Source: a bacterium (GTDB taxonomy: Bacteria > UBA8248). From it: a DNA stretch of 64,000 nt. Below are positions 1-64,000 of this stretch, in pieces. Where the stretch lies: assembly GCA_965204535.1 (NCBI GenBank), contig OZ241996.1, forward strand, positions 448,001 to 512,000. Direction: 5' to 3'. Every line of letters starts with the position of its first letter. Positions within the stretch are counted from its first letter, which is position 1. The notes under the pieces were generated by a model. That model was not told the DNA's origin. It saw only the letters and a list, made by a program, of their open reading frames with translations, and did not search any database. Both the position numbers and the translations under genes were made by a program.

Positions 1-696
1 GGCGCGCGCTCCCTGGATCATTTCAAGTCATATCAGCCGGAAAAGGTCATTACGTTTTGCCCGACTTGCCAGATGCAATACTCCGAATATCAACACCTCT
101 ACACCGGGAAGCCGCTTCTCCCCATGGCGGGAGGTACGAAACATAGCGAGGAGGAAATCCTGCCCTTCGTCCACATCACACAATATCTGGTGGATAATCT
201 GGAGACTTTGCGGGGAGAATTCACGCAAAAGGTCGAGAAGCGCGTGGCCGTGCACCTGCACGGGGGCAGCGATGGCGTCGAGGAAAACGTGGTGAAAATC
301 CTCCGAGCGGTTCCCGGGCTCGAATTCGTCGAGATTGAACAACTCTCCGATCATGCCTATCAGTGCCCCACGCTCGTCATTCCTGAGGCGAAAGCGGCGA
401 TGCGCGAGAAACTTTTCGACTCGGCGCGCCGCGCCAGGGTGGATTCGCTGCTCACCGTTTATCATAGCTGCCATCGTGAACTATGCGGTCTGGAAAAGGG
501 TGAGCCCTTTGAAATCGAGAATTTCATGACGATTCTCGGCCAGGCGATGGGGTTCGAGTATCCGGACTACACCAAGACGTACAAAATCTATGAGGATATC
601 GCTCGGGTCATCGAAGAGGCGGGCGAGGCGCTGCGCGCTTTTGGAATGACGCCCGAGAAAATGCGGGAGCAGCTTCAAGCGGCCCTCTACGGCTGA
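1..696 (+). CDS. Fe-S binding protein of the CCG-domain (HdrB/GlpC/GlcF-like) family, 5'-truncated by window edge
   Basis: Frame 1 is open from base 1 (..VITFCPTCQMQY..) through ..YHSCHRELC..; CPxC and HSC cysteine-rich CCG-type motifs. Confidence 0.7.
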   Translation, partial: GARSLDHFKSYQPEKVITFCPTCQMQYSEYQHLYTGKPLLPMAGGTKHSEEEILPFVHITQYLVDNLETLRGEFTQKVEKRVAVHLHGGSDGVEENVVKILRAVPGLEFVEIEQLSDHAYQCPTLVIPEAKAAMREKLFDSARRARVDSLLTVYHSCHRELCGLEKGEPFEIENFMTILGQAMGFEYPDYTKTYKIYEDIARVIEEAGEALRAFGMTPEKMREQLQAALYG

Positions 697-737
697 GAGC
701 GGGGCATTTCAAGGCATTGAAAACTTAGCGATTTTCC

Positions 738-1424
738 TCATTTCCGCACCAGAACGATATTGAAATTTCCCAACTCAAACGTTTTTCCCAGGGAAACTTT
801 CTTGAGCGGGATGATCAAAGAGGGTCTCGCTCTTTCATGGTCACCCAGTCTCGGGTCGCCCCGAAAATACAGTTGTGTCACCAGGGGCCGGTAATCAGGG
901 TGGCGGATGTAAAAATGAATGTGTGACGGTCTCGCCCAGAATCCGAATCCGTATCGCCCCGGATGCACGGTTTCGAACTGGTACAGCCCTCTCCTTGTGG
1001 AGCGCATACGCGCCCTGTAGAGATAATTCTCCTTCTCGTCCATGCCGTGGTAGCTGCCGCTGTCATCCGCCTGCCAGACGTCGATAATCGCGCCCTCGAG
1101 CGTTTTCTGGGTGTCATGTCCATAGACGCGGCCGCGGATGAGCATGGGCGTTCCCGCCGCGTCCCGGGGCATCAGGCGGCCACGGAAAGGAGCCCCTTCC
1201 TTGTAATAGGGTCCCATGGAGTCCGAGTGAGTCGGCATTCGCGCCTGGGGCGGAGCCTCATCCGGCTTTTCGCCTTGCGCGAGCAGAAATTTTCCGTATT
1301 CCCCCAAGTCTCCATAAGCGGGCGTGGGAGCGAGGGTTTTCCGAAGCGCGAATGCGCCTGTGCCGAGCACGGTCAGGCCGAGCAGGGAGTTTTTCAGCAG
1401 CTCTCGTCTGTTCCATTTCTCCAT
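738..1424 (-). CDS. Intradiol ring-cleavage dioxygenase-like protein with probable Tat signal
   Basis: N-terminal RRELLK plus hydrophobic stretch; GPYY, DVWQAD..G.Y, PG.Y and RPSHIHF motifs (Tyr/Tyr/His/His iron ligands). Confidence 0.85.
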   Translation of the reverse strand: MEKWNRRELLKNSLLGLTVLGTGAFALRKTLAPTPAYGDLGEYGKFLLAQGEKPDEAPPQARMPTHSDSMGPYYKEGAPFRGRLMPRDAAGTPMLIRGRVYGHDTQKTLEGAIIDVWQADDSGSYHGMDEKENYLYRARMRSTRRGLYQFETVHPGRYGFGFWARPSHIHFYIRHPDYRPLVTQLYFRGDPRLGDHERARPSLIIPLKKVSLGKTFELGNFNIVLVRK

Positions 1425-1615
1425 GACGAAATCCCCGGCGGCGGGATACGTTTCTCTGGGAAGATTACCACTTCTGAGCGCGCATACGCCAGTTCCCGAA
1501 ATTCACCCCTGTCGCATCGGCGGACAATCTCTTCGGCATCGCCTGAGAGTGAATGAAAACAATACCATGCCGGCATGAGCGTCCCTGCGGATTGATGTCG
1601 TCCGAAGTGAAGAAA

Positions 1616-2002
1616 TCAGCCGCGCTGGGCCATCTCGATGCTGATGTTGTCAGGCCCCTTGATGAAGGCGATCTTCACACCCGGCCGAATCTCCCAGGGC
1701 TCGCAAATCCACTCCGCGCCCTTTTCGGTCAGCTCTTTTTGCGCCTCGTCCATGTCGTCGACCCGGAGTCCGAAATGATCCAGCCCGTAGCGGGGCTCGG
1801 AACCCGTGCGCACGGGGTCTTCTCCCTCCGCCCGGCCCGAGACGAGGAACACCATGCCGTTCAGCTCCATGTTGAACGACGGCGCGCGCCCCAGCTTCCG
1901 CTCCTCCACGACGGTGGCGCCGAACATGTCGATCCAGAAATCGCGGGCGGCGTGCGGGTCTTCGCTCCTGAAGTGAAGGTGGTCGTATGAGTATTCGGCC
2001 AT
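1616..2002 (-). CDS. VOC/glyoxalase family protein
   Basis: YDHLHFRS..GLDHFGLRVDD..AFIKGPDNISIE; ATG at 2002 preceded by GAGAGGGG RBS. Confidence 0.85.
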   Translation of the reverse strand: MAEYSYDHLHFRSEDPHAARDFWIDMFGATVVEERKLGRAPSFNMELNGMVFLVSGRAEGEDPVRTGSEPRYGLDHFGLRVDDMDEAQKELTEKGAEWICEPWEIRPGVKIAFIKGPDNISIEMAQRG

Positions 2003-2127
2003 GCGGGATTCCCCTCTCGATGAGCTGTAAACCTCTGATTTGATGAGGTGTCCGGTTGTCTTTCGGCTTGGTGAGCCTTGGATTGTAAGGATAGCGGCCG
2101 GGAGTGGCAAGGGGCGTGAAGCCGGGT

Positions 2128-2769
2128 CTAGCCGGGTCCGCCCTCTTCTTCCTGTATGAGTTTCTCGGCCTCGGCCATCTCGTGGAAGAGCTCGCAGGTA
2201 GCCGAGAAATCCCTTTCCAGCTTGTCGAAAAGCTCCCTGATTCGCGCGGGCGAAATGACGCTGCAGAGTTGGTTATATACCGCCTGCCAGGCGAGCGTTC
2301 CGTGCTCGCCGCGCTGGAAATCAACCTCCTCGCTCGCCGTGATGGCGTCGTATCTCTCGTGTTCGTGCTCGAGAATGTCTCTGAGCACCGGCTCGTAGTT
2401 CGGGTCGTTCGAGTTCATGTAGCGCATGAGGTAATGCCTGAATTGGGGTTCTTTTTCCACCGGCTGCGGGTCGGACATCTCGCGCAGAACCTGGCAGGTG
2501 GCGGCGAAATCCTTCTCCAGCCGCTCGAAGAGCTGCTCAATGTGGAACGGGGTGAGAATGTCCGTAAGTTCCGTAAAAACAACGTGCCACATGTGGGGAA
2601 GCCGCTCTCCGCGGGTCGACTCGGCCCCCTCGCCGACGGTGCTCTCGTCATACACCTCGTGTTCGTGATCGAGCAAATCCATGAGCACCGGCTCGTAGTT
2701 CGGGTCGGCCGAATGGAGGTAGCGCATGAGATAGGGCTTGTATTTCCGTACCTTATGGCGTCTGGGCAT
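2128..2769 (-). CDS. Hypothetical protein made of two tandem ~100-aa repeats
   Basis: YLMRYLHSADPNYEPVLMDLLDHEHE..LFERLEKDFAATC is repeated as YLMRYMNSNDPNYEPVLRDILEHEHE..LFDKLERDFSATC; DNA repeat offset 300 nt. Confidence 0.75.
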   Translation of the reverse strand: MPRRHKVRKYKPYLMRYLHSADPNYEPVLMDLLDHEHEVYDESTVGEGAESTRGERLPHMWHVVFTELTDILTPFHIEQLFERLEKDFAATCQVLREMSDPQPVEKEPQFRHYLMRYMNSNDPNYEPVLRDILEHEHERYDAITASEEVDFQRGEHGTLAWQAVYNQLCSVISPARIRELFDKLERDFSATCELFHEMAEAEKLIQEEEGGPG

Positions 2770-3257
2770 CGCGGTTTCCTCTTAGGAAATGACTCCCGGA
2801 TATGGTGACCCCATTATATCACCAAACCGGGCCGCCTCGCTATGGACTGTTTCCCGGCGACGGAATCCGGCCTCCTAAACTATTGAATTACAAGGAGATA
2901 CCACTTATAAAAAAAATGAAAGACGATTTTGATCGCCCGGGAGTCGACCGGAGCGGTGCGGGTGCGAAAATCCCCGCAAATCCGCGCATTTGCCGTCATG
3001 GCAAGCGTAGCGATCCGTGGCAGGATTCCCCTGCGCCCGGATTCCGCGGCGTCATTTCCCGAGAAAAAAATTGTCAGCTATTTATCGAAAAACCCCGTGA
3101 ATTTATCGGTATTTATCGAATTTTTCGGAAATTCCTTATCTTCGAGCGAAGCGACCGGCTTCGCCATGATACCCGTGTTCTCCTCTTCTCCCGTCCCCGC
3201 AAATGCGGGCAAATGCGGCGGCCGCCCCAGACCGGGACGCGCCCTTGCCCCCCTTGC

Positions 3258-3449
3258 GGGGGGTGTTGAAAAACCCCCTGAGAGGGTAATGGCAACCCCC
3301 TTGAAAGGGAAACTTCATAAAGGCAACCCCCCCTACCCCCCCTTGACGGGGGGGTATAAAAAGGCGATGCGCTCTCGCCGGGCTGAGGGGGTTTTGCTTT
3401 TTCTTGCCCCCCTGTCAAGGGGGGGTAGGGGGGGTTGGTTTTCAGGGCG
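3258..3449. repeat. MITE-like element (GGGTGTTGAAAAA end plus ~30-bp C/G-tract inverted-repeat core)
   Basis: Arms AACCCCCCCTACCCCCCCTTGACGGGGGGG (3325-3354) and CCCCCCTGTCAAGGGGGGGTAGGGGGGGTT (3407-3436); homologous copies at ~17.1, 19.3, 29.4, 42.0, 45.2, 48.3 and 53.5 kb. Confidence 0.85.
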
Positions 3450-3451
3450 AG

Positions 3452-3477
3452 GTAGGGACAGGTCGCGACCTGTCCCT
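3452..3477. repeat. GTAG-type REP palindrome
   Basis: GTAGGGACAGGTCGCGACCTGTCCCT; identical copies at 20142 and 39203. Confidence 0.85.
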
Positions 3478-3680
3478 GTCGTAAACGGCGCCGAACTCGG
3501 GAAGGCGTCATTTCCCCCCGCGTTCACCGATGCCGCCGCTCTCTTGAGGATCAAACCCGACCCGCTAGGAACCGCGCCCCGAAATGTGCGATATTCCCTT
3601 CCCATGAGGACCCGTAAGGAAGCATCGCATCGCCACCTATCCCTTATCGCCGCACGGCGCGGCTCCGTCTGAGGCCGGGC

Positions 3681-6485
3681 GTGCGCCTCTCCTGGAACGA
3701 GATGCGCGTGCGCGCGGCGGGGTTCGCCCGCGAGTGGGCGGGCGCTGCGTACGAAAAAGGCGAGACGCAGAGTTTCTACAACGAGTTCTTCGAGATTTTC
3801 GGCGTCCGGCGCCGCTCCGTCGCGCGCTTCGAAGAACACGTGAGGCGCCTCGACAACACCCACGGCTACATCGACCTCTTCTGGCCGCGCGTCCTGCTCG
3901 TCGAGCAGAAAAGCGAGGGCCGCGACCTGGAGCGCGCCTACGGGCAGGCGGGGGAATACTTCGACGCCCTGCCCGAAAGAGAAAAACCCGGCCACATCCT
4001 GGTGAGTGATTTCCAGACCTTCGAGCTTTACGACCTGGACGAGCGCGAGCGCACCGCCTTCTCCCTCGCCGACCTGCCCGCCAACGTCGAGAAATTCGGC
4101 TTCATCCTGGGCGTGCGCCGCCGCGCCTTTCGCGATCAGGACCCCGCCAACATCAAGGCCGCCGAACTCGCGGGGAACCTGCACGACGCCCTCGCCGAGG
4201 CGGGCTATACGGGGGACGATCTCGAACGCTTCCTGGTGCGCGTCGTCTTCTGCCTCTTCGCCGACGACACGGGCATCTTCGAGCCGCGCGACATCTTTTT
4301 GAACTACGTCGAAGAGCGCACGAGCGAGGACGGCTCGGACACCGGGGCGCGGCTGGCCGAACTGTTCCAGGTGCTGGATACGCCTGAGGATGCGCGCCAG
4401 AGGACGCTGGATGAGGATTTGGCGCGCTTCCCTTACGTGAACGGCGATTTGTTCCGGGATGCCCTGCGCATTCCTTCCTTCAACGCCGCCATGCGGAACG
4501 CCCTGCTCGAAACCTGCCGCTTCGACTGGTCGAACATCTCGCCCGCCATCTTCGGCGCGCTCTTTCAATCCGTGATGAACCCGGCGGAGCGCCGCGCGCA
4601 GGGGGCGCACTACACGACCGAGAAGAACATCCTGAAAGTCATCGAGCCGCTCTTTCTGGATGACTTGCGCGCGGAGTTCGAGCGCCTGAAAGCCCGCAGG
4701 GACAGCCGCCGCTCGGCGGAACTCAGGCGGTTTCAGGAAAAACTTGGCCGTATGAATTTCTTCGACCCGGCTTGCGGGTGCGGAAATTTCTTGATCATCG
4801 CCTACCGCGAACTGCGCGAACTGGAGATGGAAGTGATCCGCGAACTGCGCTCCGACGAGATACAGCGCGAACTCGACGTGGCCGGGCTTTCCCAAATCAC
4901 CGTGGATCAGTTCTACGGGATCGAACTCGGCGAGTTTCCGGCGCGCATCGCCGAGACGGCGCTCTGGATGATGGACCACATCATGAACAACCGCCTGAGC
5001 CTCGAATTCGGCCAGACCTACACGCGCATTCCGCTCACGACCTCCCCGCACATCCTCTGCGCCGACGCGCTCGAAACCGACTGGGCGGAGCTTCTCCCGC
5101 CTCAGGATTGTTCTTATGTTTTCGGCAATCCGCCTTTCGTGGGGCATCAATGGCGCACGAGAGATCAACAGGCCGGCATGGCGCGCATTTGGGGTACGGA
5201 AGGGCAATTCAATCGGCTCGATTATGTGACTTGCTGGTTCAATAAGGCCATGCGCTACGCGGAAAAAAAGGAATCGATCGAGATCGCCTTCGTTGCGACA
5301 AATTCCATCGTACAAGGAGAGCAAGCTGGCGTTCTATGGCCGGTGTTGTTTGCCGGTGGCTTGTCTATACGTTTCGCGCATCGCACGTTTCAGTGGAATA
5401 GTGAAGCCCGAGGCTCAGCGGCAGTGCACTGCGTCATCATCGGGATGACCTTCGCCAAGGACGGAAAAAAGACGATCTATGATTACGATCATTTGCGCGG
5501 AGAGCCCCACGAGTCTGAAGTGAAGCGAATCAATGGGTATTTGATCGACGGGCCGCAGTATACGGTCCCTGCGCGCTCAAGAACGCCGATTGGTCGCCTG
5601 AAAATGCACAAGGGGAGCCAGCCGACCGATGGCGCTCGTCTCAAGAAGCCGGAAGGCGGATACATCACCTTCAGCAATCTAATCCTGAATGAAGAAGATA
5701 AGGCGGAACTTCTCGTGGCTGAGCCGGAATGCGAAAAATGGCTGAAACCTTTTGTTGGTGGTGAAGAACTAATCTCTGGGAAGTGGCGATGGTGTTTTTG
5801 GCTCAAGAACGCTGAACCGTCGGAATTGCGCGCGTCAAGGGCGATTAAGGAACGGCTTGAGCGAGTACGCGAAGGACGATTGCAAAGCCCGACGGCAAGT
5901 GTGCGCGAATATGCGAAATTTCCGACGCTGTTCACGCAGGATCGGCAACCGACGACGCCTTATCTCGCGGTTCCCGCAGTATCGTCTGAGACGCGCGAAT
6001 ATATACCGATAGCGATATAGCCGCCTACTGTTATTGCATCTGACCAAGTAAGGATTATTCCGGGAGCAGGGCTGCTTTATTTCGGTGTTCTTACTTCTGC
6101 GATGCACATGGCGTGGATGCGTACGGTCGCTGGCCGATTGAAAAGTGATTACAGGTATTCCCCGGCCATCTACAATTCGTTCGCTTGGCCAGAAATGGTG
6201 GATGACCAAGAAGCGAAAATCGTCGATTTGGCTCAGGTCGTTCTGGACGCCCGCGCGGCGTACCCCGAAGCGACGCTGGCCGACCTCTACGACCCGGACC
6301 TCATGCCGCCCGATCTTCGCCGCGCCCACCAATCCCTCGACCGCGCCGTGGATCGTCTCTACCGCCGCTCCGGCTTCGCCTCCGAGCGCGAGCGCGTGGA
6401 GCACCTCTTCGCCTTGTACGAGAAAATGCGCGCGCCGCTTGAGGTGGGGGTGAGGGGGAGGAGACGACGGCGGAGAAGGGGGTGA
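3681..6485 (+). pseudogene. MmeI/YeeA-like Type IIL restriction-modification enzyme interrupted by in-frame TAG at 6018-6020
   Basis: Nuclease motif IDLFWP..LLVEQKS, motif I DPACGCGNFL, motif IV GNPPF, C-terminal ..MHMAWMRTVAGRLKSDYRYS..LADLYDPDLMP..; ORFs 3681-6020 and 6102-6485 share a frame and the intervening codons read PPTVIASDQVRIIPGAGLLYFGVLTSA. Confidence 0.85.
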
Positions 6486-6604
6486 AAGGATACGGCCCCT
6501 CTCAGAATGCTTGATGAAGCCCTATGTTTTTCTAATATGGTAATTTGGAATCATGGCTTTTATTTCCCAAGAAACTAAAATGGACGAGTTGAGGAGAATT
6601 ACCA

Positions 6605-7468
6605 TTGGGTGCGAATCGTCCGAAGCGGCATCATTATATCCCTGAGATGCTACTTAAGAATTTCTGCGATGATAGTGGTTTCTTGTGGGTAGGAGATCAA
6701 AAACGCAGAAAACATTATCAAGCAAATCCCACGAATGTGTTCGTAAAGAGTAATCTATATGCGAGGCACGATTTCTCCCGAGCAACTGAAAGTTATGAAT
6801 ATGAAGATTCACTATCTAAAATCGAAAGTAAAGCTGAACCTGCGATATCGAGCCTCATTGAACAAGTCCGATGTGGGCGCTATCCTCGGCTTGACCCGGC
6901 ACTCGATGACCATCTCAAAAAGTTTGTGATAGCTCTAGCTCGCCGGACGCCTGAATCCCAAGAGCGTGTCGCATCGGCCAAAGACCGTGATGTCTTTTAT
7001 GAAGTATCGAAGGCTCTGGCCGATAAACAAAACTACGATCTCCCTGCTCCAGAAATTCTTTACCAGGATCCTCGCATTCGAAAACTCAAGCAACGCATAG
7101 AATCAAATGCCAATGCTAGTTTTGCTGCTGGGGATAGACCGAATGAAAAAAATGAAGCTGAGCGTTTTTCTCGTGAAATAGGTTGGGGCATCGCACGAAT
7201 TTGCCTGCCGAAGAGGAGTTTTGTCATTGGAAGCCACGGCCTTACCTTTGTTGAGCGAGACGGGCCAATAAAGGGGAGTTGGCTACCTGCTGCTTACGAT
7301 GTCGCTGTCCAGTTCACAGCTTTTCCTGACAGAGGCTTCATGCTTGTACTTGATCGTAACAATGAGTCGATCATCAATGTGATTAATCGAGCCACCGCTG
7401 CGCAAAGCAGAATTATCGCTGGGCGTTCGGAAACTCTTGTACGTTCATTGATGCGGAAACGAACTTGA
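6605..7468 (+). CDS. DUF4238-like protein (low GC, likely acquired)
   Basis: N-terminal RHHYIPEMLLKNF and ..NLY..E..LSKIE motif typical of DUF4238; AT-richer than flanks. Confidence 0.7.
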   Translation: MGANRPKRHHYIPEMLLKNFCDDSGFLWVGDQKRRKHYQANPTNVFVKSNLYARHDFSRATESYEYEDSLSKIESKAEPAISSLIEQVRCGRYPRLDPALDDHLKKFVIALARRTPESQERVASAKDRDVFYEVSKALADKQNYDLPAPEILYQDPRIRKLKQRIESNANASFAAGDRPNEKNEAERFSREIGWGIARICLPKRSFVIGSHGLTFVERDGPIKGSWLPAAYDVAVQFTAFPDRGFMLVLDRNNESIINVINRATAAQSRIIAGRSETLVRSLMRKRT

Positions 7469-7699
7469 AAAGATTGACACGAGATTCAAAAGCGATGCCA
7501 CGGAAATCTGGTTTTTTCCGGTCGGTCCGGGAGTCGGACTACTCGGCATAATTGTTTCACATATCTGATCTGGAGAGTCCTTTCGGGTAAAGTCCGGGTT
7601 GCGCGACAACCTTTCGGCCAAAGACGCTTGAACATGAACACGGAACATTCCGAAGCCCGATTCAAGAATGTCTCCAACTTGCGTTGCCGGCTTCCGTAT

Positions 7700-7717
7700 G
7701 TTATATTTATATATAAC
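7700..7717. promoter_or_regulatory. PemIK/MazEF autoregulatory operator palindrome
   Basis: GTTATAT-TTAT-ATATAAC perfect 7-bp inverted repeat 12 nt before the antitoxin ATG; resembles the pem/parD operator. Confidence 0.7.
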
Positions 7718-7729
7718 TTGGAGGGTGTC

Positions 7730-7987
7730 ATGCATACGACAAATCTGCGCAAAGTCGGTGGTTCCATCATGCTGGCCGTTCCCCCCGCCCTTCTCGACCT
7801 CCTGAAACTCGGGGTCGGCGCGAAGGTGGAAATAGACGTGGAGGACGGTCGCCTGATCGTCGAGCCCAAAGCACGTCCCGTCTATTCACTCGATGAGCTC
7901 CTCGCGCAATGCGAAGAAACCCCTGCGCAGCCCGCCGAGGACCGCGCCTGGATGGAGGCCAGACCGGTTGGCAACGAGTTGTTGTAG
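7730..7987 (+). CDS. pemI: AbrB/MazE (PemI-like) antitoxin
   Basis: MHTTNLRKVGGSIMLAVPPALL..YSLDELLAQC; GGAGG RBS; overlaps toxin start. Confidence 0.9.
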   Translation: MHTTNLRKVGGSIMLAVPPALLDLLKLGVGAKVEIDVEDGRLIVEPKARPVYSLDELLAQCEETPAQPAEDRAWMEARPVGNELL

Positions 7988-8319
7988 TGAAGCGGGGTGA
8001 AATCTGGCTCGTCAGCCTCGACCCCACCGCAGGCCATGAACAACAGGGTACCCGTCCGGTACTGATCGTATCCCCGGACCCGTTCAATAGACTCACCGGG
8101 ACGCCCGTGGTCTTGCCGATCACATCGGGCGGCGACTTTGCGCGCAGGGCAGGCTTCGCAGTTTCTCTCTCGGACGCGGGTACCCGAACAACCGGTGTCG
8201 TCCGTTGCGACCAGCCGAGGTCCCTTGATCTCGCTGCCCGCAACGGGGCGCGTCTCGAAACCGTTCCTGAACTTATTATGGACGAAGTGCTTGCCCGGCT
8301 CGCCACCATCCTCGAATAA
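7987..8319 (+). CDS. pemK: PemK/MazF endoribonuclease toxin
   Basis: GTG start overlapping antitoxin stop; RGEIWLVSLDPTAGHEQQGTRPVLIVSP..GVVRCDQPRSLD. Confidence 0.9.
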   Translation: MKRGEIWLVSLDPTAGHEQQGTRPVLIVSPDPFNRLTGTPVVLPITSGGDFARRAGFAVSLSDAGTRTTGVVRCDQPRSLDLAARNGARLETVPELIMDEVLARLATILE

Positions 8320-8633
8320 AAAGTGATTGTTCGTCTTCAATGCCGGACCGCACCCATCAGTGATTTCCCGTTTCGGGTCCCAGTTCCTGTGAATGACGCT
8401 AATTCGCCGATGCAATAGAGGGAGCGGCGCCGATTGGCTTAATCGGTCCTGGTTCTGGAGCGGATTCGAATACCGTCATTCGCTTCTCTCCAGTTTATCT
8501 CGTGGAGTAGCCCGTCCAGTCTCGCCCGGAACGGAGGACAAGTCAAAGCGATTCGTACCGGGAGGAGGGGAGTTTGTTCCGTCAATTCATCCGCGGCCAT
8601 GCAATCGGCAGAACCGGAAATTTCAGGCGGGGT

Positions 8634-9218
8634 TCAGGGGCCGTACACCCGGATGGCGGAGGGCTGCGTCGGGCAGAAATACTCGCAGACGCCGCACCCG
8701 ATACACCCTTTCTCGACCACGGGGCCGCGGACGCCTCCTGCGCGCTCGAGGCGGATGGCCTCTGAACCGAGCGGGCACCTGTCCACGCAATAATCACACC
8801 CCGGGTCCGTCCCGCTCCACGCGAGGCAGCGATCGGGGCTCACCTGCGCGAGCCCGATGCGTATCTCCTCGCGGGATACCAGGGTGAGCGCGCCGCTCGG
8901 GCAGGCCTTCATGCAGGCGAGGTCCTCACAGACGATGCAGGCGGCCTCCTGGGGGACGATGACCGGATGGAGGGTGTCCGAGTCGTCCGCTCCGGGGACC
9001 AGCCGGATGGCGTCGGCCGGGCAGACCTCCGCGCACGCGCCGACGCCGCAGCAAAGCTCCAGGAATTCCTCCTCGGGCGCCGCGCCCGGGGGCCGGAGCG
9101 GCGGCCGGGGCGTGTCGCCGCCATCGGCGGAAGAGCCTGCAAGAACCGCCTGGATAAAGGCGAAGGGTCCCTTCTGGAGGAAGGCGCGCCGGTCGAATTC
9201 AATCGGCTTCATCGTCAT
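8634..9218 (-). CDS. NapG/MauM-like polyferredoxin (second copy)
   Basis: DRRAFL, LRPPGA, several CxxCxxxCP clusters; last gene of the nap-like operon. Confidence 0.8.
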   Translation of the reverse strand: MTMKPIEFDRRAFLQKGPFAFIQAVLAGSSADGGDTPRPPLRPPGAAPEEEFLELCCGVGACAEVCPADAIRLVPGADDSDTLHPVIVPQEAACIVCEDLACMKACPSGALTLVSREEIRIGLAQVSPDRCLAWSGTDPGCDYCVDRCPLGSEAIRLERAGGVRGPVVEKGCIGCGVCEYFCPTQPSAIRVYGP

Positions 9219-9248
9219 CCCCAGACCAGCCTGCGAGCCGGGATTGTC

Positions 9249-10766
9249 TTACGCGCCGGATGCCGCATGGGTCTTCTTCCGGCGGGCCGCGCGGGAGCGC
9301 CTCCGGTGGAGAAACAGGAGCAGGATGAAGAGCGCGACGCCGCCCGATGCCGCATACGGCATCCAGGAGACGCTGTCGCCCTGGACGTCGACAGAGACGG
9401 ACCCCTGGAACCCCTCGGCGGCGAGCCTCAGGTCATAAAGCCCCGTTCCCGGCACCGACTGGCGGACCCGGTACACGGCTTCTTCGAAAGGCCGGTCGTG
9501 CCGGAAGACCGCAAGCCGCGTCTTCCCCCGGCGCACCTCGATGGTCAGGGGACCCGTGTAGCTTTGGCCGGTCCTGGAGTCCGTGAGGCTGACGTAGAAC
9601 TGCACGTCGTCCGGCGTGTCCGAAGTCTGCCGGCGCAGCCCCTCGAAGAAATAGCTCACCACGGTGATGTCGTAACTGCCGACCCGGACGCGCGTTTCGC
9701 GCGTGGGGATCTGGGGGTAGTTCTCGGCATAGCCGTAATGGGGCTTTCCCCGCATGTGGTGGCCGGAGGCGGTGAGCGGGATGAGAAGCAGGACCAGCCC
9801 CAACCCCAGGGAGACGCCCTTTTTCAGGCGCGAGAGAAGCCTGGCCGGAAAGCGCTTGGGTGCGAGTCCCAACGTCAGGAGGTCGTCGGGGCACGCGGTC
9901 GTACAGACCCCGCAGTTGTAGCATTCGGCCAGGGAGAACGACTTCGCCGGGTTGACCCCCATCGGGCAGGCTCTCGCGCAGGCCGTGCAGCCCTCGATGC
10001 AGGGACTCTCGGTCTTACGCACCCGGAAGGGGGCCAGCGAGCCGAAGAAGCCCAGCAGCGCGCCGGTCGGGCAGAGGGAGCGGCACCACGCCCGGCGAGA
10101 GAGGAGCAGTTCCGCCAGGATGACGCCCGAGAAGATCAGGACGCCGCCGTTGGTGACGCCGAACACCATCAGGGAGAACACGTCCCGCCCGATCTGAACG
10201 TGGGGAAGGAGGTTCGCCCACAGGGCGACGTTGAAGACGACCGCCGCGGCCAGACCTATGAGGAGCAGCGCCCACTTGGCCCACCGGGGGACTTTGAGGT
10301 CCGGCGGACGGACCCCGATCTTCGGCAGCGCGCGCTGCCGCAGGAGGTCGAATCCCTCCAGGAGCGTGTTCACCGGGCAGACCCACCCGCAGAAGACCCG
10401 CCCGAGGGCGACGGCCAGGAGAACCGGGAGCGCGGCCCCCGCCAGGAGTGCCGGCCAGGCGGCCGGCGTGCGGAAGGCGGTCTCCGCCGCGACCACCGGA
10501 TCGAGAATCGGGAACCCGAACACCGAGAACGACCCGAAATTGCCCACCCAGTCCATCGACCGGACGGCGGGGTCCGGCAGGCGGCCCACCGTGATCGAAA
10601 ACAGGTGGTAGAGCCATTGCTCGAAGACGGTTCCAGTGAGGGATATCTTGTGGTAGCCGTTCTTGCCGTATTGCTGGTAGAGGATCCCCCCGTAATTGAG
10701 GGCGGGCACGGCCAGGAGAAGACCGAGCGCCCCCAGCTGAATCCCCCTTCTCAGCCGGCGAGCCAT
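9249..10766 (-). CDS. napH: NapH-like membrane ferredoxin-type protein with an extra C-terminal domain
   Basis: GRVFCGWVCP and RRAWCRSLCPTG motifs, two 4Fe-4S motifs (CTACARACP, CYNCGVCTTACP), TM segments; ~190-aa C-terminal extension. Confidence 0.8.
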   Translation of the reverse strand: MARRLRRGIQLGALGLLLAVPALNYGGILYQQYGKNGYHKISLTGTVFEQWLYHLFSITVGRLPDPAVRSMDWVGNFGSFSVFGFPILDPVVAAETAFRTPAAWPALLAGAALPVLLAVALGRVFCGWVCPVNTLLEGFDLLRQRALPKIGVRPPDLKVPRWAKWALLLIGLAAAVVFNVALWANLLPHVQIGRDVFSLMVFGVTNGGVLIFSGVILAELLLSRRAWCRSLCPTGALLGFFGSLAPFRVRKTESPCIEGCTACARACPMGVNPAKSFSLAECYNCGVCTTACPDDLLTLGLAPKRFPARLLSRLKKGVSLGLGLVLLLIPLTASGHHMRGKPHYGYAENYPQIPTRETRVRVGSYDITVVSYFFEGLRRQTSDTPDDVQFYVSLTDSRTGQSYTGPLTIEVRRGKTRLAVFRHDRPFEEAVYRVRQSVPGTGLYDLRLAAEGFQGSVSVDVQGDSVSWMPYAASGGVALFILLLFLHRRRSRAARRKKTHAASGA

Positions 10767-10770
10767 GGTA

Positions 10771-11361
10771 TCAGGACTCCACCGGGACGATGCGGATCGC
10801 CTGGGGGACGTGGATGCAGGCGCGCTCGCAGAGCCCGCAGCCCACGCAGGCGTCCGTCACGATGGGCTGCTCGTACATCCCTGTCTTCATGGCCACCCCG
10901 GGGAAGGGGCAGGCGCGAATGCACACCCCGCAGGTACGCCCCTGGTAGGAGAAGCACATGGATCGATCCACCACCGCGCGACCCATCTTGACCTGGGTGA
11001 GGACGGCTTCGTCGTCTGCGGCGATTCGGGTCAGCGCCCCCGTCGGGCAGACTTCGGTGCACTTCATGCAGAGCATGCAGGCCTGTTCGCGGGGGACGAT
11101 GTAGGGCGTGTTGAGGTTTCTCAGGCCCTGCCCGAACCCGGTCATCTGGATGGCGGTGTTCGGACAGACGGCGGCGCACCTCGCGCAGCGGATGCACCGT
11201 TCGAGGAAGTCCTGCTCGCTCAGCGCGCCGGGCGGGCGGAGGAATCGGCGAAAGCGCGTAGCGGCTCTCGCGAAACTCCTCCGTCCGGTCGCTAGCAAGG
11301 ATGCGACGCCTGTGAGCGCCGCCGCCCCTGCGAGGAGGAACATCCGTCTGTTCAGGCCCAC
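10771..11361 (-). CDS. napG: NapG-like ferredoxin-type protein
   Basis: Tat-like NRRMFL, LRPPGA..FLERCIRCARCAAVCP, four Cys clusters. Confidence 0.85.
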   Translation of the reverse strand: MGLNRRMFLLAGAAALTGVASLLATGRRSFARAATRFRRFLRPPGALSEQDFLERCIRCARCAAVCPNTAIQMTGFGQGLRNLNTPYIVPREQACMLCMKCTEVCPTGALTRIAADDEAVLTQVKMGRAVVDRSMCFSYQGRTCGVCIRACPFPGVAMKTGMYEQPIVTDACVGCGLCERACIHVPQAIRIVPVES

Positions 11362-11441
11362 TCTACCACCTCCATGTCTCCAGCCCGGCGAGACGGGGAA
11401 GACGGGAAACCTCTCCCCGTCCCGCTCGCTGCATCAAGTAT

Positions 11442-14081
11442 TCAAATCTTCTCGATCCTTGCCTTTACGTGCTTGAAGTCCGCCTGGCCCGATACCGGAT
11501 CGAAAGCCCGGTGCGTGACCGCATTGACGAGCCAGCGGTTCTTCTTCGGGTCGGCGCTGTCCGCCACGGAGAGGTTCCACGGGGAGAACACCTGCCCCGG
11601 CATGACCTTGTTGCGCGCGGGCTTGACCTTGCTCTTCGTGCCGATGCTGGCCCGCGCCTCGTAGCTGCCCCGGGGCGTCACGACCCGGACCCATTCCCCG
11701 TCCTCGATTCCGAGCTTCCGGGCGTCGCGGGGGTTCATTTCGAGATACTGCTCCGGCACCAGCCGCCGGGTGGTGGCCGCCCGGATCGTCTTGGTGGTGT
11801 GGAAGTGCTCGAAGACGACCCCCAGGTTCAGCCAGAACGGGTACTTGTCGGCTTTCTTGATCTCCGCCATGGTCTTTCCGTAGTAGTCGAAATCGGGAAG
11901 TTCCGGCGTCAACCCGTCGTCGCGCATCTGGATAAGCACGTCGTAATGGTCCACGGCGTAGAAATCCGGGTCCTTGCCCGCTTTCGCGAAGATGTCCGTC
12001 AGCTCCTTGGCGCGTGAATAGTCCTGCTCGGTGAGCTTGAACTTCGCCCTGCCGTCCTTGCGGCGGAAGGCGCTGTAGGGCTTGTCCTTCCAGCCCTTCT
12101 CCTGCGCCATGTACTTGCGCGGGATTCCTCCCCCTTTGGCGATCTCATACGTGGGGGCGGGATAAAAGATTCCCTTGCGCTTCCGAAGCTGCTCGTAGGG
12201 AGAGAGTTTGTCCCGCTTTTCCACCTCCAGCATTCCCGTCAAATCCGCATCCGAACCCTTGCTGGCCCGTATGATGTCCCGGTAGACCTCCTCGGGGTCA
12301 TAGTAGCCGTCCGCCTTCCTCTGGTAGGGGAATATCTTCTCCGCGTCCAGGCCGAGCTTCGCGGCGATGGACTTGCCCTCGTCGATGATGACGTCCAGAT
12401 CGGGCCTGCAGTTTTCGGGCGGCTCCATGGCCTTGTCCGTGACGTACATCTTCCGCTCGCTGTTCTGGTACACGCCCCATTTCTCCCCGTGGGTGGCGGC
12501 GGGGAAGATGACGTCGCCGTAGAGCAGGTTCGGGGCGTGCCGGTAGGCCTCCACCATGTAGGTGAACGTCTTGGTGATGGCGGGGCGGATGAGGGTGTCC
12601 ACCTCCGGCAGGTCCACGTGGGTGGCGTAGGCGAACTGCATTATCTTGATGTCGCCCTTCATGGCGCGCTCGAACATGCCGATGGTCATGCCCTTGTTCG
12701 GGGCGGCGGCGGTGACGTCGAGCCGTCCGGGAGGCAGGCCCCAGGCCTCGTTGATCTTCTTGCGGTGCGCGGCGTTCTTGATGCCCTCGTTGAACGGGAG
12801 CCGCCCGGTCAGGCCGCCCATCAGGCGTTCGCTCATGGCGTTGGGCTGCCCCGTCATGGAGAACGGCCCCGCGCCCGGCCTCCCGATGTTTCCGGTCAGC
12901 AGGTGGAGGTTGATGATGTTGATGTTGCGGTGCTGTCCATGTAGGGACTGGTTGTACCCGATCCCCCAGAAGGAGAGGACGCCGCCTTTCTTGCGCCGCT
13001 TCCCCTTCAGGGTGGCGTCCGCCCAGATCGAGGCTATCCGCCGGACCACCGAGGGGGCGATCCCCGTCCGGTCGATGACCTGCTCCGGGCTGTAGCGGGC
13101 CATGATGCCTTCGCGGTAATCGTCGAAACCGTCCGTGTGCTGCCGGATGAAGGCCTCGTCCACGGCCTGGGGGAACTCCTTCATCAGGACGTGGGCGATG
13201 GCGTTCTGAAGAGAAAGATCGCCGTTGGGGCGGATGGTGATCGAGAGGCTGTTGTTGGGGTTGATCTGGGCGTAGCCGTCCATGGTGCCGGTGTAGCGCG
13301 GGTCGACCACCATGGTCGGGATGTTCCGCTTTTCCTTGGTGGCCGCCACGCGCCAGAACAGGACGGGGTGCGACCCGCGCGCGTTGTGGCCCCAGTGATT
13401 GATGAAGTCGGCGTCTTCGATGTCGGAATAGTTCCCCGGCGGGTGGTCGCTCCCGAGGCTGTGGATGTAGCCCGTCACGGCCGAGGTCATGCACATCCGG
13501 GCGTTGGCCTCGATGCTGTTCGACTGGAGGACGCCCTTGTAGAAGATGTTGTCCAGCCATTGCTCCTCCATGGTCAACTGGCCGGACTGGTAGATCCCCA
13601 CGGAGTTCCCCCCGTGCTTCTTCACGACGCCGACGACCATGTTCGAGACGATGTCCATGCCTTCTTCCCACGTGCCGACGCGGAAGACGTCTTTATCGAA
13701 GCGCCCTTTCGTCTTCGAGACGTGGCCGGTAAGCGGGTTGGACATGTCCTTGCGGATCAGCACCTCCTCCAGCCGGTCGACGTAGAGGGACTCCGCGGCC
13801 GTGAGACCCTTGATGCACTGAAGCCCCAGGTTGACGGGGGAGTCCTTGTCCGGGATGCACGCCACGATCTTTTCATTCTCGACGACGTAATAGGTGTGGC
13901 ATCCCACGCCGCAGTAGGGGCATTGTGTGGGCACCAGCTTCCGCGTGTCCTGGGCGCCTTCCGCCTCTCCGACGAGCTGGAATAACTCCTTGTCGCGGGT
14001 CAGGGCCCCGCCCATGGCGAGCCCGGTGGCCAGCGCGGTGGACGATTGCAGAAACGCACGGCGATTGAATTTCGGCATCAC
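11442..14081 (-). CDS. napA: Tat-exported Mo-bisPGD nitrate reductase-like catalytic subunit (NapA/NasA clade)
   Basis: FNRRAFLQ Tat motif; CPYCGVGC..CIKG 4Fe-4S motif; NARMCMTSA Mo-ligand Cys; GQPNAM; DPVSGQADFK C-terminus; adjacent to napG/napH. Confidence 0.8.
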   Translation of the reverse strand: MMPKFNRRAFLQSSTALATGLAMGGALTRDKELFQLVGEAEGAQDTRKLVPTQCPYCGVGCHTYYVVENEKIVACIPDKDSPVNLGLQCIKGLTAAESLYVDRLEEVLIRKDMSNPLTGHVSKTKGRFDKDVFRVGTWEEGMDIVSNMVVGVVKKHGGNSVGIYQSGQLTMEEQWLDNIFYKGVLQSNSIEANARMCMTSAVTGYIHSLGSDHPPGNYSDIEDADFINHWGHNARGSHPVLFWRVAATKEKRNIPTMVVDPRYTGTMDGYAQINPNNSLSITIRPNGDLSLQNAIAHVLMKEFPQAVDEAFIRQHTDGFDDYREGIMARYSPEQVIDRTGIAPSVVRRIASIWADATLKGKRRKKGGVLSFWGIGYNQSLHGQHRNINIINLHLLTGNIGRPGAGPFSMTGQPNAMSERLMGGLTGRLPFNEGIKNAAHRKKINEAWGLPPGRLDVTAAAPNKGMTIGMFERAMKGDIKIMQFAYATHVDLPEVDTLIRPAITKTFTYMVEAYRHAPNLLYGDVIFPAATHGEKWGVYQNSERKMYVTDKAMEPPENCRPDLDVIIDEGKSIAAKLGLDAEKIFPYQRKADGYYDPEEVYRDIIRASKGSDADLTGMLEVEKRDKLSPYEQLRKRKGIFYPAPTYEIAKGGGIPRKYMAQEKGWKDKPYSAFRRKDGRAKFKLTEQDYSRAKELTDIFAKAGKDPDFYAVDHYDVLIQMRDDGLTPELPDFDYYGKTMAEIKKADKYPFWLNLGVVFEHFHTTKTIRAATTRRLVPEQYLEMNPRDARKLGIEDGEWVRVVTPRGSYEARASIGTKSKVKPARNKVMPGQVFSPWNLSVADSADPKKNRWLVNAVTHRAFDPVSGQADFKHVKARIEKI

Positions 14082-14818
14082 TTGTCCCTCCAGGGGTCTA
14101 CGGGTCCCGAATCGCGTTTTTCCCAGGTGCGGATGTAGGCGACGATGTCGTTAATCTCTTCTTCGGTCAGTTCCACCATGCCCTGCTTGCCCTTGAGGTA
14201 GGCCCCCATCGGCGTACCGACCCGGCCCTGCATCATCGTCGCCTTGATGTAGCCGTCGGTGGCGGATTTCAGAAAACCCTGGTTGTTCAGGGCGGGTCCG
14301 GCGTAGCCCGCCATGGCGTTTGTCACGTGGCCTCCACCCACCTGGGGGCCGCCGAGGCCGTCCCGCCCATGACAGCCGGAGCACATCCCGTCGAAGAACT
14401 CCTTTCCGCGGGATACGGAACCCGCCACGCGCTTTTGATCGATCCCGGCGTAGTCGCGCAGCTGCCAGCTTCGCACATAGGTCGCGATGGCTTCGATGTC
14501 TTCTTTTTTCAGGAAAGTCCCGTACGGGATCATCTGGCGCGGCAACCGCCCGTAGAAGATGGAGCGGCGGATGTACCCTTCGGGGGCAACGGACAGGAAG
14601 CTTTGCAGGTTCAGGGGGAGACCCACGCCTCCTTTGCCGTTTTTGCCGTGGCAGGCCGCGCAGTGAATCAGGTAGAGCCGGCTGCCCTTCGAATAGACGG
14701 AATCCCATTTGGAATCGCGATCGAAGGCGTTGGCTCCGGTGGGGGGAAGGAGCGTGGCGATCAGCAAGAAAGAGAAGAGAAAACCGACGAGAACCGGGAA
14801 TGGGCGCCACTGTTTCAT
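14078..14818 (-). CDS. Secreted diheme c-type cytochrome
   Basis: Signal peptide, CAACH and CSGCH motifs; stop overlaps the oxidoreductase start; AGGAG RBS. Confidence 0.85.
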   Translation of the reverse strand: MKQWRPFPVLVGFLFSFLLIATLLPPTGANAFDRDSKWDSVYSKGSRLYLIHCAACHGKNGKGGVGLPLNLQSFLSVAPEGYIRRSIFYGRLPRQMIPYGTFLKKEDIEAIATYVRSWQLRDYAGIDQKRVAGSVSRGKEFFDGMCSGCHGRDGLGGPQVGGGHVTNAMAGYAGPALNNQGFLKSATDGYIKATMMQGRVGTPMGAYLKGKQGMVELTEEEINDIVAYIRTWEKRDSGPVDPWRDK

Positions 14819-14953
14819 AATTGTTCTCCTCCCGAACAGCCTTAGCTCCTATGTTGGTGGGCCGAGCCTTGCTTGAACTCCTTTCTCTTATCCCCCGAAC
14901 GGGGGTCGAACTCGTGTGTCAGGTGGTGCGCTTCACTCACGCCTATATAATTA

Positions 14954-14982
14954 AAAATAGGTTCGAAGGGTCGAATTGTCAA
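14954..14982 (-). promoter_or_regulatory. Sigma70-type promoter of the nap-like operon
   Basis: Minus strand TTGACA-N17-TATTTT about 135 nt upstream of the cytochrome ATG. Confidence 0.55.
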
Positions 14983-15124
14983 TAAATCCTTTCGGTTCGC
15001 ATGGATGCGGCTGAAAGAAACTCGCGCCGCCGCATCAGGCGTCATAGAAGCGGCGGATGCGGTCGGAATCATCCGCCGTCCCGGCGGGTTCAAGGCGAAG
15101 CAATGCGGCGCAGCCTTTGCTCAT

Positions 15125-15319
15125 GGGATTTGTTGAAAAAGCCCGTCTGCGACTCCCGCAAACCGCCAACGCCTCTTTCCTCACCCTGAGTAACCGCCGT
15201 AGGCGGCGTATCGAAGGGCGAAGGGAGCCAGACGTCTCGCGCCGGGCGAGAGGGCATCCTTCGATACGCGGTTTCACCGCTACTCAGGATGAAGCGGAGA
15301 GGGATTTTGCAACAGCCCC
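15125..15319. repeat. MITE-like element with TGTTGAAAAA/TTTTGCAACAG ends and a different REP cargo
   Basis: GGGATTTGTTGAAAAAGCCC...GGGATTTTGCAACAGCCCC; internal CCTGAGTA..GTATCGAAGG / CCTTCGATAC..TACTCAGG inverted pair. Confidence 0.7.
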
Positions 15320-15503
15320 TCATGGCGGAGGTGGAATCGTCCGTCGGTGGGGGGAGATCGAGGCCGGGGCGGATCGGCGCCGCCGTTTTGTTGTATGATG
15401 GCGAAGAGTTCACCACGACCCCCCGCATCGTTCATGGCGGGCCGTGGGTTGGGTAAGGCCGTCTACAGCGTTACCGGAACAAATCATTACGGGAGAGAGA
15501 ACC

Positions 15504-16625
15504 ATGGAAGATGTGCGCGTGGAGCGGATGGCGGAGATCATCACGGGGTATTCCTCAAAAATAAAGCGGGGCGATCTCGTCGGCATCCGGGGCAGCACGG
15601 CCGCCGCGCCGCTGATTCGCGCGCTCTACGCCGAGTGCGTCCGGCGCGGCGCTTACGTCTCCGCCGAGGTGTCGCTGCCGGGGCTGGAAGAGATTTTCTA
15701 CGAACACGCCACCCGCAGGCAGCTGGAGTTCCTCTCGCCGGTGCGGAAGTTCGAGATCGAAAATCTGGACGTCGTCATCTCCATACTCTCCGAGACGAAC
15801 ACCCGGCGGCTCTCGGGCGCGGACCCCAAGAAACAGGCGCTCGCCTCCAAAGCCAGACAGCCCGTCATGGAGACGTTCATGAAGCGCGCCGCAGAGCACG
15901 AGAAGAAGGGGAAGGGGGGCTTACGGTGGACGCTCACCCTGTTCCCCACCGAAGCCTACGCCCAGGATGCCGAGATGGGCATCCGCGAATACGAGGATTT
16001 CGTATTCAGCGCGTGTTTCGCGAATGAAGCGGGCGGCATCAGGCGCTGGCGGGCGCAGGACAGGCACCAGGCGCGCGTCATCCGTTATCTCAAGGGCCGT
16101 AAAGTCGTGGAAATCGGGGCGCCGGGCACCGACCTTAGGGTCGGCATCGCGGGGCGTCCGTTCATGAACTGCTCGGGGCACAACAATTTCCCGGATGGGG
16201 AAGTCTTCACCGGTCCGCAGGAGAACAGGATCGACGGAAAAATCCGCTATTCCTTCCCCGCCTGCATCCAGGGGCGTGAGGTGGAGGGCGTGGCGCTCGA
16301 ATTCGAGAAAGGGGAAGTCGTCAAGGCGTCGGCGGAGAAGAACGAGGCGTTCCTGAAATCCATGATCGGCATGGACGACGGCGCCAAACGGGTGGGGGAG
16401 TTCGCCTTCGGTCTCAACGCCGGCATCCAGCGCTTCACCAAGAACACGCTGTTCGACGAGAAGATCGGCGGCACGCTGCACCTGGCGCTCGGCAAGGGCT
16501 ACCCCCAGAGCGGGTCGAAGAACAACTCCGCCCTGCACTGGGACATGGTGTGCGATTTGAGGGAGGGCGGCGAGGTCTACGTGGACGGAAAGCTCTTCTC
16601 GAAGGACGGGGAACTCCAGATTTAG
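15504..16625 (+). CDS. Aminopeptidase, M29 (AmpS/PepS) family
   Basis: NFPDGEVFTGP, GEFAFG, LFDEKIGGTLHLALG, SALHWDMV. Confidence 0.92.
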   Translation: MEDVRVERMAEIITGYSSKIKRGDLVGIRGSTAAAPLIRALYAECVRRGAYVSAEVSLPGLEEIFYEHATRRQLEFLSPVRKFEIENLDVVISILSETNTRRLSGADPKKQALASKARQPVMETFMKRAAEHEKKGKGGLRWTLTLFPTEAYAQDAEMGIREYEDFVFSACFANEAGGIRRWRAQDRHQARVIRYLKGRKVVEIGAPGTDLRVGIAGRPFMNCSGHNNFPDGEVFTGPQENRIDGKIRYSFPACIQGREVEGVALEFEKGEVVKASAEKNEAFLKSMIGMDDGAKRVGEFAFGLNAGIQRFTKNTLFDEKIGGTLHLALGKGYPQSGSKNNSALHWDMVCDLREGGEVYVDGKLFSKDGELQI

Positions 16626-16723
16626 CCGCGTTCCAAAACCCGATTCGCATCGGCTCCGGGGGTTGGTCGCCGGACACGCAAAATGCTATTCTCCACGCGC
16701 CGTTTCTGAACGGAGGCCCACAC

Positions 16724-16799
16724 GGGCGGGTAGCTCAGCTGGCAGAGCGGCGCCCTTACAAGGCGTAGGCCGGAGGTTCGAACCCTCTCCCGCCCACCA
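16724..16799 (+). tRNA. tRNA-Val(TAC)
   Basis: GGGCGGG acceptor stem pairs with CCCGCCC-ACCA; TAGCTCAG D arm; GCGCC-CTTACAA-GGCGT anticodon arm; GGTTCGAACC T loop; 76 nt. Confidence 0.95.
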
Positions 16800-16861
16800 A
16801 GGAAAGTCTGGTTGCAGGCAGGTGATTACGCCGAGTTCCTGTATCTTCGACCGTTCCATCA

Positions 16862-17220
16862 GGGGCTGCTGAAAAACCCCTCGTCGCTCGGAATTGACCG
16901 CTGTCGTCATTCCGGCGAAAGCCGGAATCCATTTACTTCGTCTTTGTTTTTTCTGAAGAGCGGTTGCCCTTTTGCAGGATGGTTCGAATCGGGACAGGCA
17001 CGAAGGCCTGTCCTTACGGAGCGGCACCTCTTCGTTCGGTTTGATTGCTCTCTTGCCTGCATGAAAACCAACCCCCCCCTACCCCCCCTTGACAGGGGGG
17101 TATAAAAAGGCGACCCCCGCCGCCGGTAGAAGGGCTTTTGTTTTTTCTTGCCCCCTGACAAGGGGGGGTAGGGGGGGGTTGCCTTTGTCCTCTGACAAGG
17201 GGGTCTTTTTCAACAACGCC
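16862..17220. repeat. Composite MITE-like element downstream of tRNA-Val
   Basis: GGGGCTGCTGAAAAACCCC...GGGTCTTTTTCAACAACGCC; contains CGTCATTCCGGCGAAAGCCGGAATCCA, a GGACAGGC palindrome and the C/G-tract IR core. Confidence 0.8.
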
Positions 17221-17363
17221 CTCAAGGGGGAGTGCTTTTGGAATTCTGCTCGGAGGGGAGCGATCTCCGTGAGGGCTGTACACCGGGGGTGGGGAATTCT
17301 CCCCACCCCCGGTTAAGTCTCAGCCTGTGCGGCTATTGCTGAACCAGTGCCGCTTGTAGCGCC

Positions 17364-19091
17364 TTACCTCGCCACTGCGCCGGGCCGACGTTTGGGGATG
17401 ATCGGCACGAGCAGGTAGGACTGGTGGTTCGGGCCGGTGTGCAGCGTGGTGCGCCCGCCGAAGACTTCCTTGCAGCGATCGACGGGGTGATCGTGCAGGA
17501 ACGGTCCCGAGCCGCGTGAGGGCACGTAGGCCTGCACCGCGGGTCCGGGGCGGTCGAAGTCCTGTCCGGCGATGTTGATGGAGAGCTGAAACCCTTTCGG
17601 CAGCACGATGCACTGGGGCCAGATTTCCACGTCGAGCTCGTAGATCCTGTCCGGCGTGAGCGGCATCTTGTCGTCGTGCGTATGGTAGGGCCGCCAGGGT
17701 TCGGAGAGTTCCTCGTCCAGCTTTCGGTGCGAGGCGCGCAGCCAGCCCTGTGCGAGCGGCGTCTTGGGGTCGACCGTGCCCTGGAAGTAGACTTCGCGGT
17801 TTTTGGGCGAGAACGCCTGGACGGTGACGAACAGGTCCGCATCCACCGTGGAGGAGGAGATGAAAAGCTTGGCCGACATGGGGCCGGTGATCTCGGTCTC
17901 TTCCTTGAGCGGCGCCGTCCGGAGCGTGATGCCGCGCGTGAGCGCCCGGAAGGTCCTGGAGCGTTTCGCCTTGGGCGGGTTAAAGTCGAGCTTGCCTTTG
18001 CCGCCCGCGTGGAGGTAGAGCTTCGTCCACTTGGTGCCCTTGAGCGGCCACTCGTGCTCCTTGCGCAGTTCCACCTCGTCGGTGAACGGACGGCGGATGT
18101 TCAGCCACACGCGGGGCTCTTTCTCCCAGCCGTTCTGCTCGCCCTTGAGATAGTAGTCGAAGAAGCGCTTCTGGAGTTCCATGCCGTATTCGAGATAAAA
18201 CCACTCCTCGTGCCTGCCCGGATGGCCTTCGAGCCATTTTTCTTCGGACGCCGCCTGCGTGTAGGCCTCGAAGTTCCCGCGCGGGTGGAGGCCGAAGCCC
18301 GCCCAGCTTCCCGCGCTCAGGAAGGGCACCTTCACCTTCGACCAGTCGGGCGAGCGGGAGCGGTACCAGTCGTCATCCATCTCGCGCGCGAGGAAGTTCG
18401 CGAGCGTGTCGGCGCGGTTGTCCTTGAGTTCTTCCTTGGAAAGCGTCGCCGGGCCCGTCGAGCGCGTCTCCATCCAGTGGTCGCGCGGGCCGTCGGGGTT
18501 GCCGTGCTGGACCGCCTCGACCTGGCGCGGATACCAGATTTCCATGAATTTGTTGGAGAGGATGCCCCCGTGGCGCGCCCAGTCGCGGTAGTGGTCGGCC
18601 GCGCCCTCCCAGGGGATCATGGCTGTTAAGTGCTTGGGCTGAAGCTCCGCGACCTGCCACTGGTTGATGGCGTAATAGGAGACACCGTTCAGGCCCACCT
18701 TGCCGTTCGACCATTTCTGCTGCCCCGCCCATTCGATGGCGTTGGCGAAGTCCCTGGTCTCGCGCGGGGAGAAGATATCGAGATAGCCGGGCGAGCGGCC
18801 GGCGCCGCGCGAATCGACCCGCACGCAGGCGTAGCCCCAGGGCACCCATATCTCGGGGTCCACCGTCTCCCAGGTGAGCCAGCGGTGCTGGGAGCCTTCC
18901 AGGATGTCGGGGTGCATCTTCACCAGTGAATCCCAGAGCGGCTTGTAGTGTTCCTGATATTTGACGCCCTTGCCGTAGGGGCCGCCCGCCAGCACGACGG
19001 GCACCTTCGCCTTGGTGTCGGGCCGGAATACGTCGACCCGCAGCACCACCCCGTCATCCATCTCGACGGGCAGATCACGTTCGATAATCAT
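17364..19091 (-). CDS. CocE/NonD family serine hydrolase
   Basis: MDDGVVLRVDVFRP, GPYGK, WSNGKVGLNGVSYY, C-terminal EITGP..GWLRASHR; GGAGG RBS before ATG 19091. Confidence 0.9.
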   Translation of the reverse strand: MIIERDLPVEMDDGVVLRVDVFRPDTKAKVPVVLAGGPYGKGVKYQEHYKPLWDSLVKMHPDILEGSQHRWLTWETVDPEIWVPWGYACVRVDSRGAGRSPGYLDIFSPRETRDFANAIEWAGQQKWSNGKVGLNGVSYYAINQWQVAELQPKHLTAMIPWEGAADHYRDWARHGGILSNKFMEIWYPRQVEAVQHGNPDGPRDHWMETRSTGPATLSKEELKDNRADTLANFLAREMDDDWYRSRSPDWSKVKVPFLSAGSWAGFGLHPRGNFEAYTQAASEEKWLEGHPGRHEEWFYLEYGMELQKRFFDYYLKGEQNGWEKEPRVWLNIRRPFTDEVELRKEHEWPLKGTKWTKLYLHAGGKGKLDFNPPKAKRSRTFRALTRGITLRTAPLKEETEITGPMSAKLFISSSTVDADLFVTVQAFSPKNREVYFQGTVDPKTPLAQGWLRASHRKLDEELSEPWRPYHTHDDKMPLTPDRIYELDVEIWPQCIVLPKGFQLSINIAGQDFDRPGPAVQAYVPSRGSGPFLHDHPVDRCKEVFGGRTTLHTGPNHQSYLLVPIIPKRRPGAVAR

Positions 19092-19277
19092 ACGCACCTC
19101 CTGAGTTTGAGAATGAGGCCGCGGCTCCCGAGACGGGGCCGCCCGCTCTTTCCGCGTTTCCGCATGAGTAGAATGTGAGGAAATTATGCGCGAACGCCGC
19201 GCGTTTTTCAATTTGCGGAATTGATGGCTTTTGCGTTTTCTCTCTCCGGGAGTTTGGTGAAGGGGAGGGGAGAAACA

Positions 19278-19512
19278 GGGTTGTTGAAAAGCCTCTCGCC
19301 GGTCGATTTGATTGCCCTTTCACCTGCATGAAAACCAACCCCCCCTACCCCCCTTGTCAGGGGTCAAAACCGACCGAAGAGGGAGGTTTTGCAAGACGAT
19401 GTGTTTCTCGTCAATGGCTTATGCAAACGCTCGTTCATCACTCGCGTTTGACCCCTGACAAGGGGGGTAGGGGGGGGTGCCTTTATCCCCCGACGAGGCT
19501 TTTTCAACAATC
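19278..19512. repeat. MITE-like element
   Basis: GGGTTGTTGAAAAGCC...GGCTTTTTCAACAATC enclosing the C/G-tract inverted repeat with a unique spacer. Confidence 0.8.
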
Positions 19513-19583
19513 GCAAAACGTCTCGCCCGGAAGATTTCGAGACTTGCGTCCATTTCCCCGCGAGCGATAAGCGGCTATATTCG

Positions 19584-20081
19584 GTGAAGCAGTTGCGCTC
19601 CAAAGCCCGCCGCCGGGACGGAGTTCCCTTGATCACATACATCGACGAAATCGATCGCCACATCTCGGGCTGGATGAACCGCTACGGGCGGCTGTTCCTG
19701 CGAATCTCGCTCGCCGTCGTCTTCATCTGGTTCGGGGCACTGAAACCCCTTGGGATGAGCGCTGCCGCCGAGCTCGTGCGCCGCACGGTCTACTGGCTGC
19801 CGCCCGATTTCTTCATCCCCCTGCTCGGCTGGTGGGAGGTGGCGATAGGGGTGGGGCTGCTCTTCCGCCCGCTCATCCGCGTCGCGCTCTTTCTGCTCTT
19901 CCTGCAGATGCCGGGGACGATTCTGCCGCTCTTCCTGCTGCCCGAAGTCTGCTTCACGCAGATTCCCTTCGCGCCGACGCTGGAGGGGCAATACATCATC
20001 AAGAACCTCATTCTCTTGAGCGCGGCCATCGCCGTGGGCGGCACGGTGCGACGGGAGGAGGATGCGGGTTCGCGGATTTAA
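19584..20081 (+). CDS. DoxX/YkgB(RclC)-like membrane protein
   Basis: LRISLAVVFIWFGALK..LEGQYIIKNL; several TM helices; exact start uncertain. Confidence 0.75.
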   Translation: MKQLRSKARRRDGVPLITYIDEIDRHISGWMNRYGRLFLRISLAVVFIWFGALKPLGMSAAAELVRRTVYWLPPDFFIPLLGWWEVAIGVGLLFRPLIRVALFLLFLQMPGTILPLFLLPEVCFTQIPFAPTLEGQYIIKNLILLSAAIAVGGTVRREEDAGSRI

Positions 20082-20141
20082 GAAGTGAATATCCCTGTGC
20101 GCGGGGGCAAATCCCACAGTACAGGATAGGTACCTGGTTTT

Positions 20142-20325
20142 GTAGGGACAGGTCGCGACCTGTCCCTACGACTTCGTTCGTCATTCCGGCAATCCCTCCC
20201 TCACCGGGTGGAATTGATTGTAGGGGCCGCATATATGCGGCCCGTCGTTGGAAGGCGAAAAGGCAGAGTCGCGTATACGTCGGACATATATGTCCGACCT
20301 ACACAGCCCCCTCAAGGGGGGAGTA
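20142..20325. repeat. Cluster of GTAG-type REP palindromes
   Basis: Perfect GTAGGGACAGGTCGCGACCTGTCCCTAC; GTAGGGGCCGCATATATGCGGCCC; GTCGGACATATATGTCCGACCTAC; CCCCCTCAAGGGGG. Confidence 0.8.
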
Positions 20326-20450
20326 ATTCCCAAACTCGCATTCGCCATTTTCGCTCCTCACTCTCTCTTTACTCTGCCGCTGGAATAATTCAAGACTTAC
20401 AGTATCCGGCAATATGCCGTACATTACAGGAAGACCAAGGAGGCGAGACC

Positions 20451-20675
20451 ATGCAGAATTTCCCTAACCATAACGACGCCATCGACGAGGCGACTTTCAT
20501 GACCGGCACAGCTTTAGAGCGCGCCCGGCTCACGATTGCCGATCATGAGCGCACGCTCCTCAGGGCTGATGACCGCGCCGTGGTTCTCGCCGCCCTCGAT
20601 GCGCCCCAAGAGCCGACCGAAGCCTTGCGCGAGGCGATGGCCCTGCACGAAGCGCGGGTGGCGCGTGACAGCTGA
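20451..20675 (+). pseudogene. DUF1778/TacA-like antitoxin, internally deleted
   Basis: AGGAGG RBS; ..FMTGTALERARLTIADHERTLL..LAALDAPQEPTEALREA matches the DUF1778 C-terminal half; RHH part missing. Confidence 0.6.
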
Positions 20676-20826
20676 GGACATATCAGTTCCACAAAGCATA
20701 TCCATAGAACCGATCAACTCGAAAAAACGCCTTGCGTTCTACGCCGCCATGGGATTTCAGCCCTTGCCGTCGCGTCCCCTGAGAATGTTCATCAGCATCG
20801 AAACGATTCACAGGGCACTGGCCTGA
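20665..20826 (+). pseudogene. TacT-like GNAT toxin remnant
   Basis: 53 aa: N-terminal ..ISIEP joined directly to C-terminal AFYAAMGFQPLPSRPLRMFISIETI; acetyltransferase core absent. Confidence 0.6.
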
Positions 20827-20884
20827 AGCGCGTTTCAGGCGGGCGGGTCTGGCGCGTCCGCTCTCCAGACCTTAAAGTGTCCCC

Positions 20885-21742
20885 ATGACATTCCTTGCCC
20901 TCTCGCTGGTGCTGACCGCCGCTTTTTGTCACGCCACCTGGAACCTGCTGGTCAAGCGCATCAACGGCGGACCGGAACTCGTCTGGCTGTTTTCCGTTTT
21001 CTCGGTGTTGATCTACCTGCCGGTCGTCGTGGTCGTTTATCTGATGGAGCGCCCCCTCATGGAGTGGCGCGAGATCGGGTTCTACGTCGGCAGCGCCGCA
21101 CTGCACATGGCCTATTTCCTGCTTCTCCAGCAGGGCTACCGCAGGGGCGATTTGTCCCTGGTCTACCCGGTTGCGCGGGCTACCGGGCCGTTCCTCTCGA
21201 CCCTGTTCGCCGTCTCCGTTCTGGGTGAGAATCTGACCGTCCAGATCGCCGTCGGCGGCCTGGCGATCATCGTCGGCATCGTGTTCCTGACGGGCGGCTT
21301 CGACTGGTCTTCCGCGCGGCGCACGAGTTCGCTCTTGTTCGGGGTTTCCACAGGCGTGCTCATCGGCAGCTATACAATCTGGGACGCCTATGCGGTCAGC
21401 GCGCTCGCCATACCGCCGTTGCTGCTCGATTACGCGTCGAACTTCGCGCGCGCCACGTTTCTGATGCCCTACGCCTTCACGCGCAGGAAGCTCATCGTGA
21501 AGCATTGGCGCGAACACAAGCTCGCCGTGCTCGGGATCGCCGTGTTCACCCCGCTTGCGTATATGCTGGTGCTGACGGCGCTCGTCTTCACGCCGATCGT
21601 CTACGTCGCGCCCGCACGCGAGGTCAGCGTCCTGATCACCGTGGCGATGGGGTCGATCCTGCTGGGCGAGGGCGAGTTGCGCAGGCGCATGGGTTGGGCC
21701 TGTCTGATCCTCCTGGGCATGGTGATGCTGGTGCTGGGCTAG
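20885..21742 (+). CDS. DMT/EamA family transporter
   Basis: AAFCHATWNLLVK, YRRGDLSLVYPVAR, about 10 TM helices. Confidence 0.9.
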   Translation: MTFLALSLVLTAAFCHATWNLLVKRINGGPELVWLFSVFSVLIYLPVVVVVYLMERPLMEWREIGFYVGSAALHMAYFLLLQQGYRRGDLSLVYPVARATGPFLSTLFAVSVLGENLTVQIAVGGLAIIVGIVFLTGGFDWSSARRTSSLLFGVSTGVLIGSYTIWDAYAVSALAIPPLLLDYASNFARATFLMPYAFTRRKLIVKHWREHKLAVLGIAVFTPLAYMLVLTALVFTPIVYVAPAREVSVLITVAMGSILLGEGELRRRMGWACLILLGMVMLVLG

Positions 21743-21770
21743 CGGCGGATGGTGTGTTCAGGCGCTTGAG

Positions 21771-22064
21771 GGGGGTTGTTGAAAAACCCCTCTTTGCTCG
21801 GAATTGACCACCGCCGTCATTCCGGCGAAAGCCGGAATCCATTCTAAAGCAGAATGACGATACAAAGGCTTTTTATCTCCTTGTCATTGGCGAGAACCAA
21901 CCAAAAATAAAAAATAAAGGCAAAACAAATGGATTCCGGCTTTCGCCGGAATGACGAACCAAATCGAGAACCGCAAGTTTCTGTAGGGGTCGTTCGCGAA
22001 CGACCCCTACTTCATCATCGGTCGCGACAAACACTCATTTATCAGGACTTTTTCAACAGCCCCC
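21771..22064. repeat. MITE-like element with an inverted CGTCATTCCGGCGAAAGCCGGAATCCA pair
   Basis: GGGGTTGTTGAAAAACCCC...GACTTTTTCAACAGCCCC; inverted 27-mers at ~21815 and ~21930; GTAGGGGTCGTTCGCGAACGACCCCTAC at 21983. Confidence 0.85.
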
Positions 22065-22227
22065 TTGAGGGGAGCTTGCGGAGCGGGTGAGATTCTCCAC
22101 GTTGCTGAAGGCCATCTCGACGCGCCGCCGAATACGCCCCAAGCCGCTGGCCGGTGCGTTGAAAAATGCTATAGTGGCTTTCCCGGAAACGTCATCATAC
22201 TCAACATTTCTCATACAGGAGTGAACC

Positions 22228-22620
22228 ATGAGCGAGCCGCAAATCAGTGCGCAGGACGTCCTGAACGCCAGCGCCGGCTGTCTGCAGAAGCAGATGTACG
22301 TCTACTTCACGAAACCGGCGAACGGTCTGGGACCCGTGATGGAGAATCTCGAAGATCACTTGAAGTTTCAGGTCGAACTCGAACAAAAGGGGATCATGTT
22401 CGGCGCGGGGCCTTTCTGGACGGAGGATGAGCAGCGCTGGGAGGGGGAGGGGATGATCATCATCCGGGCCGAATCCCTTGCCGAGGCGCGGAAGATCGCC
22501 GAATCGGACCCCATGCACGCGAGCGGCGCGCGCACGTTCACCATACGCCCCTGGCTGCTGAACGAGGGGATGGTCACAATGAAGGTGACCTACTCGGACG
22601 GCGGGCGGGAAGTCATATGA
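22228..22620 (+). CDS. YciI family protein
   Basis: HLKFQVELE..GAGPF..GMIIIRAESLAEA..SDPMH..RPW. Confidence 0.8.
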   Translation: MSEPQISAQDVLNASAGCLQKQMYVYFTKPANGLGPVMENLEDHLKFQVELEQKGIMFGAGPFWTEDEQRWEGEGMIIIRAESLAEARKIAESDPMHASGARTFTIRPWLLNEGMVTMKVTYSDGGREVI

Positions 22621-23477
22621 ACTGGACGCCGAGACGAGAGAGATTCCGCGCCCTGCTCGCGGGCGAGAGGTGCGTGCATCCCGGTTCGGTCTACGACCCA
22701 CTCACCGCGCGCATGGCGGAGGACCTGGACTTCGAGGTCGGGATGTTCGCAGGCTCCACCGCCTCGCTCACCGTGCTGGGCGCGCCGGACATCATCTTGT
22801 TGACGCTCACGGAATTCGCCGCCCAGGCGCTGCGCATCAACCGCGCGGCCGGGATGCCCCTGCTGGTGGATGCGGATCACGGCTACGGAAACGCGCTGAA
22901 CGTGAAGCGCACCGTCGAGGAACTCGAAACCGCCGGCGTGGCGGCCCTCTCGATTGAGGACACGGTGCTGCCCCAGCCATTCGGCGCGGATGGTGCGCAG
23001 CTCACTTCGATTGAAGAGGGCGCCGGCAAGATGCGCGCGGCGCTGGAGGGGCGCCAGGACCCGAATCTGGTGATCGCAGGCCGGACGAGCGCGCCGCGCG
23101 TCACGGGTACGGAAGACGCCATCGCGCGCGTGACGGCCTATGAGGCGGCGGGGGTGGACGCCATCTTCGTGGTGGGCGTCCAGAGCCGCGCTCAACTGGA
23201 GGCCATCTCGGCTGCGGTGAACCTCCCCATCATCCTGGGCGGTAGCGCAAAAGAGGTGCGGGGTCTGGATTATCTCGGCGGTCTGGGCGTGCGGGTCGCG
23301 CTCCAGGGCCATCAGCCCATCATGGCGGCGGCGGGGGCGGCCTATTCCACGCTGAAGGCGCTCAAAGACGGCGCGCAACCAGAAGACCTCGAAAGCGTGC
23401 CCTCAAACAATTTCATGAAGAAATACATGAACGACGCGGACTACCGACGGCAGATAGAGTCGTTTCTGGAGGAATGA
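22617..23477 (+). CDS. Oxaloacetate decarboxylase (ICL/PEP mutase superfamily)
   Basis: FAGSTAS..LGAPD, VDADHGYGNALNV, IEDTVLP. Confidence 0.85.
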   Translation: MNWTPRRERFRALLAGERCVHPGSVYDPLTARMAEDLDFEVGMFAGSTASLTVLGAPDIILLTLTEFAAQALRINRAAGMPLLVDADHGYGNALNVKRTVEELETAGVAALSIEDTVLPQPFGADGAQLTSIEEGAGKMRAALEGRQDPNLVIAGRTSAPRVTGTEDAIARVTAYEAAGVDAIFVVGVQSRAQLEAISAAVNLPIILGGSAKEVRGLDYLGGLGVRVALQGHQPIMAAAGAAYSTLKALKDGAQPEDLESVPSNNFMKKYMNDADYRRQIESFLEE

Positions 23478-23577
23478 AGTCCGCGCGCGAATCGCCGATC
23501 TCATGTGACGAAAGCGCTTTTCAGGATATATACTGGCTCCTCCATTAAGGACAGTTCATCCACCCGGGGAGAGCCTC

Positions 23578-24720
23578 ATGGCCATAGAACTTGCATGGTA
23601 TATGTCGTGTGACGGCGACAGCGCCTACATCGGCCGGAAATTCGCCGATCATCCCCCGAGCTATGAGACGTTCACCCGCATCGCGCAAAACGCGGAGAGA
23701 AGCGGCTTCACCACCATCCTGGTGCCCACCTCCCAGGTGAGCGGCCACTACGGGCCGCAGGCCCCGACGTGGGACAGCATGGTGAACGCCGCGGTGGTCG
23801 GCCCGGCGACCAAGACGATAAAGCTGCTCTTGGCCGTTCGCGTGGGGATCATCGACCCGGCCATCTGCGCGCGGATGATGGCCTCGCTCGACGAACTCAC
23901 CGGCGGGCGCATCCTCTACAACATCGTCACGGGAGGCGGCGCGCTCGCGAGCTACGGCGAGACGCTGGATCACGACACGCGCTATGAGCGCACGGATGAA
24001 TTTCTGGAAATCCTGGAGGGTCTCTGGACTCAGGAGAAATACTCCTTCGAGGGCAGGTTCTACAACCTGCAAGACGCCACCGTGTATCCCCGGCCGGTGC
24101 AGAAGCCGAGGATTCCCTTCTTCATGGCCGGGGCGTCCGAGATAGCACAGGACATCGCGATCCGCCGGGCGGAGTATTCGGTGTTCTGGGGAGAGACGCC
24201 CGGGCAGGTGGCCGAGCGCGTCGATTACATGAACGGGAAATGCGAGCGCGCGGGAAGGGCGCGCCCGCTCAAGTACGTGACGCGGTTTCAGATATTCGCG
24301 CGCCAGACGGAAGAGGAAGCCTTCGAGGCGGCGGAGGAAGTGATGAGCCGGGTCGACCCCGAGGTGCTCGCGCATCGCGGAAAGGTCATCTCCTCGTTCG
24401 AGAGCAAGGGCACGAAGGACCAGCAGGCCCGCACGCGCGAGGAGATGGTGGGCCCCAACCTCTGGGCCGGCATGGGCCGGATTCGCTCGGGCTCGGCCGT
24501 CGCCATCGTGGGTTCGTATGAACAGTGTGCGCAGAAGATCATCGAGATCGAACAGGCAGGCATCGACTTGCTCATCCTTTCGGGTTTCCCCCTGCATGAG
24601 GAATGCGTGAACGTCGGCAGGCACGTAATCCCGCTCGTGCGCGAGATGGAGCGGGAACTCGACCTCGTGCATGAAGGGGATGAGGCGTTCTTGCCCCTGA
24701 GCCAGGGGGTCACCGTCTAG
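23578..24720 (+). CDS. LLM-class flavin-dependent monooxygenase (SsuD-like)
   Basis: AERSGF, LLAVR, GGRILYNIVTGG, RYERTDEFL, PNLWAG. Confidence 0.88.
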   Translation: MAIELAWYMSCDGDSAYIGRKFADHPPSYETFTRIAQNAERSGFTTILVPTSQVSGHYGPQAPTWDSMVNAAVVGPATKTIKLLLAVRVGIIDPAICARMMASLDELTGGRILYNIVTGGGALASYGETLDHDTRYERTDEFLEILEGLWTQEKYSFEGRFYNLQDATVYPRPVQKPRIPFFMAGASEIAQDIAIRRAEYSVFWGETPGQVAERVDYMNGKCERAGRARPLKYVTRFQIFARQTEEEAFEAAEEVMSRVDPEVLAHRGKVISSFESKGTKDQQARTREEMVGPNLWAGMGRIRSGSAVAIVGSYEQCAQKIIEIEQAGIDLLILSGFPLHEECVNVGRHVIPLVREMERELDLVHEGDEAFLPLSQGVTV

Positions 24721-24796
24721 CTTTTCAAGAGTATCGGCATATTTCGGCGGACTTGGAATAGAGTCCGATTTCTTTCACCGATGAGGGCGAATCTAC

Positions 24797-25972
24797 ATGG
24801 ATTTCGATTTGAACGAAGAACAAAAGGCGTGGCGCGATAAAGCGAGAAAATTCGCCGAAGAGGAAGTCGCGCCCATATCGCTGGAGCGGGACATGATATC
24901 CGACCCGAGGGAGACCTTCGACTGGGAGATCATCAAGAAGGGCTCCAGGCTCGGTTTCCGCACCGCCGTCGTGCCCAAGGATCGCGGGGGCCACGGGATC
25001 GATTTCGTCACCCAGGCGCTGGTGATGGAGGAGATCGCGCGCGGCGACAGCGCGATATCCAAAACCTTCAGCCAGTGCTGGAAGTGGAGCCACCTCATCG
25101 CCGCCTCCTGCACGGATGACCAGAAAGACAGGTTCCTGAAGCCCTTCCTTGAGGACGATACCTATCTGCTTGGCAAAGGCGGAACCGAGGAATCGGCGGG
25201 TTCTGACAACCGCATGCCTTCCGACGATCCCCGGACGGGCTGGAAGCTTAAGGCGGTGCGCGAGGGCGATGAGTGGGTGCTGAACGGCCGCAAGCGCTAC
25301 ATCGCCAACGGGAGCGTGGGCAAGCTCTTCTTCATCGACGGCAGGACCGACCCCGACGTTCCCATCACGCAGGGCACCACGCTCTTCCTCGTACCTTCGG
25401 ATACGCCGGGATTCCGCGTGGGCAAGGTGTACGACAAGATCGGCTGGCGCTTTTACCAGAACGCGGAACTCATCTTCGAGGACGCCCGCGTGCCGCACGC
25501 CAACGTGGTGGGCGAGGTGAACCGGGGGGTTCAGGCGCGAAAGGGCGATACGTCGGAGTTCGGCGATCTCGAACTCTCCGCCAACGGGCTGGGCGTGTGC
25601 CAGGCGGCGGTCGACCAGGCGATGCACCAGGCCAGGACGCGCTGGCAGGGCGGTAAATACATCATCGAGCACCAGGCGATACAGCTCAAACTCGCCGAGA
25701 TGCACATGCTCACCGAGGCGCTTCGCGCTTACGTCATGCGCACCGCGTGCGACCTGGAAAAGGGTGCGGACCGCGACATGAAGCACACCATCCTGCTCAT
25801 GAACTTCGCGACGGACGTCATACAGCGCGTCACCCACCTGAACATGGACATCCACGGTGGCGCCGGCGTCATGAAGGACGTGGGCGTGGAAAAACTCGTA
25901 CGCGACGCGATTGTCTGGACGCACCTCGCAGGCGACGCCGTACAGCGGATCAAGGTCATCAAGCACCTCTAG
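24797..25972 (+). CDS. Acyl-CoA dehydrogenase family protein
   Basis: TEESAGSD, WVLNGRKRYIANG, KIGWR, IHGGAG..VEKLVRDA. Confidence 0.9.
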   Translation: MDFDLNEEQKAWRDKARKFAEEEVAPISLERDMISDPRETFDWEIIKKGSRLGFRTAVVPKDRGGHGIDFVTQALVMEEIARGDSAISKTFSQCWKWSHLIAASCTDDQKDRFLKPFLEDDTYLLGKGGTEESAGSDNRMPSDDPRTGWKLKAVREGDEWVLNGRKRYIANGSVGKLFFIDGRTDPDVPITQGTTLFLVPSDTPGFRVGKVYDKIGWRFYQNAELIFEDARVPHANVVGEVNRGVQARKGDTSEFGDLELSANGLGVCQAAVDQAMHQARTRWQGGKYIIEHQAIQLKLAEMHMLTEALRAYVMRTACDLEKGADRDMKHTILLMNFATDVIQRVTHLNMDIHGGAGVMKDVGVEKLVRDAIVWTHLAGDAVQRIKVIKHL

Positions 25973-25985
25973 GCGGGGGAATCCC

Positions 25986-27065
25986 ATGAGCGGAAAAACG
26001 GTTTCCCTGGCCGTCATCCTGGGCGACGGCGTGGGCCACGACGTGCTGCCCGTGGCGACGGAGGTGATACAGACTGCATCGGGCGCGATAGGAGTGAATG
26101 TCGAGCCGGAAATCTATGACTACGGCGCGCTCCATTATCTCGAACACGGAACCCCGCTGCCCGAGGACGTGGACGGCCTGGTGCGCGGCCTGGCGGAAAA
26201 ACACGACGCCATCCTGTTCGGAAGCGCAGGATTAGACCCCAGAATCCCCGAAGACGTGAACTGCCGCGATCTCCTGCGCGCGCTTCGCTTCGAACTCGAC
26301 CTGTACGTGAACCTGCGGCCGGCGCCGCTCCTGCATCCGGATTTTTCTCCCCTGAAACGGGACGCCGAAATCGACCTTGTCGTCGTGCGCGAGAACACCG
26401 AAGGGTTGAACGTGCGCGTGGGCGGCAACTTCAAGAAGGGGACGCCGGATGAGGTCGCTATCCAGGAGGACGTCAACACCTATAAGGGCGTCTCGCGCAT
26501 CTGCCGCTACGCCTTCGAGTACGCGCGAAAACACGGCTATCCCAAGGTGACCATGGCGGACAAGCACGGCTCCATCATCCACGCGCACGGCCTGTGGCAG
26601 CGCGTATTCTGGCAGACGTCGGAGGAATTCCCGGACGTGGAAGGGGAGCACTACTTCATCGACACCCTGTGCCAGGACCTCTTGTTCAAGCCGGAGGATT
26701 TCGGCGTCATCGTCACCAACAACATGTTCGGCGACATCCTGAGCGATCTGTGCGCAGGGCTGGTCGGAGGCGTGGGTCTGGCGGCGTCGGGCTGCATTCA
26801 CCCGGGCCGCGTGTGCATGTTCGAGCCCGTGCACGGCACCGCACCCGACATCGCCCTCAAGGGAATCGCGAACCCCTTCGCCGTCTGCCTCACGGGAAGA
26901 ATCCTGCTGAGCACGCTGGGCATGGAAAAGGCGGCGGACCTGATCTGGGAGGCGATTCGCTCCGCCGTCCGCGAGAAAAAGACCACGGCCGATCTCGGCG
27001 GTTCGCTGAATACACAAGAAGTGGGCGATTACCTCTGCGCGCACATCGAGAAATCGGGTGTGTAA
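25986..27065 (+). CDS. Isocitrate/isopropylmalate (tartrate) dehydrogenase family protein
   Basis: GDGVG, LYVNLRP, VRENTEG, NMFGDILSD, FEPVHGTAPDIA. Confidence 0.9.
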   Translation: MSGKTVSLAVILGDGVGHDVLPVATEVIQTASGAIGVNVEPEIYDYGALHYLEHGTPLPEDVDGLVRGLAEKHDAILFGSAGLDPRIPEDVNCRDLLRALRFELDLYVNLRPAPLLHPDFSPLKRDAEIDLVVVRENTEGLNVRVGGNFKKGTPDEVAIQEDVNTYKGVSRICRYAFEYARKHGYPKVTMADKHGSIIHAHGLWQRVFWQTSEEFPDVEGEHYFIDTLCQDLLFKPEDFGVIVTNNMFGDILSDLCAGLVGGVGLAASGCIHPGRVCMFEPVHGTAPDIALKGIANPFAVCLTGRILLSTLGMEKAADLIWEAIRSAVREKKTTADLGGSLNTQEVGDYLCAHIEKSGV

Positions 27066-27217
27066 ATTTTGAAGATTTTCCGGTTACGGATATTTGATTC
27101 GCTAGATGAAAGCCGCCAGGAAATACGCCATGATTGGCAGCGAGCGATGGGCTTACTTGTCAACGCTCATTGGGGCCGCTACCATGGCGAAAGGACGATG
27201 AAAGAGAGGACTTTGGA

Positions 27218-27592
27218 ATGACGGAATTCGAAATGGCGACGCTGGCTGTGCAGAAAATGGGCGTATTGGTCGCGGCCCTGGTCGGGTTTTCGCAGTGCGC
27301 CCTCATCGGCGGGGGTCTTTTCATGATGCGCCGCGCGGCGATCATGCGAGACAAGGCGCTCGACGAACTCATCAAGGGCGGGAGAACGAACCACGAAGAA
27401 GTCATGAAGAACCACGAGCAATTCATGGCGAATCATAGGGAAACCATGGAAAAGCACGAAGAAACCATGGCGGAGATCCGGGCGAACCGCGAACAAAGTA
27501 TGGAGAATCACAGGGAAGCCATGGCGAAGCACGAGGAGAGCATGGCGGCGCTTCATGAACTCATCAGGCGTACGAGCAAGGCGGAGGAATGA
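27218..27592 (+). CDS. Membrane-anchored protein with His/Met heptad repeats
   Basis: One TM helix, then NHEEVMK NHEQFMA NHRETME KHEETMA..NHREAMA KHEESMA. Confidence 0.65.
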   Translation: MTEFEMATLAVQKMGVLVAALVGFSQCALIGGGLFMMRRAAIMRDKALDELIKGGRTNHEEVMKNHEQFMANHRETMEKHEETMAEIRANREQSMENHREAMAKHEESMAALHELIRRTSKAEE

Positions 27593-27665
27593 GTAAGACC
27601 TCCCTATTAGATCGACAAATTCCGACAACCTTTCATCATTCCTTTTAGCGTTTGGAAGGCCAAAT

Positions 27666-29351
27666 ATGCCTTTTGAAGTCGGCGCGCCCGCGCATGCGGG
27701 CCAGATTGTCGTAGACGCGCTCGTCAGGGAAAACGTCAGGAGGCTCTATTGCCTTCCCGGCTCCCATCTTCTCCAGTTCTACGATGCGCTGAGAGTTGCC
27801 CCTTCCATCGGCCTCGTCACCTGCAAGCAGGAGCCGAACGCCTCCCTGATGGCCGACGCCTACGGGCGGCTCACCGGGGAGCCCGGCGTGTGCCTGCTCA
27901 CGGCGGGGCCGGGCGGCGCGAACTCCATTGCGGGCGTGGCCCAGGCATTCGGGGCGGCGTCGCCGATGGTGCACATCACGGGTTCCGTACCGCTCGATGC
28001 GTCTCGCGAGGCGTTCCACGGGGTGGACGATCCCGACTTTCTGGTCGAGATGTTCCAGAAGGTTACCAAGTGGAGTGTTCGCGTGAAGAGCATCGAGGAG
28101 ATATCGGGCGTCATGGCGAAAGCGTTTCACGTCGCCAGGAGCGGGCGGCCGGGGCCGGTTCACGTCGAGATACCGAGGCTCAGCGACTACAGCCCCCATC
28201 TGTTGCAGGATGCCCCCATCGCGCTGCCCGAATACGAGCCGCAGCCGGCGCAGGTCGTCGCCCCCCATGCGGAGGACGTCGCCCAGTACGCGCGCAGGTT
28301 GCTGGCCGCGGAATACCCCGTCATCTGCGCGGGCAAGGGGGTGATGCGAAAAGGCGCTATGGAAGAACTCTCGCGCCTCGCCGATAAGTTCTCGATTCCC
28401 GTCATCTACCCCCAGGATGCGATGGGCGTCATCGCAGAGGACCACCCCCTGGCGGTGGGGCATTACTTCGCCTTCAGGAACACAGGCTTCATGGACGGCG
28501 TCACCGGGAAGTGCGACCTGATGATGTTCATCGGCCTGAGAGCTGCCACGGCGGAGGTCGAGCACATCGAACCCTATGCGCCAGCAGAGCGGATATTCAT
28601 CGGCTTCGACGATGCGGAGGATGCGCACTACGGCGGTGCGGACGAGATAGTCGCAGACCCCAAAATGTTCCTGAGCGCTCTTGAAGAGCATCTGGCGGAA
28701 GAGAGCGGACGGGCGGGAGACGAAGTGAGGGAGCAGATCGCGGAGGGGAAGGCGGATTTGAGGAGGCAGGCCCTGGAGGTTATCGAGGGCCATGAGAGCG
28801 AGACGCCGATCCATCCGGCGCTCTTGATGGAGGCGCTGAGCCGCCACATCAAGCCGGACGCCATCGTCGTCAGCGACGTGGGGAACTGCCAGATGTTCGC
28901 GCGCTACTACGTGCCGCTCACGAACCAGTTCTCCTTCATGCAGTCGGGCGTGTGGAACGCCATGTCCTTCGCGCTGCCCACGGCCATCGTCGCCAAGATG
29001 GAATACCCCGGGCGCGACGTCATCGGCCTGGTGGGAGACGGCGCGTTCCTGATGACGATCGGCGATTTCGTGACGGCGAGCGAATACGGCGCGAACATCG
29101 TGATGATCGTCCTGAACGACGGCTCCTACGGCCAGATCGACCGCCAGCAGCAAAACCTCTACGGCGCGGCCTACGGCTGCGATTTCAAGAGCCCCAATTT
29201 CGCCGAGATGGCGCGCTCGTTCGACGCGTTCGGCGTGCGGGTGGAAGACCCCGCCGACCTCGACGACGCTATCGAGGCGGCGCTCTCCGCGGGCAAGCCG
29301 GCCATCGTGGAAGTCATGACGCGCGAGCAGCCCCTGCCGAAGATTTCATGA
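27666..29351 (+). CDS. Thiamine pyrophosphate-binding enzyme (acetolactate synthase-like)
   Basis: LPGS, E..ASLMADAYGR, GPGGAN, GDGAFLM..N TPP motif. Confidence 0.9.
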   Translation: MPFEVGAPAHAGQIVVDALVRENVRRLYCLPGSHLLQFYDALRVAPSIGLVTCKQEPNASLMADAYGRLTGEPGVCLLTAGPGGANSIAGVAQAFGAASPMVHITGSVPLDASREAFHGVDDPDFLVEMFQKVTKWSVRVKSIEEISGVMAKAFHVARSGRPGPVHVEIPRLSDYSPHLLQDAPIALPEYEPQPAQVVAPHAEDVAQYARRLLAAEYPVICAGKGVMRKGAMEELSRLADKFSIPVIYPQDAMGVIAEDHPLAVGHYFAFRNTGFMDGVTGKCDLMMFIGLRAATAEVEHIEPYAPAERIFIGFDDAEDAHYGGADEIVADPKMFLSALEEHLAEESGRAGDEVREQIAEGKADLRRQALEVIEGHESETPIHPALLMEALSRHIKPDAIVVSDVGNCQMFARYYVPLTNQFSFMQSGVWNAMSFALPTAIVAKMEYPGRDVIGLVGDGAFLMTIGDFVTASEYGANIVMIVLNDGSYGQIDRQQQNLYGAAYGCDFKSPNFAEMARSFDAFGVRVEDPADLDDAIEAALSAGKPAIVEVMTREQPLPKIS

Positions 29352-29632
29352 GGGGGCTGTTGAAAAAGCCCATGAGAGGGGAATGGCAACCCTCTGAAAG
29401 GGAAACCCCATAAAACCAACCCCCCCTACCCCCCCTTGTCAGGGGGGCAAGAAAAAGCAAAACCCCCTCTACCCGGCGGCTGGTATGAAAAAGCCAAACC
29501 CCTGGCCGGCGGCGGGCGTCGTCTTTTTTCATATCCCCCACTTGCCGGGGCGTCGGCCTTTTTTACCCCCCTGTCAAGGGGGGGTAGGGGGGGCCTTTGT
29601 CCCCCGGCGAGAAGGGCTTTTTCAACAACCCC
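29352..29632. repeat. MITE-like element with its central spacer inverted relative to other copies
   Basis: GGGGCTGTTGAAAAAGCCC...GGGCTTTTTCAACAACCCC; IR arms at 29418-29447 and 29566-29593. Confidence 0.85.
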
Positions 29633-29751
29633 ATAACGGGACAGTTCGGGCGGATTCGCGAATGTATGGGGTTTCCGTGCGCAGTGATAGTTATTGAGCT
29701 GCATCTTGTTTGAGACCAATCATAACCACCCAATCATCGAGGAGTCTTCTC

Positions 29752-30534
29752 ATGGACATTCGTCTGGACGGAAAAAAAGCGCTCATCACGGGCGGCAGCC
29801 GTGGCATGGGCCGGGGCATGGCGCTCAAGTTTTCTGAATCGGGGGCCGAGGTGGCCATCGTCGCGCGGCGGCCCGACGTGCTCGAAGAAACGAGGGCGGA
29901 GATCGAAGCCGCCACCGGGGGCAGGGTGTTCGCCTACTCGTGCGATATGGGCGACGCCGAGGCGATCAAGGCCATGTGGGCCGCGGCGCTCGATGATCTG
30001 GGCCAAATCGATATCCTGGTCAACAACGCGGGCACCTCCACCCGGGGGCCGTTCGAGGAGATAAGCGACGAGATGTGGGAGGAGGATCTGGGCTTGAAAC
30101 TCTTCGGCGCCATCAGGACCTGCCGCCTCGCTTTCCCCGCCATGAAGGAGCGCCGCTGGGGCCGCATCATCAACGTCGTGACCGTGGCGGGAAAAGCGCC
30201 GCCCGCGGCCAGCGCGCCGACTTCCGTCTCGCGCGCCGCGGGCATGGCGATGACCAAGGTGCTGGCGGGCGAGGGAGCTCCCCATAACGTGCTGGTGAAC
30301 GCGCTGTGCACGGGCCGCATCGTGACGGATCAGATCGCGCGGCGCTATGAGCGGGAGGAGCCTGACGTTTCTTTCGAGGAATACGTCGCCGAAGCGGGGC
30401 GCGACATTCCGCTCGGCCGGATGGGAACGGCCGAGGAATACGCCAACATGGCGTGTTTCCTCGCGTCCGACGCCGCCTCCTACATCACCGGGACGGCGGT
30501 GAACATCGACGGGGGATTCTGCCCTGTCGTGTAG
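29752..30534 (+). CDS. SDR family oxidoreductase
   Basis: TGGSRGMG, LVNNAG, ASYITG..IDGG. Confidence 0.9.
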   Translation: MDIRLDGKKALITGGSRGMGRGMALKFSESGAEVAIVARRPDVLEETRAEIEAATGGRVFAYSCDMGDAEAIKAMWAAALDDLGQIDILVNNAGTSTRGPFEEISDEMWEEDLGLKLFGAIRTCRLAFPAMKERRWGRIINVVTVAGKAPPAASAPTSVSRAAGMAMTKVLAGEGAPHNVLVNALCTGRIVTDQIARRYEREEPDVSFEEYVAEAGRDIPLGRMGTAEEYANMACFLASDAASYITGTAVNIDGGFCPVV

Positions 30535-30536
30535 AC

Positions 30537-31256
30537 TCAGGAATACGGACACACAGCCCGTAGCGGACACTCTTCGCATTTGGGCTTCGGGCGGCAGAAG
30601 GTGTGGCCCAGGCGCACGAGGAGGGCGTGGTATTCGTTGAAAAGGGGGGCGTCGCGGGGCAGGTGCGCCGTGAGGCTCTCCTGCAGGGCAAGGTAGTCCT
30701 TATCCCCGTTTTTCGACGCCTCGAAATGGCCGAGCCGGGAGAAGATGCGCTTCGTATAGGCGTCCACCACGAAAACGGGCCTCTCCGCCGCGTAGAGCGT
30801 GATGGAATCGGCCGTCTCGCGCCCCACGCCGTCCAGGCCCATCAGTTCCTCGTGCAACTCTTCCGTCGGCAGGCTTAATAAATTGTCCACGTCTCCCCCA
30901 TAGTGTTTCGAGAGGTAGGCGATGAACCCTTTGATTCTTTTGGCCTTCATGTTGAAAAACCGGGCGGGCCGGATGAGGCGGGCGAGGCGGTCTCCCCGCA
31001 CTTTCTTGAGCGCGTCCTCCGTCAAGAGGCCCTCTTTTTTCAAGTTTTCGATCGCGCGCGCCGCGTTCGCCCACGAGGTGTTCTGGACCAGAATGGCGCC
31101 CAGGCAGATTTCGAGCGTCGTCTCGCCGGGCCACCAGTCCTGCGGGCCGAATCGCTCATAGAGGCGCTCGTAGATATCCATCAGGCGCTTCCGGCTGAGG
31201 CCCGAAACTTGAACTTCTCGTTTTTCCCCGTTCATACTCGCCTCGGCTATCCCCAT
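30537..31256 (-). CDS. Endonuclease III-related HhH-GPD DNA glycosylase
   Basis: GAILVQNTSW, GVGRETADSI, FVVDAYT, CRPKPKCEECPL Fe-S motif. Confidence 0.9.
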   Translation of the reverse strand: MGIAEASMNGEKREVQVSGLSRKRLMDIYERLYERFGPQDWWPGETTLEICLGAILVQNTSWANAARAIENLKKEGLLTEDALKKVRGDRLARLIRPARFFNMKAKRIKGFIAYLSKHYGGDVDNLLSLPTEELHEELMGLDGVGRETADSITLYAAERPVFVVDAYTKRIFSRLGHFEASKNGDKDYLALQESLTAHLPRDAPLFNEYHALLVRLGHTFCRPKPKCEECPLRAVCPYS

Positions 31257-31333
31257 GGTGTAGATTCCTACTCTTATATAGCCAGACTGCCTAGCGCAAT
31301 CATGTATTCACAACTCCGTGTAAGGGACGTTCA

Positions 31334-32299
31334 GTGCGAAAAGGCGCGAAAATTCTCGTAGGCGACTGCGCCGGCGTGAAAGAAGGCGAGGACGTGCTCA
31401 TCGTCACAGACGACGAGCGTCTCCCCATCGCGCAGGCGCTTTGCGCTGAGGCGGGAGACTTGGGCGCTCGGGCCACGATGGCCGTATGCCCGCCCCGGAG
31501 CATCGACAACGAGGAGCCTCCGCGCGCCGTGGCCGAGGCGATGCGGGCGTCCGACGTGGTTTTCCTGCCCGTCACCCACGCCTTGGCCCATACGCGGGCG
31601 ACGCGGGAGGCGATAGGCGCGGGCGCGCGCGTGCTCTCGATGACGGCGTTCACGCCCGGCCAGATGGAGTCCGGCGGCCTGATGGCGGATTTCAGGGCGA
31701 GAAAGCCGCTTTGCGACGCTTTGGCGGCGCGCCTGAGCGAGGCGCGCGAGGTGCGCGTCACCAATCCGGCGGGCACCGAACTCACGTTCTCCCTTGAAGG
31801 ACGCGCGGGCAACAGCCACGCCTGCGTGCTCGACGGGCCGGGCTTCACCGCCGTTCCCAACATCGAGGCCAACACATCGCCTCTGGACGGGACGACGAGC
31901 GGCACGCTCGTGGTGGACGGCAGCATCCCCTATTACGGGGTGGGGGTGGTCGAGGAGCCTGTGACTTTCCGGATCGAGGAGGGTTTCGTGCGGGAGATAA
32001 CCGGCGGGGGGCAGGCGGATTTCTTGCGCGAACTTTTAGCCGCGCAGAACGACAAGTGGGTCTACAACGTCGCGCAGTTCGCGATGGGCCTCAATCCCGA
32101 ATGCAGGGATTTTACCGGCGAGATGCTGAACGATGAAGGCGTGAACGGCACGATCCACATCGGCATCGGAACCTCCGCCAACCTGGGCGGCGACGTGCAG
32201 GCCAAGACCCACTTCGACGCCATCATCCGCGCGCCTTCGGTCTGGTTCGACGGCGAGGCCATCATCAAAGACGGCGAGATACTCGTAAACGCGGAATGA
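31334..32299 (+). CDS. M29-fold aminopeptidase-like protein
   Basis: EEPP..VAEAM, PNIEANTSP, GTIHIGIG..THFD; starts the operon with the hydantoinase genes. Confidence 0.75.
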   Translation: MRKGAKILVGDCAGVKEGEDVLIVTDDERLPIAQALCAEAGDLGARATMAVCPPRSIDNEEPPRAVAEAMRASDVVFLPVTHALAHTRATREAIGAGARVLSMTAFTPGQMESGGLMADFRARKPLCDALAARLSEAREVRVTNPAGTELTFSLEGRAGNSHACVLDGPGFTAVPNIEANTSPLDGTTSGTLVVDGSIPYYGVGVVEEPVTFRIEEGFVREITGGGQADFLRELLAAQNDKWVYNVAQFAMGLNPECRDFTGEMLNDEGVNGTIHIGIGTSANLGGDVQAKTHFDAIIRAPSVWFDGEAIIKDGEILVNAE

Positions 32300-34386
32300 T
32301 GGATAACAATTTGAACATTCGCCTGGGCGTAGACATCGGAGGCACGTTCACCGACCTCGTGCTCATCGACGAGGCGCGCGGCGCGGCCCACATCGCCAAG
32401 GTGCTGACCACGCCCGACGATCCCGCAGAGGGGACGCTGGCCGGTTTCAGGACAATACTCGAATCGGCGGGTATCGACGCATCCGATCTGGCGAGCATCG
32501 TTCACGCCACCACCCTCATCACCAACGCGTTGATCGAGAGAAAAGGCGCGCGCACGGGCCTCATCACCACGCAGGGGTTCTCGGACGTCATCGAGATCGG
32601 CCGCGAGAAGCGCTTCGACCTCTACGACCTGCACCAGGAGATGCCGGAGCCTTTGATCGCAGAAGAATTCCGGGCCGAGGCGCCCGAACGCGTCCACGTG
32701 GACGGCGAGGTGGTGGTTCCCCTGGACGAGGAAGCCGTGAAGCGCGAGGCGGAAAGGCTCCTTGAGATAGGTGCGGAATCCATCGCCGTCTCGTTTCTCC
32801 ATGCGCCGGTGAACTCTGCGAACGAAAGAGCGGCGCAGGCGGCCATCGGGGAAGTAGCGGGCGATACGCCCGTTTCCATCTCATCCGACGTGGCCCCCGA
32901 GACGGGCGAGTACGAGCGCGCCTCCACCACGGCGGCGAACGCCTACGTGCGGCCCATCGCCGATGCGTACCTGACGCGCCTGCTCGCCAGCCTGCGCGAT
33001 TCGGGCTTCGCGGGTGACCTCTTCATCATGCTCTCCAATTCGGGCTTCGCGGCGGTCGAAAGCGTGCGCGAGCACCCCGTGCGGATCATCGAATCGGGGC
33101 CTGCAGGCGGCGCGCTCGCGGCGGCGCAGATCGCCCGCTCGCTGGGCGAGGCCCACGCCCTGGGGTTCGACATGGGCGGAACCACGGCCAAGATATGTTT
33201 GATCGAAGACGGCGAACCCGCGACGGAAAACCGATTCGAGGTGGCGCGGACGTCGAGGTTCCAGAAGGGAAGCGGCCTGCCCATCCTCTCGCCAACGGTG
33301 GATTTGGTCGAGATCGGCGCGGGCGGCGGCAGCATTGCGCAGATAAGCGACCTGGGATTGATCCGCGTCGGGCCGCAGAGCGCGGGCGCGGCCCCGGGGC
33401 CCGCCTGCTACGATCAGGGAGGCGCGCAGCCCACCGTCACGGACGCGAACCTGCTCCTGGGCTATCTCAATCCAGATTTCTTCCTGGGCGGCGCGATGCG
33501 GCTAGAAGCCGAACGCGCGCGCGAGGCCGTCTCCTCGCTGGCTGAGAAGCTCGACATGAGCGTCGAGGATGCGGCGTGGGGGATTTACGAGATCATCACC
33601 GAGCAGATGGCGAGCGCCGCGCGCGTGCACATCGCCGAAAAAGGGGGCGACCCCAGGAACTACGCCCTGATCGCCACGGGCGGCGCCGCGCCCCTTCACG
33701 CCTGCCACATGGCGAAAAAACTCTACATCCGCCGGGTCGTCTGCCCGCCGGACGTGGGCGTGGCTTCGGCCGCCGGTCTCCTGGCGGCGCGGCCGAGGGC
33801 GGACGCCGTTCGCGTCCTGGTGTCCGACGTGGATGCGGTCGACTGGGCGCGCGTCGAGGAGTCGTACCGGGAGATGGCCGCGCAGATGACGGATTCCCTT
33901 GGCGAGGGGATAGAGGTGGACGGGCGCTGGGAGTTTCTTTGCGCGGCCGACATGCGCTACCGGGGGCAGACGGACACGGTGAGCGTCCCCCTGCCAGAAG
34001 TTGGGGCGATGCCGGTGCGTGACGCCGCGAACATGCAGGAGCTGTTCGAGCGTGCCTATGAGCGGCGGTATTTGCGAAAGATCGAGAACGTGGCGGCGGA
34101 GGTGGCCGCCTGGCGGCTGACCATGCTGGGTCCCGGCCCCTCCGAGGCGGAAGTCCCGCCCCTCAAAGACGATACGGATTTCGATAAAGGAGTGAGAGAA
34201 ATATATGCGGGTCCCGAGCGTGGATTCTCGGAGGCGCGCGTGTATCACCGGTATTCGCTGCCCGCCGGGCGGGAATTTTCAGGCCCCGCCATCGTCGAGG
34301 AGCGCGAATCCACCATCGTGGTCCCCGAAGACGCGCGCTTCAGGAAAGACGCGGGTGGCCACATCGTCATAGAGGTGGAAGGCTGA
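32296..34386 (+). CDS. Hydantoinase A/oxoprolinase family subunit
   Basis: GVDIGGTFTD, ESGPAGG, DMGGTT, GAGGGS, PTVTDA. Confidence 0.92.
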   Translation: MMDNNLNIRLGVDIGGTFTDLVLIDEARGAAHIAKVLTTPDDPAEGTLAGFRTILESAGIDASDLASIVHATTLITNALIERKGARTGLITTQGFSDVIEIGREKRFDLYDLHQEMPEPLIAEEFRAEAPERVHVDGEVVVPLDEEAVKREAERLLEIGAESIAVSFLHAPVNSANERAAQAAIGEVAGDTPVSISSDVAPETGEYERASTTAANAYVRPIADAYLTRLLASLRDSGFAGDLFIMLSNSGFAAVESVREHPVRIIESGPAGGALAAAQIARSLGEAHALGFDMGGTTAKICLIEDGEPATENRFEVARTSRFQKGSGLPILSPTVDLVEIGAGGGSIAQISDLGLIRVGPQSAGAAPGPACYDQGGAQPTVTDANLLLGYLNPDFFLGGAMRLEAERAREAVSSLAEKLDMSVEDAAWGIYEIITEQMASAARVHIAEKGGDPRNYALIATGGAAPLHACHMAKKLYIRRVVCPPDVGVASAAGLLAARPRADAVRVLVSDVDAVDWARVEESYREMAAQMTDSLGEGIEVDGRWEFLCAADMRYRGQTDTVSVPLPEVGAMPVRDAANMQELFERAYERRYLRKIENVAAEVAAWRLTMLGPGPSEAEVPPLKDDTDFDKGVREIYAGPERGFSEARVYHRYSLPAGREFSGPAIVEERESTIVVPEDARFRKDAGGHIVIEVEG

Positions 34387-35933
34387 TGTCGTTCGATCCC
34401 ATCACGCTGGAAGTGCTCTGGCGGCGGCTCATCGGCATCGTGGACGAGGCGGCGGCGACGCTCGTACGCACCTCGTTCTCGACGCTGGTGCGCGAGTCGA
34501 ACGATTTCTCCTGCGTGATCACCGACGATCAGGGCCACTCGCTCGTGCAGTCCTCGACCAGCATCGCCTCGTTCATCGGCACCCTGCCCATAACGGTTCG
34601 CCATTTCTTGAGAGCCTTTCCGCCCGAGGCGCTGGAGCCCGGCGACATCCTCATCACCAACGACATCTGGTACGGAACGGGCCATCTCCCCGACGTGAAC
34701 ATCGTGAAGCCGGTGTTCTACCGGGATAGATTCATCGGTTTTTCGGCCAGCACGGCCCATCTGCCCGACATCGGCGGCAAAATCCGCTCGCCCGACCCGA
34801 GGGAGGTCTACGAGGAGGGCCTCCAGATCCCCATGATGAAGATGTACCGGCGCGGCGAGCCCGACCGGACGCTCATCGACCTCATCCGCTACAACGTGCG
34901 CGTGCCCGACCTGGTGATGGGCGACATCAACGCCCAGCTCACGGCGAACCGCCTGGCGGAAAAGCGCCTGGGCGATCTGCTGGATGAATACGGTCTGGAG
35001 GATCTGCGCGCGCTGACGAAGGAGATCCAGGGCCGCTCGGAGAAGGCCATGCGCGACGCCCTGCGACGTCTGCCCGACGGGGAGTTCGCGTCCGAAATCG
35101 AGACCGACGGCCTGGCGGAACCCATACGGGTGCGGACGCGGATCGAGAAAACGGGCGATTCCCTGGTCATCGACTACGCGGGTTCCTCGCCCCAGGTCGA
35201 TCGCGCCGTGAACGTGGCCTACAACTACACCTACGCCTATTCGGTCTACCCCATCAAATGCGTCCTGTGCCCCGAGGTACCCAACAACGAGGGGTGTTTC
35301 CGGCCCATCGACGTGCGGACGGAGCCGGGCAGCATTTTAGAACCCTTACACCCCGCCGCCGGAGGGGGCCGGATGCTGGTGGGCCACTACCTGCCCGCCG
35401 CCGTCTTCGAGGCGCTCGCCCCCGTCATCCCCGAAGAGGTGCCCGCGGCGAGCGGCTCCCCGCTCTGGTGCGTGAACTATACGGGGCTGGACAAGCGCGG
35501 CGTGCGGACGGCGGGGCTTTTCTTCCAGAACGGGGGCACGGGCGCCACCGCGCGCGGGGACGGCCACGCGTGCCTGAGTTACCCCAGCAACGTCTCCCAC
35601 ACGCCGATAGAGGTGATCGAGCGCATCACGCCCTTCACGCTGATTGAAAAGACGATACTGAGAGACTCCGGCGGCGCCGGGAAATTCCGGGGCGGCTGCG
35701 GGCAGCGGATCGTCTTCCGGAACGACTCGCCCGCGCGCATCACGGTCTCGTTCATGGCCGAGCGCACGAAATCAGCAGCACCTGGGCTGTTCGGCGGCGG
35801 GCACGGCGGGCGGGGGCAGGTGCGCATCAACGAGCGCGAAATCGACCCCAAGGTCACCACCGACATGGAGCCGGGCGACACCTTGACGCTCATTACGCCG
35901 GGCGGCGGGGGCTACGGGGAGGCGGAATCATGA
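34386..35933 (+). CDS. Hydantoinase B/oxoprolinase family subunit
   Basis: DPITLEV..RTSFS, HLPDIGG, YEEGLQIP, TPGGGGYG. Confidence 0.92.
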   Translation: MSFDPITLEVLWRRLIGIVDEAAATLVRTSFSTLVRESNDFSCVITDDQGHSLVQSSTSIASFIGTLPITVRHFLRAFPPEALEPGDILITNDIWYGTGHLPDVNIVKPVFYRDRFIGFSASTAHLPDIGGKIRSPDPREVYEEGLQIPMMKMYRRGEPDRTLIDLIRYNVRVPDLVMGDINAQLTANRLAEKRLGDLLDEYGLEDLRALTKEIQGRSEKAMRDALRRLPDGEFASEIETDGLAEPIRVRTRIEKTGDSLVIDYAGSSPQVDRAVNVAYNYTYAYSVYPIKCVLCPEVPNNEGCFRPIDVRTEPGSILEPLHPAAGGGRMLVGHYLPAAVFEALAPVIPEEVPAASGSPLWCVNYTGLDKRGVRTAGLFFQNGGTGATARGDGHACLSYPSNVSHTPIEVIERITPFTLIEKTILRDSGGAGKFRGGCGQRIVFRNDSPARITVSFMAERTKSAAPGLFGGGHGGRGQVRINEREIDPKVTTDMEPGDTLTLITPGGGGYGEAES

Positions 35934-36385
35934 AGCCTCTGCTCGGCGATGACGCCTGGGCGTTCGTGGAGCGCGCGCGCGTGGCGCGGCTGGCGACGGC
36001 GGATAAGGACGCCGCGCCCCACGTCGTGCCCGTCGTCTTCGCCGCCGTGGACGGAAAGATATACATTCCGGTGGACGGCAAGCAGAAAAAAGACGTCGAG
36101 CGGCTCAAAAGGCTCGACAACATCCGCGAGAACGCGCAGGTCTCGTTTCTGGTCGATCACTACGAGGACGACTGGGCGAAACTCGGCTTCGCCCTCATCT
36201 TCGGGAACGCGAGGATCATCCACGCCGATGCGGACGCCGCAGCTTACGAGAAGGCTGCCGAACGCTTGCGTGAAAAATACGCGCAGTATCGCGGCGCCAT
36301 CACGATCCACGCCTGGATGATAGAGATAACGCCGCACCGCGCCGCGTCCTGGGGCGCGATGGGAGAGGAGGAGTCTCAAAAGTGA
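35930..36385 (+). CDS. PPOX-class (putatively F420-dependent) oxidoreductase
   Basis: ARVARLAT..PHVVPVVF..VDGK..RLDNIREN..DHYEDDW. Confidence 0.8.
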   Translation: MKPLLGDDAWAFVERARVARLATADKDAAPHVVPVVFAAVDGKIYIPVDGKQKKDVERLKRLDNIRENAQVSFLVDHYEDDWAKLGFALIFGNARIIHADADAAAYEKAAERLREKYAQYRGAITIHAWMIEITPHRAASWGAMGEEESQK

Positions 36386-37206
36386 AGCTCAGCTATCAGA
36401 TCGCCACGCCGGATATCTCCACCCCCAACCTCCCCAGCGCGCAGGGGACCCTTGAGGAAAACCTCGACTGCATCGCCGAGGCGGGATTCTGCGGCGTGGA
36501 GCTTTCGGTGCGAAAGCCCGCTGAACTCGATTTGGACGATATAGAGAAGCAGATCAATAGCCGGGGCCTCTCGGTTTCGATGATCCACACCGCAGCGATG
36601 GGCTTTCAGGACAGGATATGGCTGTGCCACCCCGTGCCCGAGATCAGGGCGGTCTCCTACCGCCGCCACCTGGACGCGCTCGATATGGCGGAAAGGTTCG
36701 GGTGCGGCATGGTGATCGGCTCCTCGCGCGGGAATCTCTGCGAGGATGAGCGCCGCGAGGATTCCCTCGGCTGGATGCGCGACGCGCTCCTCGGTCTCGC
36801 GGATGAGGCCGCAGCGCGCGGCGCCAGACTCTATCTCGAGCCCTTGTGCAGCCACTGGATCAACAACGTGACCACGGCGGCCGAGGGCGCGGCGCTTTGC
36901 CGGGAACTCGGCCACGAGGCCCTGGTTCTCATGCTCGACACCTACCACATGAACGCGGATGAGGCGTCGTTCACCGACCCCATCCTGGAATCGAGGGAGC
37001 TTCTCGGCCACATGCATATCGCCGAGAACAACCGCTACTATCCCGGCGGCGGGCACATTCCCTTCGGCGAGGTGGTCGGGGCGCTGCGCTCGATAGGCTA
37101 CGGCGGCTGGCTGACCTGCCAGATCGTCTCCAAGCCCGACATCCGCACGGCGGCTAAGCTGGCGGCGGAGAATCTAAGGGCGCTCATCGGGGATGGGGCG
37201 TCCTGA
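36382..37206 (+). CDS. Sugar phosphate isomerase/epimerase (TIM barrel)
   Basis: LEPL, LDTYHMN, HMHIAENNR..PGGGH. Confidence 0.85.
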   Translation: MKLSYQIATPDISTPNLPSAQGTLEENLDCIAEAGFCGVELSVRKPAELDLDDIEKQINSRGLSVSMIHTAAMGFQDRIWLCHPVPEIRAVSYRRHLDALDMAERFGCGMVIGSSRGNLCEDERREDSLGWMRDALLGLADEAAARGARLYLEPLCSHWINNVTTAAEGAALCRELGHEALVLMLDTYHMNADEASFTDPILESRELLGHMHIAENNRYYPGGGHIPFGEVVGALRSIGYGGWLTCQIVSKPDIRTAAKLAAENLRALIGDGAS

Positions 37207-37223
37207 GGCATTCTCCGTTCGTC

Positions 37224-37410
37224 GGGGTTGCTGAAAAACCTCTCCTCGCTCGGAATTGACTACTGCCGGAATAACGATCAAAAACACATTCACCCGTAGT
37301 GACAGCCCCTCCTCGGGGCTGTCCCACAGCCCCCCGTGGCCGCCCGCATCGTATATGTTCATCCCTGTGGCTACGCTTCGCAGGGACAGGCACGGGGGCC
37401 TGTCCCTACG
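37224..37410. repeat. Partial MITE end plus GTAG-REP palindromes
   Basis: GGGGTTGCTGAAAAACC..GCTCGGAATTGAC; GTAGTGACAGCCCC..GGGGCTGTC; AGGGACAGGC..GCCTGTCCCTAC. Confidence 0.65.
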
Positions 37411-37843
37411 GATTGAGGGCGCTTATCGAGGATGGGGCGTCATAAGGCTTTCGAAAAAGCCGCCGCCCCGCCACCCGCATCCGCCGCCGAATCGTGGGGG
37501 TAATCAGGCGGCAATGGGGCAGCGGGGCAGTGCTTGTTTCATGTAACTCTCAATCTTCCCTGCATTCCAAAATTTGCGTTCAATGAATGTTTGACAGTCT
37601 ATGGTGCGTAACTCCCGCACATGATGTTAAATATCTTTAATAAAGTTAAAGATATATTAACTATCTGGCAAAACTCGCATTTTGTCAAGAGGAAAAATCG
37701 AAAAAATCAAATTTTACGGGTGGGAGTCGGTTCTTCTGCGGTGTCTGGAGCGCGGCGCTGCTCGCCTTCCTGCGTTCGCTTTGAGGGGGTCCATACCCGA
37801 CGCCTCAGGAGGGACGCGGACCCTCGTCAGGAGAGATAAAGCC

Positions 37844-38995
37844 TTATTTCTTGAGCGAAAAAAGGCGCCTCGCCAGTTCGGCATCGGGTATGGAAATTTT
37901 CCCCTCCCATGCGAGTTCGGCCAGAAGCCTTCCGGTGAGCGGACCGAACTTGAATCCGTGGCCCGAGAAGCCGGCCCCGAACGCGATGCGCGGGTTCTCG
38001 GGATGCAGGTCGATGATGAAATCCTCATTCGGCGCGTTGGTGTAGAGGCAGTGCTCCGCGCCCGCGAGCGTCCAGTTCTTGCAGGTGAAAAAGCGCGCCA
38101 TGAAACGCCTCACGTCGTCGATTTTCTCCTGGTCGATGGCGTCGGGCGGGTTGTCCGGGTCGTCATCCACCCCGACTCTCAGATGCCGGCCCACCTTGAC
38201 GCCCGCGCGCCCGAATACCGGCATTCCGTAGAACAGGTTGTTCTCGTCCTGTTCCCTGTAGGCCCAGACCGGGAAACGGCCGGGCCGGTAGGCGTCCGGG
38301 TCGTCTTCGGGCGTGAAGTACCCGACCGTCTGGCGGGCGATGTTGAGCTTGGGCCGAATGAACGGGAGTAAATCCTTCGCCCATGCCCCCGCCGCCACGA
38401 CGAGGCGCTCGGTCTCGATAGTCCCCCCGTTCGTTTCGACCTTTACGGGGTCGGACGCCGGGTCGAATCCGTGGACGGCCGTGTTCTCATGGATTTGCGC
38501 CCCGCTCTCGCGGGCCAGCGCGGCGAGCGATTCGATGGCCTCTATCGAGGATATGAATCCCCCCGTCTTGTCCAGCAGGGCGCTCTCGGCGTCCTCGAAA
38601 GTGAACTGGGGGAACCGCCCCCGCGCCTCGTCCGCGGTGAGGAGTTCCACGTCCACGCCCTCTTGTGCCACCGCCTGGACGTAGGAATGGTAACGCTCGC
38701 ACGGCGGCCCGGTGTATATCCCGGGATTGGAATATACGAGTTTTTTGCCGGTGTCCTTTTCGAGCCTGGGCCACTCTTCCTTATGCACCCACTGCATGAG
38801 GCGGACGTATTCGGGGGCGACGTAGGCGCTTCTCGTGACGCGGGCGGCGCCGTGCGAACTGCCCCTGTCGTGGCCGATCTCGAAACGCTCCACCAGCCCG
38901 ACGCGCGCGGCGCCCAGGCGCTTCAGGTGATAAAGGGCCGAGAGCCCGTTGATGCCCCCGCCGACCACCAGGGCGTCGTAAGTATCGCCGTTCAA
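37844..38995 (-). CDS. solA: Monomeric sarcosine oxidase/N-methyltryptophan oxidase family flavoprotein
   Basis: VVGGGING, GSSHG..RVTR, CLYTN..DFIID, GFSGHGFKF. Confidence 0.85.
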   Translation of the reverse strand: MNGDTYDALVVGGGINGLSALYHLKRLGAARVGLVERFEIGHDRGSSHGAARVTRSAYVAPEYVRLMQWVHKEEWPRLEKDTGKKLVYSNPGIYTGPPCERYHSYVQAVAQEGVDVELLTADEARGRFPQFTFEDAESALLDKTGGFISSIEAIESLAALARESGAQIHENTAVHGFDPASDPVKVETNGGTIETERLVVAAGAWAKDLLPFIRPKLNIARQTVGYFTPEDDPDAYRPGRFPVWAYREQDENNLFYGMPVFGRAGVKVGRHLRVGVDDDPDNPPDAIDQEKIDDVRRFMARFFTCKNWTLAGAEHCLYTNAPNEDFIIDLHPENPRIAFGAGFSGHGFKFGPLTGRLLAELAWEGKISIPDAELARRLFSLKK

Positions 38996-39167
38996 GAAAA
39001 CTTACCTCATGCGGTGATGCCGCGCCGCCGGATTTTCATACTTAGCCGGCGCGGGCAATCTTTTTCACGTCGTCTACAGGGAAACATCCATAGCAAATCG
39101 GCGTGTTTCCGCCAAGTGGTCTTCGGAGGGAGGCGATTGTGCCTGGTTTGCGCTTATCCCATTTTCT

Positions 39168-39330
39168 GTAGAGACGATTCACGAATTGTGAGGTTGACTA
39201 GGGTAGGGACAGGTCGCGACCTGTCCCTGCATCGAAAGCCACAATTTTCCCGTGTTGCCTTGATGACCCGTAGGGACAGGCCCCCGTGCCTGTCCTGGTG
39301 GAGGACAACCACGGGGGGTTGTCCCTGCAA
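39168..39330. repeat. GTAG-REP palindrome cluster
   Basis: GTAGGGACAGGTCGCGACCTGTCCCT (39203), GTAGGGACAGGC..GCCTGTCCT, GGACAACC..GGTTGTCC. Confidence 0.75.
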
Positions 39331-39471
39331 ACGTGCTTTCTCGGTGCTCGTTTGGCATAGAAGAAGAAAACTCTTGTGGTGAAGGCGCGGTTAGCCTCGT
39401 CGTGGTAAGGTGGCGTTTCATCAACTCGATAGCAGCGATATGAAATTCACATAGCTGGAATGGAGGTCGAA

Positions 39472-40896
39472 ATGAGCGCCGATGGACTGAATTTTCTCTC
39501 AATACATGAGCTTGCCCGGCAGATCGAGCAGAAGAAAATCTCACCGCGCGAGGTGGTGGACGCGCATCTGCGGCAAATCGAGGCCCTGAACCCCGAACTC
39601 AACGCGTTCATCACCGTGTGCGCGGACGAGGCACGCGAGGACGCGGCGAAGGCGGAAAGCGAGATTCAGGGCGGCCGCTACCGCGGCCTTTTGCACGGCG
39701 TGCCGGTCGGCATCAAGGACATCATCGATACCGCGGGCGTCCTGACGACGCAGGGGTCGAGCTTTTTCCCCGAAAACGTGCCGGCGGCGGATGCCGAGTG
39801 CGTGAGGAAGCTGAAAGAAGCGGGCGCCGTCGTCGTCGGAAAGTGCAACACGCACGAGTTCGCGGCGGGCTCCACGACGGTGAACCCCCACTACGGCCCC
39901 GCGCGCAACCCCTGGAATCCCGAGCGCGTCTCGGGCGGTTCGAGCGGCGGCTCGGGCGCTGCGGTGGCGGCCTATATGTGTCCGGGCGCGGTGGGAACCG
40001 ACACGGGCGGCTCCATCCGGGGGCCTGCGAGCGCATGCGGCACGATGGGCCTGAAACCCACCTACGGCCGCGTGAGCCTTCGCGGCATTTTCCCGAACTC
40101 CCCGACGCTCGACCACGCCGGCCCGCTCGCAAGAACGGCGCGCGACTGCGGCATCATGCTGCAGGCCATGGCGGGCTACGACCCGGCGGACGCAGGATCC
40201 AAAGACCGCGAGACGCCCGATTTCTGCGCCCTGATAGGCGAGGGCGTCGAGGGGATGCGCTTCGGGGTTTGTGAGGACCTCTATCTCCCGGAAAACGACG
40301 CTTCGGTGCAGAAAGGCTTCGAGAATGCGATAGAGACCATGAAGGCTCTGGGCGGCGCCGTCGTCCATGTGCGATATCCGAACGCGGATAGAATGAGGGA
40401 TGTGCGGCGCATCATCGCCAGCGCCGAACTGGCGGCGGTTCACCGCGAGCGGCTCGCTGCGCATCCGGAAAAATTCGGCGACGACGTCCGCGAGCGCCTG
40501 GAAATTTCGAGCCGCGTGACGCTGGAAGAATACATGCACGCCATGAGAGAGCGGCGCACCCTCACCCGCGAGATGGCGAAGGTGTTCGATGAGATCGATA
40601 TTCTCCTGGCGCCCGGCTATCCCTGCCCCGCGGGGCCCGTTGCGACGATAATGGGCACGGTGAACGGGAAGGAGCATCTCTTCACGGGCCTCGGCAGACC
40701 GCAGACCGGCCCCTACAACCTCTTCGGTTTCCCGACCATGGCGGCGCCTTCGGGCTTCAGCGAAGACGGCCTGCCCGTATCGATCCAGATCGTGGGGCCG
40801 CCCTGGGAGGAGGCGCGCGTGCTGCAGGCGTCCCATGCGTTCGAGGAAGCCACGCCGGAGGTCCGGCGGAAGAAGCCGGCCATGGTCGGCGGGTGA
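39472..40896 (+). CDS. Amidase-signature family protein
   Basis: GVPVGIKD, GGSSGGS, GTDTGGSIR. Confidence 0.92.
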   Translation: MSADGLNFLSIHELARQIEQKKISPREVVDAHLRQIEALNPELNAFITVCADEAREDAAKAESEIQGGRYRGLLHGVPVGIKDIIDTAGVLTTQGSSFFPENVPAADAECVRKLKEAGAVVVGKCNTHEFAAGSTTVNPHYGPARNPWNPERVSGGSSGGSGAAVAAYMCPGAVGTDTGGSIRGPASACGTMGLKPTYGRVSLRGIFPNSPTLDHAGPLARTARDCGIMLQAMAGYDPADAGSKDRETPDFCALIGEGVEGMRFGVCEDLYLPENDASVQKGFENAIETMKALGGAVVHVRYPNADRMRDVRRIIASAELAAVHRERLAAHPEKFGDDVRERLEISSRVTLEEYMHAMRERRTLTREMAKVFDEIDILLAPGYPCPAGPVATIMGTVNGKEHLFTGLGRPQTGPYNLFGFPTMAAPSGFSEDGLPVSIQIVGPPWEEARVLQASHAFEEATPEVRRKKPAMVGG

Positions 40897-40934
40897 TTTA
40901 CCGGATCATTTTCTCATCATGAGGGTATAGAGAT

Positions 40935-41783
40935 ATGACGCAAACCGATGGTTCCACGCTCGTTTCGGCGGCGTGGCTCGCTGAACGCCTGGATAATCCG
41001 AATCTCCACGTCATCGAGGTGTCCTCCGCGGGCGACGACGCCTCCTACCGCGAAGCCCACGTGCCGGGCGCGCACTGGTGGTTCTGGAAAGGGGCGCTCT
41101 GGCACGAGACGGACCGCGCGTTCGCAGCACCCGAAGCGCTGGCCGAACGTCTGGGCGGGATGGGCGTCGGGCCGGATGATGAAATCGTCCTGTACGGCGA
41201 GCCGGTGCAGTTCGGAACCTACGCCTTCTGGGTGCTCAGGATGGCGGGTTTTCAGAACCTGAAGCTGCTCGACGGCGCGAAGAAAAAATGGATGGCCGAC
41301 GGGATGCCCGTATCGAGCGATGCGCCGGAAGCCGCCGCCGTCGCACACACCGCGCCGGATGGGGGCGAGGTCTTAAGCGTGGGCAGGGACGATATTCGAG
41401 ATAAGCTGGGCGCGCCGGGCAGGGTGCTGCTCGACGTGCGCTCGCCCGAGGAATACAGCGGCGAGCGGGTGATGCCGCCTCCCGGTTTCGACCACGGGGC
41501 CGAGCGCGCGGGGCGCATACCGGGGGCCGCGCACCTGTTCTTCCGGGAACTGCTGAACGAGGACGACACCTATAAGAGCACGGAGGAGCTTGCCCGGATT
41601 CTCGGCGGCGCGGGCGCCACAGGTGATGACGAGATAGAACTCGTCCTCTACTGACGCTTGAGCCACCGGGCCAGTCTGGTCTGGTTCGCCATGCGGTATC
41701 TGCTGGGCCATGAAGACGTGAAGATTTACGACGGCTCCTGGACGGAGTGGGGGAGCATCGTCGGTTTCCCGATTGAGAGATGA
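40935..41783 (+). CDS. Tandem-domain sulfurtransferase/rhodanese; catalytic residue encoded by TGA (probable selenocysteine)
   Basis: Frame continues past TGA 41652-41654 as LVLY-U-RLSHRASLVWFAMRYLLGHEDVKIYDGSWTEWGSIVGFPIER; TGA sits at the active-site Cys position; C-terminal YDGSWTEW rhodanese signature. Confidence 0.85.
41665..41685 (+). promoter_or_regulatory. Candidate bacterial SECIS hairpin
   Basis: ACCGGGCCA-GTC-TGGTCTGGT stem-loop (two G-U pairs) starting 11 nt after the UGA; loop G at +20. Confidence 0.55.
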
Positions 41784-41799
41784 GGGAACCCCGTAAGTC

Positions 41800-42600
41800 G
41801 GCGCAGGGACAACCCTTTCGGGTTGCCTTTCAAGGAGAAAAGGCCGACCCCCCGCGAAGGGCCACCGGAATGACGGGCGTTGTCCTGCCCTCTGTGGTTG
41901 TCTTTTTTCGGACAGGCACAGAGGCCTCGGACAGCCCCGACGAGGGGCTGTCACTACATCTCCCTCGCCCCAGAACCAACCCCCCCTACCCCCCCTTGTC
42001 AGGGGGGTAAGAAAGACCCCTCCCCCGACAAAAAAGGATCAACTCCCCCCTTGAGGGTCTGGCTTCCCGAGGGGAAAGCCAGACGAGGAAGCCGAACCGA
42101 CAGGTGAAGGCTGACTCGGTGGGGGGACATGCCACTGAAAAAACTCCCCCCACCGAATCGCTTGCGGGCTTCGCCCTTAGCTCTTCGACTCCCCCTCAAG
42201 GGGGGAGTGAAATACCTTGGGGGTCATTGCTGACTGATGAAGGAAGAACCAACGCAGGGGGGCTTTTCTTCCACCCCCTCGTTGGCGGGCATCGCCTTTT
42301 TTTACCCCCCTGACAAGGGGGGGTAGGGGGGGTTGCCTTTCAGGGTGAGGAGGTGAGCACGACCGGTCGGAAGAAAAAAGGCCGACACCCCGCGAAGGGC
42401 CGGCGGAAGGCGGGACTTGCTGCGACACAATCCCTGAGGTCCGAGGCCCGGCCGAGCGGGGCGCCGGCCTGTCTGCATGACGAAAACAGGGGCCGCCCGT
42501 TGTTCCCCCTCCCGGCTCGAGGACTCAAACTCATAACCGGGAGCGGTACAGTTTGCTCCATCACGAGGGAAGCAACCAACGGGCAACCCCCTTTTCGCTC
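41800..42600. repeat. Nested REP/MITE cluster in a convergent intergenic region
   Basis: C/G-tract arms at ~41978-42007 and ~42305-42334 enclosing CCCCCTCAAGGGGG-type units; AAAAGGCCGAC.CCCCGCGAAGGGCC occurs at ~41838 and ~42377. Confidence 0.75.
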
Positions 42601-42628
42601 TACTTGAGATTTGCTGCCCGCCCGGGCC

Positions 42629-42648
42629 CCGGGGCGGTGAAGCCCCGG
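42629..42648 (-). terminator. Hairpin after the lipoprotein gene (possible terminator)
   Basis: CCGGGGC-GGTGAA-GCCCCGG about 30 nt after the stop; no clear U-tract. Confidence 0.35.
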
Positions 42649-42675
42649 AAGCCTGAGGCGTCGTGCTCTTCGCTG

Positions 42676-44421
42676 CTACTGCTTGTTCACGCCGAAGGCG
42701 CCGACCATTTTGCCGGCCGTGCTGAACTCGGAATAGAACGTGCCGGTCCCGACCTTCGGAATGCCGCCGTCGTCATTGTCGTAGAGCGTTCCGGCCCACT
42801 CGCCGGAGGCGGCGGCGGCCGTCCCGCCCATGGTCCAGACCGTATCGTTGCCGTCCTGGTCTGTGCCTGTCCGAGTAATACCCCCGGTGGGAGCAACGGC
42901 AGCTTCCTTCAACTCGACGGACCAGTCACGCGACATGCCGTCCGCGCCCATGAACTGGTCGATGGTGCCCGTGATCGAATTGTCGGTGAAATCGGCTTTA
43001 AGCGTTGCCCTTGCGGTGAAGTGGCCTGCGTCGTTCGTTCCCCCGGTCGCGCTGTAGAGCGCGTACTTGCCGGCGGCGCCGCCCATGTAGGTCGCCGTTC
43101 CATTCAAGGTATCGAGGGCAGCGGCAGCCGGGACGGCGCCCTTGGTATCCGCGAAAGCGCTCGCGGTGAATTTGCTGCCGTCCTCGGACTTGTGGATCCA
43201 CCAGCCGTAGGAGGCGTAGATCGCGTCCGGCGTGCTCACGACCCTGGTGTTCGGATCGGCGGGCTTGAAGTTCCAGCCGGTAGCGCCTGCCGTAAACGTG
43301 TTGTCGGTCGCCGAAGCCACGGTGCCAAGCTGGAAGCCGTCAGCAGCTACCCGTGAGGCGCATATGGTATCGCCGGTGGGCGTGCAATACCAGGTGCCCG
43401 ACACCCCGTGATAGCTGCCGGCAATCATCACGCGCCGACCACTCTCCGCTAGCTTGAAGGTCTTGACCCCGGCACCCTGGTCGAAGCTCGGACTGGCGAT
43501 CCGCTTCTGGGTGGGCGCGTCGGTCGTCGAGTCGACGACCAGTTCTCCTTCATCATTCAACAGGTACTCGAATCCCGTGGCTGTCGCACTGCGAGTGCCG
43601 AACGGCTTGCCCTGCGTCGGCTCGTCCACGTTCGAGTAGACGACCGCTTCGTACATGCCGTCGTCGTCGGGCTCGGCCGTGTACTTCTTGCCCGCCCAGC
43701 CATGCAGGGCGGCTACCGTCGCATCCTTCTTTTCCGACAGAGCGACGGGATCGGCGGTGCCGATGCCCACCATGATGCGCGTGTCGACGGCAACGCCGGT
43801 GTCGGGAACGGCGGCGTTGTTGTACGCGGCGCCCCGCTGGTCCGCGGTCAAGGCGGTGTTAGCGGCCGTCGTTGTGGTGGCATCGCCACTCGGCGCAGCG
43901 ATGCCGGTATGGAGCTTCATGGCATCCGCCATCATGGCCGCATCCTTGGCCTTCTGCGCATCGTCCATCGCGGTCATGCGGGCCGTCTTGGCGGCGGCAA
44001 GCTGGGTTTCGAGCGCGGTGACGGTTCCGGTGTTCGCGGTTTTCTCCGCCGCCGGAACGTTCTCTGCCGCCGCGATCGCCGCTTTCGCGGCCGCGACCGC
44101 CGCATCGGCGGCGCTCACCTCGGCAGCGTCCGAGTCGTTGTCGACCTTGCCTACCGCCGTCTGGGCGGCCGCCAGTTTCATCTTGATGTCTTCACGCTCC
44201 ATAGCCAATTTCTCTGCCGCCAAATCTGCGGCTGAAGTGCATGTCTCATTGTCATTCCATCGGCCCCCCGCGTCCTCGCACGCCATCTGCGAGTCATCAG
44301 GCATCTCGGCCGGCGCTTGCGTAGAGCCGCCCCCGCCGCCGCAGCCGGCCAGCGTCAGCGCGAAGACCGCCGCCAGCGCGAAAGCGTAAAGCTTGTTTAT
44401 CGGTTTCTCTCTGAACATCAT
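42676..44421 (-). CDS. Surface lipoprotein with Ala-rich coiled stalk and TbpB-like C-terminal beta-barrel
   Basis: Lipobox LAGC followed by GGGGGS; Ala/Lys/Glu helical region; C-terminal GTATYMGGAAGKY..FTARATLKADF..GTIDQF..GKMVGAFG; AGGAGG RBS. Confidence 0.75.
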   Translation of the reverse strand: MMFREKPINKLYAFALAAVFALTLAGCGGGGGSTQAPAEMPDDSQMACEDAGGRWNDNETCTSAADLAAEKLAMEREDIKMKLAAAQTAVGKVDNDSDAAEVSAADAAVAAAKAAIAAAENVPAAEKTANTGTVTALETQLAAAKTARMTAMDDAQKAKDAAMMADAMKLHTGIAAPSGDATTTTAANTALTADQRGAAYNNAAVPDTGVAVDTRIMVGIGTADPVALSEKKDATVAALHGWAGKKYTAEPDDDGMYEAVVYSNVDEPTQGKPFGTRSATATGFEYLLNDEGELVVDSTTDAPTQKRIASPSFDQGAGVKTFKLAESGRRVMIAGSYHGVSGTWYCTPTGDTICASRVAADGFQLGTVASATDNTFTAGATGWNFKPADPNTRVVSTPDAIYASYGWWIHKSEDGSKFTASAFADTKGAVPAAAALDTLNGTATYMGGAAGKYALYSATGGTNDAGHFTARATLKADFTDNSITGTIDQFMGADGMSRDWSVELKEAAVAPTGGITRTGTDQDGNDTVWTMGGTAAAASGEWAGTLYDNDDGGIPKVGTGTFYSEFSTAGKMVGAFGVNKQ

Positions 44422-44649
44422 TTAGCGAGTCCTCCTGAATCAATAGAAAAAGGGATTTTCAGTGAATTTCCGGCTTTCTCCGATTAACCTCCTTTCGTGA
44501 GCTTTCATTTCGGGCCTTCACAAACTGATTCGTATTTTCGGCCGCCTGAAACGCGGCGGAGTTGAACCCTTTCATGCTCCGGGCCGGTCGTTCCGCGAGA
44601 GGCGGATTCCTGCGGTATGCGTCCACCTCGAACCCGGGCTGGCGGCCGC

Positions 44650-44840
44650 TAATTACTGTTATCAGCCCCCAGAAACCCCGTTTTCCGCCGGAAAACCCGT
44701 TTCGGGGCGTATTCGGGCCGCAAACAAGCGAAAGATGAGCGAAAAAAGGCGCAAAACGGCCTCCGAAACCCCTCCGGGGACCCCGGAATTGCGCTTGACA
44801 TGGCCGTGAGAGGTGTTATATTTTCTGATAACAGTAATTA
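44650..44840. promoter_or_regulatory. Candidate invertible promoter (inverton) flanked by 16-bp inverted repeats
   Basis: TAATTACTGTTATCAG (44650-44665) is the exact reverse complement of CTGATAACAGTAATTA (44825-44840); the enclosed segment holds TTGACA (44795) and TG-N-TATATT (44817) facing +. Confidence 0.75.
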
Positions 44841-44849
44841 TCGGACTCT

Positions 44850-45472
44850 AGAAAAGCCGTTTCGGTCGGAATCGACCACCGCCGTCATGCCTGCGCGGAC
44901 ATATATGTCCGACATATATGCGGATGACGGTCCTTCTATGTATCGCCGAACCCCGGAATGACGATGGAAAGCCGCACCCAGGGTAGTGGGCCGTTCGTGA
45001 ACGGCCCTTGCCGGAGAAACGGGCGGTTCGCGAACCGCCCCTACGAGGGTTGTTGAAAAACCCTCCGGTGGGGAAGGAATCCCGATCATCGAATTGTTCA
45101 CCGTAGGGACAGGCCCCTGTGCCTGTCCGAGGCCCCTGTGCCTGTCCGAGGTCGCAACCTGTCCCTACGGATACCTCGCCCCAAAGGCAACCCCCCCTAC
45201 CCCCCCTTGTCAGGGGGGCAAGAAAAAGCAAAACCCACTCAGCTCGGCGGGGGCGCATCGCCTTTTTATACCCCCCTGATAAGGGGGGGTAGGGGGGGTT
45301 GGTTTTATGGGATTTCCCTTTCAAGGGGGTTGCCATTACCCTCTCAGGGGGTTTTTCAGCAAGCCCCTCAAGGGGGGAGTGAATCCTCTCTGCCGAATAG
45401 CAAACAAGTCTGAAAGGGGGGTAGGGGGGCTGTCCTTTATCCCCCGAGGAGGGGGACTTTTCCAACAACCCT
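44850..45472. repeat. Nested REP/MITE cluster
   Basis: CGGACATATATGTCCG, GGGCGGTTCGCGAACCGCCCCTAC, GGGTTGTTGAAAAACCC (45048)...TTTTCCAACAACCC (45472), reverse-orientation C/G-tract core. Confidence 0.8.
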
Positions 45473-45522
45473 CTCAAGGGGAGATGATGGAACCCTCGTA
45501 GCGTATCACAAAGACCCGTGCA

Positions 45523-46503
45523 TCATTTCACGGGATAGCGCGGCTCCTCTCCCCGCAGGACGCGCAACACGTCGGTCGCCGCCTTTCGCCGCATGTCCTC
45601 CAAAGCCGCCGTGCTGTACCACGCGCTGTGCGGCGTGACGCGGCAGTTGGGAAGGGCGAGCAGCGGGTGATTCGGACGCGGGGGTTCAACTTCCAGCACG
45701 TCGAGGCCCGCGCCCCGGATGGCGTTTCTCTTTAAGGCATCGGCCAGCGCATTCTCGTCCACGAGTTCGCCGCGCGCCACGTTGATCAAGACGGCGTCTT
45801 TCTTCATGCGCTCGAGCGCTTCGGCGTTCACCATGCGCCGTGTTTCGGATGTCAAGGGCGCGTGCAGGGAGATGTAGTCGGATTGCTCCCAAATACGTGA
45901 GAGCGCGGCGTTCTCGGCTTCCAGCTCCTCGAAAGCGGATTCTGACGCGAAAGGATCGTGCGCGATGACGCGCATCCCGAAGGCGCGCGCTTTTCCGGCG
46001 AGAGCCGCGCCGATCCTCCCGATTCCCACCACGCCCAGCGTCGCGCCCCGGAGCGGGGCGATGGGCCGGAGCGCGGCGATGCCCCAGCCGCCTTTTTCGA
46101 CTTCCGCCATTCCCCCTTCGAGTTTTCTGGCGAAGTAGAGGATGAGCGCCATGGCGTGATCCGACACCTCATCGACGCAGTAATCGGGTACGGAGGTGAC
46201 CTGGATACCCTTCGCCCTGGCGGCTTCCAGGTCGACGTTGTCCACGCCCACGCCGCCGCGCGCGAGAATCTTGCAGCGCTTTAGCTGAGAGACGACCTCT
46301 GCGGTGAAGGCGGGAATCGAGCCGATGATGACGCCTTCCGCCTCCGCGCAGAGTTCGACCAGGGATTCAGCGTCCGCTCCCATGCCCAGGCGCAGGCGGG
46401 AACCCAGAGGCGAGAGTATTTCCTCCTCGACCGTGGGGGGCCCGAAGCGCGTTCCGGCGACGGCGATGAGCGGGCCGTCTTTTGCGGGTGGACGTAAAAC
46501 CAT
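45523..46503 (-). CDS. D-isomer-specific 2-hydroxyacid dehydrogenase (CtBP-like)
   Basis: RGGVGVDNVD, VPDYCVDEVSDH, GIGRIG, INVARG, TPHSAWYS. Confidence 0.9.
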   Translation of the reverse strand: MVLRPPAKDGPLIAVAGTRFGPPTVEEEILSPLGSRLRLGMGADAESLVELCAEAEGVIIGSIPAFTAEVVSQLKRCKILARGGVGVDNVDLEAARAKGIQVTSVPDYCVDEVSDHAMALILYFARKLEGGMAEVEKGGWGIAALRPIAPLRGATLGVVGIGRIGAALAGKARAFGMRVIAHDPFASESAFEELEAENAALSRIWEQSDYISLHAPLTSETRRMVNAEALERMKKDAVLINVARGELVDENALADALKRNAIRGAGLDVLEVEPPRPNHPLLALPNCRVTPHSAWYSTAALEDMRRKAATDVLRVLRGEEPRYPVK

Positions 46504-46563
46504 GGTTCCCCCGGAAATCCGCGTTTTCGTGCGGCGGGAAGAATGAAAAAGCGCTTCGGCGTA

Positions 46564-46598
46564 AATAAAAACACCGCGGCCCGATGACCGCGGTGTTT
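46564..46598 (-). terminator. Rho-independent terminator of the ferredoxin gene
   Basis: AAACACCGCGG-N8-CCGCGGTGTTT stem followed by a T-run on the minus strand, 18 nt after the stop. Confidence 0.75.
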
Positions 46599-46615
46599 GA
46601 ATCAGCAGGATGGAG

Positions 46616-46927
46616 CTAGCGCAGCACGTTGTCCGACCTGCGCGGCGGGTCGTTCGCCGGGCGCGGCTCGACCGGCTCGTTGTTCTTGAATTCCTCGGTG
46701 AGTTCCGCGTTGATTTCCGCCCATACGGGGTCGTCGTCTTCGCTCTCCAGAATGGCGTCGATCGGGCATTCGGGCTGGCAGACGCCGCAGTCGATGCACT
46801 CTTCGGGGTCGATGATCAGGAAGGGCTCCCCTTTGTATTCACCGGGGTGCATACAATCTACGGGACAGACGCTCACGCACGTCGCATAGCGCTCGCCCAG
46901 GCATTTTTCCCCGATTACAAATGTCAT
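46616..46927 (-). CDS. 7Fe-type ferredoxin (FdxA-like)
   Basis: C-x7-CxxxCPVDC..IDPEECIDCGVCQPECP. Confidence 0.9.
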   Translation of the reverse strand: MTFVIGEKCLGERYATCVSVCPVDCMHPGEYKGEPFLIIDPEECIDCGVCQPECPIDAILESEDDDPVWAEINAELTEEFKNNEPVEPRPANDPPRRSDNVLR

Positions 46928-47126
46928 GGATAATCCCTCCTCGAAAAATGATTATTCTTTCGATTCGAATCCCGAGGGAACGGGCTCCCTGGCGATTCAT
47001 CTTTCTGAGAATTATGTCAGCCTGGATACCCCCAAGCGCAGAGCGATGCTAGCAGATGCCGCTCCCGAAAATCAAGGGTATAGAAGCACAAAATCAAGAT
47101 TCTTTTTACCGGAAGGCGGGGTTTTT

Positions 47127-48083
47127 TCAGCTTGCCGGTTTCGGCGAGGCGTCGAAAATTTTCCCGAGTGCGCGAAGCATGGCTTCGACCGATTCCGGCG
47201 GGACGCCGCCGAGTTCTTCGTGGAAATCGAACCCCTGGAGCCAGCGGAACTTCTCGAGCGAGGCGGCGCTGATGTGCGAGTCCACGCCCAGCGATTCGAG
47301 CGTCGAGACGACGTCTTCCATCTCCTGCGCGCGCCTTTCGGCGACGATGAGGCTCGTGCCCGCCAGGCTCAGGGCCAGATCTCTAAGAGGGAGGCCCTCC
47401 ACGGTGCCGGCGATGGATTCGAGGAGTTCCTCCACCAGCCCGCAGCGCCTCGCCGCCTCGATGGCTTCCAGGAAAGTCATCATCAGCCCCTTGGTGAACA
47501 CGCTGCGCACGACCTTGAGGGCGGAGGCGTCTCCCACGCGATTGCTCAGGACCTGAAGCTGCATCCCGAAGCGCGCCATGGCCTCGCTCAGGCGCCTGGC
47601 TTCGGGACCCGAGATCAGGGTGACGACTTCGTGCCCGTAGACTTCCGCGGGGTCGCAAATCGCCCCGTCGACCGGACTGCCTCCGCCGGCCTCGATGACG
47701 CGGCCGATTTCTTTCTTCGCCTCGGGCGTCGTGGTGTTCAAATCCAGGTATACGGCGCCCCGGATGAAGGGGGAGGCGCTGCGCGCCGCCTCCAGCGCGC
47801 TTTCCGGCGTGACGAGCGAGAGCACGAAATCCGCGCCTTCGAGCGCCTCTTCCATGGACTGCGTCATGAGTATCGCCGGGTGATCGGAGGCGTCGATGTG
47901 TTCGGGCCGCCAGGGCGGTCTTTTCCAGACGCGCACCCCCGCCGCTCCGGCCTCCGCCAGCCCCCGGGCGATGGGCCTGCCCGCCATGCCGAATCCCAGA
48001 ACGCAGACGGTGGGAGAATTTTCGAGGTTCAAGAAAGTTTCTCCATGCGACTTCATGTGGGTGGGTATATGATTCCCGGTCAT
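47127..48083 (-). CDS. NAD(P)-dependent oxidoreductase (6PGD/DUF1932-like)
   Basis: LGFGMAG Rossmann motif, YLDLNT, GDASALKVVRSVFTKG, RRAQEM; start uncertain. Confidence 0.8.
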   Translation of the reverse strand: MTGNHIPTHMKSHGETFLNLENSPTVCVLGFGMAGRPIARGLAEAGAAGVRVWKRPPWRPEHIDASDHPAILMTQSMEEALEGADFVLSLVTPESALEAARSASPFIRGAVYLDLNTTTPEAKKEIGRVIEAGGGSPVDGAICDPAEVYGHEVVTLISGPEARRLSEAMARFGMQLQVLSNRVGDASALKVVRSVFTKGLMMTFLEAIEAARRCGLVEELLESIAGTVEGLPLRDLALSLAGTSLIVAERRAQEMEDVVSTLESLGVDSHISAASLEKFRWLQGFDFHEELGGVPPESVEAMLRALGKIFDASPKPAS

Positions 48084-48201
48084 ATTCCACGCAAACGGGA
48101 TTTTATGGAATGATTATAAGACAAGGCGGGCGTGCGTCTCCAGCGCGTCCGGTATTTTTCATTCACCGCGCGGGCCGGGACGGAGGACGTTCCTCCAGGC
48201 G

Positions 48202-48419
48202 GGGTTGTTGAAAAAATTCTTGAAAGGGTAATGGCAACCCCCTTGAAAGGGAAACCCCATAAAGCAACCCCCCCTACCCCCCCTTGTCAGGGGGGTATAA
48301 AAAGGCGATGCGCTCCCGCCGGGCTGAGGGGGTTTTGCTTTTTCTTACCCCCCTGACAAGGGGGGGTAGGGGGGGTTATTCCCTTGGAATTATTGGCAAA
48401 GACTTTTCCAACAGGCCCC
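48202..48419. repeat. MITE-like element
   Basis: GGGGTTGTTGAAAAAA...GACTTTTCCAACAGGCCCC; core nearly identical to the 3.3-kb copy. Confidence 0.85.
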
Positions 48420-48517
48420 ACACATGGCGACTTCCGCAAAACGCGCTCGTTGATGAGACGAACGCGATAGACGCGCGAGAAGACGCGCGCGGCCTGCTCT
48501 CGCGCTGGCGCGAAAGT

Positions 48518-48982
48518 CTAGTTCGTCACCTTGAGCCTGTAGTCGGGCGTCGGGTTCAGGGGGCAGGAATAGTGATAGTCGCCCTCTTTGAGCGTGATGT
48601 GGTAATCCCTCGATTTCCCCTTCGCGAGGCCGCCCCCCGAGACCTTCGGCAGCGTGAGGCGTCCTATTCCTGCGCCCCTCAGATAAAACCCGAGTGGATA
48701 GGGCACGTTCTTGTTCGTCACCCGGAAAATGTATTTGCCGGGCTTCAGCGTGATGGTTTTGGAGCCGGCGAGGCGCTTTTTCCCGCTTTTCGAGTTGATG
48801 GCCTTGCAATCGGCCGCCCCCATGGTCTTGAACCCGTGGTCCTCCCCCTCGGGTTCGGTGAACTGGCAGCCAGTCTGGGTGAGGGTGATGACGGTCGGCC
48901 CGGCGGCGTACACGCCAGTCGATGCGAGAGACAGCAAAGATGCCGCGAGGAAAATCATGAGCGTTTTGTAGAGGTTTTGCAT
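48518..48982 (-). CDS. Secreted cupredoxin-like small protein
   Basis: Signal peptide; LKPGKYIFRV..LKEGDYHYSCPLNPTP beta-sandwich pattern. Confidence 0.6.
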   Translation of the reverse strand: MQNLYKTLMIFLAASLLSLASTGVYAAGPTVITLTQTGCQFTEPEGEDHGFKTMGAADCKAINSKSGKKRLAGSKTITLKPGKYIFRVTNKNVPYPLGFYLRGAGIGRLTLPKVSGGGLAKGKSRDYHITLKEGDYHYSCPLNPTPDYRLKVTN

Positions 48983-49161
48983 GGCCTGGTTCCTTTTCGG
49001 GTGTGTTTCCGACTCTTCCGGTTTTCATGCCGTTTGACTGATTGGCTGGCGGCTATATTTGATGATAAGCGCATTTCGTGATGCAGGCTTACTCAGAACA
49101 GCATATCAAAAAGATGCGGTGCATGGATGAAAAAACGCCAAATCCATCGTCAGCCGAATGA

Positions 49162-50232
49162 TCAGGCGGGGAGGCTGAACCAGATGTGGATGACGCCTTC
49201 GTCATACGATGCGCCCACTTCGCCGCCATGCGCCTCGACGAGAGCTCTCGCTATCGCCAGCCCGATGCCCGCACCCTCGCTTTCGCGTGAACGCGATTTG
49301 TCCGCGCGGTAGAACCTCTCGAAGATGAGGCCGACGTCTTCCTCCGGGAATTCCGCGCAGGTATTTGAAAAAATGAAACTTACCATATCTTTTTCCTTGG
49401 CCGCATCCGCGCGGACGCGGAACGCACCTCCCTCGGGCGTGTACCGCCATGCGTTCTGGACGATGTTTCCAATGGCCTGAACAATTTTGTCCTTGTCCGC
49501 CTGAACGAGGGGGACGTCACCGCCGAAATCCACGGTCACACCGATATTTTTGGATTCGAAATCGTGCCGATAGAGTTCGATGACGCGCTCGATCAGATGG
49601 GGCAAATGAATTTCTTCTCGTCTCAAGTAGACCTTTGCGGCCTCGGCCCGGGTGAGTTGTTGAAAGTCCTGGACCAGGCGCACGAGGCGCACGATTTCCT
49701 CCTTCAACATGGAGAACGTTTCTTTGGCGGGCGGGATGACGCCTTCGATCAGACCTTCGAGGTAGCCTCGCACCGTAGTGAGCGGGGTTCTCAACTCATG
49801 GGCGATATCCACCAGCATGGTTCTTCTCAAGTTCTCGATTTTCTCCAGGTTATCGGCCATATGGTTGAACATCTTCCCGCACTCACCGACCTCGTCTTTC
49901 GATGTAATATCCGCGCGGGCGGTGAAATCGCCCAGCGATACTTTCCGGGATACTTCCGCCATCGCGTACAACGGGCGCAACACCCTTCGTGTGAGGAAGA
50001 AACTCAGGGCGACGGCCATGATCATGGTAAATATGCTCGCGTTGATGATGTAGCGATGCACGGCGTCCAGGAACATCCGGTGCGTTTCCGTTGGCGAGAT
50101 GTTGTATTTGCGCATCAGGGCGGCGAAGTAATCGGCGGCGAGGAAATCGATCGACAGCCAGACAACCAAAGTGACCAGCACGATGACCGGAAGGTTGATG
50201 GCCAGGAGTTTCCAGAGCAGGCGACTCTTCAT
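49162..50232 (-). CDS. HAMP sensor histidine kinase (BaeS-like)
   Basis: Two TMs, HAMP, DIAHELRTPL, FERFYRAD..GAGIGLAI. Confidence 0.92.
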   Translation of the reverse strand: MKSRLLWKLLAINLPVIVLVTLVVWLSIDFLAADYFAALMRKYNISPTETHRMFLDAVHRYIINASIFTMIMAVALSFFLTRRVLRPLYAMAEVSRKVSLGDFTARADITSKDEVGECGKMFNHMADNLEKIENLRRTMLVDIAHELRTPLTTVRGYLEGLIEGVIPPAKETFSMLKEEIVRLVRLVQDFQQLTRAEAAKVYLRREEIHLPHLIERVIELYRHDFESKNIGVTVDFGGDVPLVQADKDKIVQAIGNIVQNAWRYTPEGGAFRVRADAAKEKDMVSFIFSNTCAEFPEEDVGLIFERFYRADKSRSRESEGAGIGLAIARALVEAHGGEVGASYDEGVIHIWFSLPA

Positions 50233-50233
50233 G

Positions 50234-50944
50234 CTAATGACCTCCTTGTTCTTCCGTTTCTGCAAAACGATATCCCACGCCGCGCACGGTGAGGATAAGG
50301 CGGGGATTGGTGGGGTCGCCCTCGATTTTTCGGCGGAGTTTTCCGATGTGGACGTCCACTACTCTGGCGACCACAGCGTCCGAAGTATCGTAGAGCCTGG
50401 TGAGTAGTTCGTGGCGGGAAAAAACGCGCCCGGGCGCGCTCATGAGCGTCAGGAGCAGCTTGTATTCCGAGGGGGTGAGCGCTATGGGTTCGCCGTTTCG
50501 GGTGAGTTTGTGTTTTTCGGGCTCGAGAATAAGGTTGCCGAAGGAGAGTTTCGTCTTCCGGAGCATGGGCGCGTTTTTGGTGCGCCTGAGGATGGCCTTG
50601 ACGCGCTCGATGAGTTCTCTCGGGCTGAAGGGCTTGACGACGTAATCATCAGCGCCCAGCGAGAAGCCGAAAAGCCTGTCGATCTCTCTCTCCTTGGCCG
50701 TGAGCATCAGGATGGGAACTTCGGACTCCTCCCGGAGCCGCCTGCACACCTCCCACCCGCTCATTTTCGGGAGCATCAGATCGAGCACGACGAAAACGGG
50801 CGTCCACTCGCGCGCCAGTTGCAGGGCCCGCTCCCCGTCATGGGCAATGATGGTGTGGAAACCTTCTTGGCGTAAAGACTTGTCGATGAGCGATGCGATG
50901 TTCTTCTCATCCTCGACGATGAGAATGGAATCTTCTTGGTTCAT
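50234..50944 (-). CDS. OmpR-family response regulator
   Basis: ILIVEDE, LDLMLP, GADDYVVKPFSPREL, TVRGVGYRF. Confidence 0.93.
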   Translation of the reverse strand: MNQEDSILIVEDEKNIASLIDKSLRQEGFHTIIAHDGERALQLAREWTPVFVVLDLMLPKMSGWEVCRRLREESEVPILMLTAKEREIDRLFGFSLGADDYVVKPFSPRELIERVKAILRRTKNAPMLRKTKLSFGNLILEPEKHKLTRNGEPIALTPSEYKLLLTLMSAPGRVFSRHELLTRLYDTSDAVVARVVDVHIGKLRRKIEGDPTNPRLILTVRGVGYRFAETEEQGGH

Positions 50945-51118
50945 GGAATTGTTTCTCCGCCTCAAGTGCCTGTTGAAATGTTATCAACATCGGCGGCGAT
51001 TCGACGTTAAGATTTTGTAAGGAATTTTTTAAGGGAGTCAAGAAAAAACGATACGGGGCGGGGTAAGGCGGGGTTCTCCTCTCTCCTCATGGTGCGGCGT
51101 GTGCGGCGCCGGTTCTTC

Positions 51119-52009
51119 TTATTCTTCCAGGCCCATCAGGCGGGCGGGGTTTCGCTGCACCATCCAGCGAATCTCCTCGTCCTCGAAGCCCAGGCGCAGC
51201 ATCGTGGCGATGAACATGCGCAGCATCTCCGTCGGCGGGGGATTGAGGTCGAGTTGCGCGTCGGTGCTCATCACGCATCGCTCGGGGCCGAGGACGCGTG
51301 CGGTTTCGGCCACTTTCACGGGGTCCAGGTCGCGCCACATGGGGAAGGCCGATATCCAGGTGAATTCGACGATGTAGCCCAGGTCCGCCACCTCGCGCAG
51401 TTGCGCCTCGCTCGCGTCGATGATGAAGATGATCGGGTGGGTGAAGATGAATTTTTTGACCCCGATCTCCTTCGCGCGCCTCGCCAGGGCAACGCCCTCC
51501 TCGGCGGACAAATGTCCCGTGGCCACGGCCACGTCCACGTCGCGGGCGATTTCGAGTATGGCGTCCGCCTCGGGGCGTATCGCGCCGTTTCCATCCAGAA
51601 CGGTCAGGCCCTGCGCGGGCGGGGGTTGGCTGTAGGCCTCCGCGATGCGCTTGCTGTAGGCCCCCACCTCGATGTCGTTCGCCGCGGAGTAGGTGGGCAT
51701 CCAGATGACCTTTACGCCGAGGCGCGCCGCGCTTTCCGCCGCGAAGGGCGAAAGCCCGCCCACGTTGGCGTTCAGCGTGATGGCCCCGAAGGCCGTGACG
51801 CCCGGATAGACCTCGTTCAGAATCCTGGCCTGGGCGATGGTGGGCCACAGGTGGCTCTTCATCACGAAGCCGCGCATGCCGACGTCGCGCGCGAGTTCCG
51901 CCCATTCGTGGTCCAGCACGCGCCCGGGTTCTTCCACGAATACCTGGGGGAAGATATGGGCGTGAACGTCGATGGCGCCTTCGAGAAGATCGTCCGCCTT
52001 GGTGCGCAT
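51119..52009 (-). CDS. Amidohydrolase-fold protein (DUF6282-like)
   Basis: IDVHAH, MKSH, WMPT, ATGHLS, THP, STD, NPARL. Confidence 0.75.
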   Translation of the reverse strand: MRTKADDLLEGAIDVHAHIFPQVFVEEPGRVLDHEWAELARDVGMRGFVMKSHLWPTIAQARILNEVYPGVTAFGAITLNANVGGLSPFAAESAARLGVKVIWMPTYSAANDIEVGAYSKRIAEAYSQPPPAQGLTVLDGNGAIRPEADAILEIARDVDVAVATGHLSAEEGVALARRAKEIGVKKFIFTHPIIFIIDASEAQLREVADLGYIVEFTWISAFPMWRDLDPVKVAETARVLGPERCVMSTDAQLDLNPPPTEMLRMFIATMLRLGFEDEEIRWMVQRNPARLMGLEE

Positions 52010-52180
52010 GAAGAAAAACCCTCCGGCTGCGAGTCGAAAAATCATCTGAAATCAAGAAAATCCATCATGCGTCATGAGGGGGCGGCGGGCAAGCCGGTTC
52101 CCGCCGCGCGATTCAGGTGATATTCTCCAATAAATGTTCTCATGACGAAAAAAGTGATTTCTCCCGGAAAAGGATTTCTC

Positions 52181-53311
52181 ATGCCCCCCACCCAGAGCAT
52201 CGGAACGCCGGTGCGTGAAATCGAAACGCCCGCCCTGATAGTCGACCTCGACGTCATGGAGGAGAACCTCGCCCTGATGGCGAAGCGCCTGGAGGGAACG
52301 GGCGTCAGGCTCCGCGCCCACGCCAAGACGCACAAGAGCCCCTGGCTCGCGAGAAAGCAGATGGCGCTCGGCGCGGTGGGGGTTTGCTGCCAGAAGGTGA
52401 GCGAGGCCGAGGTGATGGTGGAGGGCGGGGTCGGGAACGTGCTCGTGAGCAGCGAGGTCACGGCCGCCTCGAAGCTCAGGCGTCTGGCCGCGCTCGCGCG
52501 CCATGCGAACCTGATGGTGGTGGTGGATCACCCCCAGGGGGTGGCGATGCTCTCAGAAGCCGTGACGGCGGCGGGAGCGGAAATCGGCGTGCTCGTCGAC
52601 GTGGACGTGGGCCAGGGCCGCTGCGGTGTCGCTCCCGGAGAGGCGGCGGCAGAACTGGGCCGGCGCGTGGAAGCAGCGAGGGGACTCGAACTCAAGGGGA
52701 TTCAGGCCTACCACGGCAAGGCCCAGCACGTGGATGGATTTGCTGAGCGACGCGAGGTCTACGCAGACGCCATCGCCAGGATGCGCGAGACGGTGGACGC
52801 GTTCGAGGCCGCCGGGCTTCCGCTTGAGGTCAGGAGCGGCGGCGGCACGGGTTCATGGCGCTGGGATGCGGAATCGGGCGTGCTGAACGAGCTTCAGGCG
52901 GGGAGTTATTTGTTCATGGATTCCCACTACGGCAGCATCGGCGGCGAGAATTCCGAAATCTATGACGACTTCAAGCCGAGTCTTTTCGTGCTGACGACCG
53001 TGGTGAGCGCGACCGGCCCCGGCCACGTGGTGATGGACGCCGGCCACAAGGCGCTTTCCTCGGACAGCGGGCTGGCGCCCTGCCTCGAACTCGAGGGCGC
53101 CGTGCACGCGCGGGCTTCGGATGAGCACGGCGTACTGGAGCTGTCCCCGGCATCGAGGCGGCCCGAGATCGGCGAGACGCTCCTGTTCCAGCCCAGCCAC
53201 TGCGACCCGACCATCAACCTCTACGACGTCTACCACGGCGTCCGCGGCGGAATGGAGGAGGGTGTCCTGGAAGCCGTGATCCCCGTCGCCGCGCGCGGCT
53301 GCGTGTGGTAG
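52181..53311 (+). CDS. DSD1/D-threonine aldolase family PLP enzyme
   Basis: TPALIVDL, LRAHAKTHK, GGGTG, ELQAGSYLFMD, SDEHG, PSHCDPT. Confidence 0.9.
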   Translation: MPPTQSIGTPVREIETPALIVDLDVMEENLALMAKRLEGTGVRLRAHAKTHKSPWLARKQMALGAVGVCCQKVSEAEVMVEGGVGNVLVSSEVTAASKLRRLAALARHANLMVVVDHPQGVAMLSEAVTAAGAEIGVLVDVDVGQGRCGVAPGEAAAELGRRVEAARGLELKGIQAYHGKAQHVDGFAERREVYADAIARMRETVDAFEAAGLPLEVRSGGGTGSWRWDAESGVLNELQAGSYLFMDSHYGSIGGENSEIYDDFKPSLFVLTTVVSATGPGHVVMDAGHKALSSDSGLAPCLELEGAVHARASDEHGVLELSPASRRPEIGETLLFQPSHCDPTINLYDVYHGVRGGMEEGVLEAVIPVAARGCVW

Positions 53312-53351
53312 GTCAGCCCCGACTGAGAAAGGAGGGGCTGCCGACCGATGA

Positions 53352-53702
53352 GGGGCTGTTGAAAAACCCCGCGTCGGGGGTATTGTTTTTATCCCCTGGC
53401 AAGGGGCTGTTGAAAAACCCCCTGAGAGGGGAATGGCAACCCTCTGAAAGGGAAACCCCATAAAGGCAACCCCCCCTACCCCCCCTTGTCAGGGGGGTAT
53501 AAAAAGGCGATGCGCTACCGCCGAGTTGAGGGGGGTTTTGCTTTTTCTTGCCCCCCTGACAAGGGGGGGTAGGGGGGGTTGCCTTTGTCCCCTGACAAGG
53601 GGAATTAGGGGGTTGAACGCGACCACGGAGGGAGCGTTCGCTCCCTTGATAAAGGCTTTTTTGGCAACCCCGCATGTGTGGCGGACATATATGTCCGACC
53701 TG
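53352..53702. repeat. MITE-like element with a duplicated left end
   Basis: GGGGCTGTTGAAAAACCCC at 53352 and 53403; C/G-tract core; GGCTTTTTTGGCAACCCC end; CGGACATATATGTCCG. Confidence 0.85.
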
Positions 53703-53715
53703 CGAACCCAGGCCC

Positions 53716-54240
53716 TTACGAGGGCTTTCCGAACGTGGCCACCCTGTCCACGCGGCACTCGAAGAGCACGCGCTTCTCGTCGATGGCAGGGTCCCTGAGC
53801 GCATAGGGCGGGTCCGCGCCCGTGTATTTCGTCCAGATGCGGTCGAGCTGTTCGGTCGCCCGCTCGCCGCCCGGGCCGTCTTCGTGTATCTCGTTCACCA
53901 CCGTGCACTTGATGCTCATCCAGTGGTAGGGGTTTTCGGGGTTCACGAGGAGGATCGTGAGCTGCGGGTTGTTTCGTATCCATCCGCACTTGGGCCGGTG
54001 CGAGGCCGTGTTCACCAGAATGGTGTCGCCCTCGTAGTCGAACCACATGGGCGTCATGTTCACCCGTCCGTCGGGGCCGATGAGGCCCAGCGTGACCGTG
54101 ATCGGCTTGTCCAGCAAATCTCGATAGATGGGGTCCAGATCCGCCAGACCGCTCGCCTTCGCCCTCTCGCCTATGGCGAACTGGCCCTCCTGCAGACCCT
54201 CGGACACGTCCTTGAACTTGGCTACGGTGAATTCCGCCAT
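53716..54240 (-). CDS. PPOX-class (pyridoxamine 5'-phosphate oxidase-like) protein
   Basis: PDGRVNMTPMWF..VNT..K..NP..DPENPY-like (NPENPYHW) pattern. Confidence 0.75.
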   Translation of the reverse strand: MAEFTVAKFKDVSEGLQEGQFAIGERAKASGLADLDPIYRDLLDKPITVTLGLIGPDGRVNMTPMWFDYEGDTILVNTASHRPKCGWIRNNPQLTILLVNPENPYHWMSIKCTVVNEIHEDGPGGERATEQLDRIWTKYTGADPPYALRDPAIDEKRVLFECRVDRVATFGKPS

Positions 54241-54407
54241 TGCGCACGTCCTCCTGAAGCGTGAAAAAGTGATGAGTGGATTTCCCCGGATGCTAGCAGG
54301 GGGCGGGCGGCCCGGCAAGGGGAGGGACGGGTCGCCGTGCGCAGTTCTCCAGCCTTGCGCTATTCCTCTCCCTCACCATGTCGTTGCGTATGCCCACAAT
54401 TTGATGT

Positions 54408-54437
54408 AGGGTAGAAAGGAAATATTTTTTCTACCCT
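54408..54437. promoter_or_regulatory. vapBC operator palindrome
   Basis: AGGGTAGAAA-N10-TTTCTACCCT perfect 10-bp inverted repeat just before the antitoxin. Confidence 0.65.
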
Positions 54438-54448
54438 GGGGGCTGGCG

Positions 54449-54706
54449 ATGGGTCTCAATATTAAAAATGAGGAAACCTGTAAGCTCGCTGCTGATTTGG
54501 CCCGACTGACCGGCGAGACGATGACCGGCGCGATTACGGTTGCCCTGCAAGAACGTCTCGAACGCGAGAAAAGGCTGCGCGACGCAGACGTTCGCGCTCA
54601 AAAACTGCGCGCCATCGCGGAGCGCTGTGCGAAACTTTTGGACCCGGGGCCGCCCGCCGTAGAACATGGGGACATGCTCTACGACGAGCGGGGATTGCCC
54701 AGGTGA
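54449..54706 (+). CDS. vapB: VapB antitoxin (Rv0623-like)
   Basis: MGLNIKNEE..LARLTGETMTGAI..LYDERGLPR. Confidence 0.9.
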   Translation: MGLNIKNEETCKLAADLARLTGETMTGAITVALQERLEREKRLRDADVRAQKLRAIAERCAKLLDPGPPAVEHGDMLYDERGLPR

Positions 54707-55089
54707 TTGTCGATAGTTCGGCGCTCCTCGCCGTTCTCTACCGTGAGCAGGACGCGGAACGCTACGAGAAGGCCATCGCCTCGGCCGCGCACCCCCGCAT
54801 GTCGGTCGCCAATGTGCTGGAGACTTCCATCGTATTGGAAAGTCGCGGCGGCGCGGCGGCGGGAGACGAACTCGATTTGTTCCTGAGAGACGCCGGAATC
54901 GAATTGGTGCCCGTTGGTCTGGAACATTTGGAAGCGGCCCGGCGCGCCTGGCGGCGCTTCGGCAAGGGGAATCATCCGGCATCGCTGAATTTCGGAGATT
55001 GCTTCGCCTACGCGCTCGCCGACCTGATGGACGAGCCGCTGCTGTTCAAGGGCGAGGACTTCACCCGCACCGACATCGAGGCGGCGTGA
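54703..55089 (+). CDS. vapC: VapC PIN-domain toxin
   Basis: IVDSSALLA..LNFGDCFAYALA..LLFKGEDF; overlaps vapB. Confidence 0.92.
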   Translation: MIVDSSALLAVLYREQDAERYEKAIASAAHPRMSVANVLETSIVLESRGGAAAGDELDLFLRDAGIELVPVGLEHLEAARRAWRRFGKGNHPASLNFGDCFAYALADLMDEPLLFKGEDFTRTDIEAA

Positions 55090-55141
55090 GCGGAAAGAGA
55101 ATGTGGACCCGGGCGAATAGTGAAAGAAGTTGAATCCCCGC

Positions 55142-55187
55142 TTGCTTGATACCCATATCGGGCATTATAATTCCCATTATGGGTAAT
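55142..55187 (+). promoter_or_regulatory. Promoter with tandem operators for the HTH-MNT/HEPN module
   Basis: TTGCTT-N18-TATAAT overlapped by two imperfect palindromes (ATACCCATATCGGGCAT, ATTCCCATTATGGGTAAT); ATG 7 nt after the -10 suggests a leaderless mRNA. Confidence 0.5.
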
Positions 55188-55841
55188 TCGGCGGCATCAC
55201 ATCTCTCTCGCATGACTCGCCGCAGGGCGTCCGGACCCGATGCCGCATCCACAGGTCTCGCGGATGCGCTGTTCACCACCACCCAGCAGCGGCTCCTGGC
55301 GCTGCTGTTCGGCCAGCCCGGACGGAGCTTTTTCGCGAGCGAATTGATCCAATTAACAGGGTCCGGCTCCGGCGCCGTGCAGCGTGAACTCAAGCGCTTC
55401 GCATCCTGCGGGCTGGTGAGCGTCACCTCTATCGGCAGGCAGAAACATTACCAGGCCAATCCGGGTTGTCCGGTGTTCGAGGAGGTGAGCGGCATCGTGC
55501 GCAAGACGCTCGCCCTGGTGGAACCGATCCGGCGGGCGTTGGAGCCGCTCGCCGCTCGCATCGAGCTCGCCCTGGTGTACGGGTCGGTCGTCAAGGGGAC
55601 CGATACGGCGGGCAGCGACGTCGATCTGCTCCTCGTCGCCGACGGCGTGATGCTGGAGGAGGTTTACGACGCGCTCTCGCCGGTGGAGGCCGGCCTCGCC
55701 CGGCGGATCAGCCCCACGCTTTATACGTCCACGGAGTTCCATGAACGCAGAGCCGCCGGGAACTTTTTTCTGAAGAACGTGCTCGCCGGTGAGCACATCA
55801 TCCTCATCGGGAGCGAAGATGACGCATCCGCAACTCGATAA
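55179..55841 (+). CDS. HTH plus minimal nucleotidyltransferase (MNT) antitoxin
   Basis: LADALF..QQRLL..GSGAVQREL wHTH; YGSVVKG..SDVDLL NTase motif; start 55179 or 55212. Confidence 0.8.
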   Translation: MGNSAASHLSRMTRRRASGPDAASTGLADALFTTTQQRLLALLFGQPGRSFFASELIQLTGSGSGAVQRELKRFASCGLVSVTSIGRQKHYQANPGCPVFEEVSGIVRKTLALVEPIRRALEPLAARIELALVYGSVVKGTDTAGSDVDLLLVADGVMLEEVYDALSPVEAGLARRISPTLYTSTEFHERRAAGNFFLKNVLAGEHIILIGSEDDASATR

Positions 55842-56238
55842 CCTGGTGCGCATCGGCCGGCTCAAGAGCGAGCCGGTCGCCGATGAGGAAATCGAGGGTC
55901 TGGTCCGCTCGGGCGTTCGCCGTCTGAACGACGCCGAGCGCGAAAACTTAAGCCTGGAGAGCCGTTTCGATCTGGCCTACAACGCCGCCCATGCGCTGGC
56001 GCTCGCCGCGTTGCGCCTGCGAGGCTGTCGCTCCGATTCGCGCTATCTGGTTTTTCAATGCCTCCAGCACACCGTCGATTTGCCGCAGGCGCAGTGGCGC
56101 GTGCTGGACAACGCCCACCGCAAGCGCAACCTCGCCGAGTATGAGGGCGTGCTGGACGTAGGTGAGGAACTCATCGCCGCGTTGCTGCGGGTGTCACGGG
56201 AAGTGGAAAGGCGCTTGAGCGAAGGAATAAGGCCTTGA
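55819..56238 (+). CDS. HEPN-like toxin partner
   Basis: SRFDLAYNAAH..HRKRNLAEYEG; overlaps the MNT gene. Confidence 0.7.
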   Translation: MTHPQLDNLVRIGRLKSEPVADEEIEGLVRSGVRRLNDAERENLSLESRFDLAYNAAHALALAALRLRGCRSDSRYLVFQCLQHTVDLPQAQWRVLDNAHRKRNLAEYEGVLDVGEELIAALLRVSREVERRLSEGIRP

Positions 56239-56391
56239 AGCGGATTCATTTTGAATGCCCTGGAAAATCTTGATTCTCCGCTTTTCCTTTTACACTTATG
56301 GCGAAGTGACGACGAACGAGCGACGCCATGAGCGCTTATCGTGTGCTAGGATTCGCAAAGTCGAATTTCATCATAAGTGGAGGGCGGGTTC

Positions 56392-57315
56392 TTGAACCGC
56401 GTCGTATCGCTCCTGCCGAGCAGCACGGAGATCATCCACGCCTTAGGCTGCGGCGACCGCCTCGTGGGTCGCTCGCACGAGTGCGACTATCCCTCCGGAA
56501 TCACGGCGCTTCCCCCCTGCACCGCGCCCAAGTTCGACCCGAACGGCACGAGCCGCGAGATTGACGAGCGTGTGAAGGTGGTGCTGCAGGAAGCCGTCTC
56601 CGTCTATAGCGTCGACACCGCCCTGCTCGACGAACTCGCACCCGATCTGGTGGTCACCCAGTCCCAGTGTGAGTTGTGCGCCGTGAGCCTCAAGGATGTC
56701 GAAGCGGCCGTGCGCGAACTGGTGCGCTCGAAACCGGACGTTCTCTCGCTCGAGCCCAACGCGCTGGGAGACGTCTGGCGCGATGTCGCCTCGGTGGCGG
56801 CGGCGTTGGGAGTCCGCGAACGCGGTGACGCCCTGCTGGCGGAATTGCGTGAGCGGCTGGACGCCATCGCCGGGCGGTCGCGGGAGATGGGCCGCAGGCC
56901 GCGCATCGCCTGCATCGAGTGGTACGATCCGCTCATGGCGGCGGGCAACTGGGTGCCCGAACTCGTGGAGATCGCGGGCGGGGAGGACGTCTTGGGCGTC
57001 CGAGGCGAACACTCCGCATGGCTCGAATGGGCCAATTTAGAGGAAAGCAATCCTGAGTTCATCGTGCTCATGCCCTGTGGTTTCGACATCCCCCGCTCGC
57101 GCCGCGAGTTGGCAGCGCTCACAGAAAGGCCGGAGTGGGCGCGCCTCGAAGCTGCCCAAAGGGGAGAAGTGTTCGTCACGGACGGGAACCAGTTCTTCAA
57201 CCGCCCCGGACCCAGGCTGGTCGAATCCGCCGAGATACTGGCGGAGATTCTCCATCCCGACGCCTTCGCCTTCGGCCACGAGGGCGCGGGCTGGGAGCGT
57301 CTGGGCGCTGTTTGA
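56392..57315 (+). CDS. BtuF-like cobalamin/iron-binding protein (no signal peptide)
   Basis: RVVSLLPSSTEI..GRSHECDYP..TQSQC..AGNWVPE..FNRPGPRL; TTG start after GGAGGG. Confidence 0.8.
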   Translation: MNRVVSLLPSSTEIIHALGCGDRLVGRSHECDYPSGITALPPCTAPKFDPNGTSREIDERVKVVLQEAVSVYSVDTALLDELAPDLVVTQSQCELCAVSLKDVEAAVRELVRSKPDVLSLEPNALGDVWRDVASVAAALGVRERGDALLAELRERLDAIAGRSREMGRRPRIACIEWYDPLMAAGNWVPELVEIAGGEDVLGVRGEHSAWLEWANLEESNPEFIVLMPCGFDIPRSRRELAALTERPEWARLEAAQRGEVFVTDGNQFFNRPGPRLVESAEILAEILHPDAFAFGHEGAGWERLGAV

Positions 57316-57333
57316 TACCCACTGGAACCAATT

Positions 57334-58161
57334 ATGAACGAAGATAGTTGGGCGACTCTCCATGAGCGGGCATGCCGCAACGGTGAGGAATTCTACGTCG
57401 ACCCCGAGACGGGGTGGCGCGTCTTCACCGAGGTCGGGCTCAGGCGGCGCGGGAGTTGCTGCGGCAGCGGCTGCCGCCACTGTCCCTATGCGCACGAGGC
57501 GGTGCCGGTGGAAGAACGCCCCCGCCTCGCCCGCCGGTCCACCTGGATGACCGGCGTTCCGCCTCCCACCGGACCCGCCGACGCGCTCTTCTGGAGCGGC
57601 GGGAAGGACAGCTATCTCACCTGGCGGGCCTTGCGGCGCGAGGGTTTACGGCCAATCGTTCTGCTCACCACCTTCGATGCGGCGAGCCGGAAAATCGCGC
57701 ATCAGGAACTCGATATCGAACTGGTGGCGCGTCAGGCGGAACACCTGGGCGTCCCGCTGCTGGGCGTCCCCCTCCATCCGGGAGAGGCGTATGAGGCGCG
57801 CATCGCCGAGGCGGCCCGCATGGTTCCGCGCATCGCCCGCTTCGTCTTCGGTGACCTCCATCTCGAGCATATCCGCGATTGGCGCGTCGAGGCGTTTCGG
57901 GAATTGGCCGCCGATCTTGGCGCATCCCTCCACTTCCCGCTGTGGGGCGCGCCGTATGAGGCGCTGATGGACGACTTGGAAGCGAGCGGCGCGGTCTGTG
58001 AGGTATCGGCGGTGACCGAAGTTGCGTTAGGCGTCGTACAGGTCGGGCAGCGCTTCGACCGCGCGATGATGACGGGCCTGCCCGAGCGCATTGACCGGTT
58101 CGGCGAAAACGGGGAGTTTCACACCCTCGTCAAAGTCTGGGCGGGGGATGGGAGGCGTTAG
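57334..58161 (+). CDS. DUF5522 Cys-rich domain fused to a Dph6-like adenine nucleotide alpha-hydrolase
   Basis: YVDPETG..RGSCCGSGCRHCPY, then WSGGKDS PP-loop, FGDLHL, GENGEFHT. Confidence 0.8.
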   Translation: MNEDSWATLHERACRNGEEFYVDPETGWRVFTEVGLRRRGSCCGSGCRHCPYAHEAVPVEERPRLARRSTWMTGVPPPTGPADALFWSGGKDSYLTWRALRREGLRPIVLLTTFDAASRKIAHQELDIELVARQAEHLGVPLLGVPLHPGEAYEARIAEAARMVPRIARFVFGDLHLEHIRDWRVEAFRELAADLGASLHFPLWGAPYEALMDDLEASGAVCEVSAVTEVALGVVQVGQRFDRAMMTGLPERIDRFGENGEFHTLVKVWAGDGRR

Positions 58162-58162
58162 A

Positions 58163-58501
58163 CTAAGCCCCTGGCGGCGCGAGCCGTTCGAGTCGGGAAA
58201 TGAGTTGGGGGATGTCCTGTTGGACGGTTTCCCACACGCGCATCAGGTTGACGTTGAAATATCCATGCACAAGGCGGTTTCGCATACCAATGATTTCGGG
58301 CCATGGGATTTCAGGATGCGCCTCTTTGGCGTCAGGGCCGACATGGGAGGCGGCTTCTCCGACGATTTCTATGGCTTTCAGGATGGCGAGTTGCGCCATA
58401 CGGTTTTGTTTGAACTCCGCGAAGCTCGAACCGTCGGCGAACGCCGCCGCCTCGCGCGCCGCCTGCAGCATGTCGATCAGCCAGGCTTCTTCACGCCGCA
58501 T
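58163..58501 (-). CDS. HepT/DUF86 ribonuclease toxin
   Basis: IVGEAA..IPW..GMRNRLVHGYF (RX4H). Confidence 0.9.
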   Translation of the reverse strand: MRREEAWLIDMLQAAREAAAFADGSSFAEFKQNRMAQLAILKAIEIVGEAASHVGPDAKEAHPEIPWPEIIGMRNRLVHGYFNVNLMRVWETVQQDIPQLISRLERLAPPGA

Positions 58502-58805
58502 AAATCGTCTCGGTGGACTGGAGGATGGCTTCGCGGCGAATATGGTTACGGCTTTGTTCGATACCCGCGCGCTCGACGAGGTCCACATCGCGCCCGAAAA
58601 TCTTTTTAAGCTCCTCCTCCATGCGAACCATGTCGAAGAGGGTATGGCGCGCGCTTTCCTCAAAACTGACGAGGAAGTCGATGTCGCTATCGGGGCCGAA
58701 GTCTTCGCGCAGCGCCGAGCCGAAGACGTCGAGCTGCGTGACTTGCCAGCGTTCGCAAAAAGAGGTGATTTCCTCGCGCGATGCTTCAAGGTCGAAACGC
58801 ATCAT
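58491..58805 (-). CDS. MntA-type nucleotidyltransferase antitoxin
   Basis: FGSALREDFGPDSDIDFLV..GRDVDLV; C-terminal IYAA overlaps the toxin start. Confidence 0.9.
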   Translation of the reverse strand: MMRFDLEASREEITSFCERWQVTQLDVFGSALREDFGPDSDIDFLVSFEESARHTLFDMVRMEEELKKIFGRDVDLVERAGIEQSRNHIRREAILQSTETIYAA

Positions 58806-58889
58806 GAAACTCCCAGGAAACGGAGATTTCGGGCAACGCGTGCATTTTCTCATAATCCGCGCAGCGCGTCTTGTCTTACAATAGACCCT

Positions 58890-59318
58890 CTAGGGCCGCT
58901 CCCAGTCGGCGACGCCGCCGGGAATGACGCGGAAGAGGGGATGGGGTTCGAGCGAGGCCTCCAAAAGATATTTCTCGTGTAGCTCCGGCGCGCGGGTTTT
59001 CAGCTTTTTCATTAGATGACGCCATTCGAAATCGAGTTGGCCGCTTGTTACCTCCAGTCGCTTCGAGGTGCGGCTGCGGCCTGTCTTGCCTTTATCGAAG
59101 CGGTAACCGCGCTCAATGGATTCCGCGTGCACGGCTCTCAGATATTCGGCGATGAGGGCGGCGGGTCTGGCTCCACCCCGGAACCGCTCCAGTTGGGGAT
59201 GATTGCGGTAGCCCTTCGTCTCGCCCGCCAGGACCGCCTGGGCGAGCAGGGCTTCGCGCCACAGGGCGACGAGGCCTTTGGCGTCGAGATATCTGGGATG
59301 AAGACTCCACAAGCGCAT
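58890..59318 (-). CDS. Pyrimidine dimer DNA glycosylase/endonuclease V family protein
   Basis: MRLWSLHPRYLDAKGLVALWRE..GYRNHPQL. Confidence 0.88.
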   Translation of the reverse strand: MRLWSLHPRYLDAKGLVALWREALLAQAVLAGETKGYRNHPQLERFRGGARPAALIAEYLRAVHAESIERGYRFDKGKTGRSRTSKRLEVTSGQLDFEWRHLMKKLKTRAPELHEKYLLEASLEPHPLFRVIPGGVADWERP

Positions 59319-59369
59319 CGTTCATCACCCGGCAGCGTCGGTATTCGAAAGAACCCCCTTATGCCCCGC

Positions 59370-60170
59370 CTATTTTTCCTTTCTCGGCTTTCCGTTGATG
59401 AACGCTTCGCGGACGTAGCGCACGACCGACCATATCTTTTTATCGTCCAGCAAGTGGCCGTAGGACTGCATGAAGTCGTATTTCTTGATCCCGGTGACGT
59501 CGATGCGGCCGAGCTTGATGAGCCAGAAGAGAAACCCGTCATTGAAGCGCGCCATCTGCTCTCGCAGGTGATAGTTCATCGGCGGCGGCTGGATGTGGCT
59601 GACGAACGGCTTTCCAGGGTCCTGATCCTCCACGGGGCGGGCACCGTTTCCGAGGCCCTTTTCGCCGTGGCACTGGGAGCAGGCGTCGGTGAAGATTTCA
59701 CTGCTTGCCGCATCTTTCGGCTGCTCCCCTTTGCTGAAGCCGCGCACCCACCGGATGAGTTTTCTTATCTGCCCGTCGTCCAGCGCCTCGCCGAACGAGG
59801 GCATGGCGGTGGGGACGCCGTTCGTTATCTGGTGGCCCTTGGTCCGGTTTTTGAGCACGTTCATCTTGCCGAACTTCACGACGGCGAACATGTAGTCGTC
59901 CGTCATGCGCTTCATGTAGGGGCTGATGAACACCTGCGGTCTCGGCCTCACCGTCCGCCAGATCGGCCCCTTGCCGTCGCCCTTGACCCCGTGGCAGGAG
60001 AAACAGATTTCCCCGTAAATTTTCTTGCCCAGCCGGTAGTCCCCGCCGTTTTGCTTCGCCGTCTCGGGTTTGGGAGGGATTCTCTTGGCCGCATGAGAGG
60101 CGGCGGGTGCGATGAGACTCAAAGAGAGAGTAAGAACGAACCACACCCTCTTTTCCCTCAAAAACTTCAT
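59370..60170 (-). CDS. Secreted diheme c-type cytochrome
   Basis: Signal peptide; CFSCHG and CSQCHG with distal Met motifs (AMPSF, FMQSY). Confidence 0.85.
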   Translation of the reverse strand: MKFLREKRVWFVLTLSLSLIAPAASHAAKRIPPKPETAKQNGGDYRLGKKIYGEICFSCHGVKGDGKGPIWRTVRPRPQVFISPYMKRMTDDYMFAVVKFGKMNVLKNRTKGHQITNGVPTAMPSFGEALDDGQIRKLIRWVRGFSKGEQPKDAASSEIFTDACSQCHGEKGLGNGARPVEDQDPGKPFVSHIQPPPMNYHLREQMARFNDGFLFWLIKLGRIDVTGIKKYDFMQSYGHLLDDKKIWSVVRYVREAFINGKPRKEK

Positions 60171-60267
60171 TTCCTGTCCTCTTCCAGCGGTCTCGTCGAT
60201 ACAGGGAGGCTGAGTCTCAAGCGCGGGCGCGTCGGTTGCTCACCCGATTATGCCGGTCAAGCCACCA

Positions 60268-61182
60268 TTATTTCTTCGCGCATGGATTTTTGGCGGCGCG
60301 AGGGTTCTTTGGAGCACAAGGATTCTGGCCCGCGCAGGGGTTTTTCGCTGTAGGCGGATTCCTGGTCGGGGATGAGCTTGGGGGTGCGCACGGGTTCGTG
60401 GCGGCGCATGGATTCGCAGGTTCGCCTAAGTTTCTCGCAATGGGAGAATCCCTGCCGGGATTTTTCGGCTCGCCAGGGTCACTTCCGCCGGGGTTTGCGC
60501 CACCGGCCGCGGGCTGCACCGTCCTCATGAACGCTTTTCGTTTCGCTTCCCAATCGAGCATGCGCTCGTACCGCGCGGGTGTGAGTGAAACCACGTAGGC
60601 TTCCAGGTCCTTGTATTCCTGCGAATAGGGATCCATGCGCGGGTTTCCGATGAACGTCCTGGCGCACCAGTCGTTGAACTGCCCGACGTTCATCACCTGT
60701 CCCGCCGGGCTCAGGCGCGGGAAGTGCTCCGCCGCTCCGATGAGGGGCGGGACGGGAACCGGATGCCTCGCGCCCGTGACGTCCACCACGGTGCCCCGGA
60801 TGGTGCGGCCCCTGGGGTGGCAGCTGACGCAGCCGGTGCTGCGGAAGATTTTCCTGCCCCGGGCGACGGCGTCCTTCACGCTGGCGTCGCGCTTCCGGGT
60901 GGAGAGGGAAGGCGGATGCGTGAAGGTCGGCTCCTTGCTCGCCGTCCGGGCCTCGCCGCCCGCAGGGGAGGTGGATGGTTTGACGATGCGCGGGCTCTTC
61001 TCCACCCTGGCGCAGGCGTTCTTCGGCGCACAGGGGTTGCTGGGGGCGCAGGGATTTTGGGCTGCGCAAGGATTTCCGGCGCACGGGTTCTTGGGTGAGT
61101 CCGCCGCATGGACAGTAAGGACGGCCCATATCGAGACGACAAGGAGGGCGCCGAGAAGGACGAGCCTCGATTTTCTCAGCAT
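60268..61182 (-). CDS. Monoheme cytochrome c (SoxA-like C-terminal pattern) with N- and C-terminal NPC repeats
   Basis: Signal peptide, CVSCHP, FNDWC..DLEAYV; nine NPC plus one NAC tripeptides. Confidence 0.75.
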   Translation of the reverse strand: MLRKSRLVLLGALLVVSIWAVLTVHAADSPKNPCAGNPCAAQNPCAPSNPCAPKNACARVEKSPRIVKPSTSPAGGEARTASKEPTFTHPPSLSTRKRDASVKDAVARGRKIFRSTGCVSCHPRGRTIRGTVVDVTGARHPVPVPPLIGAAEHFPRLSPAGQVMNVGQFNDWCARTFIGNPRMDPYSQEYKDLEAYVVSLTPARYERMLDWEAKRKAFMRTVQPAAGGANPGGSDPGEPKNPGRDSPIARNLGEPANPCAATNPCAPPSSSPTRNPPTAKNPCAGQNPCAPKNPRAAKNPCAKK

Positions 61183-61295
61183 GGTTCTTTCTCCCCTGGG
61201 GTATGGATCCGATGCGATAACCGGAAGGGGAATACCGTCATGGATTCTGCCTCGTGAGGCGGCGGCGCCGGACGCATTATATCAGAGTCTGGAGT

Positions 61296-61718
61296 CTAGG
61301 GGAGCAGCCGCATCCCCAGAACGGCGACGAACAGGGCGATGAAGACGGCCAGAAAGCCGCAGTAGGAGTGGATCTGCCTTAGATCATCTTTACCCGGATT
61401 TTTCCTCAGCTTCCGGCCCATATACGCCGTCGTCCAGAACAGGACGAGCGTCAGGGTGGCGAAATAGCTGTGCGCCGTCTCGTAGAGGGGGCCTTCCAGG
61501 GCGAAGCGCATGCCCCCCAATCCCAGTGCGTACCCCACGGAAAAAAGAGCAATAAACCACCGCCCGAGCCGCATGTGCAGCCGCGCGACCCGCGCGGTCT
61601 CGGGTCCGGCGCCCCCCATGCGCGAGCGCCTCACGCGCAGGCCGTTCGCCAGCGTGACCAGGCCCAGCGAAAGGGTGGCTATCTGAAAAGCCGGGTGAAT
61701 ATACGCCGCCAGATTCAT
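61296..61718 (-). CDS. DUF4079-like membrane protein (cytochrome b561-like His pattern)
   Basis: IHP, ..LH..G, AH, ..IH in about four TM helices. Confidence 0.7.
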   Translation of the reverse strand: MNLAAYIHPAFQIATLSLGLVTLANGLRVRRSRMGGAGPETARVARLHMRLGRWFIALFSVGYALGLGGMRFALEGPLYETAHSYFATLTLVLFWTTAYMGRKLRKNPGKDDLRQIHSYCGFLAVFIALFVAVLGMRLLP

Positions 61719-61856
61719 GCGCTCCGCTCCGGGAAATCTCGTTAAAACGCAGCTTCACTTCCATTCCTGTTTACCTTGCCCGATGAGCAGACGCAAAGCT
61801 ATGATGGAGAAAACATGCACCGGTCCACTGGCCCTGAAACTACAAATGAGGTCACG

Positions 61857-62651
61857 ATGAACATAGAAGACGTGCGCGCCATCGCGCGCGGCAGCAGAGT
61901 GTTCGATTTAGGGGTAGAGCTTTTCCCCGGAATGCCCCACGTGCCGCTCCACGGCCCGTTCGGGTATTCGATGATCAGGGAGCACGGCGACTTCATGTAC
62001 GCGGGCGGGGCGTGCTCGGCGGTGGATACGTTCTTCTGCACCGGCCATACGGGCACGCACATCGACGCGCTCGGCCACGTCGCGCGGGACATGAAGCTCC
62101 ACGGCGGCCTGGACGTAGCCGGGCATCAGAGCAAGACCGGGGGTCTGAAGGCCCACGGGGTCGAGAGTGTCGCGCCCGTGGTGCGGCGCGGCGTGATGAT
62201 CGACATGGCGGCATACCTCAAAAAAGACGTTTTAGAGGCGGGCCGGCCCATAACGAAAGAAGAACTGGGAACCGCCGCCGCAGCCCAGGGCGTCAGGATA
62301 GAAGAGGGCGACGTCGTCCTCGTACGCACGGGCCACATGCGCCACTGGCCGGGCCGGAACTATTATCACCAGAAAGGCGGCGTGCCCGGAATCGACCTCG
62401 AAGCCGCCAAATGGCTCTCGGATCAAGGAATCTTCATGGCGGGGAGCGATAACTTCGCCGTCGAGGTGCTGCCCGCCCCCTCCCTGCCGGTGCACTGCCA
62501 CATGCTGGTGGACTGCGGCATCCATCTACTCGAAGTCGCCGTGCTGGAGGAGTTGAGCAAAGCCCGCGCGCATGAGTTTCTCTTCGTCTGTCTGCCGCTC
62601 AAGGTGCGCGGCGGCACGGGCTCGCCCGTCCGTCCCGTGGCCATCCTGTAA
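61857..62651 (+). CDS. Cyclase (kynurenine formamidase-like) family protein
   Basis: HTGTHIDALGH, GDVVLVRTG, GGTGSPVRPVA. Confidence 0.9.
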   Translation: MNIEDVRAIARGSRVFDLGVELFPGMPHVPLHGPFGYSMIREHGDFMYAGGACSAVDTFFCTGHTGTHIDALGHVARDMKLHGGLDVAGHQSKTGGLKAHGVESVAPVVRRGVMIDMAAYLKKDVLEAGRPITKEELGTAAAAQGVRIEEGDVVLVRTGHMRHWPGRNYYHQKGGVPGIDLEAAKWLSDQGIFMAGSDNFAVEVLPAPSLPVHCHMLVDCGIHLLEVAVLEELSKARAHEFLFVCLPLKVRGGTGSPVRPVAIL

Positions 62652-62680
62652 GCGTCTCTTCCGTTTCCGGTGAGATAGCC

Positions 62681-63928
62681 ATGCCCCGCGTGTTCGAGGA
62701 CAGGGCCAAAGCGCTTCTGAGCGATGCGGGTGTGCGCGTCCCCAAGGGACGCTCCGTAACGACGCCGGAAGAGGCGGCGGAGGCGGCGCGCGCGATAGGC
62801 GCTCCCCTCATGGTGAAGGCCCTGGTTCCCGCCGGAAAGCGCGGCAAGGCGGGGGCGATTCTCGTTGCCGATACGCCAGGTGATGCTGAGGATGCGGCAA
62901 GGAAACTCCTGGGCCGCGTCGTGCATCATTTCCCCGTGAGACGCCTGCTGGTGGAGGAAAGGGTCGCGATTGCGCAGGAGTGGTATCTCTCGGTCGCCTT
63001 CGACAGCGCATCGCGCGGGCCGCTCGTCATGTTCAGCACCGAGGGCGGCGTGGAGATAGAGGCGCTTTTAGAAGATAACCCGGACGCCTTAAAACGGCTC
63101 GAAGTCGATATATTAGACGGCCTGAGCGAGGAGCGGTGCATCTCCTTTTTGCGCGCGATAGGCGTGCACGGGGAGGGCCTCTACCGCGCAGCGATGGCCA
63201 TCGAGGCCTGTTACGCGCTCTTCCGGCGCACCGATGCGCGGCTTCTGGAGGTGAATCCGCTCGTCCTGAGCGATAAGGATGAGGTTATCGCCGCCGCGTG
63301 CGTGCTCGACCTGGACGCGGACGCCCTGTTCCGCCATCCCGAACTGGGAGCGCTGCTTGATGATGATTCAGGCGGCGGCTGGCGTCCGCCCACCCCGGTG
63401 GAGGCGAGGGTCGCCGAGATAGACGCGGGGATCCCTCCATACAACACGGCGCGCTTCACGGAGATCGAAGGCGGGGAAATCGCCCTCATGTGGAGCGGGG
63501 GCGGGGGCGGCCTGTATCTGCTCGACACGATGGCGCGCCTGGGCGGCAGGCCCGCGACGGCGTTCGACATCACGCCCGGCCCGCTGGAGGAGAAGTATTA
63601 CGAGATCACCAAAGAAATCCTCCGTATGCCGAACGTGAAGGGCGCGCTTGCGGGCAGCAACATCACGAGTTTCTCGCGCGTCCAGCTCAAAGTCCGCGCC
63701 ATCGCCCGCGCGGTGGAGGAAACGGGGGTCGATTTGGTGAAATTCCCCTTCATCGTGCGCTTCGCGGGCGCGGGCGGGGAGGAGGCGCGGGAGATCGCCG
63801 CAGGCTGTCTGGGCCTTCAGTATCTGGGCGATGAGGTGACGCTCGAAGAGACCGCCGAGCGCATCGTCGCCCAGGTGGAAGCCGTGAAGCGCGGGGAGCC
63901 GTGGATGAGCGCGGGAGGCGCCCCATGA
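62681..63928 (+). CDS. Succinyl-CoA synthetase beta-like ATP-grasp ligase subunit (divergent)
   Basis: VKALV..GKRGKAG, EWYLSV, GGVEIE, LEVNPL, DALFRHP. Confidence 0.8.
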   Translation: MPRVFEDRAKALLSDAGVRVPKGRSVTTPEEAAEAARAIGAPLMVKALVPAGKRGKAGAILVADTPGDAEDAARKLLGRVVHHFPVRRLLVEERVAIAQEWYLSVAFDSASRGPLVMFSTEGGVEIEALLEDNPDALKRLEVDILDGLSEERCISFLRAIGVHGEGLYRAAMAIEACYALFRRTDARLLEVNPLVLSDKDEVIAAACVLDLDADALFRHPELGALLDDDSGGGWRPPTPVEARVAEIDAGIPPYNTARFTEIEGGEIALMWSGGGGGLYLLDTMARLGGRPATAFDITPGPLEEKYYEITKEILRMPNVKGALAGSNITSFSRVQLKVRAIARAVEETGVDLVKFPFIVRFAGAGGEEAREIAAGCLGLQYLGDEVTLEETAERIVAQVEAVKRGEPWMSAGGAP

Positions 63929-64000
63929 GCATTCTCCTCGATGAGACCACGCGCGTCGTCGTGGCCGGCATCACCGGCTGGCAGGCGCGCGCCCACACAG
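63925..64000 (+). CDS. Succinyl-CoA synthetase alpha-like subunit, 3'-truncated by window edge
   Basis: MSILLDETTRVVVAGITGWQARAHT; ATGA overlap with the beta subunit. Confidence 0.75.
   Translation, partial: MSILLDETTRVVVAGITGWQARAHT

Follow-up and report, generated by a model that had tools for sequence, protein, structure and literature searches.

Upstream of a lipoprotein gene in the 64,000-nucleotide stretch of bacterial DNA analyzed here (hereafter, the window), two copies of a short AT-rich repeat face each other across a promoter that points away from the gene, raising the question of whether this promoter can be turned around and, if so, by which enzyme. The host is an uncultured bacterium with a GC-rich genome; its relatives are labelled Nitrospinota and its DNA occurs in a sponge metagenome. 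Comparison of the locus with similar elements in the same genome and in related genomes indicates that it is very probably a phase-variation switch, and likely one that varies the cell surface in an on/off manner.

Anatomy of the candidate switch

The exact 16-bp inverted repeat occupies positions 44650-44665 and 44825-44840, with 159 bp between its halves. Both sites read arm-CAGTAA-arm, and their palindromic core extends over just 7 bp per arm. The core of the putative left recombination site (44646..44665, minus strand) consists of an outer arm (44646-52), the spacer CAGTAA as read on the minus strand (44653-58), and an inner arm (44659-65); that of the right site (44825..44844, plus strand) consists of an inner arm (44825-31), the spacer CAGTAA (44832-37, plus strand), and an outer arm (44838-44). 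If the crossover falls inside the spacers, the flipping piece would be the 173 bp between them (44659..44831), a segment 83-98% identical across the 17 copies of the element identified in this genome. Genome-wide, nine exact inverted repeats of 16 bp are AT-rich and enclose a gap of 100-300 nt, and seven of these belong to this family; thus, the window repeat does not appear to be a product of chance.

The segment predicted to invert contains a sigma-70-type promoter match on the plus strand (44795..44822), directed away from the lipoprotein gene and hence in the OFF orientation. It comprises TTGACA (44795-44800), a 16-nt gap, and TATATT (44817-44822), with a TG at 44814-15, and scores 11 out of 12. 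The promoter scan returned two matches that share one −35 element, compared with 0.6 ± 0.7 in shuffled sequences. If the right site is taken to be of lox size, its 13-bp arm extends into the −10 element. The inverted repeat, the CAGTAA spacers, and the outward-facing TTGACA-N16-TATATT, all of which had been pointed out in the original prediction, were reproduced position by position. The accompanying claim that no plausible plus-strand gene follows for about 7 kb also held, the next plus-strand open reading frame judged from translations to be a real gene starting at 52142. A separate minus-strand promoter for the lipoprotein gene, named in the prediction as contrary evidence, was sought as well; positions 42300-45600 contain no minus-strand sigma-70 match.

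On the target side, a conserved leader of ~224 nt (44422..44645, minus strand), with a ribosome-binding site at 44430-44436, extends from the left site to the start codon and would form the 5′ UTR of the transcript once the switch is ON. Rfam contained no relevant match to the leader, the two sub-threshold matches both falling within repeats. On the opposite side, the OFF-side flank (44845..44978, plus strand) is of the type that marks a recombinase-less subfamily (6 of the 17 copies), in which the first half of the terminator stem present in other copies is kept and the sequence then diverges. Beyond this flank, the window copy has neither a terminator nor a recombinase gene, and the flank itself folds no better than shuffled sequences (z −0.72).

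A cassette family with matched spacers

Searching the source genome (G000) with nhmmer yielded 17 copies of the cassette, each with an E-value of 1e-36 or better; three further rows, with E-values of 0.12 or worse, were left out. One of the 17 copies was read across both ends of contig C1, with the break located within its spacer, and the genes flanking this end-to-start join are adjacent in one of four relatives. The inner segments average 89% identity among copies and all 17 carry TTGACA. The original prediction had suggested a search for similar sites in front of other lipoprotein genes; 13 of the 17 targets are paralogous lipoproteins that have their signal peptide in common, although one carries a frameshift just past the lipobox region. 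The remaining four targets fall outside the lipoprotein family: two have a similar C-terminal barrel-type motif, one of these bearing RTX calcium-binding repeats; another is a 1,250-aa Calx-beta/cadherin-like protein; and the last is an MpaB/Lcp oxygenase, with an MMPL transporter encoded after it.

In each of the 17 copies, the spacer on the left is the same as that on the right, and 13 different spacers are represented, four of which are each common to two copies. When the partners were shuffled 200,000 times, the best outcome was 9 matches out of 17. In two copies (C2:567352 and C2:2391234), the inner segment runs in the opposite direction between the conserved outer flanks, such that the promoter faces the target.

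Beyond the OFF-side site, the cassettes vary in composition. A hairpin followed by a run of 7-8 T is found after this site in nine copies. An intact tyrosine recombinase gene lies just outside the site in eight copies, a truncated one accompanies two, and seven have none; eight copies, the window copy not among them, have a second promoter-like site, located ahead of the recombinase. The original prediction had invoked a trans-acting tyrosine recombinase that serves other loci, which accords well with the Cre-like enzyme carried in cis by eight sister cassettes. Six of the seven enzyme-less copies, including the one in the window, have one replaced flank in common and look like a non-autonomous subfamily.

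Both orientations in related genomes

The cassette region was matched in 16 of the 22 other genomes of the genus, in some through the leader only. From these, 46 copies in 13 genomes could be scored, a lower bound given that only fetched loci were considered. Spacers match within the copy in 45 of the 46, with one true single mismatch (locus L059 of genome G002), and 25 different spacers occur across the source genome and its relatives; these being kin genomes and paralogous copies, the counts do not represent independent samples. Five of the 46 copies are flipped to the ON orientation. Altogether, 56 of the 63 scored copies are OFF, and given this proportion, switching may be slow or biased.

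The strongest single result comes from locus L064, at which G002 (C1:2672528) and G000 (C2:2207094) have both flanks in common, whereas the alignment runs plus-minus-plus, the promoter being ON in the former and OFF in the latter. The spacers are CAGCAA at both sites in G002 and TAGCAA at both sites in G000. No enzyme gene lies beside the copy in either genome, which supports action in trans. Together with the 17-member family and the occurrence of both orientations among its copies, L064 supports the proposal of an invertible promoter captured in the OFF state. A full-length enzyme is encoded in 12 of the 23 genomes of the genus, all 12 of which hold the cassette; G005 has cassettes and a fragmentary enzyme.

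Insertion at the window locus

The lipoprotein gene, the switch, and palindromic repeats together form a 3.7-kb insertion (41776..45500) between genes for a rhodanese and a 2-hydroxyacid dehydrogenase, as delineated by comparison with the same locus in relatives. Its two ends carry an imperfect direct repeat of ~19 nt. The cassette is missing at this locus in all seven relatives fetched: in six of them the flanking genes lie near one another, and the seventh has a different insert; thus, none of them provides an orthologue of the window locus. We searched Logan contigs from four runs in two passes, and no opposite-strand joint was found at the sites; these contigs, which drop rare forms, derive mostly from other strains or copies, the first pass was swamped by repeats, and just one run contained near-identical pieces, at a depth of 2-3, so this negative result says little either way. 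Flipping of the window copy itself is inferred.

It is unlikely, in our assessment, that the window copy, while belonging to a genuine inverton family, is fixed in the OFF orientation or inverts at a rate too low to be of consequence, with its lipoprotein remaining a silent spare. Such a state would be in keeping with the lack of both a cis-encoded enzyme and a terminator, with the OFF orientation of all six members of the recombinase-less subfamily in G000, and with the contig search. However, the window spacers still match, the six subfamily copies hold five different matched spacers, the reading frame of the window lipoprotein is intact, and the ON and OFF states of the similarly enzyme-less L064 make trans action plausible.

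Alternatively, the repeats could be the sites at which a small mobile cassette attaches or is resolved, its orientation being fixed at insertion and the spacer match maintained through whole-cassette copying or conversion. The cassette is indeed an insertion at the window locus, 7 of the 17 copies have a Xis-like HTH_17 gene oriented convergently with the position of the recombinase, and the resolution of replicons is the usual role of Cre-type enzymes. We nevertheless find this explanation quite improbable: the sites are inverted and internal to the cassette, with conserved sequence on both outer sides; only the inner piece is reversed between the identical flanks of L064; and 25 different matched pairs cannot come from copying of whole cassettes.

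A Cre-like recombinase and its putative sites

The eight intact enzymes are 74-96% identical over their core. When P0001, a close orthologue, was compared with the PDB, the top 17 of 18 matches were Cre or Cre-derived, with a best E-value of 6e-13. The R, K, H, R, W, and Y residues of the enzyme align with the catalytic positions of Cre, and are retained in all eight enzymes. By contrast with this similarity, P0001 reaches 48 bits with the XerC model (cut-off 335), 35 bits with the XerD model (cut-off 330), and 18-21 bits with models of tyrosine-type DNA invertases, for which the cut-off is about 221.

Of the 34 nt of the native SloxP of Shewanella sp. ANA-3 plasmid 1, the right site shares 24, including 18 of the central 20. 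This core match is composed of the 6-bp arm core and the 8-bp center; when the 34 bp are tested for a 13-8-13 structure, the outer arm halves are not palindromic. A blastn search had pointed to SloxP in 1 of 12 records, five of them from Shewanella, at an E-value of 5, which makes it a lead rather than a significant match; the direct comparison of the sites supports this lead. The enzyme is 27-29% identical to two tyrosine recombinases encoded near SloxP. On these sequence grounds, a Cre-type recombination system is probable. Like SCre/SloxP and Cre/loxP, it involves an enzyme alignable to Cre in which Trp takes the place of the second His; unlike in those systems, its sites are arranged as inverted pairs around a promoter. 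The accessible portions of PMC3082901 and PMC10250229 treat the SCre and Cre enzymes as engineering tools and make no mention of natural promoter inversion.

Retention of the catalytic residues also bears on the idea that the repeats are repressor operators, possibly for the recombinase-like protein itself, and that no inversion of the DNA takes place in vivo. A protein bound at the right arm, which the −10 element overlaps, could block the promoter. Yet an operator needs no asymmetric center matching that of a partner 173 bp away, as observed in 62 of the 63 copies, and flipped copies exist; we regard this possibility as very improbable. Finally, the original prediction had assigned the sites to the XerC/XerD dif type, but inversion by the host XerC/XerD pair is so improbable as to be negligible, even though the TAA-N6-TTA core is common to dif and the genome encodes two Xer-like proteins: the enzyme that travels with the cassette is a dedicated, Cre-like one far below the Xer cut-offs, the core of the sites resembles SloxP, the arms lack the XerD-type half site, a separate dif-like site is located at C1:~1063720 of G000, and 34 sites in 17 inverted pairs are unlike the one dif of a chromosome.

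The target lipoprotein

The target gene (42676..44421, minus strand) encodes a 581-aa lipoprotein with the lipobox LAGC, a Gly linker, a helical stalk, and a beta-rich head. In the AlphaFold2 model (mean pLDDT 87.8), the helical stalk is followed by the beta-rich head, and Foldseek matches include fHbp, NHBA, TbpB, HpuA, and hemophilin (E-values 1.7e-6 to 7e-5), albeit with low TM-scores by target (about 0.2-0.5) and 10-20% identity. Neither Pfam nor NCBIfam models, TbpB_B_D included, matched the protein. The modeled structure nonetheless supports a C-terminal TbpB/fHbp-like barrel, in line with the original description of the target as TbpB-like. The protein has in common with Slam-dependent lipoproteins (TbpB, fHbp, NHBA, HpuA, and hemophilin) the lipobox, a flexible linker, and the predicted C-terminal beta-barrel, and differs from them in its long helical stalk and low global TM-score. 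The genome encodes one Slam (C2:795287), not adjacent to the lipoprotein, which could deliver it to the surface. Atlas matches to the lipoprotein all scored under 0.9 and serve as leads only.

A model for switching and comparison with known systems

We consider it highly likely that the window carries an invertible promoter, currently OFF-facing, which the Cre-like enzymes encoded beside eight sister cassettes would flip in trans, turning the lipoprotein ON. The enzyme would bind arms of the CCGATAA/TTATCGG type and exchange strands across the 6-bp spacer, after which transcription from the promoter would cross the 224-nt leader and reach the lipoprotein gene. In the OFF state, the promoter of 9 of the 17 copies, which do not include the window copy, would fire into an intrinsic terminator, beyond which the recombinase would, in eight copies, be expressed from its own promoter-like site. 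The window copy is best viewed as a putative non-autonomous member that arrived recently at its locus and, having no enzyme of its own, would need one in trans.

Inversion over a one-base spacer mismatch, followed by replication, would produce daughters with an identical spacer at both sites. Such homogenization, which is expected only if inversion continues, would explain why spacers drift between copies and yet match within each copy. Differing spacers would also lower the cross-talk between loci, so that copies could switch largely independently. This insulation is incomplete, as spacers are shared by four pairs of copies in G000 and CGTCAA occurs in four copies of G002. According to the accessible text of PMC11260471, most spacer sequences are tolerated by Cre as long as both sites carry the same one, some 84% of matched non-loxP spacers being accepted.

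A more far-reaching reading, which we offer tentatively and consider rather doubtful as a whole, is that of a mobile, modular Cre-type cassette in which the 6-bp spacer acts as a locus barcode, akin to engineered heterospecific lox sites. A shared enzyme pool would then flip up to 17 surface-protein switches independently, giving a sponge symbiont a combinatorial coat; autonomous and non-autonomous cassettes would spread and capture unrelated targets, such as the lipoproteins, the Calx-beta/cadherin-like protein, and the oxygenase-MMPL operon, and a related version would control a TonB-dependent receptor in Latescibacterota.

Among known systems, the mpl genes (P35 family) of Mycoplasma penetrans likewise are dispersed surface lipoprotein genes, each with an adjacent invertible ON/OFF promoter, and the mpl repeats have a similar TAA-N6-TTA core with a variable center. 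In the portions of the reports available to us, one tyrosine recombinase is described as acting on many mpl loci (PMC2268961, PMC10502178, PMC3599477). Here, in contrast, the enzyme is Cre-like and represented by eight intact paralogues, each in its own cassette, and the cassettes insert at new loci and also precede non-lipoprotein genes. Bacteroides invertible promoters and E. coli fimS similarly place a promoter between inverted repeats to toggle surface structures, the recombinases being Mpi and Tsr in Bacteroides and FimB/FimE for fimS; Mpi is a serine recombinase and the Fim enzymes are short His-type tyrosine invertases. Such promoter inversion is driven by local or global recombinases, as far as the accessible text of PMC2268961 indicates, and the mpl/Bacteroides type of inversion, described also in the accessible part of PMC12398969, provides a working parallel for the cassette. 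The literature searched, with subscription papers mostly outside its scope, yielded no Cre-type natural invertase, no invertible promoters of sponge symbionts, and no pairing of an mpl/Bacteroides-like mode with a Cre-type enzyme.

Most known cases of promoter inversion come from pathogens and commensals of the gut. A system of 17 switches in an uncultured, probably sponge-associated bacterium would extend this range and would mean that Cre-type recombinases also act as invertases in nature. The new pairs of enzymes and sites, with 25 natural spacer variants, could be of use in work on orthogonal recombination. Furthermore, spacers that are alike within a copy and unlike between copies may serve as a read-free signature of active invertons in assemblies.

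Related enzymes in other phyla

Related enzymes are present in other phyla. A scan of 26 recombinase loci under relaxed criteria turned up matched pairs at 5 of them, as against 0 of 121 control windows. One of the five is from a close relative, another lies on a 4-kb contig, possibly a mis-binned one, a third, a 36-bp pair, is doubtful, and the remaining two, both from Latescibacterota, are convincing. No pair was found within 3 kb of the enzymes of Binatia, Poribacteria, Terriglobia, Vicinamibacterales, Longimicrobiales, or Rhodothermales. In Latescibacterota, inverted pairs occur at three loci, their spacers matched and specific to the species; at two of these loci, the promoter faces a gene for a TonB-dependent receptor.

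Targets of the cassette copies

The targets of the probable invertible-promoter cassettes in the source genome are not limited to the lipoprotein of the window. The target of the copy at C2:376844 is a lipoprotein gene at C2:376594, the product of which is 90% identical to the 581-aa protein of the window (42676-44421, minus strand) and which carries a frameshift in a run of glycine codons 3′ of the lipobox, attributable to slippage, decay or sequencing error. Another cassette (L072; C2:1587500-1594500) lies upstream of genes for an MpaB/Lcp oxygenase and an MMPL transporter, a target that is not a surface protein.

Possible rearrangement at cassettes

The start and the end of contig C1 of the source genome (L136 and L137) both fall inside the spacer of one cassette and overlap by 4 nt, an assembly break that mixed orientations in the reads could have produced. 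The flanks of one cassette in G002, a relative of the same genus (L054; C1:1302000-1315000), match the source genome at mutually distant places, which is compatible with rearrangement at or near the cassette.

Genes associated with the recombinase

In 7 of the 17 cassettes of the source genome, a gene with an HTH_17 (Xis-like) domain is convergent to the recombinase position; at L067, it encodes 233 aa, with the domain at the C-terminus (4486-5187 of the locus, C2:2398488-2399186, minus strand). Among the surveyed loci of related recombinases, this gene is confined to one further genome, which holds 16 copies. The product is possibly a directionality or mobility factor. In Latescibacterota, inverted site pairs are located ~200-510 nt upstream of related Cre-like genes (L098, L099 and L100), with spacers that are matched within each species and different between species; a TonB-dependent receptor gene occupies the far side of the pair in L098 and L100.

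Surroundings of the inserted cassette

The cassette of the window is flanked by nests of palindromic REP/MITE-like repeats (41800-42600, 44850-45500, 48200-48400 and 53300-53800), many of which are also present across the genome. The neighboring rhodanese/sulfurtransferase gene (40935-41783, plus strand) contains an in-frame TGA (41652-41654) at the expected position of the catalytic cysteine. This codon is retained in 7 of 7 relatives, and a tRNA-Sec was found in the source genome; the product is likely a selenoprotein cut short by ORF callers. Finally, a half-site scan yielded two matches, one of which, at C1:~1063720, is a probable chromosomal dif site.
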